NCBI GenBank assembly: GCA_035551395.1
Contig: DASZNB010000139.1
Coordinates: 1 to 37,801 of the forward strand
DNA: 37,801 nucleotides
Origin: Solirubrobacteraceae bacterium
GTDB lineage: Bacteria; Actinomycetota; Thermoleophilia; Solirubrobacterales; Solirubrobacteraceae
Reading direction: 5' to 3'
Part shown: piece after piece, positions 1 to 37,801 of the stretch
Numbering within the stretch: the stretch's first letter is position 1
How the letters are laid out: each line of letters opens with the position of its first letter
The notes under the pieces: model-generated
The model's input: the letters and a program-made list of their open reading frames with translations, nothing else
Told to the model about the DNA's origin: nothing
Databases searched by the model: none
Position numbers and translations under genes: made by a program

Positions 1-48
1 CGCGGACTCGAACAGGGCGCGGGCATACACCTGAGCGAGCTCCTCCAT
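1..48 (-). CDS. atpH: ATP synthase F1 subunit delta, N-terminal fragment (runs off the window)
   Basis: My translation of the minus strand from ATG at 48 gives MEELAQVYARALFESA, matching the delta-subunit 'A..YA.ALF' start. The ATG overlaps the atpF stop (TGATG) and the position in the operon is canonical. Confidence 0.85.
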   Translation of the reverse strand, partial: MEELAQVYARALFESA

Positions 49-626
49 CAGTTCTGCGGCGCGCCCGCCGCGAGCCCGGAGAAGTCCAGCTCGCTGAGCG
101 CCTCCTCGACCAGGCGGCGCTGGTCGCTGTCGGAGAGTGTCTTGCGGGTGACCTTCTCGGTCGCCATGATCGTCAGGTCGGCGACCTCCCGGCGGATGTC
201 CTCGAGCGCGCGCCTGGTGGCCGTCTCGATGTCGCGCTCCGCGCGTTTGGCGGCCTCGGCGAGCATCTCCTGACCGCGGTCTTTGGCCTCGTGCTCGTGC
301 GCCTCGGCAGCGTGTCGCGCGCGCTGGACTATCTCGTCTGCCTGCGCCCTGGCCTCCTTCAGGCGCTCGCGGTATTCGGCGAGGATCTGCTCGGCTTCCG
401 CGCGCGTGCGCTCGGCCGTGTCGATCGATTCCTCGATCGCTTGCTGACGCCGGCCGAGGGCCTCGCTGATACGGGGGAAGGCCAGCCGCGAGAGCAGGAA
501 CATGGTCGCCGCGAAGACGAGCAGCGTCCAGACCATCAACCCGATGCCGGGTTCGATCAGGAAGCCGCCGCTGGAGGCGATCACGCCGGCGCCCGAGGGG
601 ATCACTTGTGCGATCGAGCCGAGCAT
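48..626 (-). CDS. atpF: ATP synthase F0 subunit b
   Basis: One N-terminal TM helix (LMVWTLLVFAATMFLL..LAFP) followed by a long charged coiled coil. Lies between atpE and atpH. Confidence 0.95.
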   Translation of the reverse strand: MLGSIAQVIPSGAGVIASSGGFLIEPGIGLMVWTLLVFAATMFLLSRLAFPRISEALGRRQQAIEESIDTAERTRAEAEQILAEYRERLKEARAQADEIVQRARHAAEAHEHEAKDRGQEMLAEAAKRAERDIETATRRALEDIRREVADLTIMATEKVTRKTLSDSDQRRLVEEALSELDFSGLAAGAPQN

Positions 627-630
627 GGCC

Positions 631-903
631 TCAGACGATGAACGCGGCGAGCAGTCCGGCCACGAGCCCGTAGAAGAAGCAGGCCTCGGTCAGGGCGAAG
701 CCCAGCCACTGCAGCTGGGTGATCTCGTCGCGCATCTCGGGCTGACGGGTGATCGCCTCGATCGCCTTGCCGAAGATGATGCCGATGCCGACACCGGCGC
801 CCACGGCGCCGAGGCCACCGCCGACGCCGAGGCCAATCGACTTTCCGGCCTTGGCGGTTTCTTCGGTGGCTGCCGCCAGGAGGGTGATGAAAGCAATGTG
901 CAC
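631..903 (-). CDS. atpE: ATP synthase F0 subunit c
   Basis: C-terminal 90 aa of the listed 631..1911 ORF, with GxGxGxG helix, RQPE loop and FALTEA essential Glu. GTG start at 903 is preceded by SD AAGGAG. Confidence 0.95.
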   Translation of the reverse strand: MHIAFITLLAAATEETAKAGKSIGLGVGGGLGAVGAGVGIGIIFGKAIEAITRQPEMRDEITQLQWLGFALTEACFFYGLVAGLLAAFIV

Positions 904-917
904 GACGATTGGCTCCT

Positions 918-1862
918 TTAGTGGTCCGTGGCGACTGCGCCGCCGAGGTAGATAGCTGTGAGGGTGGCAAAGATGAACGCCTGCAGGGCGGCCACCAGGC
1001 CGATCTCGAACGCGTAAAGCAAGATGCCGAACGGGATCGTGAACCAGGCCAGCGCCGAGACGCCGAGGATCACGGCGAGCGCGCCCGCCATGAACAGGAT
1101 GATCAGGTGGCCGGCGAGGATGTTCGCGAAAAGGCGAATCGACAGCGACATCAGCCGCATGACGTTGGAGAGAACCTCGAGGAAGAAGATGAACACGGCC
1201 ATGAACCCTGTGACGCCGCCCGGCACGAGCCCTTTGAGGTAGCCGACCGGGCCCTTCGCGCGGACCCCTTCGACGGTGTATGACACGAACACGACGAGGG
1301 CGAGCACGAGCGGAATCGAGAGGTTCGCCGTCGCGGCGTACAGCGAGAAGGACGGGATATGCAGGCCGAGCACGGTGATCTCGTGCTCGGTGTTCGTCGG
1401 CAGCGGGATGTAGCCGACGAGGTTGGAGAACATGATGAACAGGAACAGCGTGCCGATGAACGGGAACCAGCGCTTGGCCATCTTCTCGTCGAGGTTGCCC
1501 GCGGTGATGTTCTCGCGCATCAGCTGGTAGAGCGACTCGACGGCGGTCTGGACCTTGTTGGGCCGCGCCTGCATGCGCCCGGCGATGTAGATCATGCTCG
1601 CGCACGTCGCGAGCGCGGCGAGGAGGAGGTACAGCACGGCCTTGTTGATCGAGAAGACGCCGAGCTGCACCCAGTTGTCGAGTTTGAACTCGTTCTGCGG
1701 CTGGTAGACGTTGTTGCGCCCGCCGCTGCCGAAGATCAGGTACAGGGCGACGATACCGGCGAGCCAGACGGCGCCGAGGATCAGCAGCGTGCGTTTGGTC
1801 TTCGACGCACGCGCCTGTCCGCTGCCGCTCGGCTGCGATGCATGGGCGGCGGCAGCGCTCAT
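918..1862 (-). CDS. atpB: ATP synthase F0 subunit a
   Basis: Motifs SLSIRLFANILAGH (essential Arg), LQAFIFATLTAIYL and TANLS. Multiple TM helices. Confidence 0.96.
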   Translation of the reverse strand: MSAAAAHASQPSGSGQARASKTKRTLLILGAVWLAGIVALYLIFGSGGRNNVYQPQNEFKLDNWVQLGVFSINKAVLYLLLAALATCASMIYIAGRMQARPNKVQTAVESLYQLMRENITAGNLDEKMAKRWFPFIGTLFLFIMFSNLVGYIPLPTNTEHEITVLGLHIPSFSLYAATANLSIPLVLALVVFVSYTVEGVRAKGPVGYLKGLVPGGVTGFMAVFIFFLEVLSNVMRLMSLSIRLFANILAGHLIILFMAGALAVILGVSALAWFTIPFGILLYAFEIGLVAALQAFIFATLTAIYLGGAVATDH

Positions 1863-2248
1863 GAGGTGCTGGGCCTGCCATGTGTCCGCGGACCGCCCGA
1901 GAGCGGGCCATCGCGGGTGATGAAGGTCATCGCGAGGTAGACGGTGAAGGCCGCCAGCAGCAGCGCAGCCGCCATGATGCCGTCATCCTTGCTGCCGAGG
2001 TAACGGGCGAGGATGATCGCCAGCGCGACGAGCCAGACGCGACCGAGCAGGGCCGAGACCATCAGGCCCGCGCGGACCTTGGCGTCGCCGGCGCGGCGCG
2101 CCTGGGCGTGCAGGAAGGCGGTGCCGGCACGGGTCAGCACCCAGGCGGCGGCGCCGATCGCATATCCGAGTCCGGGCATGCCGCCGATCAGCACAAACGG
2201 CGCCGTCGCGAGCACCAGGCACACGTCGAGATAGCGGAACAGTGTCAC
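1859..2248 (-). CDS. AtpI-like 4-TM membrane protein
   Basis: Hydrophobic 129-aa ORF from GTG 2248 (MTLFRYLDVCLVL...). Its stop overlaps the atpB start (ATGA) and it is the first gene of the atp operon. Confidence 0.7.
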   Translation of the reverse strand: MTLFRYLDVCLVLATAPFVLIGGMPGLGYAIGAAAWVLTRAGTAFLHAQARRAGDAKVRAGLMVSALLGRVWLVALAIILARYLGSKDDGIMAAALLLAAFTVYLAMTFITRDGPLSGGPRTHGRPSTS

Positions 2249-2558
2249 GTCAGCTTCGGGATCCGGGGGGCTGGCCGTGGCCCGTCGTCCACCGGCGCCG
2301 GCGTCGCATCGTCTGCTCGGCAAAGCCACAGCGACGCCGCGTCGCGCACTTCGGCCCGAGTCCCCGAGCTCGCCGCAGGGCCGCTAGCTCGATGCGCCAT
2401 CCGCGCCCGCTGCGCCTGCCCACCGGCCGTGCCAGCGGGCACCGTGGCGGCGTCGCCGGGCGGGCTCGCTCAGCGGGTTCGCGCCGCTCTCCTGAGCCGG
2501 AGTCGGGCAGGCAGCTGAGATCCTCGTTGGCATCGAAATCTGGCATGTGCGTAGCGCC

Positions 2559-2564
2559 ACCCTA
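2559..2564 (-). promoter_or_regulatory. Putative -10 element (TAGGGT) for the atp operon
   Basis: TANNNT hexamer in the gap upstream of the atpI-like gene, in the same style as other promoters in the window. Confidence 0.4.
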
Positions 2565-2640
2565 CAGACGAGAAAGCCCCCGCGCTGTGCTGGGGCGAAG
2601 CCGTCGGAGTGTCCCTCAACCCTCTGCAGCGGCGGCGGCG

Positions 2641-3507
2641 CTAGTCTACCTGATCCGGGACTTCGTAACAACTTTGTGACATGAGGTACGCGGGATTTTC
2701 GGTTTTGCGATCACGTGTGCGCGCCCGCAGGATCGCCCGCCGGGGACCCGCCCGGCGACGGGCGGCGAGCTCGACGAGCGCCAGCGCCAGCGCCATCACG
2801 AGCGCGCCGGCGAGGATGTCGAGGACGAAATGATTGCCCGTCATCAGCACCGCCGCCGCGGTCAGGCACGGATACGCGAGCGCGATGCCGCGCACCCACG
2901 CGCGGCGGGAGAGCCTCCACAGGGCGACCGTGCACCACAGCGCCCAGGCGATGTGAAGCGAGGGCATCGCGGCGAGCTCATTGGCCTGCGAGGCGAGGGC
3001 GCCGCTGTGCCATGAGCCGATCGCGTGCGTCGAGGCGACGACGTCGGTGAAGCCCGCGAGCATTCGCGGCGGGGCCACTGGATACAGCCAGAAGACGAGG
3101 AACGCCAGCACGTTGACGAGCACGAGCGAGTTGCGCAGCGGCCGGTACAGGTCCGCGCGGCGCCACCACAGCCAGCCGAGCAGCGAGAGCGTCACGACGA
3201 AGTGCGCGTTGTCGTAGTAGTCGGAGATCGCCAGCCCCAGGGTGTGATGCCCGGCCAACCAGCGATCGAGCGCGCGCTCGGGATCGATGTGCAACGTGCG
3301 CTCGAGCCCGAGCACGTCGCCCGCGTGGGCGAGCGCAGCGTGCAGGCGCAGCGGCGCCAGGTTCGTGATCGCGTCGTAGACCCACAGCAGCCAGCCGATC
3401 GTGAGCACCTCGACCCACCAGCGCGAGCGCCTCTGGACGGGCGCTGCGACGCCCGCCGCCGGCAGCCCGCTCGAGCCGCGCCGCTCGATCGAAATCGCCG
3501 TGCTCAA
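2641..3507 (-). CDS. PAP2-superfamily membrane enzyme (Aur1/inositol phosphorylceramide synthase-like, PAP2_3)
   Basis: Motifs YPVAPPRM, AAMPSLHIAW and TGNHFVLDILAG (catalytic His/Asp). About 6 TM helices. Confidence 0.85.
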   Translation of the reverse strand: MSTAISIERRGSSGLPAAGVAAPVQRRSRWWVEVLTIGWLLWVYDAITNLAPLRLHAALAHAGDVLGLERTLHIDPERALDRWLAGHHTLGLAISDYYDNAHFVVTLSLLGWLWWRRADLYRPLRNSLVLVNVLAFLVFWLYPVAPPRMLAGFTDVVASTHAIGSWHSGALASQANELAAMPSLHIAWALWCTVALWRLSRRAWVRGIALAYPCLTAAAVLMTGNHFVLDILAGALVMALALALVELAARRRAGPRRAILRARTRDRKTENPAYLMSQSCYEVPDQVD

Positions 3508-3593
3508 GCGGTTGATCTTAGCCGCAGCCCCAGACCGCTGGGGGCTCCGACGCCGCGGCGCTCAGAGCGCTGCAGGCTCCCGCGCGGGCGCGC

Positions 3594-4313
3594 TCAGGGC
3601 ATCGTGGCCGCGAGCCCGCGCTGGGCCAGCGTGTCCAGCACGCGCGGAAGCGCCGCGGCGGTGGCCCGCCAGGAGCCCGGCGCGGAGTAGTCGTCGGCGT
3701 CGTGCAGCAGCAGCACCGATCCCTCCCCGACGCCGTCGGTGACGCGGGCGGCGATCGAGTCCGCGCTCGCGCGTGCCTCCCAGTCGCGGCCCCAGTGACT
3801 CCACAGCAGCGTGCGCCAGCCACGCCGGCGCACGAGGCCGAGGGCGGCGGCGTTGAGGATGCCGTAAGGCGGGCGGTAGAGCACCGGAGAGACACCGGTG
3901 GCGGTCTCGATCGCGTCGTGCGCGCGGCAGATGTCCTCGCGCACCTGCCCCGGGGCGAGGCGCAGCAGGTTGCGATGACGGTGGCAGTGCAGGCCGATAC
4001 CGTGGCCGCCGTCCGCCAGCGCCCGCGCCAGGCCGGGGTCGCGCAGCACCTGCTCGCCGACGAGGAAGAAGGTCGCGCTCACGCCACGCTGCGCGAGGAC
4101 GTCGAGGACCGCCGGGGTGCCCTCGGCGTGGGGTCCGTCGTCGAACGTCAGCGCGAAGCCACGCCCGCTCGCCGTGCGATCCTCCACCCCCAGCGGCCCA
4201 CGCAGCGCGGGCCACGCCCCAGCCAGCGCGGGGAGCATGTAGCCGAGCACGCCGGCGCCCGCGAGCACCCCCGCGATGGGACCAGCCGGAATGCGATGAT
4301 CGTGGGCGGACAT
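3594..4313 (-). CDS. Polysaccharide deacetylase (NodB/CE4)
   Basis: All CE4 motifs are present: LTFDDGP, HCHRH, RPPYG, DW and LLHD. N-terminal hydrophobic segment. Confidence 0.93.
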   Translation of the reverse strand: MSAHDHRIPAGPIAGVLAGAGVLGYMLPALAGAWPALRGPLGVEDRTASGRGFALTFDDGPHAEGTPAVLDVLAQRGVSATFFLVGEQVLRDPGLARALADGGHGIGLHCHRHRNLLRLAPGQVREDICRAHDAIETATGVSPVLYRPPYGILNAAALGLVRRRGWRTLLWSHWGRDWEARASADSIAARVTDGVGEGSVLLLHDADDYSAPGSWRATAAALPRVLDTLAQRGLAATMP

Positions 4314-5307
4314 GGTCGATCTTGTGCTGGGAATTGCCGCGGCGGTGGGAGCTTCGACGCTCTACAGCCTAGGGATCGCCCTGCAGGCGATGGACGCCAA
4401 GCAGGCGCCCCACGAGGAGCATCTGCGCCTCGCGCTCGCCTGGGGGCTCGTGCAGCGCGCGCGCTGGCTGCTCGGCACGGGGCTCTCGATCCTCGGCTGG
4501 CCGCTGCAGGTCGTGGCGCTGCTGCTCGCTCCGCTGGTCGTCGTGCAGCCCGCCCTGGCGGCCGGCCTGCTCGTCCTGATGTTCCTCGCCGAGCGGATGC
4601 TCGGGGAGCACGCGGGGCGCTACGAGTACTACGCAATGGGCGCGATCGTCCTCGGCGTCATCGGTGCGGGCGTGTTCGCTCCGCCACGCTCGACCACGCA
4701 CACCTCCGAGGAGCTGACGATCACGCTCGTGCTCGTTGGCCTCGGCCTGGCCAGCCTCGTGCCCTACCTGCTGCGCCTGCTCGGCCACTCACGCGCCGAG
4801 GTGACGATGATCGGGGCCGGCCTCGCGTTCGGGTGGAGCGGCGTGGCGACGAAGCTCGCCTCCGATGATCTCGCCAGCCACCACCTGCTCCCGGCGGCTC
4901 TGTGGGCGCTGTCGACCGCGGCCGCCTCGGGGGTCGGCGTGCTCAGCGAGATGAGCGCCCTGCAAGCGCGTCCGGCGATCCAGGTCGCGCCCGTCGTGTT
5001 CGTCACTCAGACGGTGGTGCCCGTGGTGCTCGCCCCGCTGCTGCTCGGCGAGCGCTTCGGCGCGACCCCCCTCGCCGGGGTGCCGCTCGCGGCATCGCTC
5101 TTGATGCTCGTGACGGGCGCCGCCCTGCTCGCCCGCTCGCCGCTGCTGCTGGCGCTGATGGAAGGCGAGCGTATGAGCCAGTCGAGCGGCGCCGTGCCGA
5201 GCCGGTCCGAGCCCAGCCAGGAGACGATGCGCTCGAGCCCGAGCAGCGACGCGGAGGAGCCGTCGAGCTCGACGACGAGGACGTCGCCGGCGCGCATCGT
5301 GCGCTGA
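4312..5307 (+). CDS. Multi-pass DMT-superfamily-like membrane protein
   Basis: About 9-10 TM helices with the pattern 'ALQA..A..P....L...L...RW..G.....GW.LQ.VAL..APL.VVQP' typical of actinobacterial DMT-like proteins. The tail overlaps the convergent GT gene. Confidence 0.75.
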
Positions 5308-6983
5308 GGCAGCGGCCCGGTCGCGCTCACGCGCAGCCTGCCGCTGACCGGCGTGGCGCCGGCCGTTCGCGCGAGCACGAGCTGCCCGACGGACAGGCCG
5401 CCGGGCGGCTGCATGTAATAGAAGTGGCGGCGCAGCCCGAGCGCGCGCGCCTGCGAGCGCAGCACGCTGCGGGTTCGCTCCCAGCGCAGCAGCGCCGATC
5501 CGGGCACTTCCGGCAGGAGCTGGTCGCCGAGCGCGCGCACGGCGAGGATGCGTTCGCGCGATGGGACGCCCGCGTCGTCGGCGAAGGAGACGTGGATCCC
5601 CCGCGCGCCGAGCTGCGAGGCGATCAGGCCGATGTCCGCGGAGGGCGCCCGCACGATCACCGCGACGGCACGCCGGCTGGTGTTCACGTGCACGAGCGGA
5701 TGGACGTGCAGGAGCTTCGCGGCCACGGCGGTGACCTCGTCGGTGGACATCATCCAAGAGCCGGCCCCGAACAGCAGCGCCACCCACGTCGCCAACGCGG
5801 CCACGCGCAGCTGCCACAGCGGGATCGGGCGCACGCGCGCGGGGGCGCCGAGCACCGCGTCGGCCGCCGCCGGCCCATTCGGGCGCGGCCCCGCCCACAC
5901 CGGTTCCTCGCGAGCCGGGCCCTCCGAGAGGAAGCTCGCACGGACATGCTCGCGCAGCTCGTCGGTGTCCTTGGCAAGGCGCAGCAGGTCGAGCGCGGCC
6001 ATCGCGCGGGTGTTCAGGCGCGCGTGGCCGACCGGCAGCCCGTAGGAGACGACCGGCGTGCCCGCAGCCTTGGCCTCCAGGCAGGTGACGCCGCCGGTCG
6101 AGTGCACGAGCACGTCGGCGGCGGCGAGCAGGTCGGGCATCTTGTCGGTGAAGCCGTACACGTGCACGCGCGGTTCGCCGGCGAAGGTCGCGCGCAGCTT
6201 CTCGGCGAGCTGATCGTTGCGACCCGCCAGGCAGACGATGCTCGACACCTCGGGCACCTGGGTGAACTCGCGCACGGCGCCGGCGATGTCTCCCACACCC
6301 CAACCGCCGCCGGAGACCACGACCATCCGCCCGAGCTCCGCCAGGCCGAGCGCGCGCCGCGCCTCGATCGGGCAGCGCGGCTCCAGGAACTCGGCCGAGA
6401 TCAGCGGACGCACGAGCTGCACGCTCCCGCGCCCAGCGATCCGCTCGACCGAGCGCATCGACTCGCCATACATGACCAGGTGCGTGTCGATCCCCGGCTG
6501 GGCCCAGAAGAACAGCCCCGTGAGGTCGGTGATCGTCGCGACAGTGGGGCAGCGGACGACGCTCCTGCGCCGCAGGTGCGCGAGCACCACAGTCACCGCC
6601 GGGTAGGTCGAGACGATCACGTCGGGGTCGTGTTCGGTGATCGCCCGCGCCAGCGAGCGCGAGCCGAGCGTGCACAGCATGCGACGGACGAGCATGCGGA
6701 TCGGAAGCACGTGCTCGAGCAGCCAGTAGACGACGGTGTAGGTCCACGGGAAGAAGCGCAGCTGGACGCGGTAGCCGTCCTCGACCACCGGGCGCACCAG
6801 CGGCCCCATCGCGGCCAGCCCGTCGATGATCGTGACCTGAGCCGGCTCGGGAGCGTCCTCGATCTGCTGGGCGAGCGCGCGCGCGGCCGCCGCGTGACCC
6901 TCGCCGACGTCGGCCGACAGGATCAGGACGCGGCTGGGCCCGGAAGCCCGCGGCGAGATGCGTTTGCGGTGGCGACGTCGCAT
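5007..6983 (-). CDS. GT28/MGDG-synthase (UgtP)-like glycosyltransferase fused via a TM helix to a degenerate NodB-like domain
   Basis: Motifs [34 protein letters not shown] and [26 protein letters not shown]. Start taken as ATG 6983; the ORF is open to TTG 7115. Confidence 0.85.
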
Positions 6984-7114
6984 AAAGGAGGGAGGGGCCC
7001 CGCGGGGTCGTCCCGATGCAGCCTCACGCGCGTGGCGACGCGGCGCCGGTGGGCGTGGGTGCGCGATCAGGTTAGCGCTCACGCGGGACACTTGCAGCTG
7101 GGGCAGACGTAACA

Positions 7115-8674
7115 ATGAGCATCATCGAGGCCACGACTCCCATACCCCGCGCGCGCGTAGAAGGCACAGCGGCCGGGCGGCCCCGGGGAAAGCCGGCGGG
7201 GGTCCCGGCGACGACGATGCGCGCCCTCGGGGGCGTTGGCCTGGCCGGCGTGCTCGTGACGGTCTTTCTGCTCGACGCCGGCGCCGCCGCCGGCCCCTCG
7301 CAGTACGTGCCCAGCCGCGTCGGCGGCTGGCCCGCCTGGCTCGCGGGTCCTCTGGCGGGTCTCGGCGACGGGCTCGGCAGCAGCTCCTTTCAGCTGCTGA
7401 TGCTGATCATGTGCGGCTGCTACCTGCTCGTCCTCGTTACCGCGCGCTCGCTCCCGCCGCTCGCGCTGGGGGCCACGATCGTGCTCGCGCACGTCGTCCT
7501 CGTGCTGGGGCCGCCGCTGCTCTCCCAGGACGTCTTCGGCTACCTCGCCTTCGCGCGGATGGGCGCGCTGCACGGTCTCGACCCCTACACGCACGTCGCC
7601 GCCGAAGCTCCCACCGATGCGGTCTTCGCGTTCGTCGGCTGGCCCTTCGAGCACTCTCCCTACGGGCCGCTGTTCACGCTCGCCAGCTATCTCACGGCGC
7701 CGTTGGGGCTCGCCGGCGGGCTGTGGTTGCTCAAGGGCCTCGCCGCCGCCGCCAGCCTCGGCGCCATCGCGCTGAGCGCTCGCGCCGCCGCCCGCCTCGG
7801 CCGCTCGGCCGCCTCGGCGGCCGCGTTCGTCGGACTGAACCCCGTGCTGCTCGTGCTCGCCGTCGGCGGCGCGCACAACGACACCCTTTTGCTGCTCGCG
7901 CTGGCCGGCGCCCTTGCCCTGACCGCGGGTCCCAGCGCGCGTCCGCGCGCGGCCGCGGGCGCGCTCGTCGCGGGCATCGGCGTGAAGCTGAGCGCCGGGA
8001 TCGTCCTGCCGTTCCTCGTGCTCGGCTCCCCTGGCGAGCGCGCCCTCGACGGAGCGGACGAACAGGGCGCGAGCGAGCGGTCGCTGAGCAAGCGGAGAGT
8101 CGGCGAGCGGGCCGGCGTGATCATCGCCGCCGCCGCCAGCCTGCTCGCGCTGGGCCTCATCGGCGTGCTCGGGTTTGGCGTCCACGCGCTCGGCTTCCTC
8201 GGCGCGATCGGCGAGCAGCAGCAGCTCGTGGCGACGCACAGCATTCCCGCCGAGACCGCGCGCCTGGTCGGGCTCAGCGGCACGCCCGCGTGGTGGCGCC
8301 AGCTCTGGCTCGCGGGCTTCCTCGCCGCGCTCGCGGCCGCGCTGTGGCGAACCGCGCGCGGCGCCGACTGGCGCGTCAGCGCCGGCTGGGCGACGCTCGC
8401 GCTGCTGCTGTCGACCGCCTGGCTTCTGCCCTGGTATGCGATCTGGCTGCTTCCGCTAGCGGCCGTCAGCGGCGACCGGCGCCTGCGCGCCGCCACGCTC
8501 CTGTTCTGCGCCTACGCGATCCTGATCCACCTGGCGCTCGCCGACGGATTGCTGAGCCCCGGGCGCGATCGTCTCGTCACGCACCTTCACGTCGCCGTGC
8601 CCGGTCTGCGCCACCGCCTGGAACTCGCCGGTTTCGAGGTCCTTCGCAACGTGCACCTCGATCTCCGCTGGTGA
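7115..8674 (+). CDS. GT-C polyprenol-phosphosugar-dependent glycosyltransferase (MptA/MptB/GT87-like)
   Basis: Motifs [26 protein letters not shown]....[12 protein letters not shown] and LLPWYAIW. Many TM helices. Confidence 0.85.
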
Positions 8675-9805
8675 GGCGTCGGGGCGCAGGCGGCGCAGGC
8701 GGACGGCATCGAGGCGGCGGAACTTGAGGATCTCGAGGACGTAGACGAGATACACGCTGGCGGCGACAGCGAGCACGCCGAGGCCGACCATCACGAGCGT
8801 CCAGCCGGTGCGGAGGTGACCTTTGTGGTCGCTGTAGGGAACGAACCGCAACGCCAGCGCGAGACCGGCGAGCATCAGCGTCCAGGCGTAGAAGTAGGCG
8901 ATCGTACGGCGGCTGGAGAAGCCGATGCGGGCCATGCGGTGGTGGAAGTGCTCGCTGTCGGGACGGTAGATCGGCTGCTTGTACTTCAGGCGCTTGAGCA
9001 CCACGAAGGTCGTGTCGAGGAAGGGCACCGCGAGCAGGATCAGGGGCAGCACGAACGACACCACGGCGGCGGTCTTGACAGCCGCCTCGACGGTGATCAC
9101 GCCCATCAGCAGGCCGAGCAGGTTCGCGCCGCAGTCGCCCATGAAGCTCGACGCCGGCGGGAAGTTGTAGAGCAGGAAGCCGAGCGCAGCGCCGGCGGTC
9201 AAGGCGGCGAGCACACCCGGCTGCTGGCGACCGAGGTCGAAGGCGATCACGGCCATCGCCGCGGCGATGATCACGCAGACGCCCGCCGCCAACCCGTCGA
9301 CGCCGTCGGAGAAATTGACGACGTTCATCATCACCACGAGACCGAGGACCGTGAGCACGGGGCCGGCGTTGGTGACGCCCGCGTTGGGGAAGGCGAGCTG
9401 ACCGACGAACGGCAGCGTGATCGCCTTCACGGCGACGCCGAAGTGAACGACGATCACGGCGGCCAGCAGCTGCCCGGCGAACTTGACGGCAGGGTGCAGG
9501 TCGAAGCGGTCGTCGAGCGCGCCGACGACGGTGATCACGGCCGCCCCGAGCAGCACGCCGTGCCACAGCTGGTGGTCGCCGAGGTATCCAGCGGGCAGCG
9601 CCACGAGCGCCGCGACGAGCGTCCCCGCGAAGATCGCCAGTCCGCCCAGCAACGGGGTCGGGCTGTCCGACAGCCCGCGCTCGCGCGGCTCGTCGATCGC
9701 GCCGATCCGGTGCGCGAAGCGCATGCTCAGCGGAGTCAGCACCGCGGTCACGCCCGCGGCGAGGAGGAAGGCGTAAAGCGCTTCGAGCTCGGTTGGATGC
9801 GCCAT
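8456..9805 (-). CDS. wecA: WecA/TagO/MraY-family undecaprenyl-phosphate GlcNAc-1-phosphate transferase
   Basis: Motifs GALDD, MNVVNFSDGVDGL, FMGDCG and DSEHFHH. Conserved position between glyA and atp. Confidence 0.88.
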   Translation of the reverse strand: MAHPTELEALYAFLLAAGVTAVLTPLSMRFAHRIGAIDEPRERGLSDSPTPLLGGLAIFAGTLVAALVALPAGYLGDHQLWHGVLLGAAVITVVGALDDRFDLHPAVKFAGQLLAAVIVVHFGVAVKAITLPFVGQLAFPNAGVTNAGPVLTVLGLVVMMNVVNFSDGVDGLAAGVCVIIAAAMAVIAFDLGRQQPGVLAALTAGAALGFLLYNFPPASSFMGDCGANLLGLLMGVITVEAAVKTAAVVSFVLPLILLAVPFLDTTFVVLKRLKYKQPIYRPDSEHFHHRMARIGFSSRRTIAYFYAWTLMLAGLALALRFVPYSDHKGHLRTGWTLVMVGLGVLAVAASVYLVYVLEILKFRRLDAVRLRRLRPDASPAEIEVHVAKDLETGEFQAVAQTGHGDVKVRDETIAPGAQQSVGERQVDQDRVGAEQERGGAQAPVAADGR

Positions 9806-9911
9806 CGACTAGCGACAGCATCGCAGGAGCGGTGGTCGCAGGGTCCCGCGCGGTCACCGACCCCAACTCCGCCGGCGCGCGGGCGCGCGCGCCGCGGCAG
9901 CTGTGCTCCGA

Positions 9912-11204
9912 TCAGACGACGGCGGCTGCGCTCAGGCCCTCGTACAGCGGATGGCGCTCGACGATCGCGCCCACGCGCTCGGCGAGCTCGCTCGAGCGCG
10001 CGTCGAACGCCGGCGTCAGCGCCAGCGCCAGGATCTTGCCGACCTCGACGAAGTCCTCGCGCGCCAGCCCACGCGTGGCGAGAGCCGGCGTGCCGATCCG
10101 CAGGCCCGACGCCTCCATCGGCGGACGCGGGTCGAACGGCACCGCGTTGCGGTTGACCGTGATCTGGATCTCGGCGAGGCGGTCCTCGGCCTGCTTCCCG
10201 CTCAGCGCGCTGTCGCGCAAATCCACGAGCAGCAGGTGCACATCGGTCCCTCCGGTGAGGACGTTGACTCCGTGTCCGGCTTGCAGCAGCTCATCGGCGA
10301 GCGCTCGTGCCCCCTCGATCGTGCGCCGCTGACGCTCCGCGAACAGCTCTCCGGCGGCGAGCCGGAAGGCCACGGCCTTGGCCGCGATGACGTGCTCGAG
10401 CGGGCCCCCCTGCTGGCCGGGGAAGACAGCCGAGTCGATCTTCTTGGCGAGCTCCTGCTTGCACAGGATCACACCCGCGCGGGGGCCGCCGAGCGTCTTG
10501 TGGGTGGTCGTCGTGACCACGTCCGCGCCCAACGCGACAGGATTCGGGTGCAGGCCCGCGGCGACCAGCCCGGCGAAGTGGGCCATGTCCACCATCAGCA
10601 GCGCCCCGACCTCGTCGGCGATCTCCCTGAAGCGCTCGAAGTCGAGCTGGCGCGGGTATGCCGACCAGCCCGCGAGCAGGAGCTTGGGGCGGCGCTCGCG
10701 GGCCAAGCGGGCGAGCTCGTCCATGTCGATCAGCGAGGTCTCGCGGTCGACCTCATACGCGGCGATGTCGTACAGGCGACCCGACACGTTCAGCTTCATG
10801 CCGTGTGTGAGGTGGCCGCCGTGAGCCAGCGACATGCCCATGATCGTGTCTCCGGGCGCAAGCAGCGCGTGATAGACGGCGGCGTTGGCCTGGGCGCCCG
10901 AGTGCGGCTGAACGTTCGCGTGCTCGGCGCCGAAAAGAGCCTTGGCGCGGTCGATCGCGAGCTGCTCGGAGATGTCGACCCACTCGCAGCCTCCGTAGTA
11001 GCGGCGGCCCGGGTAGCCCTCGGCGTACTTGTTCGTCAGCACCGAACCCTGGCATTCGAGCACGGCACGGGGCACGAAGTTCTCCGAGGCGATCATCTCG
11101 AGCGTGGTCTGCTCGCGTTCGAGCTCGCCGCGCAGGACCTCCGCGATCTCGGGGTCCACCTCGGCGAGGGGACGGTTGAAGTAGTCGGGGCTCAGGTCGG
11201 TCAC
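9912..11204 (-). CDS. glyA: Serine hydroxymethyltransferase
   Basis: Motifs [24 protein letters not shown] and TTTHKTL (PLP Lys). GTG start at 11204 follows SD AAGGAG. Confidence 0.97.
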
Positions 11205-11236
11205 GGCGCTCTCCTTGGCAGGCGGTGTCGACTTCG

Positions 11237-11312
11237 ATGCCCAGGCGCGCGGCGGGTTCGCTGACCGCTTCCCGGTGGTCGATTCCACCTCTCTGCGCCA
11301 GTCGCGGTAGCA
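11237..11312 (-). ncRNA. ZMP/ZTP riboswitch (pfl motif) in the glyA 5' leader
   Basis: Minus strand reads ACCGCGACTGGCG-CAGAGA-GGTGG-AATCG-ACCACC-GGGAAGCGGT...CGCCGCGCGCCTGGGCA. This matches the pfl consensus (GACUGGCG, GGUGG/CCACC, GGG.AGC, CGCCUGGGCA). glyA is a known target class. Confidence 0.92.
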
Positions 11313-11318
11313 CCGACG

Positions 11319-11327
11319 AGGCTAGCA
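11319..11327 (-). promoter_or_regulatory. Extended -10 promoter (TGc-TAGCCT) for the riboswitch-glyA transcript
   Basis: TGn-TANNNT lies about 6 nt before the 5' end of the riboswitch. Confidence 0.6.
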
Positions 11328-11373
11328 CTCGGCGCGGGGACCCGGCGCGCTCGGAGCACAGGCTTCCGAGGGG

Positions 11374-12006
11374 TCAGCTGGTAGTCGCGAGCAGCTCCTG
11401 CAGCTGTCCGCGAGGGAGCGCACCCTCGCGCAGGACGTGCCAGCGGCCCTCCTCGGCGAGATCGCGCAGGTCGATCACGGTGGAGGCCACACCGGGGAGC
11501 TCGCCGCCGTCGAGCACGAGGTCGGCGCCGTCGCGAATGCTGGGCGGCACCTCGGCGAGCGTGCGGGCGTCCCCCTCGCCCGAGAGGTTGGCGCTCGACT
11601 GCATCACCGGCGCCGTCAGCGCGCAGAGCGCCTGCAGGTGCTCGGGCAGCGCCGGCACGCGCAGTCCCAGCGTCGTTGGGTCGCTGCGACAGGCCGCGGC
11701 GAAGCGCCCGCCGCGGTTGGCGAGCAGCACGGTCACGGGGCCCGGGAGCAGAGCCTGCAGCGCACCGCGCTCGCGCTCCTCCAACTCGCCCAGCGCTCCC
11801 AAGGCCGGCTCGAGCGCGAAGAACATGACCGCGCTGGCGCGCGCCGGCGGGCGGCCCTTGAGCGCGTACAGGCGTCGCGCGGCACGCTCGTCCTCGGGAT
11901 CGCAGCAGAGTCCGTAGACGGTGTCGCTCGGGAACACCGCCACGCCGCCGGCGTCGATGCAGCCCTGCAGACGCTCGACCTCCCGGCTGTCAAGCGCAGG
12001 GATCAT
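11374..12006 (-). CDS. tsaC: L-threonylcarbamoyladenylate synthase (Sua5/YrdC)
   Basis: Motifs FPSDTVYGL, LKGRP, PGPVT, SSANLSG and STVID. ATG 12006 overlaps the prmC stop. Confidence 0.93.
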   Translation of the reverse strand: MIPALDSREVERLQGCIDAGGVAVFPSDTVYGLCCDPEDERAARRLYALKGRPPARASAVMFFALEPALGALGELEERERGALQALLPGPVTVLLANRGGRFAAACRSDPTTLGLRVPALPEHLQALCALTAPVMQSSANLSGEGDARTLAEVPPSIRDGADLVLDGGELPGVASTVIDLRDLAEEGRWHVLREGALPRGQLQELLATTS

Positions 12007-12854
12007 TTGCGCTCCCCGATCACTACCCGCTCTATACCCGCGAGGTCGCGCTTTGAGCGCACATTTCCAAAGCCGGCCGCGCCGGCGAGCGCGATCACCT
12101 CGCCGGCCTGGCCGGCGCCGACCTCGATCGCCGCCAGCGTGACCCGCGCCCGCTCGCTCAGCTGGGCGAGCAGCCGGCGGATCGCGGCGAGGCCGTCGGA
12201 GCCGGCGAACAGCGCGCCGGCGGGCTCGTGGCACAGGATCTCCGGCGCGAGCAGCGCACGCTCGCCATCGGCGACGTAGGGCGGGTTCGACAGGACGGCG
12301 TCGAACTCGTCGGCGACGCCCGCGAGCAGATCGGCGCGCAGCCAGTCGACCTCGAGGCCGAGGCGCTCGCCGTTGGCGCGCGCGAGCGTGAGCGCGCCCT
12401 CGCTGAGGTCGCTCGCGCTCACCCGCAGGTCCGGGCGCTCGTCCTTGAGCGCGAGCGCGACCGCCCCGCTGCCGGTGCCCAGGTCGAGCACGCGCGCGTC
12501 GACGGGCAGCGTGAGCCCGACCTCGACGAGCAGCTCTGTCTCTGGCCGCGGGATCAGCACGCGGCGGTCGACGGCGAGATCCAGGCGCCGGAAGCCGCGC
12601 CGCCCGGTGATGTAGGCGACGGGCTCACGCTCGACGGCGCGGCGGCGGACCGCGTCCTGGTAGGCGCGCACTCCCGAACCGGCGACGGCCAGCTCGCGGT
12701 CGCCGATGAGCCGCTCGCGCCCCACCCCAAGGACGTGCGCGAGCAGCACTTCAGCGTCGAGGCGGGGACTCGCGCAGCCGGCAGCCGCGATTGCGGTGAT
12801 CGCGCCGTCGAGCGCCTCGCGTGCGGGGGTGCCGGCCGGGCTTCGCACGCTCAT
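12003..12854 (-). CDS. prmC: Release factor glutamine N5-methyltransferase
   Basis: Motifs EPVAYITG, VLIPRPETE, DLGTGSG and SNPPY. Follows prfA. Confidence 0.96.
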   Translation of the reverse strand: MSVRSPAGTPAREALDGAITAIAAAGCASPRLDAEVLLAHVLGVGRERLIGDRELAVAGSGVRAYQDAVRRRAVEREPVAYITGRRGFRRLDLAVDRRVLIPRPETELLVEVGLTLPVDARVLDLGTGSGAVALALKDERPDLRVSASDLSEGALTLARANGERLGLEVDWLRADLLAGVADEFDAVLSNPPYVADGERALLAPEILCHEPAGALFAGSDGLAAIRRLLAQLSERARVTLAAIEVGAGQAGEVIALAGAAGFGNVRSKRDLAGIERVVIGERK

Positions 12855-13900
12855 GCCGCCGCCTGTGCCTCCAGGCGACGGCGCTTCTCGTCGGCCTGCA
12901 GCGCCTCGGTCAACTCGTCGAGCTCGCCTTCGAGCACCTGGTCGAGGTTGTGGACGGTGAACTTGATGCGGTGGTCGGTGACGCGCCGCTCGCCGTAGTT
13001 GTAGGTGCGGATCTTCTCGGCCCGGTCGCCGGTGCCGACCTGCGAGCGGCGGTCGGCCGCGAGCTCGGCCTGCTGTTCGGCGAGCGCGCGCTCGTACAGG
13101 CGCGCGCGGAGCACGCGCAGCGCCTTCTCCCGGTTCTGCAGCTGGGACTTCTCGTCCTGCATCGAGACGACGATCCCGCTCGGCCTGTGCGTCACACGCA
13201 CCGCCGAGTCGGTCGTGTTGACCGACTGGCCGCCCGGCCCAGATGAGCGGTAGACGTCGATCTGAAGATCGTTGGGGTCGACGTGGATGTCAACGTCCTC
13301 GGCCTCCGGCAGCACCGCCACGGTCGCCGTCGAGGTGTGGATGCGGCCTTGGGACTCCGTCTGCGGAACGCGCTGCACGCGGTGCGTTCCGCCCTCGAAC
13401 TTGAAGACCGAGTACGCGCCGTCGCCCTTGACCGCGAACGTGTACTTGCCCTCGCCGATCTCCAGCGGCTCGGTCTGCCAGCCGCGGCGTTCGGCGTAGC
13501 GCACCAGCATGCGATACAGGTCCCCGGCCCAAAGCCCGGCCTCATCGCCCCCCGCGCCGCCCTGGATTTCGACGATCACGCTCTTGTCGTCGTTGGGGTC
13601 GCGCTCGACCATCGCCAGGCGAATCTCCTCCTCGACCTGCTCGATGCGCCCGCGCGCGCGGGTCAGCTCGTCGCGCAGCTCGGGGTCCTCCCCCATCTCA
13701 TCGAGCAGTTCCTCGGCCCCGTCCGCGTCGTCGTGCGCGTGGCGCCACAGCGCCGCAAGCTTGGCGACTGGCTCGAGCTGCCTGTAGGCGCGTCCGACCT
13801 CGGCGTAGCGCTCGCGGTCGGAGATCACCTCGGCGTCGGTCATCTGCTCGCCGAGCTCGGCGAAGCGCGATTCGACCTGCTTGACGAGATCTTCGATCAT
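12851..13900 (-). CDS. prfA: Peptide chain release factor 1
   Basis: PxT motif (VPQTES), GGQ motif and IRTYN. Start at ATG 13900 (MIEDLVKQ), preceded by -10 TAGACT at 13909-13914. Confidence 0.96.
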   Translation of the reverse strand: MIEDLVKQVESRFAELGEQMTDAEVISDRERYAEVGRAYRQLEPVAKLAALWRHAHDDADGAEELLDEMGEDPELRDELTRARGRIEQVEEEIRLAMVERDPNDDKSVIVEIQGGAGGDEAGLWAGDLYRMLVRYAERRGWQTEPLEIGEGKYTFAVKGDGAYSVFKFEGGTHRVQRVPQTESQGRIHTSTATVAVLPEAEDVDIHVDPNDLQIDVYRSSGPGGQSVNTTDSAVRVTHRPSGIVVSMQDEKSQLQNREKALRVLRARLYERALAEQQAELAADRRSQVGTGDRAEKIRTYNYGERRVTDHRIKFTVHNLDQVLEGELDELTEALQADEKRRRLEAQAAA

Positions 13901-13983
13901 CCCGGCCCAGTCTAAGCAGCCGGCGCAGCCGCACGAGCGCGGCGCAGCCGCAGGGGCGCGCTCTCGGCCGGGCGCGGATGAGC

Positions 13984-14535
13984 TCAGGCGACGATCGCCT
14001 GCGGCTCGGCCAGCTCGATCAGCTCGTCGAGCGTCGCCGAGAGCGCCTCGACGGTGTCGCGCTCGACGGGCAGGCCGTCGGCGCCGAGCGCCTCGTCGGC
14101 CTGCGCCAGCGGCAGCTCGCGGTCGACGACGCGCGCCCCGATGGTCGCCAGCACCTTGCGCGCCTCGGCCTGCGCCCAGACGGCACCGAACAGACCCGTG
14201 CTGGCGCCCACGACCGCTGCCGGCTTGCCGCGCAGCGGCGTTTCGGCAACCGGTCGCGAGACCCAGTCGAGCGCGTTCTTGAGCACGCCGGAAATCGAGC
14301 CGTTGTACTCTGGCGTCGCCACGAGCACGGCGTCCGCGCCGGCGATCGCCGCCTTCAGGGCAGCGACCGCGGGCGGCGTCGGGTGTTCGTCGTCCTCGTT
14401 GTAGGGCGGGATCGCGCCCAGCTGGTCGAACACCACGAGCTCCACCCCCGAGGGCAGCAGCGTGCGCGCCCCGGCGAGCAGCCGCGTATTGTGCGAATCG
14501 CGGCGCAGGCTCCCTGACAGTCCGAGGATTCGCAT
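13984..14535 (-). CDS. NADPH-dependent FMN reductase (flavodoxin-like)
   Basis: Motifs GSLRRDSHN and TPEYNGSISGVLKNALDW. Confidence 0.93.
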   Translation of the reverse strand: MRILGLSGSLRRDSHNTRLLAGARTLLPSGVELVVFDQLGAIPPYNEDDEHPTPPAVAALKAAIAGADAVLVATPEYNGSISGVLKNALDWVSRPVAETPLRGKPAAVVGASTGLFGAVWAQAEARKVLATIGARVVDRELPLAQADEALGADGLPVERDTVEALSATLDELIELAEPQAIVA

Positions 14536-14540
14536 CGTCC

Positions 14541-15092
14541 TCAGGCCTCCTTGACGAGCTCGAGCGATACCTCGAGCTTAACGTCGTTGTCGAGCGCGAA
14601 GCCACCCTTCGGCAGCGGCGCGTTCCACTCCAGGCCGAACTCGCGACGGTCGATCACGGCCTCGAGCTCGACGCCGATCTTGTCGTTGCCCGCGATGTCG
14701 GCGTGCGGCCCGGTGACGCTCCCGCGCCCGGTCACGCGGTGAGAGTTGCCCTTGATCGTCAGCTCACCCTCGACCTCGAGCTCGCCGGCCTCGGAGACCT
14801 TCAGCTCGTCGGAGACGAAGCGGATCTGGGGGTAGCGCTCACTGTCGAAGAAGTCGGGCGAGGAGAGGTGGCCGGCGAGGTTCTCGTCCTTGACGACGAT
14901 CGAGTCCACGTCGACGGTTCCCGCGAGGCGCGGGACGCCGCTGTCATCCGCGATCAGCGCGCCGTCGTAGCCCTCGAAGCGGCCGCGGAAGGTCGAGACG
15001 ACCATGTGCTTGACGGAGAACCCGACGTGCGAGTGGACCGTGTCGATCTTCCATGTGCCTGCCGTGATTGGCTGTGCGATCGCGGTGCTCAT
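14541..15092 (-). CDS. YceI-family lipid/isoprenoid-binding protein
   Basis: Motifs W.ID..HS.VGF.VKH, HLSSPDFFD, G.LTIKG and IDRREFGL.WN. Confidence 0.93.
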   Translation of the reverse strand: MSTAIAQPITAGTWKIDTVHSHVGFSVKHMVVSTFRGRFEGYDGALIADDSGVPRLAGTVDVDSIVVKDENLAGHLSSPDFFDSERYPQIRFVSDELKVSEAGELEVEGELTIKGNSHRVTGRGSVTGPHADIAGNDKIGVELEAVIDRREFGLEWNAPLPKGGFALDNDVKLEVSLELVKEA

Positions 15093-15119
15093 GTCGCTCT
15101 GCTCCTTTGATCAGGTTGG

Positions 15120-15177
15120 CGGACTTTGGTCCGTTTAGGCTCGCCACAACGGTACCACAGAACCGGACCGGGGTCCA
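15120..15177. promoter_or_regulatory. Two palindromic operators CGGAC-N4-GTCC(G/A), probably bound by the adjacent TetR
   Basis: CGGACTTTGGTCCG (15120-15133) and CGGACCGGGGTCCA (15164-15177) lie in the divergent yceI/tetR gap. Confidence 0.7.
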
Positions 15178-15195
15178 CTTAGTATGCTTGTGCGT

Positions 15196-15834
15196 ATGGA
15201 GACACGCTTGGAGCTGCCGATGGTGGACCTGCCGCTGCTCGAGCAGGCTGCGCCCGAGCGCGCAGACGCGACGCGCAACCGCGCTCGCATCCTCGACGCG
15301 GCGCGGCGGCTGTTCGCCGATCGCGGCGTGGCGTGCGTGTCGATGGATGAGATCGCCGCGGCGGCCGGCGTCGGCAAGGGCACGCTGTTTCGCCGTTTCG
15401 GCTCGCGCGCGGCGCTCGCGCTGGCCCTGCTCAGCGAGCGCGAGATCTGCTTTCAGGAAGGATTCATCCGCGGCGCGCCGCCGCTCGGGCCCGGCGCGCC
15501 GCCGCTCGAGCGTCTGATCGCCTTCGGCGAGGCGCGTCTGGACCTGATGGCCGACCATGCCGAAGTGCTCGCGGCGGCCGAGATCGGCCCGGCGCGCTTC
15601 GATTCCCCTCCTTACGCCGTCTACCGCCTGCACCTCACGCTGCTGCTGCGCGAGGCGTCTCCGGCGCATGACCCGACCTACCTCGTCGAGACGCTGCTCG
15701 CGAGTCTCGGCGTCGACCTCTTTCTGCACCTCCGCGGCGCCCGCGGGATGATGCTCGCGGACATCAAGACCGGCTGGGGCGAGCTGGTAGGCGGTCTCAC
15801 AGGCGCCGTGCCGGCGCCGGTGCTTGCGCGCTAG
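15196..15834 (+). CDS. TetR/AcrR-family transcriptional regulator
   Basis: HTH ERADATRNRARILDAARRLF...MDEIAAAAGVGKGTLFRRF. ATG 15196 lies 7 nt after -10 TATGCT (leaderless). An alternative start is at 15184. Confidence 0.93.
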   Translation: METRLELPMVDLPLLEQAAPERADATRNRARILDAARRLFADRGVACVSMDEIAAAAGVGKGTLFRRFGSRAALALALLSEREICFQEGFIRGAPPLGPGAPPLERLIAFGEARLDLMADHAEVLAAAEIGPARFDSPPYAVYRLHLTLLLREASPAHDPTYLVETLLASLGVDLFLHLRGARGMMLADIKTGWGELVGGLTGAVPAPVLAR

Positions 15835-17012
15835 GCCACGACCTCCACGCCGACGAGGTCCGCGGCGGAGAGCTCGCCGGGAGACTCCCGCTCGAGCACG
15901 GCCTGCAGGGCCGCGATCGCGACTGCCAGCTGCGACTCGTCGGGCTCGCGGGTCGTCAGCAGCTGCAGCTTCAGGCCGGGCCACATCACCGCCCGCACCC
16001 ACGGGCGGCGGCGGTTGCGCCCGGCGAACTTGATCAGCTCGAAGGAGATTCCGGCGATCAGCGGCACACCGAGGATCCGGGTGGCCATCAGCCAGTACCA
16101 GGCGGGCAGCCCGATCGGCGCGAAGACGAAGATGGCGACGATCATGACAACGAGCAGGAAGCTCGTGCCACAGCGCGGATGCAGGCGCGAAAAGCGCTGC
16201 GCGTTGGCCGGCGTGAGCGGCAGGCCCGCCTCGAAGCAGGAGATCGTCTTGTGCTCGGCGCCGTGGTACTCGAACACGCGGCGCAGGTCGCGCACGCGCG
16301 AGAGCACCAGCATGTAGCCGAGGAAGATGCTGGTGCGCACGACGCCCTCGACGAGCCAGAACAGGAACGACGAGCCGAGCTGGTGCTTGATCAGACTCGT
16401 CAGGCCGACGGGGATCAGGAAGAACAGCACGACAGCCAGCGCCAGCGCGAGTACGACGGTTCCCACCCACACCGCGCGGGGGATCTCCTGCGTGTCGTCC
16501 TCCTCGGCGGCCGCGTGCTCGTCGGCGTCGCCATCCTGCGCGAGGCCCACTCGCTCCTCCGGCGGGAGCTGTGCGTTGGCGGACACCTCCAGCGCGCGAA
16601 ATCCGATCGCCATCGAGCCGCCGAGTGCGACGACACCGCGCACGATCGGCAGCCGCAGCAGCCGGTGGCGCCGCATCGCCGAGTCCAGCGGAAAGGTGCT
16701 CACCTCGATCTCGCCGAGCGCCGCCTGCGAGGGCGAGCGCTCGCCCTCGCCCAGCTGCTCGTCGGTCGGCTTGCGCACCGCAACGGCCCAGTTGGAGACG
16801 CCGCGCATCATCACGCCCTCGAGCACCGCCTGGCCACCGACGGGCGCATCGCGCTGAGCGCTCAGCTCGCCGTCGGGGCCCGTCTCGAGGACGGCCAGCG
16901 CCGGCTCGTCGCCGGGAGCGCTGCCCGCCGGCGCTGTGACGGCAGCGGCGGGCGAAGCCATGCTCAGCGCGGTCGGCGTCGAGGGTGAACCCGCGGCCCC
17001 ACGCGCGGACAT
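15831..17012 (-). CDS. DUF1385 (YqhQ-like) membrane protein, putative metal-dependent enzyme
   Basis: Motifs GGQAVLEGVMM, FEYHGAEHKTI, SRLHPRCGTSF and TTREPD. Confidence 0.92.
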   Translation of the reverse strand: MSARGAAGSPSTPTALSMASPAAAVTAPAGSAPGDEPALAVLETGPDGELSAQRDAPVGGQAVLEGVMMRGVSNWAVAVRKPTDEQLGEGERSPSQAALGEIEVSTFPLDSAMRRHRLLRLPIVRGVVALGGSMAIGFRALEVSANAQLPPEERVGLAQDGDADEHAAAEEDDTQEIPRAVWVGTVVLALALAVVLFFLIPVGLTSLIKHQLGSSFLFWLVEGVVRTSIFLGYMLVLSRVRDLRRVFEYHGAEHKTISCFEAGLPLTPANAQRFSRLHPRCGTSFLLVVMIVAIFVFAPIGLPAWYWLMATRILGVPLIAGISFELIKFAGRNRRRPWVRAVMWPGLKLQLLTTREPDESQLAVAIAALQAVLERESPGELSAADLVGVEVVA

Positions 17013-17016
17013 CGAA

Positions 17017-17250
17017 CTACTGGGTGGACCGAGCTTGCGCCGTGTGCAGGCGGCCCTTGGCGACCCTGCGCTGGAAGCGCTCGACGCGACCCCCGGTGTC
17101 CATCAGCTTCTGCCGGCCGGTGTAGAACGGATGGCAGTTCGAGCACACCTCGACGTGGAGCTCGTCGCGCGTCGCGCGCGTGATGAACTCGTTGCCGCAC
17201 GTGCAGCGCACGTGGGCGGAAACGTAGTCGGGGTGAATCTTGGCCTTCAT
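17017..17250 (-). CDS. rpmE: 50S ribosomal protein L31 (zinc-binding type)
   Basis: [23 protein letters not shown] and GRVERF. -10 TAGAAT at 17260-17265. Confidence 0.97.
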
Positions 17251-17351
17251 CGTCGGACCATTCTAGCGGGATCGGCGCGCGCCCCGCACGGCCTGCCCGG
17301 CTCGCCGCCCGGCGCGCGATGCCCTCCGCGTTACGCGCGCGGCGGCCTCGC

Positions 17352-17885
17352 TCAACTGCCCGGCGCGGACGCCCCCGCCGGGCCCGGCGCCGGCATCCAG
17401 ATGCTCGTCGTCGGCTGTTCGCAGCGCTTGGTGTGAAGGATCGCGTCAGCCAACAGGCGTCCCCGCGAGCTCAGCCAGCGAAAGTGAACGACGCCGCGGT
17501 AGAAGGCCGGACCGGCAAGGTTCGTGACCTGCTTGAGATAGCGGTACACCTTCACGCCGGGCGCCGCCGAGCGCCAGACGCCGAGTCCCGGCGCGGTGAC
17601 CGTGTGGTAACTGATTTCTTCGGGCAGCCGCTCAGCCACTTCGATGCGCATCTCCAGCCGCGCGCTGCCCACCACGCCCGACATTTCGCCGGCGAACGTA
17701 GCCGAGCGTTCGGCCTGCGGACCGGCGGTCAGACACTGCTCGAGGGTCGCCGAGAGGGTCGGTCGCGCGAGGCCCGGCGCGGTCCAGATCGTCGCGTCGG
17801 CCGCGCTCGGCCCCAGCGCCGCCAGCCCGAGCAGCGCGTGCACGGCGAGGGAGCGCGCGCGGCTCGTGCAGGCAGGCAGGCTCAT
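17352..17885 (-). CDS. Hypothetical secreted protein
   Basis: Signal-peptide-like N-terminus (LLGLAALGPSAADA) followed by a beta-rich domain with two Cys. Fills the gap between ETF-QO and rpmE. Confidence 0.6.
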   Translation of the reverse strand: MSLPACTSRARSLAVHALLGLAALGPSAADATIWTAPGLARPTLSATLEQCLTAGPQAERSATFAGEMSGVVGSARLEMRIEVAERLPEEISYHTVTAPGLGVWRSAAPGVKVYRYLKQVTNLAGPAFYRGVVHFRWLSSRGRLLADAILHTKRCEQPTTSIWMPAPGPAGASAPGS

Positions 17886-18026
17886 GACATTCCCATAACA
17901 CCCCAGCGTCGCCCAGAGTTTCGCGCCGCCGTCTCCATCACCGCCGCCCGCCGCGCACCTGGACGTGTGCCCGCGTGCGCCGCGACGGAGCGCGCCGAGC
18001 CGACGTGCGCCGGCGGCGAGCAGCGC

Positions 18027-19775
18027 TCAGGTGACCTGATAGAGCGGCCCGTCGCCGCCCTCGGGCGTCGTCAGGCGACCGCCCTTGGCGGTGATCGCGC
18101 CGCACTGGATGCAGTTGGTGTAGTTGACGATCACGTCCACTTCGCCGTGCTCGGGGGCGTCGTCGGGGATCTCGTAGACCCCGGCCGGGCACATCCACCG
18201 CCACGTCTCGGCGAGCTCGCGCGGGACGCGCTTGCGCAGGCGGATGTGGTTGGGGGCGTCGTCGCGCGTGGCGTTGCCCGTGATGAACACCGATGAGAGC
18301 TTGTCGAACGTGTATTTCCCGTCCGGCTTGGGATAGCGGTCCTTCGTGTGGCCGATGAACATCGGCCTCGCGTCGTTGCGGTGCCAGGACAGCCGTCCCG
18401 GGGGAAGCTTGCCTTTGGTGGCGATCGCGAGGTTGACGAGCGGTGCGCCGAGCACGAAGCCTTTCTGGAACGGCTGGCGGGTGTTGCGCTCCTGGTAGAG
18501 CTCCGTGCCGACGGTCGAGTCTTCGATCGCCTGCTCATACCCGTCGAACGACGTCTCACCGCGTACGAGCGCCGCGTAGATCGACTCGGCGGCGAGCTTG
18601 CCGGACATCACGCTGTGGTGTACGCCCTTCAGCGCGACCGTGTCGACCATGCCGCCGGCGTCGCCGACGAGCAGGGCGCCGGGCATCGACAGCTTGGGCA
18701 TCGACCAGTAGCCGCCGCCCGGCAGGGCCTTGGCCCCCCAGGCGACGCGCTCGCCGCCGGCGAGAATGCCCTTGACGAGCGGGTGGAGCTTGAACAGCTG
18801 AAGCAGGTCGTGGGCTGAGGTCGTCGCGTCGGCGTACTCCAGGTCGATCACGAAGCCGATGCTGACGAGGTCCTCGCCGGTCTTCTCATCCTTCATCGGG
18901 TAGAGCCAGGTGCCGCCGATCTGCCCGTAGCGCGCGGACAGCTTCAGCGGCCACGGGCCGATCGTGTGGATCACGCGATCGAGCGGCTTGGGGACCTTCC
19001 AGACCTCCTTGACACCGAGCTCCCAGACCTGCGGCTCGCGGCCGTCGGCGAGGTCGAACTCCTTGATCGCGGCGCCCGTCAGATGCCCCCAGCATCCCTC
19101 CGCGAGAACCGTCGCCTGGGCCTTGATGTCGGTGCCGGGCTCGAAGTTGCCGAGCGGCTCGCCATCCTTGCCGCGGCCCTTGTCGCCCGATCGCACGCCG
19201 ACGACGCGCCCGTCCTCGACGACGAGCTGCGACGCGGATGTCTCGGTGAGGATGTAGGCCCCGCCCTCCTCGGCCTCGCGCTGTTGAAAGCGCGCCATCG
19301 CCGACACGGAGATGACCTCGTTACCGTGGTTCTTGAAGTTGGGTGGAGTCGGTATCCGCAACTTCGTCTTCGCCGTCGGCGTCATGTAGACCGCCTCCTT
19401 CGTGACTTCGCCATAGGCGAAGCCCTCCTTGCGCCAATCCTCGCGCGTGAGCGCGGGGAACAGCTCCTGCAGCGGACCGGGACGCATGACGGCGCCCGAG
19501 AGGTTGTGCCCACCGCAGGTCTTGGCCTTCTCGACCACCGCGACGGGGACCTCGCCGAGACGCTCCATCGTCTCGGGATCGTCGGCCAGCAGCTGCAGCA
19601 GGCGATTCGCGCACGACAGACCGGCGGTGCCGCCACCGACGATCGCGACGCCGACCTCGATCAGCTCGTCCTCGGGGTCGAGCCCCCGCTTGATGAACTC
19701 CTTGCGCGAGTCGACGGGGGGTGGAAAGGCGGCCGGAGCGACCTTCCCGTTCGCGGAGCCGTCGTGGCCCGACAT
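18027..19775 (-). CDS. Electron-transfer flavoprotein:quinone oxidoreductase (ETF-QO; FixC+FixX-like)
   Basis: FAD motif VAIVGGGTAG, HNLSGA, LAEG..G.L, GVKEVW and GDAGG...KGVH. C-terminal CPAGVYE..NCIQC..PEGGDGP. Follows etfBA. Confidence 0.9.
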   Translation of the reverse strand: MSGHDGSANGKVAPAAFPPPVDSRKEFIKRGLDPEDELIEVGVAIVGGGTAGLSCANRLLQLLADDPETMERLGEVPVAVVEKAKTCGGHNLSGAVMRPGPLQELFPALTREDWRKEGFAYGEVTKEAVYMTPTAKTKLRIPTPPNFKNHGNEVISVSAMARFQQREAEEGGAYILTETSASQLVVEDGRVVGVRSGDKGRGKDGEPLGNFEPGTDIKAQATVLAEGCWGHLTGAAIKEFDLADGREPQVWELGVKEVWKVPKPLDRVIHTIGPWPLKLSARYGQIGGTWLYPMKDEKTGEDLVSIGFVIDLEYADATTSAHDLLQLFKLHPLVKGILAGGERVAWGAKALPGGGYWSMPKLSMPGALLVGDAGGMVDTVALKGVHHSVMSGKLAAESIYAALVRGETSFDGYEQAIEDSTVGTELYQERNTRQPFQKGFVLGAPLVNLAIATKGKLPPGRLSWHRNDARPMFIGHTKDRYPKPDGKYTFDKLSSVFITGNATRDDAPNHIRLRKRVPRELAETWRWMCPAGVYEIPDDAPEHGEVDVIVNYTNCIQCGAITAKGGRLTTPEGGDGPLYQVT

Positions 19776-19776
19776 C

Positions 19777-20757
19777 TCAGCTTCCCTTCTTTGCCTTCAC
19801 AGCCTCTGTCAGCTTGGGAAGGATCTTGTTGAGGTCGCCGACGATTCCGAGGTCGGAGAATTCGAAGATCGGGGCGTTCGCATCCTTGTTGATCGCGACG
19901 ATGTTCTCCGAGCTCTGCATCCCGACCTTGTGCTGGATCGCGCCCGAGATGCCGGCCGCCAGATACAGCTTCGGCGACACCGTCTTGCCCGTCTGGCCGA
20001 TCTGCGCCGCGTAGGGGTACCAGCCGGCGTCCACGACCGCCCGCGTGGCCGCCACCGCGCTGTTGCCACCGAAGGCCTTGGCGAGCTCCTCGGCGAGCTG
20101 GAAGCCCTCGGCTTTGCCGAGTCCGCGGCCACCGGCGACGAGGATGTCGGCGCCCTCGATGTCGACGTCCGCGCCGCGCTGTTCGCCGCGCGTGACCATC
20201 GTGGCCTGCGAGGCGTGCGGGCTGAGCTCGAAGCTGAGCTGCTCGACCGGTGCGTCGCCGGCCCCGCTCTGGAGGATCTCGAACGCGTTCAGACGCCCGA
20301 TGATGATGCCGACCTGCGAGCGATATTTGATCTCGGAGATCGCCGAGTCGCCGAGGATCGGGCGCTCCGCGATCAGCTCGCCCCCCTCAGCGCGCACCGC
20401 CGTCACCTCCATCGCTACGCCTGCGCCGAGGCGCGCGGCGAGACCGGCGCCGATCTCGAACCCGAGCAGACCACCGCCGAACAGCGCGTAGGAGTAGCCG
20501 CCGTCGGTGATCGCCCTCGCCATCGCGTCGACGAGCGGCTGCGCGAGCCCCTCCGGGCCCTCGGCGACGAGCACCTTCTTGGCGCCGTAGTTGCCGAGCG
20601 ACGCGGCGAGCTCGTGCGGGACGTTCTCGCCCAGCAGGATCGCGTGTGCCTCGCCACCGAGCTCCGCCGCCAGCTTGGCGCCCTCGGAGACGGCGCCGAG
20701 GGAGTTCTTGTTGATCGCACCGTCGTAATGCAGCGCGTAAACCAGGATGTTGGCCAT
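19777..20757 (-). CDS. etfA: Electron transfer flavoprotein alpha subunit
   Basis: Motifs VAGGRGLG, QIGQTGKTVSPKLY, GISGAIQH and AINKDANAPIF. Confidence 0.96.
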   Translation of the reverse strand: MANILVYALHYDGAINKNSLGAVSEGAKLAAELGGEAHAILLGENVPHELAASLGNYGAKKVLVAEGPEGLAQPLVDAMARAITDGGYSYALFGGGLLGFEIGAGLAARLGAGVAMEVTAVRAEGGELIAERPILGDSAISEIKYRSQVGIIIGRLNAFEILQSGAGDAPVEQLSFELSPHASQATMVTRGEQRGADVDIEGADILVAGGRGLGKAEGFQLAEELAKAFGGNSAVAATRAVVDAGWYPYAAQIGQTGKTVSPKLYLAAGISGAIQHKVGMQSSENIVAINKDANAPIFEFSDLGIVGDLNKILPKLTEAVKAKKGS

Positions 20758-20774
20758 AACTTGTCAGCGTCTCC

Positions 20775-21566
20775 TTAGATGAGCTTGCGCTCGTCGAGCC
20801 AGGCGATGATCTTTTCGACCGTCTCGCCGGTGTCCTCGTCCTCGATGATCTCGCCGGCGGCCTTCGCGGGCGGCGCCTTGGCGGCGACCCATTGGGCGGC
20901 TGAGTTATCGCCGCCGACCTTGCCGGCGTCGATCTCGGCGTCTGCGGCGGTGATGCTGTCGAGCGGCTTCTTCTTCGCGCCCATGATCGCCTTCAGCGAC
21001 GGGTAGCGGGGCTCGTTGATCGCATCGCCGACCGAGATCACGGCGGGCAGCTTCACCTGCACCGTGTCATAGCCGTACTCGGCCTGGCGCTCGCAGCGCA
21101 GAGCGTCGGACTCGACGTCCATCTTGATCACCTGCGTGAGCGAGGGCATGCCCAGGTGCTCGGCCACGACGGCGCCGATCGTGTAGCACTCGCCGTCGTC
21201 GGACTGCTGTCCGAGCAGCACGAGATCGGGACTCTCGCGCTGCAGCGTCTTCGCCAGCGCGTAGCCGGTCGCGGCGACGTCGGAGCCGGCGACTGCGGGG
21301 TCGCTCAGGTGGACCGAGCGGTCCGCGCCCAGCGAGACGGCCTTGTGCAGCGCGCGGACCGCGCTGTCGGGGCCCATCGTCACGGCGACGATCTCCTCGA
21401 CCGGCACCGCGCCGCCCTCCTTGATCTGCATCGCCGCCTCGATGGCGTGCGTGTCATACGGGTTGAGGTTCTTCTCCCCGCTGCGGTCCATGCGCCCCGT
21501 CGAAGGATCGATCCTCTTCTCGACGGCGGCGTCCGGAACCTCCTTCACCAGGACGCATATCTTCAT
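20775..21566 (-). CDS. etfB: Electron transfer flavoprotein beta subunit
   Basis: Motifs VLVKEVPD, NPYD..AIE, G.QSDDG and NEPRYPSLKAIMGAKKK. SD AAGGAG is present. Confidence 0.96.
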   Translation of the reverse strand: MKICVLVKEVPDAAVEKRIDPSTGRMDRSGEKNLNPYDTHAIEAAMQIKEGGAVPVEEIVAVTMGPDSAVRALHKAVSLGADRSVHLSDPAVAGSDVAATGYALAKTLQRESPDLVLLGQQSDDGECYTIGAVVAEHLGMPSLTQVIKMDVESDALRCERQAEYGYDTVQVKLPAVISVGDAINEPRYPSLKAIMGAKKKPLDSITAADAEIDAGKVGGDNSAAQWVAAKAPPAKAAGEIIEDEDTGETVEKIIAWLDERKLI

Positions 21567-21600
21567 TCTCTACGGCTCTCCTTGGGGTCTGTTGAAAGCG

Positions 21601-21635
21601 ATCCTAGCGCTTCGGGTGGTTGACTGACGAGTCAA
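21601..21635 (-). promoter_or_regulatory. etf promoter: -10 TAGGAT plus a perfect palindrome TTGACT-N4-AGTCAA
   Basis: atccta at 21601-21606 and TTGACTGACGAGTCAA at 21620-21635. Confidence 0.6.
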
Positions 21636-22067
21636 TCAGTTGTTCGAGGAGCGTCCCCCGGCAGCGCCGCGGATGAAATCGACGATCGCCTGTGTGGGGG
21701 CCCCCGGGGTGAACACCTCGGCGACGCCGAGGCTCTTGAGCTCGGGGATGTCCTCGGCTGGGATCGTGCCCCCGACCGTGATGACGACGTCGTCGATGCC
21801 CTGCTCGTGCAGGAGCGCGACGACGCGGGGCACCAGCGTCATGTGGGCGCCCGAGAGGATCGACAGCCCGACGGCGTCGGCGTCCTCCTGGATGACGGTC
21901 TCGACGATCTGCTCGGGCGTCTGGTGCAGGCCGGTGTAGATGACCTCCATGCCGGCGTCACGCAGCGCACGCGCGATGATCTTGGCGCCGCGATCGTGGC
22001 CGTCGAGGCCGGGCTTGGCGACGACCACGCGAATCTTGCTCCTCGTGCTCGGGGCGGTGGATGCCAT
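21636..22067 (-). CDS. Cobalamin-binding small subunit of an acyl-CoA mutase (methylmalonyl/isobutyryl-CoA mutase type)
   Basis: Motifs [13 protein letters not shown] (DxHxxG), SILSGAH and GGTIP. Confidence 0.93.
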
Positions 22068-22129
22068 AGCCGGGGAGATTACGCGCTAGCGGCCAGCTCC
22101 CGCGGACAGCGCGCCTGCCGGCCCTCCAC

Positions 22130-23023
22130 TCAGCGCCGGCGGCGCCCGCGCGCGCCCGCCGCGGCGCCGCGGCGCGTGGGAGCTCGAGGCTGGCTCGCGC
22201 GGGGACCGGCGGCGCGGACGCGCGAGCCGCGAGGCGAGGGCGAACGGTCGCGCGCGAGCCGGCCGAGCGACGCCGCGGCGGTTCCGGCGCCAACCGCGGC
22301 GAGCAGCTTCAGCCGCCGGCCGAGGCGGTCGAGCTCGATCACCTCCCACCCTTCCTCCGCGGCGATCCGGCGCAGCGCGGCATCGGGGTTCACGACCACC
22401 GCGTGGCGCACCGCACGCAACATCGGCAGGTCGGACTCGGAGTCCGAGTAGGCGTAGGAGGACGCGAGCTCGATTCCCTCGCGCTCGGACAGCCCGCGCA
22501 TCGAGAGGACCTTGCCCTCGCGGTAGTTGAACGGTCCGGCCGGGCGGCCTGTGTAGCGGCCGTCGACGATCTCCGAGCGGGACCCGAGGCCGCCGTCGAA
22601 CGCGAGCACACGAGCCAGCAGGTCAGCCATCTCCTGCGAGGCGGCCGTGAGGATGTATACGGGCAGTCCGGCGTCCTGGTGGGCGTAGGCGCGCTCGAGC
22701 ATCTGCGGATACAGGCGCGGCAGCACGCCCGCGAGCACCCGCGGCGAGAGTCGCTCGAGGTCGCGAACACGAACGCCCGCGATCATCTCCCCGACGCGCC
22801 GGCGAACGTCGTCGGCGCGGTCGTCGGTCGAGCCGAGCAGGCGGAAGCGGACGTTCTCATAGATGTCGCGGACCAGGCGCCGGCGCGAGATCATCCCCGT
22901 CTCGTAGGCCGCACGCGCGAAGAAGATGCCCGACGAGCCCGCCATCAGCGTCTTGTCGAGGTCGAAGAACGCGGCGGCCCGCGACCCGTTCTGCTGCGCA
23001 GCGGCGCGACCGTCGTCGAGCAC
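22130..23023 (-). CDS. HAD-superfamily hydrolase, subfamily IB
   Basis: Motifs AFFDLDKTL, ILTAA, K and AYSDSESDLPML..V......NPD. Confidence 0.9.
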   Translation of the reverse strand: MLDDGRAAAQQNGSRAAAFFDLDKTLMAGSSGIFFARAAYETGMISRRRLVRDIYENVRFRLLGSTDDRADDVRRRVGEMIAGVRVRDLERLSPRVLAGVLPRLYPQMLERAYAHQDAGLPVYILTAASQEMADLLARVLAFDGGLGSRSEIVDGRYTGRPAGPFNYREGKVLSMRGLSEREGIELASSYAYSDSESDLPMLRAVRHAVVVNPDAALRRIAAEEGWEVIELDRLGRRLKLLAAVGAGTAAASLGRLARDRSPSPRGSRVRAAGPRASQPRAPTRRGAAAGARGRRRR

Positions 23024-23029
23024 TGGCGG

Positions 23030-24205
23030 TTAAACCTTGAGGATTACCGCGTCGCCTTGCCCGCCGCCAGAGCAGATCGCGGCGCAACCGAGGCCGCCGC
23101 CACGACGGCGCAGCTCGTGCACGATGCTGCCGAGGATGCGCGCGCCCGAGGCGCCGATCGGGTGGCCGAGGGCGACGGCGCCGCCGTTGACGTTGACCCG
23201 ATCCTCGTCGATCCCGAGCATGCGGATCGAGTTGAGCGTGACCGACGCGAACGCCTCGTTGATCTCCCACAGGTCGATGTCGCCGGGCTGCAGGCCGGCC
23301 TTCTCGAGCGCCTTCTTGGCCGCGCTCGCAGGCGTGGTGGCGAGATATGCGAAGTCGTTGGCGCTCTGTGCGTGGGCGACGATCTCGGCGAGCGCCTCCT
23401 TGCCGTTGGCCTGGGCCCACTCCTCGGAGGACACGACGAGCGCGCCGCCACCGTCGTTGACGCCGGGCGAGTTGCCGGCCGTGTGCGAGCCCTCCTTGCC
23501 GACGAGCCCCGGGAGCTTCGCGAGCGCCTCCAGCGAGGTATCCCGGCGCGGGCCCTCGTCGATCTCGACGACCGTGTCGCCCTTGCGGCCCTTCACGGTC
23601 ACCGCCACGATCTCATCCGACATGCGGCCCTCGTCGATCGCCTTGAGCGCAAGCTCGTGCGAGCGCAGCGCCCAGCGGTCGAGGTCCGCACGGGTCACCT
23701 CCAGCTCGTCTCCCACCTCGGTCGCCTCCACGAACATCTGCTTGCCGGAGAACGGGTTGGTGAGTCCGTCGTGGACCATCGCATCGAGCATCTTCGCGTC
23801 GCCCATGCGATATCCGAAGCGTGCCTGCGGGAGCAGATAGGGAGCCTTCGACATCGACTCCATGCCCCCGCCCACGCCGACCTGGAGGTCGCCCGCGCGA
23901 ATCGCCTGGTCGAGGATCACGCTCGCGCGCAGGCCGGAGGCGCACACCTTGTTGATCGTCTCGGAGGAGACCTCCTTAGGGATCCCCGCCTTGATCTGCG
24001 CCTGGCGCGAGGGGATCTGTCCCTGGCCCGCCTGCAGCACCTGGCCGACGACCACGTGCTCGACCTGGTCGGGCTCGACGCCCGCGCGCTCGAGGGCCGC
24101 GCCGATCGCGGCCGCGCCGAGCTCCGTGGCATCGAGCGAGGCGAGGCCCCCGCCCATCTTGCCGATGGGCGTGCGCGCGGTGCCGAGGATCACGGTCTTG
24201 GGCAT
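23030..24205 (-). CDS. Acetyl-CoA C-acyltransferase (thiolase)
   Basis: Motifs NKVCASG, EINEAF, GHPIGASG and ICSGGGQG. ATG 24205 follows SD AGGAG. Confidence 0.96.
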   Translation of the reverse strand: MPKTVILGTARTPIGKMGGGLASLDATELGAAAIGAALERAGVEPDQVEHVVVGQVLQAGQGQIPSRQAQIKAGIPKEVSSETINKVCASGLRASVILDQAIRAGDLQVGVGGGMESMSKAPYLLPQARFGYRMGDAKMLDAMVHDGLTNPFSGKQMFVEATEVGDELEVTRADLDRWALRSHELALKAIDEGRMSDEIVAVTVKGRKGDTVVEIDEGPRRDTSLEALAKLPGLVGKEGSHTAGNSPGVNDGGGALVVSSEEWAQANGKEALAEIVAHAQSANDFAYLATTPASAAKKALEKAGLQPGDIDLWEINEAFASVTLNSIRMLGIDEDRVNVNGGAVALGHPIGASGARILGSIVHELRRRGGGLGCAAICSGGGQGDAVILKV

Positions 24206-24379
24206 GAAGCAGGCATCTCCTGTAGGTAGAGCGAAGCGGTCAGAGACCGGGAATGGTAGTGGACGAGCTTGCCGGCCCGGCGGGCCGACACCCTCGGCAG
24301 CGGGGCCGGCACGCGCGCGGGCGCCCGTCCCCGCGAGCGCGCAAGGCGCGCCGAACGCGCGCGGGATATCGTGGCGGCG

Positions 24380-25810
<1,431 letters not shown>

Positions 25811-25831
<21 letters not shown>

Positions 25832-25922
25832 GCGCAGGCTCACACCCCGGCGAGCTGGCGCAGCCAGCGCGCTCCTACGGCGCCTGAGCGCAGGCTCACA
25901 CCCCGACGGGCTGGCGCAGCCA
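25811..25922. repeat. Tandem duplication of a 56-bp unit (2 copies, 2 mismatches) spanning the convergent pepA and hydrolase ends
   Basis: 25811-25866 and 25867-25922 read gcgcgctcctacggcgcctgagcgcaggctcacaccccg(g/a)cg(a/g)gctggcgcagcca. Each copy holds the hairpin GCCTG-agcg-CAGGC. Confidence 0.9.
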
Positions 25923-26696
25923 GCGGGCGACGACGGCCCACGCCTCGCCACGGGGATCGATGTGCGCGCGATGCCCCCCGGCCGGCCCGTCGAGCTCGAC
26001 GAGCTCGACGTCTCCGCCGGCCGCGCGGGACTGGCCGGCGTAGCGGCGGCTCAGCTCGATCGAGACGGTCGCGTCGATCACCCCGTGGACGAGCAGCACG
26101 GGCATCGCCAGAGGCACCTGCGCGAGCGGATCGCCGAGCGCATAACGCTGCGCCAGCTCCTGCGGGGAGCCGCCCATCAACGCCGCTGCCGCGCCGCCGT
26201 GCCAGCGCCGGTAGGCGCCCGCGAGGTCGCACACGCCCGCCTGGCTGATCACGCGCCTGAAGGCGATCGCCGGGGAGCCCCCAGGTGCCCCCTCCGGCAG
26301 GCGCTCGCGCGCGGCCGCCCACAGGGCGAGATGGCCTCCGGCCGAGTGCCCGAGCACGCTCACGCTGTCGAGGTCCAAGGGCTCCTCGAGCGTGGTGAGG
26401 TGATCGACCGCGGCCGCCACGTCGGCGAACGTCGCCGGCCAGCCGCCGCCCTCGCCGACACGGCGGTACTCGATGTTCCACACCGCCCAGCCGCGGCGCA
26501 CGAGGTCGCCGACGAGCCCGCGCATGACCACCCTGCCGTAGCGGCGCTGCCAGGAGCCGCCGTGGATCGCCACCATCACCGGGTGCGGACCGGCGCCGTG
26601 CGGCAGGTACAGGTCGGCCCGCTGTGAGCGATGCGCGCCGTAGCGGTGGGTGCGCCCGCGGGTGAGGAAGTCGAGGACCAATCTCGTGCGCGCCAT
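25896..26696 (-). CDS. Alpha/beta hydrolase (BD-FAE/HSL-like esterase)
   Basis: Motifs HGGSW, NIEYRR, GHSAGG, HG..D..V and GH. Start at ATG 26696. Confidence 0.9.
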   Translation of the reverse strand: MARTRLVLDFLTRGRTHRYGAHRSQRADLYLPHGAGPHPVMVAIHGGSWQRRYGRVVMRGLVGDLVRRGWAVWNIEYRRVGEGGGWPATFADVAAAVDHLTTLEEPLDLDSVSVLGHSAGGHLALWAAARERLPEGAPGGSPAIAFRRVISQAGVCDLAGAYRRWHGGAAAALMGGSPQELAQRYALGDPLAQVPLAMPVLLVHGVIDATVSIELSRRYAGQSRAAGGDVELVELDGPAGGHRAHIDPRGEAWAVVARWLRQPVGV

Positions 26697-26742
26697 GGGG
26701 AGGGCATCCTTCCAGACGCGACATGTGAGAATGGCCATCGCG

Positions 26743-27891
26743 ATGGACTTCGAGCTCTCCCCCGACCACGAGCTGATCAGGCGCACCGTGCGGGAGTTCG
26801 CCGAAGGAGAGGTCGCACCGGCGGCCGCGGAGCTCGACCGCACGAAGTCCTTCCCCTACGAGATCGTCGCCAAGCTCGGCGCGCTCAACCTGATGGGCAT
26901 CCCGTTCCCGGAGGAGTACGGGGGCGGGGGCGGCGACACGCTCGCCTACGCGCTCGCCGTCGAGGAACTGACGCGGGCAGACTCCTCGGTCGCGATCACG
27001 CTCTGCGCGCACACCTCGCTGGGAACGCAGCCGCTGTACCTGTACGGCAGCGAGGAGCAGAAGCGCGAGTGGCTGCCGCGGCTGTGCTCGGGCGAGCGCC
27101 TCGGCGCGTTCGGACTGACCGAGCCGGAGGCCGGCTCCGACGCGGGGAACACGCGCACCCGCGCGCGACTGGCGGACGGCGAGTGGACAGTCGACGGCGC
27201 CAAGCAGTTCATCACCAACGCCGGCACCGGCATCTCCGGAGTGGTCTGCATCACGGCTGTCACCGGCGAGCTCCAGGGCGGCGGCAAGGAGATCTCGAAC
27301 GTGATCGTGCCGAACGGCACTCCGGGCTACGACCAGGGCGAGCCCTACCGGAAGATGGGCTGGAACGCCTCCGACACGCGCCCCTTGACGTTCAGCGACT
27401 GCCGCGTGCCGGAGGAGAACCTGCTCGGCCCGCGCGGGGCCGGCTTCAAGCAGTTCCTGCACATCCTCGACATCGGCCGCATCGGCGTCGCTGCGATGGG
27501 CGTCGGGCTGGCCCAGGGCGCGCTCGACGAGGCACTCGCGTACGCCAAGGAGCGCCGCGCGTTCGGCAAGGCGATCTCGAAGTTCCAGGCGATCCAGTGC
27601 AAGCTCGCCGACATGGCGACCGAGATCGCCGCAGCGCGCCTGCTCGTGTACAAGGCCGCGCTGGAGAAGGACGCGAACAAGAACTTCACGCTCACGGCCG
27701 CGCAGGCGAAGCTCAAGACCGGTCGCCTGGCGGTGCGCTGCGCGGAGGAGGCCGTGCAGATTCACGGCGGCTACGGCTTCATCGAGGAGTACCCCGTCTG
27801 CCGCTTCTACCGCGACGCGAAGATCCTCACGATCGGCGAGGGCACCGACGAGATCCAGCAGATGGTGATCGCCCGCGCGCTCGGCGCCTAG
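26743..27891 (+). CDS. Acyl-CoA dehydrogenase
   Basis: Motifs FGLTEPEAGSD, G.KQFITN, QIHGGYGF and TIGEGTDEIQ. Confidence 0.96.
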   Translation: MDFELSPDHELIRRTVREFAEGEVAPAAAELDRTKSFPYEIVAKLGALNLMGIPFPEEYGGGGGDTLAYALAVEELTRADSSVAITLCAHTSLGTQPLYLYGSEEQKREWLPRLCSGERLGAFGLTEPEAGSDAGNTRTRARLADGEWTVDGAKQFITNAGTGISGVVCITAVTGELQGGGKEISNVIVPNGTPGYDQGEPYRKMGWNASDTRPLTFSDCRVPEENLLGPRGAGFKQFLHILDIGRIGVAAMGVGLAQGALDEALAYAKERRAFGKAISKFQAIQCKLADMATEIAAARLLVYKAALEKDANKNFTLTAAQAKLKTGRLAVRCAEEAVQIHGGYGFIEEYPVCRFYRDAKILTIGEGTDEIQQMVIARALGA

Positions 27892-27976
27892 CGGGCTCCG
27901 GACGCGTCGAGGCGGGCCGCGGAGCGGGACCGGCGGGGGCCCGGCCAGGCGGCGCAGCGGTGCAGCCCCGAGCCGG

Positions 27977-28966
27977 CTACTCGACAGCCTGCGCCAGCCG
28001 TGCGGCGCGCTCGAGCAGCGCCGACGCCGCGCTCGCGGGATCGAGCTCGCGGCGCACCACCTCGCCGATCAGGCGCTGGAACTCGGCGTCCTCATGGAGG
28101 TCCTGCTCCAGGCGCCGGCGCATACGGGCGGTCGCGATCGCGAGCACCTCGTTGCGCAGGTTGCGCCCGCGGCGCTCCTCCAGCTGACCGGCGGCGAGAA
28201 TGTGGGCGCGGTGCTCGCGCAGGGCCTCGACGAGCTCCTCGACGCCGCGTCCGAGCGTGGCCTCGGCCTTGATGATCGGCACCCGCCAGCTGCCGCGCGC
28301 CTCCTCAGCCGTGCGGTCGAGGTTGGCGAGCGAGAGCACGCCCCTGATCTCGCGAACCATCGTGTCGGTCAGCGGGTGATCGGCCTTGTTGATGACGATC
28401 ACGTCGGGGATCTCCATCACGCCGGCCTTCAGTGCCTGGATCGAATCGCCCGAGCCGGGCATCAGCACGAGCACGATCGTGTCGGCGTGATCGATGATGT
28501 CGATCTCCGCCTGGCCCACGCCGACCGTCTCCACGAACACGTCCTCACGGCCGGCCGCGTCGAGCAGGAGAGCGGCCTGGAGGGCCGCCTCGGACAGGCC
28601 TCCCAGCGCACCGCGATTGGCCATCGAGCGGATGAACACGCCGTGGTCGAGGAAGTGCTCCGACAAACGGATGCGGTCGCCCAGCAGCGCACCGTGCGTG
28701 AACGGCGAGGAGGGGTCGATCGAGAGGACGCCCACGGTTCGCCCGGCCGCCCTGCGGGCCTTCGTGAGCGCACCGATCAGGGTCGACTTGCCGACCCCCG
28801 GGGGGCCGGTGAAGCCGACCACCTCCGCCCGTCCGGTGTGCGGGTAGACCTCCTTGACGAGCTCCCAGCCCTCGGGGCTGTCGTCCTCGACGAGCGTGAT
28901 CGCACGCGCGAGCGCGCGGCGGTCGCCTGCGAGCAGGCGCTGTGCGAGGTTCGGCTCGTCAGCCAT
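27977..28966 (-). CDS. meaB: MeaB/ArgK GTPase chaperone of B12-dependent mutases
   Basis: Motifs GPPGVGKST, IDPSSP..GALLGDRIR, ETVGVGQ and NKAD. Confidence 0.95.
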   Translation of the reverse strand: MADEPNLAQRLLAGDRRALARAITLVEDDSPEGWELVKEVYPHTGRAEVVGFTGPPGVGKSTLIGALTKARRAAGRTVGVLSIDPSSPFTHGALLGDRIRLSEHFLDHGVFIRSMANRGALGGLSEAALQAALLLDAAGREDVFVETVGVGQAEIDIIDHADTIVLVLMPGSGDSIQALKAGVMEIPDVIVINKADHPLTDTMVREIRGVLSLANLDRTAEEARGSWRVPIIKAEATLGRGVEELVEALREHRAHILAAGQLEERRGRNLRNEVLAIATARMRRRLEQDLHEDAEFQRLIGEVVRRELDPASAASALLERAARLAQAVE

Positions 28967-29036
28967 GGCGTCGGCAATCATCGCAGGGGCCGCGCGCCGC
29001 CCGTCCAACGCCGGCGTCGCTTACGATGCCAGGCCG

Positions 29037-29726
29037 ATGGAGGCCTCCTTCGCAGCGCCGGCCAGCGCGCCGTCAGAGCATGGCGCCGGCTCCCCGCGCC
29101 GCGCGCCCGACCCGCCGCGCGGCGGCCCGCTCGCGCTCGCACGGTTCCTGCGGGCAAACCGCATGCTCAGCCGCAGCTACGTCCGCCTGCTCGCCCGCTT
29201 CGCGTGGCTGAAGCTCCGCCACGGCAGACGCCTTCAGACGGAAGGGATCTGCTTCATCTGCCCGCGCGTGAAGCTCGAGATCGGCCGCCACGCAACGCTG
29301 CGCATCGGGCGCTGGGCATGGATCGGACACGCCAGCAAGATCCGCGTGCACGAGGGCGAAGTCAGCATCGGCGCGAAGACCGTGATCGGACAGGAGGCGA
29401 CGATCTCGGCCTTCCAACACGTCTCGATCGGGCGCGAGTGCATCATCGCGGACCGCGTCATGCTGATCGACTTCGACCACGGCGTCACCGAGGTCGAGCG
29501 CCCGATCCGCCTTCAGGGGATCTACAAGCGCGACGTGCACGTGGGACACAACGTGTGGATGGGCTATGGAGCCTGCGTGCTGCGCGGCGTCAACATCGGC
29601 GACAACGCGATCGTCGGGACCAGCGCCGTCGTCACGACGGCGGTCCCGGCCAACGCTGTCGTGGCAGGGGCACCGGCACGAATCATCCGCATGCGCGAGA
29701 CGCCGCGCACACTGCGCTGGGAGTAG
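29037..29726 (+). CDS. Hexapeptide-repeat acyltransferase (Rv3034c-like)
   Basis: Left-handed beta-helix repeats, with W.HIG-like WAWIG, IRVHEG, DFDH, PIRLQGI.K..V.VG and AGAPAR. Confidence 0.85.
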   Translation: MEASFAAPASAPSEHGAGSPRRAPDPPRGGPLALARFLRANRMLSRSYVRLLARFAWLKLRHGRRLQTEGICFICPRVKLEIGRHATLRIGRWAWIGHASKIRVHEGEVSIGAKTVIGQEATISAFQHVSIGRECIIADRVMLIDFDHGVTEVERPIRLQGIYKRDVHVGHNVWMGYGACVLRGVNIGDNAIVGTSAVVTTAVPANAVVAGAPARIIRMRETPRTLRWE

Positions 29727-29729
29727 CGG

Positions 29730-31190
29730 CTAGGGCGCCAGCAGCCAGGCCCGCTCGGCGTCGACGGCGAGATTGCGCAGCGCGCCGTCCTCCCCATCCT
29801 CGTCCGTCTCGAGGGCGCGCGCGAGCGCGCGACGGTGTCCTGCAAAGCGCTCACTCGCATACGGCACGGCGATCCGCCGCGAGATCATAAAGGCCCAGTC
29901 GCTTGCCTGCATCGCGAGCAGCTCGCGGATCGCGCCACGGCCTGCGCGCTCGCCGGCGCGCAGGAGCGCGAGCTCGGCGGCGCGGGTCGCGAAGGCGATC
30001 TCGGCGACGGCCGGTGCGGACCAGGTGGAGAGGTCGCCGTGCAGGCCCCAGCTGCTCGGCGGCGCCGCCCCGCCTCGATCCGCGCGAGGGTCGGTTTCGA
30101 GGACGTCGGCGAGCGCCACCGGCGCGAGGCGCTCGAGCCCGTCGTCGAGGCGGACGAGCTCGAGCTGCTGGCGCGCGCACTCCTCGACGACCGCCTCCAG
30201 CCAGGCGATCCCCTCGTACCACCAGTGCCCGAGCAACTCGGTGTCCAGAGCGCACACCACGAGCCGATCAGTCCCGCCGGCCTCGCGCAGGCGGCCACGC
30301 GTGCGGGCGACGAAGTCGGCGGCGTGCTCGCGCGCGAGTGCCAGTGCGCGCGCATGGTCATAGGGCGCGCCGGCGTTGTTCCAGGGGTTGTGGTGATGGA
30401 TCGTGTGGTGGTGATAGTCGCGGTAGGCCCCGGCGGCCGGGTAGCCGCGCTCGCTCCACACCAGCGACATCGTCGCGCGGTCGATCGGCACGAGCACCAC
30501 GCCGGCCTCGCTCACCAGCGGCCGCAGGTGTGCAGCCGAGCCGAGCCCCAGCCGGTTCGTCAGCTCGACACACACGGCGCCGACGTCGGCGTCCTCGAGC
30601 GCTCGCTCGAGCCAGGGCGCGTAGGCGCACTCGGGCAGCCAGAAGCCGCCCCGCCAGCGCCCCTCGAAGCGGCGGCGGAAGGCCGCGACGCCGCTGCGGA
30701 GCTGCATGCGCACGCCGGCGTCGCTCGCCAGCAGTGGCAGGATCGCGTGCGTAGCGGAGGACGTCCATTGCGCGTGCGGCGCGAGCGCAGCGAGCATGTC
30801 GCCGTCGCGGCGTCGCAGTCCCTCCAGCGCGCTCGAGTAATCGCTCCACGCCCGCTCGAGCTCGCGCGCGAGCGCCTCCTCACCGCCGGCGCGCAGGCCG
30901 GCGGCATCGCGCTCGTGTGTCCCGTGGCGCACATCGGTGACGAACGCCTCGAAGCGCTCGGCGACGCCGGGAGCCTCGAGCTGGTCGCACAGCACAGGCG
31001 TGAGCGAGAGGGTCAGCGGCGCGCCGGCATCGAGCACCTCGAGCAGCGGCAGGTAGGAGCTGGCGATCGCCTCCCACAGCCACTCCTCGCCGAACGGCCA
31101 CGTGCCGAACCCCTCGACGTAGGGCATGTGGGTGTGCAGCACGATCGCAAGCGCACCGCGATCCTCCGACCGCCGTTCCCCGGCGCTCAC
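29730..31190 (-). CDS. GH57 1,4-alpha-glucan branching enzyme (Rv3031-like)
   Basis: Motifs HTHMPYV, GEEWL, WLPECAY (nucleophile), DTELLGHWWYEG (acid/base) and ASDWAF. GTG 31190 overlaps the upstream stop. Confidence 0.92.
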   Translation of the reverse strand: MSAGERRSEDRGALAIVLHTHMPYVEGFGTWPFGEEWLWEAIASSYLPLLEVLDAGAPLTLSLTPVLCDQLEAPGVAERFEAFVTDVRHGTHERDAAGLRAGGEEALARELERAWSDYSSALEGLRRRDGDMLAALAPHAQWTSSATHAILPLLASDAGVRMQLRSGVAAFRRRFEGRWRGGFWLPECAYAPWLERALEDADVGAVCVELTNRLGLGSAAHLRPLVSEAGVVLVPIDRATMSLVWSERGYPAAGAYRDYHHHTIHHHNPWNNAGAPYDHARALALAREHAADFVARTRGRLREAGGTDRLVVCALDTELLGHWWYEGIAWLEAVVEECARQQLELVRLDDGLERLAPVALADVLETDPRADRGGAAPPSSWGLHGDLSTWSAPAVAEIAFATRAAELALLRAGERAGRGAIRELLAMQASDWAFMISRRIAVPYASERFAGHRRALARALETDEDGEDGALRNLAVDAERAWLLAP

Positions 31191-31960
31191 GGTCGGCAAA
31201 CGGCGAGGAAGTCGAGCGCGCGCTCCAGATCGGCTTCGCCGGCCGCCCGCAGGCGGAAGTCCGTCGCGGCGATCGCCGGTGTGAACCAGTCGTAGAAGCG
31301 CGCCGTGAGGCCAAGCCGTTGGTGGACCCGGTCCCAACCGAGCCGCAATGCGAGCTCGTGCGCGCGCAGCTTGCGCGCGTGGAACAGCCCGTACAGCTCG
31401 ACCGAGGAGAAGTGCGCACGACAGAGCTGCTCGAACTCGCCGCGCCGGTACTCGTGGACATGCCAGGGATTGCCCGAGCGTGCCTCGCCGGGGGGCGCGA
31501 GCGTCAGCACGTTCGGAGTGGAGAGATAGACGGATCCGTCCCGGCCGACGATCGAGCTGAAGTGCTCCAGCACGGCGCCGGGCTCCTGCAGGTGCTCGAT
31601 CGTCTGCAGAAAGACGACGGCGTCGGCGGGCTCGGCGAAGCCGTCGACGAGGCCGCGCACGAAGCGCAGGCCGGGCCGCGCGTAGCGCAGGCGAGCGTGC
31701 TCATACGCCTCCGGGTTTGCGTCGACGCCCACCGTGTCTGCCCCCGCGCGTGCGAGAACCGCGGTGCCGTAGCCCTCACCGCACGCCATGTCGATCACAC
31801 GCAGGCCGCCGACGCGCTCGGCGATCCACTGATAGACGACGAGATGGCGCCGGTACCAGTAGTTCTCCGCGGGCACGTCTGGCAGTGTGCGCTCGCCCGT
31901 CAGCGCGAGCGGAGGGACGCCCTCGGGCTGGTCGCGCTGCACGAAGTTGGTCGAGGTCAA
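31187..31960 (-). CDS. Class I SAM methyltransferase (Rv3030-like)
   Basis: Motifs LTGERTLP...ENYWYRRHLVVY, CGEGYG, QTIEHL and STPN...NPWHVHE. The start may instead be GTG 31942. Confidence 0.9.
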   Translation of the reverse strand: MTSTNFVQRDQPEGVPPLALTGERTLPDVPAENYWYRRHLVVYQWIAERVGGLRVIDMACGEGYGTAVLARAGADTVGVDANPEAYEHARLRYARPGLRFVRGLVDGFAEPADAVVFLQTIEHLQEPGAVLEHFSSIVGRDGSVYLSTPNVLTLAPPGEARSGNPWHVHEYRRGEFEQLCRAHFSSVELYGLFHARKLRAHELALRLGWDRVHQRLGLTARFYDWFTPAIAATDFRLRAAGEADLERALDFLAVCRP

Positions 31961-32046
31961 GAGATCAGCCGTCTCGCATCGTCAGACGGTCGCAGCGAGT
32001 GCGCTGGAGGACGCGAGCACGGCGCGCGAGTATATGGTGCCGCCCC

Positions 32047-32961
32047 GTGCCGCCCGCCTTCAGCGCCGAGCAGATCCGTGACGCCAACGAGCGCTACCAC
32101 GACGTCGCGGCCGACCACTACGACTCCAAGTGGGGCATCGACTTCGGCGAGCTCGGCCTCAGCCAGGTGACGGCCAAGCTGGGCAAGGCACTCGGCGGCG
32201 AGCCCGGCCACTACGCGCGCTCGCTCGAGATCGGCGCGGGCACCGGCTACTTCAGCCTCAACCTGCTGCGCGCCGGCCTGATCGGCGAAGCGACCTGCAC
32301 CGATATCTCCCCGGGCATGCTGGAGACGCTGGCAGCGAACGCGCGCGCCCTCGATCTGCGCGTGCGCACCGAGCCCGCCGACGCCGAGCGCCTGCCGTTC
32401 GCCGACGAGAGCTTCGACCTCGTGCTCGGCCACGCCGTGCTGCATCACATCCCCGACCTGCCGCGCGCCTTCGCGGAGTTCCAGCGCGTCCTTGCGCCCG
32501 GCGGGACGCTTGCCTTCGCGGGCGAGCCCTCACGCTACGGCGACCGCCTGGCCGCCGTCCCCAAGCGTCTCGCCACCGCCGCCGCTCCGCTTTGGCGCCG
32601 AGCGATCGGGGCGGCGCGCGCCCCGCTGGGCGGCGCCTGCCGCCAGGCCGAGGGAGCACTCGAAGGCGTCGTGGACGTGCACGCCTTCGCACCCACGGAG
32701 CTCGTCCGCATCGCCCGCGGGGCGGGCTTCGAGGAGGTGCGTGTGAGCGGCGAGGAGCTGCTCGCCAACTGGTTCGGCTGGACCAATCGGACGCTCGAGT
32801 CCACCGCCGTTCCCGAGCAGGTGCCGTGGGCATGGCGGGTCTATGCCTACCGCGGCTATCTGATGCTGCAGGAGCTCGATCGCAGGCTGCTCGAGTCGCG
32901 CCTGCCGCCGGCGATCTTCTACAACCTGATGCTCGCCGCGCGCAAGCCAGCCGCGGCTTGA
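32047..32961 (+). CDS. Class I SAM methyltransferase (Rv3038c-like)
   Basis: Motifs YHD..A..YDSKWGI, LEIGAGTGYFSLNL, GHAVLHHIPD, FAGEP and VDVHAF.P. GTG 32047 lies 8 nt after TATGGT. Confidence 0.88.
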   Translation: MPPAFSAEQIRDANERYHDVAADHYDSKWGIDFGELGLSQVTAKLGKALGGEPGHYARSLEIGAGTGYFSLNLLRAGLIGEATCTDISPGMLETLAANARALDLRVRTEPADAERLPFADESFDLVLGHAVLHHIPDLPRAFAEFQRVLAPGGTLAFAGEPSRYGDRLAAVPKRLATAAAPLWRRAIGAARAPLGGACRQAEGALEGVVDVHAFAPTELVRIARGAGFEEVRVSGEELLANWFGWTNRTLESTAVPEQVPWAWRVYAYRGYLMLQELDRRLLESRLPPAIFYNLMLAARKPAAA

Positions 32962-32994
32962 GCCGCCTCGCGGGAGCGTCCTAGACTCACGGCG

Positions 32995-33636
32995 ATGAGC
33001 CAGCCGCCGCTCCGCAGCTTCCCGCTGTTCCCCCTCGACATCGTCGCGGTCCCGAGCGAGAGCGTGCCGCTGCACATCTTCGAGGAGCGCTACAAGCGCA
33101 TGATCGAGCGCTGCCTAGCGGCCGCGGAGGGCTCGCTCGAGCGTGAGTTCGGGATCGTCTGGCTGGCCGAGGATGAACTCAAGCCGGTCGGCTGCGCGTG
33201 TGCGATCGAGCAGCTCCTCGAGCGCCTCGACGACGGCCGGCTGAACGTCGTGGTGCAAGGCACGCGACCGTTCCGCCTGCTCGAGCGCCAGGACGATCTG
33301 CCTTACCCAGCCGGCGTCATCGAGTTCCTCGACGACGAGCCGGAGGACCCCGACGGCGAAGCGGCCGCCGCAGCGCGTTCGCTGTACCGCGAGCTCGTCC
33401 TGCAGGCCACCGATCGCGAGCTCGGGGACGACGAGCTCGCGCGCCTGGGCTCCTACGCGATGGCCGGCACGGTCGAGTTCGACGTCGCCGACAAGCAGCA
33501 GCTGCTCGAGCTTCGCGTCGAGAACGCCCGCATGCGGCTGCTGGCGCGTCTCTTGAAGGCGGCTCTCGAGCGCCTGGAGCTGCTCGAGCGCGCCCAGGTG
33601 CGAGCGCTCTCCAACGGCAAGGTCCGCCTGGCCTGA
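32995..33636 (+). CDS. Stand-alone Lon peptidase N-terminal (substrate-binding) domain protein
   Basis: Motifs PLFPL, PLHIFEERY..M, FGIV, DGR.N and KQQLLE....R. ATG lies 7 nt after TAGACT. Confidence 0.9.
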   Translation: MSQPPLRSFPLFPLDIVAVPSESVPLHIFEERYKRMIERCLAAAEGSLEREFGIVWLAEDELKPVGCACAIEQLLERLDDGRLNVVVQGTRPFRLLERQDDLPYPAGVIEFLDDEPEDPDGEAAAAARSLYRELVLQATDRELGDDELARLGSYAMAGTVEFDVADKQQLLELRVENARMRLLARLLKAALERLELLERAQVRALSNGKVRLA

Positions 33637-33704
33637 GTGAGCCTCGCCCCGCACGACGCCGCCCGAGCCCGACTCGCTCGTGCCCGTCTCCCCGCCGCCC
33701 TTGC

Positions 33705-34142
33705 CTAGGACGCCGGCAGGTGACAGACCTCCTGTGCGACCTGCAGCACGAACAGCTGCAGGTGACGCAGCACGGCCGGCTGGGCGGCCGAGTTGTCGCT
33801 GAAGCGGACACTGCCGCTTTCGTCGCGCAGGGTGTAGGTGAAAATCGAGCCGGCCTTTGCCGGCAGCGAGAGCCGCTGGTCGGCGGCGTCGTGGATTTCT
33901 TCCTGGATCGCGCGCGCCTGCACGAGCTGTGGGTCGCTCAGCTTCAGAGTCGGGCCGCCGTTGCAGCGAACTGCGCCTTCTTCGTTGACGAGCAGCGTGA
34001 GCTGGGCGTGCGGCGTCGAGCCCGAGCGGCTCACCACGAACAGGTCGGCCGCGCGCACGCCCCCACATCCGGCGAGCGCAGCCAGTGCGAGGCCGGCCAC
34101 GGCAAGCGCCCTCGGGACAAGGCCCCCGTGGTCGGTGCTCAC
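33705..34142 (-). CDS. Hypothetical lipoprotein
   Basis: Signal peptide with lipobox LAGC. GTG start overlaps the ggt stop. Confidence 0.7.
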   Translation of the reverse strand: MSTDHGGLVPRALAVAGLALAALAGCGGVRAADLFVVSRSGSTPHAQLTLLVNEEGAVRCNGGPTLKLSDPQLVQARAIQEEIHDAADQRLSLPAKAGSIFTYTLRDESGSVRFSDNSAAQPAVLRHLQLFVLQVAQEVCHLPAS

Positions 34143-35611
34143 GTGCTCACCGCCACGCCGCCGCGGCGTGGATCGCCGGCCCCGCTGAGCTTGCCGTCGC
34201 GTCTCAGCGCAGCCTGGACGCCGCCGAAGAACAGGTTGCGCGCAGCGAACGCCACGACGCGCTCGGCGCCGCCGAGCTCGCCCAGCTCGATGCCGGGCTC
34301 AGCGAAGACGACGCCATCCTCGTAGTGGATCCGCGCCGCGTCGACGGCGGCCTGGGCCTCCATGCCGTGATCGACCGCTGCGACGATCGTCTGCAGCAGA
34401 GCCGAGCGAATGCGGTTCGAGCCGGCGCTGCCCAGGACCAGCTCGACCTCGCCGTCACGCAAGACGATCGAGGGAGCCATCATGCTCGGCATCCTGCGCC
34501 CCGCAGGATGCCGATGAAAGCCAAGCGGGTTGAGGTCCTCCTCCCCCATCACGTTGTTGAGGTGAATCCCCGTCCCCGGCACGACCACGCCCGAGCCCTC
34601 GCCGTTGGTACACGTGGTGCTGCAGGCGCGCCCCTCGCCGTCGATCACCGAGATGTGCGTCGTCGAGCCCAGGCGACTGGCGAGGAAGCGCTCGAGGAAG
34701 CGCTCCTCCTCGAGGCCTTCGACGAACTCCGGCGTGCGCTCGGACTGCGCCGCGGCCATCGCCGCCAGGATGCCCCGCAGGCTCGGCGGCGCGGGTTCGC
34801 GATTCAGCAGCGCGAGCGCGTACGCGAGCAGCGTTCCCCCGGCCGACGGCGGCGGGTTGGTGAGGATCTCGCGGTCGCGGTAGACGACGAGGACGGGCTC
34901 GCGTTCCACCGCGCGGTAGCCGGCGAGGTCCGCCGGCGTGAGCGATCCCCCGCGCTCGCCCAGCCATTCACACACCGCCGCCGCAACGTCGCCCCAGTAG
35001 AACGGCTCGGGGCCCTCGCGGGCAAGTCGCATCAGCGCATCGCCGAGCTCGGGGTTCACGAGCATCTCACCCTCGCGCAGGATCCGTCCCCGCGGCGCCC
35101 ACAGGGCGGCACACTCCGCCGTCGAGGTCAAGAGCGTCGCGAGGATCTCCGCCACATATGCCTGGCCGGCGTTGAGCACGACCCCGTCGCGGGCGAGCCC
35201 TGCGGCCGGCTCGGCGAGCTCCTCGAGAGACATGGTGCCCCAGCGGCGCGCGGCCTCGCACACGCCGGCGGGGGCGCCGTAGACGCCGCAGGACGCGGGA
35301 CCGATGTGGAAGCGCTGGGCGGCGTCCCCGAATGAGACATCGACGCCGAGCAGCTCCGCCTCCGAGCCGTCGCCCACACGCGTGGGCGCCTGCACGAAGA
35401 AGTCGAGCAGCGCGGGCGACACCCCGCCTCCCGCCACGAGCATGTGGCCGCCCGCGCCGAGCCCGGTCAGCAGCGGCTCGGCGACGAACGACGTGAGCAT
35501 CGCCGCGACGGCCGCGTCCACCGCATTGCCGCCTTCGCGCAGAACCCGCGCCCCCGCCTGCGCGGTCAGCGGATGGCCCGCTGCGACCACGCCCTTGCCT
35601 TCACCCATCAC
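34139..35611 (-). CDS. ggt: Gamma-glutamyltransferase family protein
   Basis: Motifs GGNAVDAAVA, GLGAGG, STTHISVID (Thr nucleophile), SMMAP, GSAGS and DPRRGG. Confidence 0.92.
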   Translation of the reverse strand: MMGEGKGVVAAGHPLTAQAGARVLREGGNAVDAAVAAMLTSFVAEPLLTGLGAGGHMLVAGGGVSPALLDFFVQAPTRVGDGSEAELLGVDVSFGDAAQRFHIGPASCGVYGAPAGVCEAARRWGTMSLEELAEPAAGLARDGVVLNAGQAYVAEILATLLTSTAECAALWAPRGRILREGEMLVNPELGDALMRLAREGPEPFYWGDVAAAVCEWLGERGGSLTPADLAGYRAVEREPVLVVYRDREILTNPPPSAGGTLLAYALALLNREPAPPSLRGILAAMAAAQSERTPEFVEGLEEERFLERFLASRLGSTTHISVIDGEGRACSTTCTNGEGSGVVVPGTGIHLNNVMGEEDLNPLGFHRHPAGRRMPSMMAPSIVLRDGEVELVLGSAGSNRIRSALLQTIVAAVDHGMEAQAAVDAARIHYEDGVVFAEPGIELGELGGAERVVAFAARNLFFGGVQAALRRDGKLSGAGDPRRGGVAVST

Positions 35612-35661
35612 AGAGCGATACCACAGGAGCGCCGCTGAGCGGCGTGCCGGCGCGCGTCAGT

Positions 35662-37104
35662 TCAGAAATTAGGCAAAAACTCGGGCACGTCTAGTTCGTC
35701 GACGGCCAGCCCGCCACGACGAGGCTCGCGGCTCGGCCGCGACGGCGTGGCGCGCTGGACGCGGACCTCGCCGGTCGTGGCTGGCTCTTTCAGGCGGCCG
35801 AGGCTCTTGCGCCTGCCCTCGTCGCCATAGCCGGTCGCGACGACCGTCACCCACACCTGGTCGTCGAGCTTGTCGTCGACCATCGCGCCGAAGATGATGT
35901 TCGCGTCCGGGTGCGCGGCCTCCGAGACGGACTTCGCGGCCTCGTTGACCTCCCACAGCGAGAGGTTGGGGCCGCCCGTGATCGACAGCAGGATCGAGCG
36001 TGCGCCGTCCATCGAGGTTTCCAACAGCGGCGAGGAGACGGCCTGGATGGCCGCCTCGGTGGCCCGGTTCTCGCCGATGCCCATGCCGATCCCGAGCAGG
36101 GCGTTGCCGGCATCGCTCATGATCGTGCGCACGTCGGCGAAGTCGAGGTTGATGAGACCGGGCAGGGTCACGAGATCGGAGATGCCCTGCACGCCCTGGC
36201 GCAGCACGTCGTCGGCGACACGAAAGGCCTCCACCATCGCGGTCTGCTTGTCGAGCACGCCGAGCAGCCTGTCGTTCGGCACGACAATTAGGGTGTCGAC
36301 CTCCTCTGCCAGCGCGCCGACGCCGTGGTCGGCCTGCTCGCCACGGCGAGACCCCTCGAAGCCGAACGGCTTCGTCACGATCGCGACCGTCAGAGCGCCG
36401 ACTTCGCGGGCGATCCGAGCGACCACCGGGGCAGCGCCGGTGCCGGTGCCGCCGCCGGCGCCGGCCGCGATGAAGATCATGTCCGAGCCCTTCAGCAGCG
36501 CCTTCATGCGGTCGTAGTCCTCCATCGCCGCCTGGCGGCCGATATTGGCGTCCGAGCCCGAGCCGAGACCGCGGGTGAGCTCGGCGCCGATGTGCAGCGT
36601 GAGGTCGGCGGTCGACTGCTGGAGCGATTGCAGGTCCGTGTTGACGGCGAGGAACTCGATCCCCTCGACCTCAGCCTCGACCATGCGGTTGACCGCGTTG
36701 ACGCCCGCGCCGCCGACGCCGACGACGCGAATGATCGGCCGGCCGACGGTCCCCGGCGCGGAGGCGGCGTGATCGCGCGGGTAGTCCGCGAGCGCCGAAT
36801 GCCGGACGGGGCGCTCGAGCACGTCCTCGGGGATCTCCGAGGAGAAGGCGTGGCGCAGACGCTCCTGCGGCGAGGGCACGCGGACCTCCTGCTCCGGCGT
36901 GCGCTGGGAGGCGGCGAGCGCCGGGTGCGGCAGCCCGCTCTCGCGCGGGTGGGTCGGCGGTGGCGCGGACGGCTCGACCGGCTGGGTCGCCGCGGCCTCG
37001 GCCTCGGCGGGCTCCTGTGTGGGCTCGCCCTCGCCACCTTCGGTCTTGCGGAAGAGTGCCGCCAGGGGTCCTTCGCGCATGCTCGCGCGCTTAGCGTTTG
37101 CCAT
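35662..37104 (-). CDS. ftsZ: Cell division protein FtsZ with an N-terminal extension of about 120 aa
   Basis: Motifs VVGVGGAGVNAVNRM, NTD.Q.L, GGGTGTG, PF.FEG, GLINLDFAD and C-terminal peptide LDVPEFL. ATG 37104 follows SD AGGAGG, which lies inside parA. Confidence 0.96.
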   Translation of the reverse strand: MANAKRASMREGPLAALFRKTEGGEGEPTQEPAEAEAAATQPVEPSAPPPTHPRESGLPHPALAASQRTPEQEVRVPSPQERLRHAFSSEIPEDVLERPVRHSALADYPRDHAASAPGTVGRPIIRVVGVGGAGVNAVNRMVEAEVEGIEFLAVNTDLQSLQQSTADLTLHIGAELTRGLGSGSDANIGRQAAMEDYDRMKALLKGSDMIFIAAGAGGGTGTGAAPVVARIAREVGALTVAIVTKPFGFEGSRRGEQADHGVGALAEEVDTLIVVPNDRLLGVLDKQTAMVEAFRVADDVLRQGVQGISDLVTLPGLINLDFADVRTIMSDAGNALLGIGMGIGENRATEAAIQAVSSPLLETSMDGARSILLSITGGPNLSLWEVNEAAKSVSEAAHPDANIIFGAMVDDKLDDQVWVTVVATGYGDEGRRKSLGRLKEPATTGEVRVQRATPSRPSREPRRGGLAVDELDVPEFLPNF

Positions 37105-37801
37105 GGGTGAGAACCTCCTGCGCGAGTTGTCGGTAGGACTGGGCCGCGACACCGTCGGGCTCGTACTTGAGGACCGACATGCCCTTCACGGGAGCCTCGG
37201 CGAAGCGGACGGTCTTACGGATGCGGGAGGCAAAGACGCGGTCGCCGAAGTTTTCCTCGAGGATCTCGATGGCCTCCTTGGCGTGGATCGTGCGCGAATC
37301 CACCAACGTCGGGAGGATACCCTCGATGTCGACGCCGGGGTTGAGATTCTCACGAATCATCGCGAGCGTGTTCTGCAGTTGGATCAGGCCACGCATGGAT
37401 AGATACTCGCATTGCACGGGGACGATCACCTTGTCGGCTGCCGTGAGCGCGTTGATCGTCAGCAGCCCGAGGCTCGGCGGCGTGTCGATGCAGATGAAGT
37501 CGTAGTCGTCGAGGATCGGTTCGAAGGCCTTCTGCAGCGAGCGCTCGCGCCCGATCATCGTCGACATCGCGATCTCGGCGCCGGCGAGGTCGATCGAAGC
37601 GCACGCGACATCGATCTCGCGCTTGCGGATCACCTCGCGGACGGAGACCTTGTGCACGAGCACGTCGTACATCGATTTCTCGAGCGTGTCGGGGTCGATC
37701 CCCTGCGACATCGTCAGGTTGCCTTGCGGGTCCATGTCGACGCACAGCACGCGGTGGCCCTCCTCGGCGAATGCGGCCGCGAGGTTCAGCGTCGTCGTCG
37801 T
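37091..37801 (-). CDS. ParA/Soj-family ATPase (5' end outside the window)
   Basis: Frame is open to the window edge: TTTLNLAAA..VLCVDMDPQGN, DLAGAE, IDTPPSLG, PVQCEY and TVRFAEAP. Its stop overlaps the ftsZ start by 14 bp. Confidence 0.93.
   Translation of the reverse strand, partial: TTTTLNLAAAFAEEGHRVLCVDMDPQGNLTMSQGIDPDTLEKSMYDVLVHKVSVREVIRKREIDVACASIDLAGAEIAMSTMIGRERSLQKAFEPILDDYDFICIDTPPSLGLLTINALTAADKVIVPVQCEYLSMRGLIQLQNTLAMIRENLNPGVDIEGILPTLVDSRTIHAKEAIEILEENFGDRVFASRIRKTVRFAEAPVKGMSVLKYEPDGVAAQSYRQLAQEVLTHGKR

Follow-up and report, generated by a model that had tools for sequence, protein, structure and literature searches.

Partners of ParA/MinD ATPases generally act through a positively charged, disordered N terminus, and the remainder of the partner holds the cargo, as described in two studies (PMC10241942 and PMC7993993). 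In the PomXYZ system of Myxococcus xanthus, the adaptors PomX and PomY are separate proteins (PMC7993993), whereas in the locus described here the candidate peptide forms part of an FtsZ paralogue and no adaptor gene is linked. In ParF-ParG and other ParA systems with RHH partners, a flexible N-terminal tail engages ParA, and the ParG tail stimulates ParF (PMC7308502); a small actinobacterial partner, considered below, has the same tail-plus-RHH layout. The partner proposed here, a second FtsZ (FtsZ2), differs in that its cargo domain is FtsZ rather than a DNA-binding RHH domain and in that there is no centromere.

Orphan ParA proteins beside a separate parAB, as here, include PldP of Corynebacterium, Rv1708/MSMEG_3743, and SCO1772 (PMC3989709, PMC10482377, and PMC4255298). 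This group of papers places PldP at division sites and associates its loss with minicells. According to them, PldP, Rv1708, and SCO1772 keep the DNA-binding basic residues, like the ParA coupled to FtsZ2, but our comparison places these proteins in a different clade, linked to scpAB or to a small RHH gene. Their genes are not paired with ftsZ, and the hosts that we sampled have one FtsZ match. Two FtsZ paralogues with a likely division of labor, as here, are described for archaea and chloroplasts; a ParA-coupled paralogue with a partner-like tip was not found for them in the literature searched, and in the present case both copies are of bacterial type.

Septum placement in actinobacteria without Min or Noc is presented as an open question in PMC3989709. 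The scheme of an ATPase with an activating peptide is known, but the literature searched contained neither an FtsZ that serves as the peptide-bearing partner nor any paper on a ParA-coupled second FtsZ (most subscription journals and all supplements were outside this literature). Here we describe parA-ftsZ2 as a two-gene module found across the class Thermoleophilia, which are soil actinobacteria. We lean toward a reading in which the FtsZ2 tip binds and stimulates ParA and a ParA gradient on the nucleoid positions FtsZ2 and hence the ring. The module would be a two-protein candidate for septum placement without Min or Noc.

Layout and spread of the parA-ftsZ2 locus

The window, i.e., the whole stretch of DNA analyzed (37,801 nucleotides), is the entire contig C139 of a genome that is 55% complete and has a GC content of 71%. 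By NCBI taxonomy, the closest relatives of its ParA belong to Solirubrobacteraceae/Solirubrobacterales, class Thermoleophilia. The features of the locus are as follows.

37091..37801, minus strand: orphan ParA/Soj-family ATPase gene, its 5' end missing at the contig end
37114..37120, minus strand: Shine-Dalgarno-like CAGGAGG, 9 nt ahead of the ftsZ2 ATG, in parA codons for Gln-Glu-Val
37091..37104, minus strand: overlap of parA and ftsZ2, 14 bp, likely translational coupling
35662..37104, minus strand: ftsZ2, second FtsZ paralogue of 480 amino acids with an N-terminal arm
37042..37092, minus strand: conserved N-terminal tip of FtsZ2, residues 5 to 21, KRASMREGPLAALFRKT, predicted to engage ParA
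36736..37041, minus strand: variable FtsZ2 linker, rich in Pro, Ala, and Glu and likely disordered (low confidence in AlphaFold2)
35827..36735, minus strand: FtsZ2 GTPase core, GGGTGTG and T7 loop intact
35674..35694, minus strand: conserved C-terminal anchor peptide of FtsZ2 (DVPEFL, residue 472)
34139..35611, minus strand: ggt (gamma-glutamyltransferase, PF01019), the downstream neighbor

A first, sequence-only reading of this DNA held that parA ends 14 bp inside ftsZ and supplies its Shine-Dalgarno sequence and that ggt is the next gene. The coordinates agree with it: on the minus strand, the parA stop codon occupies 37093 to 37091 and the ftsZ2 ATG 37104 to 37102, and CAGGAGG (37120 to 37114) is separated from the ATG by the 9-nt spacer ttctcaccc; the PF01019 match likewise confirms ggt. 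The overlap offset is identical in 64 of the 74 family loci that carry the tip motif. This overlap marks the partner slot and is not unique to parA-ftsZ2, because ParB and the small ParH-type partner start at similar offsets from parA stops (−8, −17, and −4, among others). The neighbor ggt, which lies outside the module, adjoins ftsZ2 in 61 of 80 loci at the family level and in 4 of 20 at the class level. No promoter or terminator consensus was found in 35400 to 37801. Among the pieces listed, RNA contigs of relatives span the parA-ftsZ2 junction in two of four runs, which contained small shares of the sequence and are not proof of a single transcript.

A near-identical parA 5' end (93% nucleotide identity over 158 bp) is present on contig C90; it is a strain variant and not an exact join to the window. 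Upstream of it lies a divergent ArsA-type ATPase gene, as in 75 of the 80 family-level loci, so that no partner should be concealed outside the window. No same-strand partner gene was found just upstream of parA, which counts against a cognate partner at that position. Elsewhere in the class, the genes upstream of parA vary.

The spread of the pair was surveyed in 120 Thermoleophilia genomes, each at least 90% complete, with a ParA match threshold of E ≤ 1e-55. One match to the FtsZ2-coupled ParA was obtained in each of 116 genomes, and ftsZ2 lies directly behind it in all 116 (63 from DNA read directly and 53 from match coordinates). The FtsZ core was seen in 115 of these; in the remaining one, the contig stops after the tip. 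The four genomes without this ParA are the same four that have a single FtsZ match, and the one that was checked has an assembly gap, its contig stopping where the operon should start. Among order-level loci, parA is directly upstream of ftsZ2 in 28 of 30, and the other two begin at a contig end. The gene order persists even where the junction is duplicated. Since every ParA-bearing genome of the class sample keeps the adjacency, it is not due to chance, and the synteny extends across the class.

Thermoleophilia thus appears as a bacterial class that keeps two FtsZ proteins. In a comparison sample of 140 actinobacteria outside the class, including seven genomes flagged as unpublished, 134 show a single FtsZ match; the remainder comprise one genome with none, one with a match split across contigs, and four, all of one family, with a tandem ftsZ-ftsZ.

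FtsZ2 as a second paralogue

The FtsZ of the window scores 403.6 bits against TIGR00065 (ftsZ), for which the equivalog cutoff is 295.2, and its GGGTGTG motif (residue 217) and T7 loop NLDFAD (residue 319) are both intact. It is nevertheless the paralogue FtsZ2 and not the housekeeping dcw FtsZ (FtsZ1). Contig C51 of the source genome carries a second, short FtsZ that is 61% identical to FtsZ2 over the core. The upstream context of this gene is cut off on C51; in relatives, the short ftsZ follows mur genes (the dcw cluster) in all 7 loci that were scanned out of 12 fetched. In a quick tree built from 75 FtsZ cores, the 30 copies coupled to ParA fall into a single clade (SH-aLRT 86, not starred), within which families group together, a pattern compatible with vertical descent since the ancestor of the class.

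The sequence-only reading had placed FtsZ itself in the partner slot of ParA. Adjacency and a partner-like N-terminal peptide support that placement, but the FtsZ concerned is the paralogue rather than the dcw FtsZ. As the FtsZ of the window is the second paralogue, the target of ParA would be FtsZ2, and any effect on the main ring would be indirect. Both the paralogy and the conserved N-terminal tip had gone unnoticed in that reading.

FtsZ2 evolves faster than FtsZ1, with a mean identity of 61.5% versus 74.7% (8 genomes). Its T3 loop reads GLGSG instead of GLGAG in the window protein, and the Ala is replaced by Ser, Gly, or Thr in 27 of 29 FtsZ2 proteins and retained in 33 of 33 other FtsZ proteins. 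The C-terminal anchor peptide of FtsZ (DVPEFL kind) is bound by SepF or FtsA; it is kept in most FtsZ2 proteins and absent from all five members of one family (f7). SepF was found in all five genomes searched, FtsA was above the cutoff in none of five, and FtsA is present at one locus of another family (f11). MinC_C was not found in any of five genomes by a search that was positive in 6 of 14 controls.

The fast evolution, the altered T3 loop, and the loss of the anchor in f7 fit a role other than ring nucleation. FtsZ2, kept on the nucleoid by ParA, could be a negative regulator that caps or poisons FtsZ1 filaments there, comparable to nucleoid occlusion or MipZ but with an FtsZ paralogue as the inhibitor. 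These three features and the failure to find MinC in the five genomes would suit such an inhibitor, but the GTP-binding motif and the catalytic T7 loop are intact and most anchors are kept, as in a polymerizing, membrane-tethered FtsZ, and we regard an inhibitory FtsZ2 as unlikely. More doubtful still is a filament outside division, moved by ParA for origin anchoring, cell shape, or polarity. There are precedents for such elements in other lineages, where TubZ and CetZ are non-division cytoskeletal proteins, and in f11 the parA-ftsZ2 operon and dnaA point away from each other in all 16 ParA-bearing genomes. That linkage, however, was seen in f11 only. The divergence of FtsZ2 from FtsZ1 and the f7 anchor loss, which would also agree with a non-division role, are set against a protein that passes the ftsZ equivalog cutoff and is ∼62% identical to FtsZ1, and the locus has no linked DNA-binding adaptor in a background where a separate parAB is already there.

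A positive role of the module in ring placement, with FtsZ2 positioned by ParA, is the role that we favor, if only cautiously.

Relationships of the coupled ParA

The ATPase matches AAA_31 (E = 1e-50). Its full-length relatives have the Walker A sequence KGGVAKT, and the deviant Walker A and Walker B motifs are kept; K12, A16, and K17 are invariant (34/34). Alignment to solved ParA structures indicated that the Soj-type DNA-binding positions are basic, with R187 and K213 invariant and Arg or Lys at position 216 in 34 of 34 sequences; the reference positions are presumably R189 and R218 of Bacillus subtilis Soj. The segments DSRT, KTVRF, and CEYLSMRGL cited in the sequence-only reading are present. 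With basic residues at positions for nonspecific DNA binding, ParA is predicted to bind DNA. The coupled ParA is also more conserved than Soj (63 to 85% versus 54 to 65% in 6 genome pairs).

ParA phylogeny was examined, like that of FtsZ, by quick trees with SH-aLRT support, of which three were made for ParA. Four well-supported clades were recovered: Soj, an scpAB-linked clade, a third KGGVAKT clade that includes a close match to PDB 4PFS, and the FtsZ2-coupled ParA. The coupled ParA forms its own clade (SH-aLRT 99), is excluded from the Soj clade (99), and lies outside the scpAB-linked clade (93 to 97). The scpAB-linked clade we take to be PldP/Rv1708/ParH, a naming based on scpAB and ald synteny. 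As the coupled ParA branches within none of the other clades, the PldP/Rv1708/ParH label of the sequence-only reading is unsupported, and DSRT and TVRF occur also in the third actinobacterial ParA type (PDB 4PFS). The coupled ParA is nearest the third clade in two quick trees (SH-aLRT 90 and 82, the latter in the best tree), with no resolution in the third tree, and AU tests rejected neither a grouping with the ParH-type clade (P = 0.38) nor one with Soj (P = 0.21).

Two other identities were considered and set aside. The ParA of chromosomal ParABS (Soj) is excluded by the position of the coupled ParA outside the Soj clade and by the separate parAB, for which a check had been suggested and which was found in 5 of 5 complete Thermoleophilia genomes. 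MinD is excluded by a minD_bact score of 36.9 bits for the 5'-truncated protein, against a cutoff of 212.9; the C terminus, EVLTHGKR, has no MinD-like C-terminal extension.

The FtsZ2 tip and a proposed mechanism

FtsZ2 begins with an N-terminal arm of ∼120 amino acids that is likely disordered and bears the conserved peptide KRASMREGPLAALFRKT at its tip. In the AlphaFold2 model the core is folded and residues 1 to 120 are of low confidence, the arm being mostly below a pLDDT of 60. Residues 1 to 21 carry a net charge of +4, and the tip has the consensus K/R-R-A-S-M-R-E-G-P-L-x-x-L-F-R-x-T, with S8, L14, L17, and F18 invariant in 35 aligned sequences. A strict tip pattern, which itself fixes several of the residues counted, is present in 74 of 80 family loci; of the other six, four carry the tip farther downstream, a fifth has a variant of it, and the sixth is truncated. 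The tip is conserved as protein and its synonymous codons vary freely (Ser codons of the AGY and the TCN type both occur), whereas the linker behind it ranges from 76 to 178 amino acids within the family and the distance from tip to core from 27 to 145 across the class. A charged N-terminal peptide, a disordered arm, and a gene right behind that of the ATPase together constitute the layout of ParA activators of the PomX, ParG, and ParB type.

No stand-alone tip family was seen among 245 proteins examined for the tip on other domains (the 120 best of 262 matches and the 150 best of 1,099). None of these matches an RHH profile, 21 have FtsZ core motifs, and the 20 longest of the others look like fragments, frameshifts, or chimeras of FtsZ2. 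Prediction of a complex between the 36-residue tip of the window and a ParA dimer from a close relative with ATP and Mg gave a score of 0.00 twice, with the controls not folded, and is evidence neither way.

Behind the best-scoring ParA gene of other actinobacterial classes, and often overlapping it to a similar extent, lies a gene for a protein of ∼115 to 190 amino acids that starts with RASLPGADELFRxT. This small partner, encoded behind ParH/PldP-type ParA, is modeled as a disordered tail and an RHH-like C-terminal domain, the likeness being modest (VIA-align Z of 4 to 6, best 6.1); Foldseek returned no match for it at E ≤ 0.001. When the FtsZ2 tips served as the profile, all 17 small-partner N termini scored above the 99th percentile of 2,706 background N termini and 11 above the maximum, and with the reverse profile 27 of 36 FtsZ2 tips exceeded the 99th percentile and 20 the maximum, although the scores are low (median, 8 to 10 bits) and the sequences are related among themselves. 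The FtsZ2 tip thus resembles that of the small RHH partner, and homology is a good lead rather than proven. A ParB-like tip has no support in the sequences, since none of nine ParB N termini was above the 99th percentile in either profile direction, and none of four tips of the zinc-ribbon partners that go with the third ParA clade matched the FtsZ2 tip. None of the 120 Thermoleophilia genomes yielded the small RHH partner, which was found in 39 of the 140 genomes from outside the class (34 of 133 when the unpublished ones are set aside). A likely origin of ftsZ2 is an ancestral ParA-partner gene in which the RHH domain was replaced by a copy of FtsZ, and the ParA trees leave room for a ParH-type ancestor as the source of the graft.

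The FtsZ2 tip is best read as a candidate ParA-engaging peptide grafted onto FtsZ, and we hold this reading, in combination with ParA positioning of FtsZ2 and of the division site, to be somewhat probable. Several lines of evidence were counted for positioning. First, the genes are linked, the conserved tip sits on a variable linker and resembles that of a known type of partner, and a separate parAB is present. Second, MinC was not found and SepF is present. Third, ParA is more conserved than Soj and keeps R187 and K213, and the GTPase motifs of FtsZ2 are intact. Counted against it were the low tip scores and the fact that the coupled ParA is not nested in the clade whose partner has a similar tip.

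We propose the following sequence of events. ATP-bound ParA dimers would coat the nucleoid through the conserved basic residues. The FtsZ2 tip would dock on a ParA dimer and trigger hydrolysis in the manner of the ParG and PomX tails, and ParA would thereby be released from the nucleoid. FtsZ2 polymers, with many tips and tethered by the C-terminal peptide (SepF being present), may clear ParA locally and settle where the ParA flux is balanced, i.e., at the nucleoid center or between sister nucleoids. At that site, FtsZ2 might copolymerize with or nucleate the dcw FtsZ1. Direct contact between ParA and the tip we consider very probable; that FtsZ2 serves its ParA motor as activator and cargo at once, the fused tip stimulating ParA and letting the filament read the nucleoid ParA gradient without an adaptor, has about an even chance. 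If true, this would be the shortest known link from chromosome position to Z-ring placement, class-wide since the last common ancestor.

A tip that is a remnant of the old partner or binds another protein, in an operon that merely coregulates cell cycle genes, would agree with the low tip scores and with the similar overlaps common behind parA genes, but this is very unlikely given a tip kept as protein across the class while the adjoining linker drifts, a pair uncoupled in 0 of 116 genomes, and a gene order that survives junction duplication. Under the favored reading, in which the tip engages ParA, the likeness of the two tips also suggests that the product of the unstudied RHH gene that follows ParH-type ATPase genes is probably their activator, which offers a lead for work on Streptomyces and allied groups.

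Small proteins encoded behind other orphan ParAs

Among other actinobacteria, a gene for a small protein lies directly 3' of the gene for the ParH/PldP-type ParA (the scpAB-linked orphan clade) in 39 of 140 cases. The product comprises a conserved tip, which resembles the predicted ParA-engaging peptide at the FtsZ2 N terminus, followed by a variable linker and a ribbon-helix-helix (RHH)-like domain, and belongs to no Pfam family. It is probably an activator of the ParH/PldP-type ATPase. Examples, which have further kin, are as follows.

L065, 2210-2572: small RHH-like protein
L069, 2286-2627: small RHH-like protein
L101, 2758-3333: small RHH-like protein

In a third orphan ParA clade (motif KGGVAKT), the next gene overlaps by 4 bp and encodes a zinc-ribbon-like protein of about 80 to 100 amino acids with two CxxC pairs.

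L096, 2842-3084: zinc-ribbon-like protein
L097, 2967-3209: zinc-ribbon-like protein
L098, 3830-4126: zinc-ribbon-like protein
L099, 3749-3985: zinc-ribbon-like protein

A further divergent orphan ParA (38% identical; L003, genome G000, contig C114, 25808-26584) has no adjoining parB; the gene preceding it resembles that of an FHA-domain protein by eye, with no Pfam match at 1e-5.

Surroundings of the parA-ftsZ2 operon

Two genes lie downstream of ggt in the window.

31717-33636, plus strand: class I SAM methyltransferase, then LON substrate-binding-domain protein

In the thermoleophilial family f11, dnaA-dnaN is divergent from the parA-ftsZ2 operon in all 16 genomes that have the ParA (loci L049, L050, L051, L060, and L062 among them), and the intervening gap contains DnaA boxes. 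The f11 parB is located away from this region (5/5), and ftsA adjoins ftsZ1 in the one f11 locus scanned.

FtsZ and SepF variants

All five FtsZ2 proteins of family f7 (L034 to L038) are missing the C-terminal anchor peptide; their acidic tails are longer, and their N-terminal linkers are short (31 to 35 amino acids). Outside Thermoleophilia, family f40 carries two ftsZ genes in tandem (4/4 genomes; L117 to L120 and L122 to L125), each copy forming a long-branch clade of its own, distinct from that of FtsZ2. Of five genomes searched for SepF, G042 (family f8) has two genes and each of the rest a single one.

Duplications at the parA/ftsZ2 junction

Duplications were found at the junction in five loci (L175, L202, L210, L212, and L230).

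L175, 3198-3380: AT-rich insert
L202, L210, L212, and L230, close to the 3' end of parA: ParA extended at its C terminus, with a repeated EVxAxG unit closing the extension

Both the tip and the gene order are retained in these loci wherever locus length lets them be seen.

Follow-up and report, generated by a model that had tools for sequence, protein, structure and literature searches.

Why should an FtsZ begin with a basic peptide on a long tether, and why directly behind the gene of a ParA-type ATPase? The question arises at one end of a 37,801-nt contig of a Solirubrobacteraceae bacterium (the window, by which we mean the whole stretch of DNA analysed). According to PMC13170346 and PMC10241942, activators of ParA/MinD ATPases are short basic N-terminal peptides, and the partners that bear them link the ATPases to cargo or belong to it. 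The FtsZ of the window, here named FtsZ2, has the layout of such an activator, with a basic N-terminal peptide, a disordered tether and a gene lying beside that of the ATPase, and an initial annotation had proposed that a ParA-partner module was fused onto FtsZ. The features concerned are the following.

37091..37801, minus strand: gene of an orphan Soj/ParA-type ATPase, its 5' end lost at the contig end (AAA_31, E 1e-50; stop codon TAA at 37093-37091; full-length relatives)
37114..37119, minus strand: Shine-Dalgarno sequence AGGAGG within the QEVL codons of parA, 9 nt 5' of the ftsZ2 ATG (from the sequence)
35662..37104, minus strand: ftsZ2, the second FtsZ gene of the genome, 480 aa (TIGR00065, 404 bits, equivalog cut-off 295; 14-nt overlap of its start with the parA stop)
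37042..37104, minus strand: tip peptide, residues 1-21 (MANAKRASMREGPLAALFRKT), candidate ParA-binding/activating motif (conservation, profile matches)
36880..37041, minus strand: acidic Pro/Glu/Ala linker (residues 22-75), of varying length and sequence (alignment; low pLDDT)
36817..36879, minus strand: second island VPSPQERLRHAFSSEIPEDVL, residues 76-96, with a predicted short helix at 79-87, in part of the Solirubrobacterales only (alignment, model)
36739..36816, minus strand: second variable linker, residues 97-122 (alignment)
35830..36738, minus strand: FtsZ GTPase core, with GGGTGTG at 36436-36456 and the T7 loop INLDFAD at 36133-36153 (profile match, motifs)
35665..35697, minus strand: C-terminal FtsZ peptide ELDVPEFLPNF (sequence, comparison with relatives)

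The ATG at 37104 opens an intact reading frame of 480 codons. The extension, put at about 122 residues by the initial annotation, comprises exactly 122 (36739-37104), because P123 of PIIRVVGVGG starts at 36738; it begins with the basic tip described there (MANAKRASMREGPLAALFRKTEGG, net charge +4 across residues 1-21), followed by the acidic Pro/Ala/Glu linker (a Pro/Glu/Ala stretch, net -7 across residues 22-75). The choice of ATG 37104 as the start is backed by the AGGAGG sequence, by the overlap, in which the parA TAA covers ftsZ2 codons 4-5, and by a high GC3 throughout the extension. Among relatives, a Shine-Dalgarno-like word lies ahead of the first ftsZ2 start in 62 of 69 distinct loci, and translational coupling between parA and ftsZ2 is maintained over 11 families. 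A start near the FtsZ core was ruled out, just 7 of 68 loci having both a Shine-Dalgarno sequence and a start codon no more than 25 codons away from it. M9 is not the start, because the residues 5' of this invariant Met are conserved as protein, with Ser8 encoded by AGY (48) or TCN (11) codons in 59 loci. In the window, a GTG with a Shine-Dalgarno sequence stands right ahead of the second island (V76, 36879), and this candidate was rejected as well, such a combination being found at that position in just 6 of 61 relatives.

Nor is the arrangement an assembly artefact, since it recurs in 80 further loci. The gaps between parA and ftsZ2 vary from -71 to +24 among relatives, the -14 overlap being common, and synonymous change is free, which excludes that conservation of the tip is imposed by the overlap or by an RNA element; that of K5 is partly forced, because two bases of its codon belong to the parA TAA as well wherever this overlap is present. 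In RNA runs, shares were below 0.1, and the parA/ftsZ2 junction is spanned in run X4 by three contigs from relatives, which show neither the strand nor a single transcript. On the 3' side of ftsZ2 lies a gene of the gamma-glutamyltranspeptidase family (34139-35611, minus strand), likewise present in the scanned loci of families f4 and f9 (families are coded f1-f13), and probably a passenger.

The genome of the window holds another ftsZ, with a short leader, on contig C51. Behind this canonical copy come glycine-cleavage genes, trpS and an scpA-like gene. Solirubrobacterales is an order within the class Thermoleophilia, and at least two ftsZ matches were found in 146 of 151 Thermoleophilia genomes and one in the other five; in other classes, 14 of 15 genomes have one ftsZ and the fifteenth has none. 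All five single-ftsZ assemblies are among the eight that lack the tip peptide, and such a subset fits incomplete assembly. A quick tree built from 41 of the 99 collected cores places FtsZ2 in one clade (SH-aLRT 96, 16 of 41 rows) beside the FtsZ1 of the class, and its longer branches indicate faster evolution. FtsZ1 adjoins murG/murC/murB/ftsQ in the eight relatives whose neighbours were scanned, with sepF in two of them, whereas FtsZ2 differs from a housekeeping FtsZ in being neither the sole ftsZ nor part of the mur/ftsQ (dcw) cluster. SepF was found in five of five genomes.

FtsZ2 retains the sequence motifs of an FtsZ: GGGTG[TS]G is present in 69 of 69 sequences, the T7 motif NxDxxD in 68, and the C-terminal anchor peptide in 57 by pattern and 62 by inspection. 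In the window the latter reads ELDVPEFL, and we take ELDVPEFLPNF to be an anchor site of the SepF/FtsA type. The anchor peptide is absent from six of six f7 sequences (loci L059-L061, L063, L066 and L093), which thus fit the role of a ring component less well. The tails of these six proteins are long and of low complexity, and in three of the loci the parA/ftsZ2 overlap is altered, the genes still being adjacent. Such losses, together with the faster evolution of FtsZ2 and an effect of the orphan ParA PldP on Tat dynamics (10.1101/2025.07.02.662783), would suit a positioning cytoskeleton of ParA and FtsZ2 apart from septation, serving polar growth, appendages or organelle spacing, but the anchor peptide kept in most sequences and a core above the ftsZ equivalog cut-off make this very improbable. 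Placement of FtsZ2 for division is the purpose that we would put forward, at evenly balanced confidence.

The relatives of the study genome belong to Solirubrobacteraceae or Solirubrobacterales in 80 of 80 named records. When 24 Solirubrobacterales extensions (out of 28 extracted) were aligned, R6, S8-L14, L17, F18 and T21 were invariant in all of them at a mean column identity of 31%, so that KRASMREGPLxxLFRxT contains eleven invariant residues between linkers that do not align. The conserved island in a variable linker, which the initial annotation expected from such an alignment, is therefore real, and it stays constant in extensions of 42-182 residues (68 loci with the core in frame). Because synonymous sites vary freely and Ser8 uses both codon families, selection acts on the protein and reaches 5' of M9. 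A profile of 44 sequences matched the peptide in 143 of 151 Thermoleophilia genomes at E<=0.001; among 277 genomes from other classes, no match had an E value under 0.014. In 79 of the 80 named Solirubrobacterales loci the motif has a parA end at most 400 nt upstream, and in 77 also an FtsZ core in frame. Variants of the tip include SMRDGLSELFRRT in f8, SMKEGALSNLF in f11 and SLKNSGLADLF in f10, the f8 form MRDGLxxLF having the hydrophobic spacing of ParB L11-L15-L18-I19. Pfam and NCBIfam hold no family for the extension. Nearly all examined members of this class of soil actinobacteria thus carry a second, parA-coupled FtsZ with a near-invariant tip of about 20 residues.

A profile search of 1.84 billion representatives returned 1111 peptide matches at E<=0.001. 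The best 150 of these all contain MREGPL, and most stop before the core, six having the core pattern; several continue into unrelated or out-of-frame sequence. We read these as apparent fragments or misassemblies, among which stand-alone forms are possible. In f11, an unrelated protein of about 170-190 residues and no Pfam match ends in the FtsZ2 tip motif (RASM.E.GVA.LFRRT-stop) in six of six genomes examined (L129:979-1551 and L255-L259; G046, G090, G063, G051, G068 and G057), and a GGDEF-domain gene then follows in all six loci. This protein is possibly another partner, or another cargo, of the FtsZ-linked ParA, and its C-terminal copy suggests a portable tag for which an N-terminal position is not required. 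No second carrier of the peptide was found in the study genome (55% complete) or, at E<=0.001, in most genomes of the class.

The second ordered-looking patch reported in the extension does exist as VPSPQERLRHAFSSEIPEDVL, and its role as a general part of the module was ruled out by its restriction to certain lineages: the pattern occurs in 29 of 30 f1, four of four f2, four of four f3 and the single f6 sequence, is degenerate in f4 (0 of 7), and is found in none of 22 sequences from f7-f11 and f13. A single-chain model of FtsZ2 built with 27 sequences (mean pLDDT 57, pTM 0.40, with low values in some of the core too) fits a disordered extension and is too poor to judge packing.

On the side of the ATPase, a strain variant of the 5' part missing from the window is present on contig C90. 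The end of C90 overlaps window positions 37644-37801 by 158 nt of parA, of which 147 are identical, and the 11 differences, all silent and in third positions, imply an assembly in which close strains are mixed. Upstream of parA on the C90 side is a divergent gene for an ArsA-like ATPase, as in G005. With the window parA being cut, the Walker A motif was read from relatives and C90, and residues were mapped through alignment to 8RAY (with the offset of its D60A) onto the M. xanthus sites tested in PMC12462528; for the residue counts, group labels were set by patterns in the downstream DNA, and three canonical ParAs landed in 'other'. ParA trees comprised a quick one of 98 rows (19 near-duplicates thinned) and a careful one of 54 of 139 rows. 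The FtsZ-linked ParAs form one clade (100/96), apart from the parB-linked ParA of the class, which is present separately in 10 of 10 class genomes examined.

K11, K16, D38, D40, N44 and R186 are conserved in 67 of 67 FtsZ-linked ParAs, as is R/K215. The cleft is hydrophobic at the six positions tested in M. xanthus (L127 67/67, L129 66/67, I/V132 67/67, I/L/M93 66/67, M/L164 61/67, L/I169 66/67), and in the arginine pocket, formed in M. xanthus by Y81/E82/D110/E117, the FtsZ-linked ParAs have Y/F61 (65/67), D62 (58/67) and D/E87 (67/67). The position of M. xanthus E117, a Glu described as invariant for arginine binding (PMC12462528), is Ala in 65 of 67 FtsZ-linked and Glu in 26 of 30 parB-linked ParAs. 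Position 153 is Glu in 28 of 30 parB-linked ParAs and Arg in all FtsZ-linked (67/67), partner-linked (19/19) and scpA-linked (5/5) ones, as well as in a third orphan clade. The FtsZ-linked enzyme thus reads as a peptide-binding ParA whose specificity has probably changed. The Ala also costs it one residue of the known arginine pocket, and with the Arg of the tip one place off that of ParB, activation may differ or be absent. Its Walker A motif KGGVAKT is common to the third orphan clade, unlike that of the partner-linked clade. This third clade, presumably Rv3213c-like (PDB match to 4PFS), is followed by a small CxxC...CPxC protein (L096, L132, L143, L156, L168, L240), possibly a zinc-ribbon partner. 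A further deep-branching ParA-like gene occurs in Solirubrobacterales (G000:C114:25799-26584, L004; L180, L192-L195), and that of G000 comes after an FHA-domain gene.

ParA might instead use the tip as a handle by which FtsZ2 is sequestered over the nucleoid or destabilised there, in a MipZ-like or nucleoid-occlusion-like negative control. The DNA-binding arginines are retained, the acidic arginine pocket is altered in a way that could allow binding without strong activation (the two being separable, PMC12462528), and loss of pldP gives minicells (PMC3989709). Against it, the long and flexible tether leaves the tip ill-placed to block a polymer interface, FtsZ1 has no such handle, and the MipZ profile matches weakly (E 3.5e-7, against 1e-50 for AAA_31); we judge such control unlikely. 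The ParA chain ends in EVLTHGKR, with variable tails, and the C-terminal amphipathic membrane helix of MinD is absent.

The reading of the tip as a likely handle for ParA, docking and activating, gains from the orphan ParAs of other actinobacteria. The motif 'R.SLPGA.ELFR.T', which the initial annotation gave for the small genes after these ATPases, is real: behind the best ParA match in many of these bacteria stands a gene of 110-190 aa that begins with RASLPGADELFRxT, followed by a variable linker and a conserved domain. Of 277 genomes from outside the class, 66 have it (62 strong, four weak and partial; the tally includes nine unpublished genomes). The stand-alone gene was found in none of 24 Thermoleophilia genomes. 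Its C-terminal domain, modelled at pLDDT >90, resembles a ribbon-helix-helix (RHH) fold at modest Z (TraM, Z 5.4, rmsd 2.2, 50 aligned; pCXC100 ParB, Z 4.5; omega and ParG lower), an assignment that rests on the run of RHH matches because VIA Z values of 4-5.4 lie below the tool's distinctive level. Foldseek returned nothing for the domain at E<=0.001, its top row being pCXC100 ParB with E 1.5, Pfam and NCBIfam no family beyond E 0.008 for six of six partner proteins, and the partner profile had no match among PDB sequences; the Atlas gave unnamed clusters only, with RHH families at 0.83-0.85 as leads. Loci of this type are L094-L099, L130-L145 and L169, and the small RHH-like protein is a candidate ATPase activator in its own right. 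The activator of PldP is reported as unidentified (10.1101/2025.07.02.662783).

How closely the tip is related to these partners was assessed with profile windows from 56 FtsZ2, 16 partner and 20 ParB sequences. FtsZ2 against partner scored 17.8, which none of 100 column shuffles reached, in a match that spans nine columns, the LFRxT half, of windows picked by pattern and anchored on LF; the similarity expected to genes after orphan ParAs was thus borne out for that half. The one expected to ParB N-termini was not, the score of 7.8 being equalled in 24 of 100 shuffles, no better than chance; the tip lacks the ParB motif LG[RK]GLxxL[IL] and has LxxLF and basic residues alone in common with it. 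Independently of pattern choice, weak peptide matches outside the class fall on partner-gene starts in 2 of 7 and 5 of 46 cases, at E 0.1-0.3 and in one family.

Two further readings meet this evidence. The tip could anchor FtsZ2 to the membrane as a short amphipathic helix, or be bound by a protease or a different divisome protein, with gene coupling as mere co-regulation: PLAALFRK has a hydrophobic moment of 0.56, the ParB likeness is not significant, and the C-terminal position in f11 is, we infer, a frequent one for membrane-targeting helices. Yet the mean hydrophobicity is near zero over about two turns, Ser, Arg and Thr beyond the helix are invariant despite free synonymous change, a related peptide and a shared slot connect it with the RHH partners of orphan ParAs, and coupling persists in 11 families, so that we give this explanation little credence, if slightly more than sequestration. 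The slot itself is seen in f8, where three of three genomes read parA-ftsZ2-scpA-scpB, in place of the parA-partner-scpA-scpB found elsewhere, followed by a pseudouridine synthase gene where the locus extends so far; no scpAB follows ftsZ2 in scanned loci of the other families or in the window, and five ParAs of the partner-linked clade run directly into scpA with no partner gene between.

In the other reading, a ring-borne FtsZ2 would be a landmark activating and clearing ParA at mid-cell, while the gradient moves DNA or other cargo (for instance, the chromosome or something related to SMC-ScpAB) off the septum. Elsewhere the slot beside scpA-scpB is filled by an RHH protein with predicted DNA binding, FtsZ2 retains polymerisation motifs and, in most families, the anchor peptide, Rv1708 interacts with ScpA and ParB (PMC10482377), PldP is located at division sites and on the nucleoid (PMC3989709), and the tip-ended f11 protein could be another cargo. 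The RHH partner missing from the class and the want of a second peptide carrier in the study genome and most of its class speak against it, and we consider it a minority reading, the least improbable of those set beside ours.

The proposed fusion of a ParA-partner module onto FtsZ accordingly stands as regards the island, its N-terminal position, the coupling to parA, the related partner peptide and the slot, and falls as regards likeness to the ParB motif; absence of the partner gene in the class belongs to its genomic support too, as does the shared parA-X-scpA-scpB slot. The initial annotation missed the canonical FtsZ beside which this second one exists. In its origin, a duplicate ftsZ would have replaced the RHH domain of the partner gene in an ancestor of Thermoleophilia, and convergence or domain shuffling between paralogues is possible. 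The best ParA tree unites the partner-linked clade with parB-linked ParAs (95/88), leaving out the FtsZ-linked clade; a common clade of FtsZ-linked and partner/scpA-linked ParAs is absent from it but not rejected (p-AU 0.21), and a union with parB-linked ParAs has p-AU 0.076.

The mechanism that we propose, and hold at even strength, is that the FtsZ2 tip binds and activates the adjacent upstream ParA, and that a nucleoid ParA gradient positions FtsZ2 polymers. Binding to the co-encoded ParA is probable, and stimulation of its ATPase leans to the probable side. ParA-ATP dimers would coat the nucleoid through their conserved arginines; M9, L14, L17 and F18 of the tip would fit into the hydrophobic cleft where the two subunits of the dimer meet, with R6/R10 setting off ATP hydrolysis. 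Through the charge changes in ParA (Ala at the E117 position, Arg153 for Glu), the pair would be kept apart from the cell's own ParAB. Polymerised FtsZ2, showing many tails, would be a multivalent activator like ParB clusters, and a diffusion ratchet would carry it to the division site, there to join or seed the FtsZ1 ring. With the tip as a likely docking/activating handle, the ATPase would act on FtsZ directly; as far as the sequence goes, FtsZ2 may be its cargo, a landmark for it or a target that it inhibits. Tentatively, and at somewhat less than even confidence, we extend this to a tubulin homologue that may be both cargo and activator of a nucleoid ParA and place the ring without Min, Noc or Pom, its tip being a portable ParA tag that would mark the parA2 RHH-like protein as an activator and be reused C-terminally in f11.

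Archaeal FtsZ1/FtsZ2 pairs are also paralogues kept lineage-wide; the bacterial duplication described here is independent, and the papers listed mention no archaeal coupling to ParA. MipZ of Caulobacter and MinCDE are likewise systems in which a ParA/MinD ATPase governs FtsZ placement; they act negatively and on untagged FtsZ, whereas the FtsZ2-linked ATPase is Soj-like and lacks the MinD membrane helix. In PomXYZ of Myxococcus xanthus, a nucleoid-binding ParA/MinD ATPase is tied to FtsZ positioning, as proposed here, and the activator is a short basic N-terminal peptide on polymer-forming PomX, FtsZ2 being a putative polymer former too (PMC13170346); there, the peptide sits on separate proteins and FtsZ is recruited, while here it sits on the duplicate FtsZ itself, in a two-gene unit without PomX/PomY. 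The ParB motif of ParABS (PMC12462528) resembles the tip in its basic and hydrophobic residues ending in LxxL[FI], its disordered tether and its gene behind parA, and the pocket hydrophobics and DNA-binding Arg are kept in the FtsZ-linked ParA. Unlike ParABS, FtsZ2 has no GLGRG, an offset Arg and no ParB CTPase/HTH domain, its ParA carries Ala at the E117 position and Arg153 in place of a Glu, and the class has a separate parAB. With the orphan ParA2/PldP/Rv1708/SCO1772 and its RHH-like gene (a clade label resting on scpA adjacency and papers), the pair has in common the tip RAS..LFRxT, the R153 signature and, in f8, the scpA-scpB slot; distribution is mutually exclusive, and the C-terminal module is RHH there and FtsZ here. 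Type Ib adaptors (ParG, omega, pCXC100 ParB; for the role of the ParG tail, see PMC12462528) have the flexible N-terminal tail and RHH of the stand-alone partner, FtsZ2 lacking the RHH.

Searches of PMC open-access and bioRxiv texts turned up no account of Thermoleophilia having two FtsZs, of parA and ftsZ forming a pair, or of an FtsZ bearing a ParA-partner peptide. The parA-ftsZ2 pair is real, class-wide and apparently undescribed, it lies outside ParABS and PomXYZ, and its sequence suggests that it functions as a ParA with its activator, the part of the activator being played by FtsZ. For septum placement in actinobacteria, it offers a minimal hypothesis of two proteins, and it makes the small RHH-like gene a candidate activator for the orphan ParAs, of the PldP type, of other actinobacteria. 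If the proposal is true, FtsZ would be the direct partner of a ParA, and an abundant class of soil bacteria would run two FtsZs with split roles.
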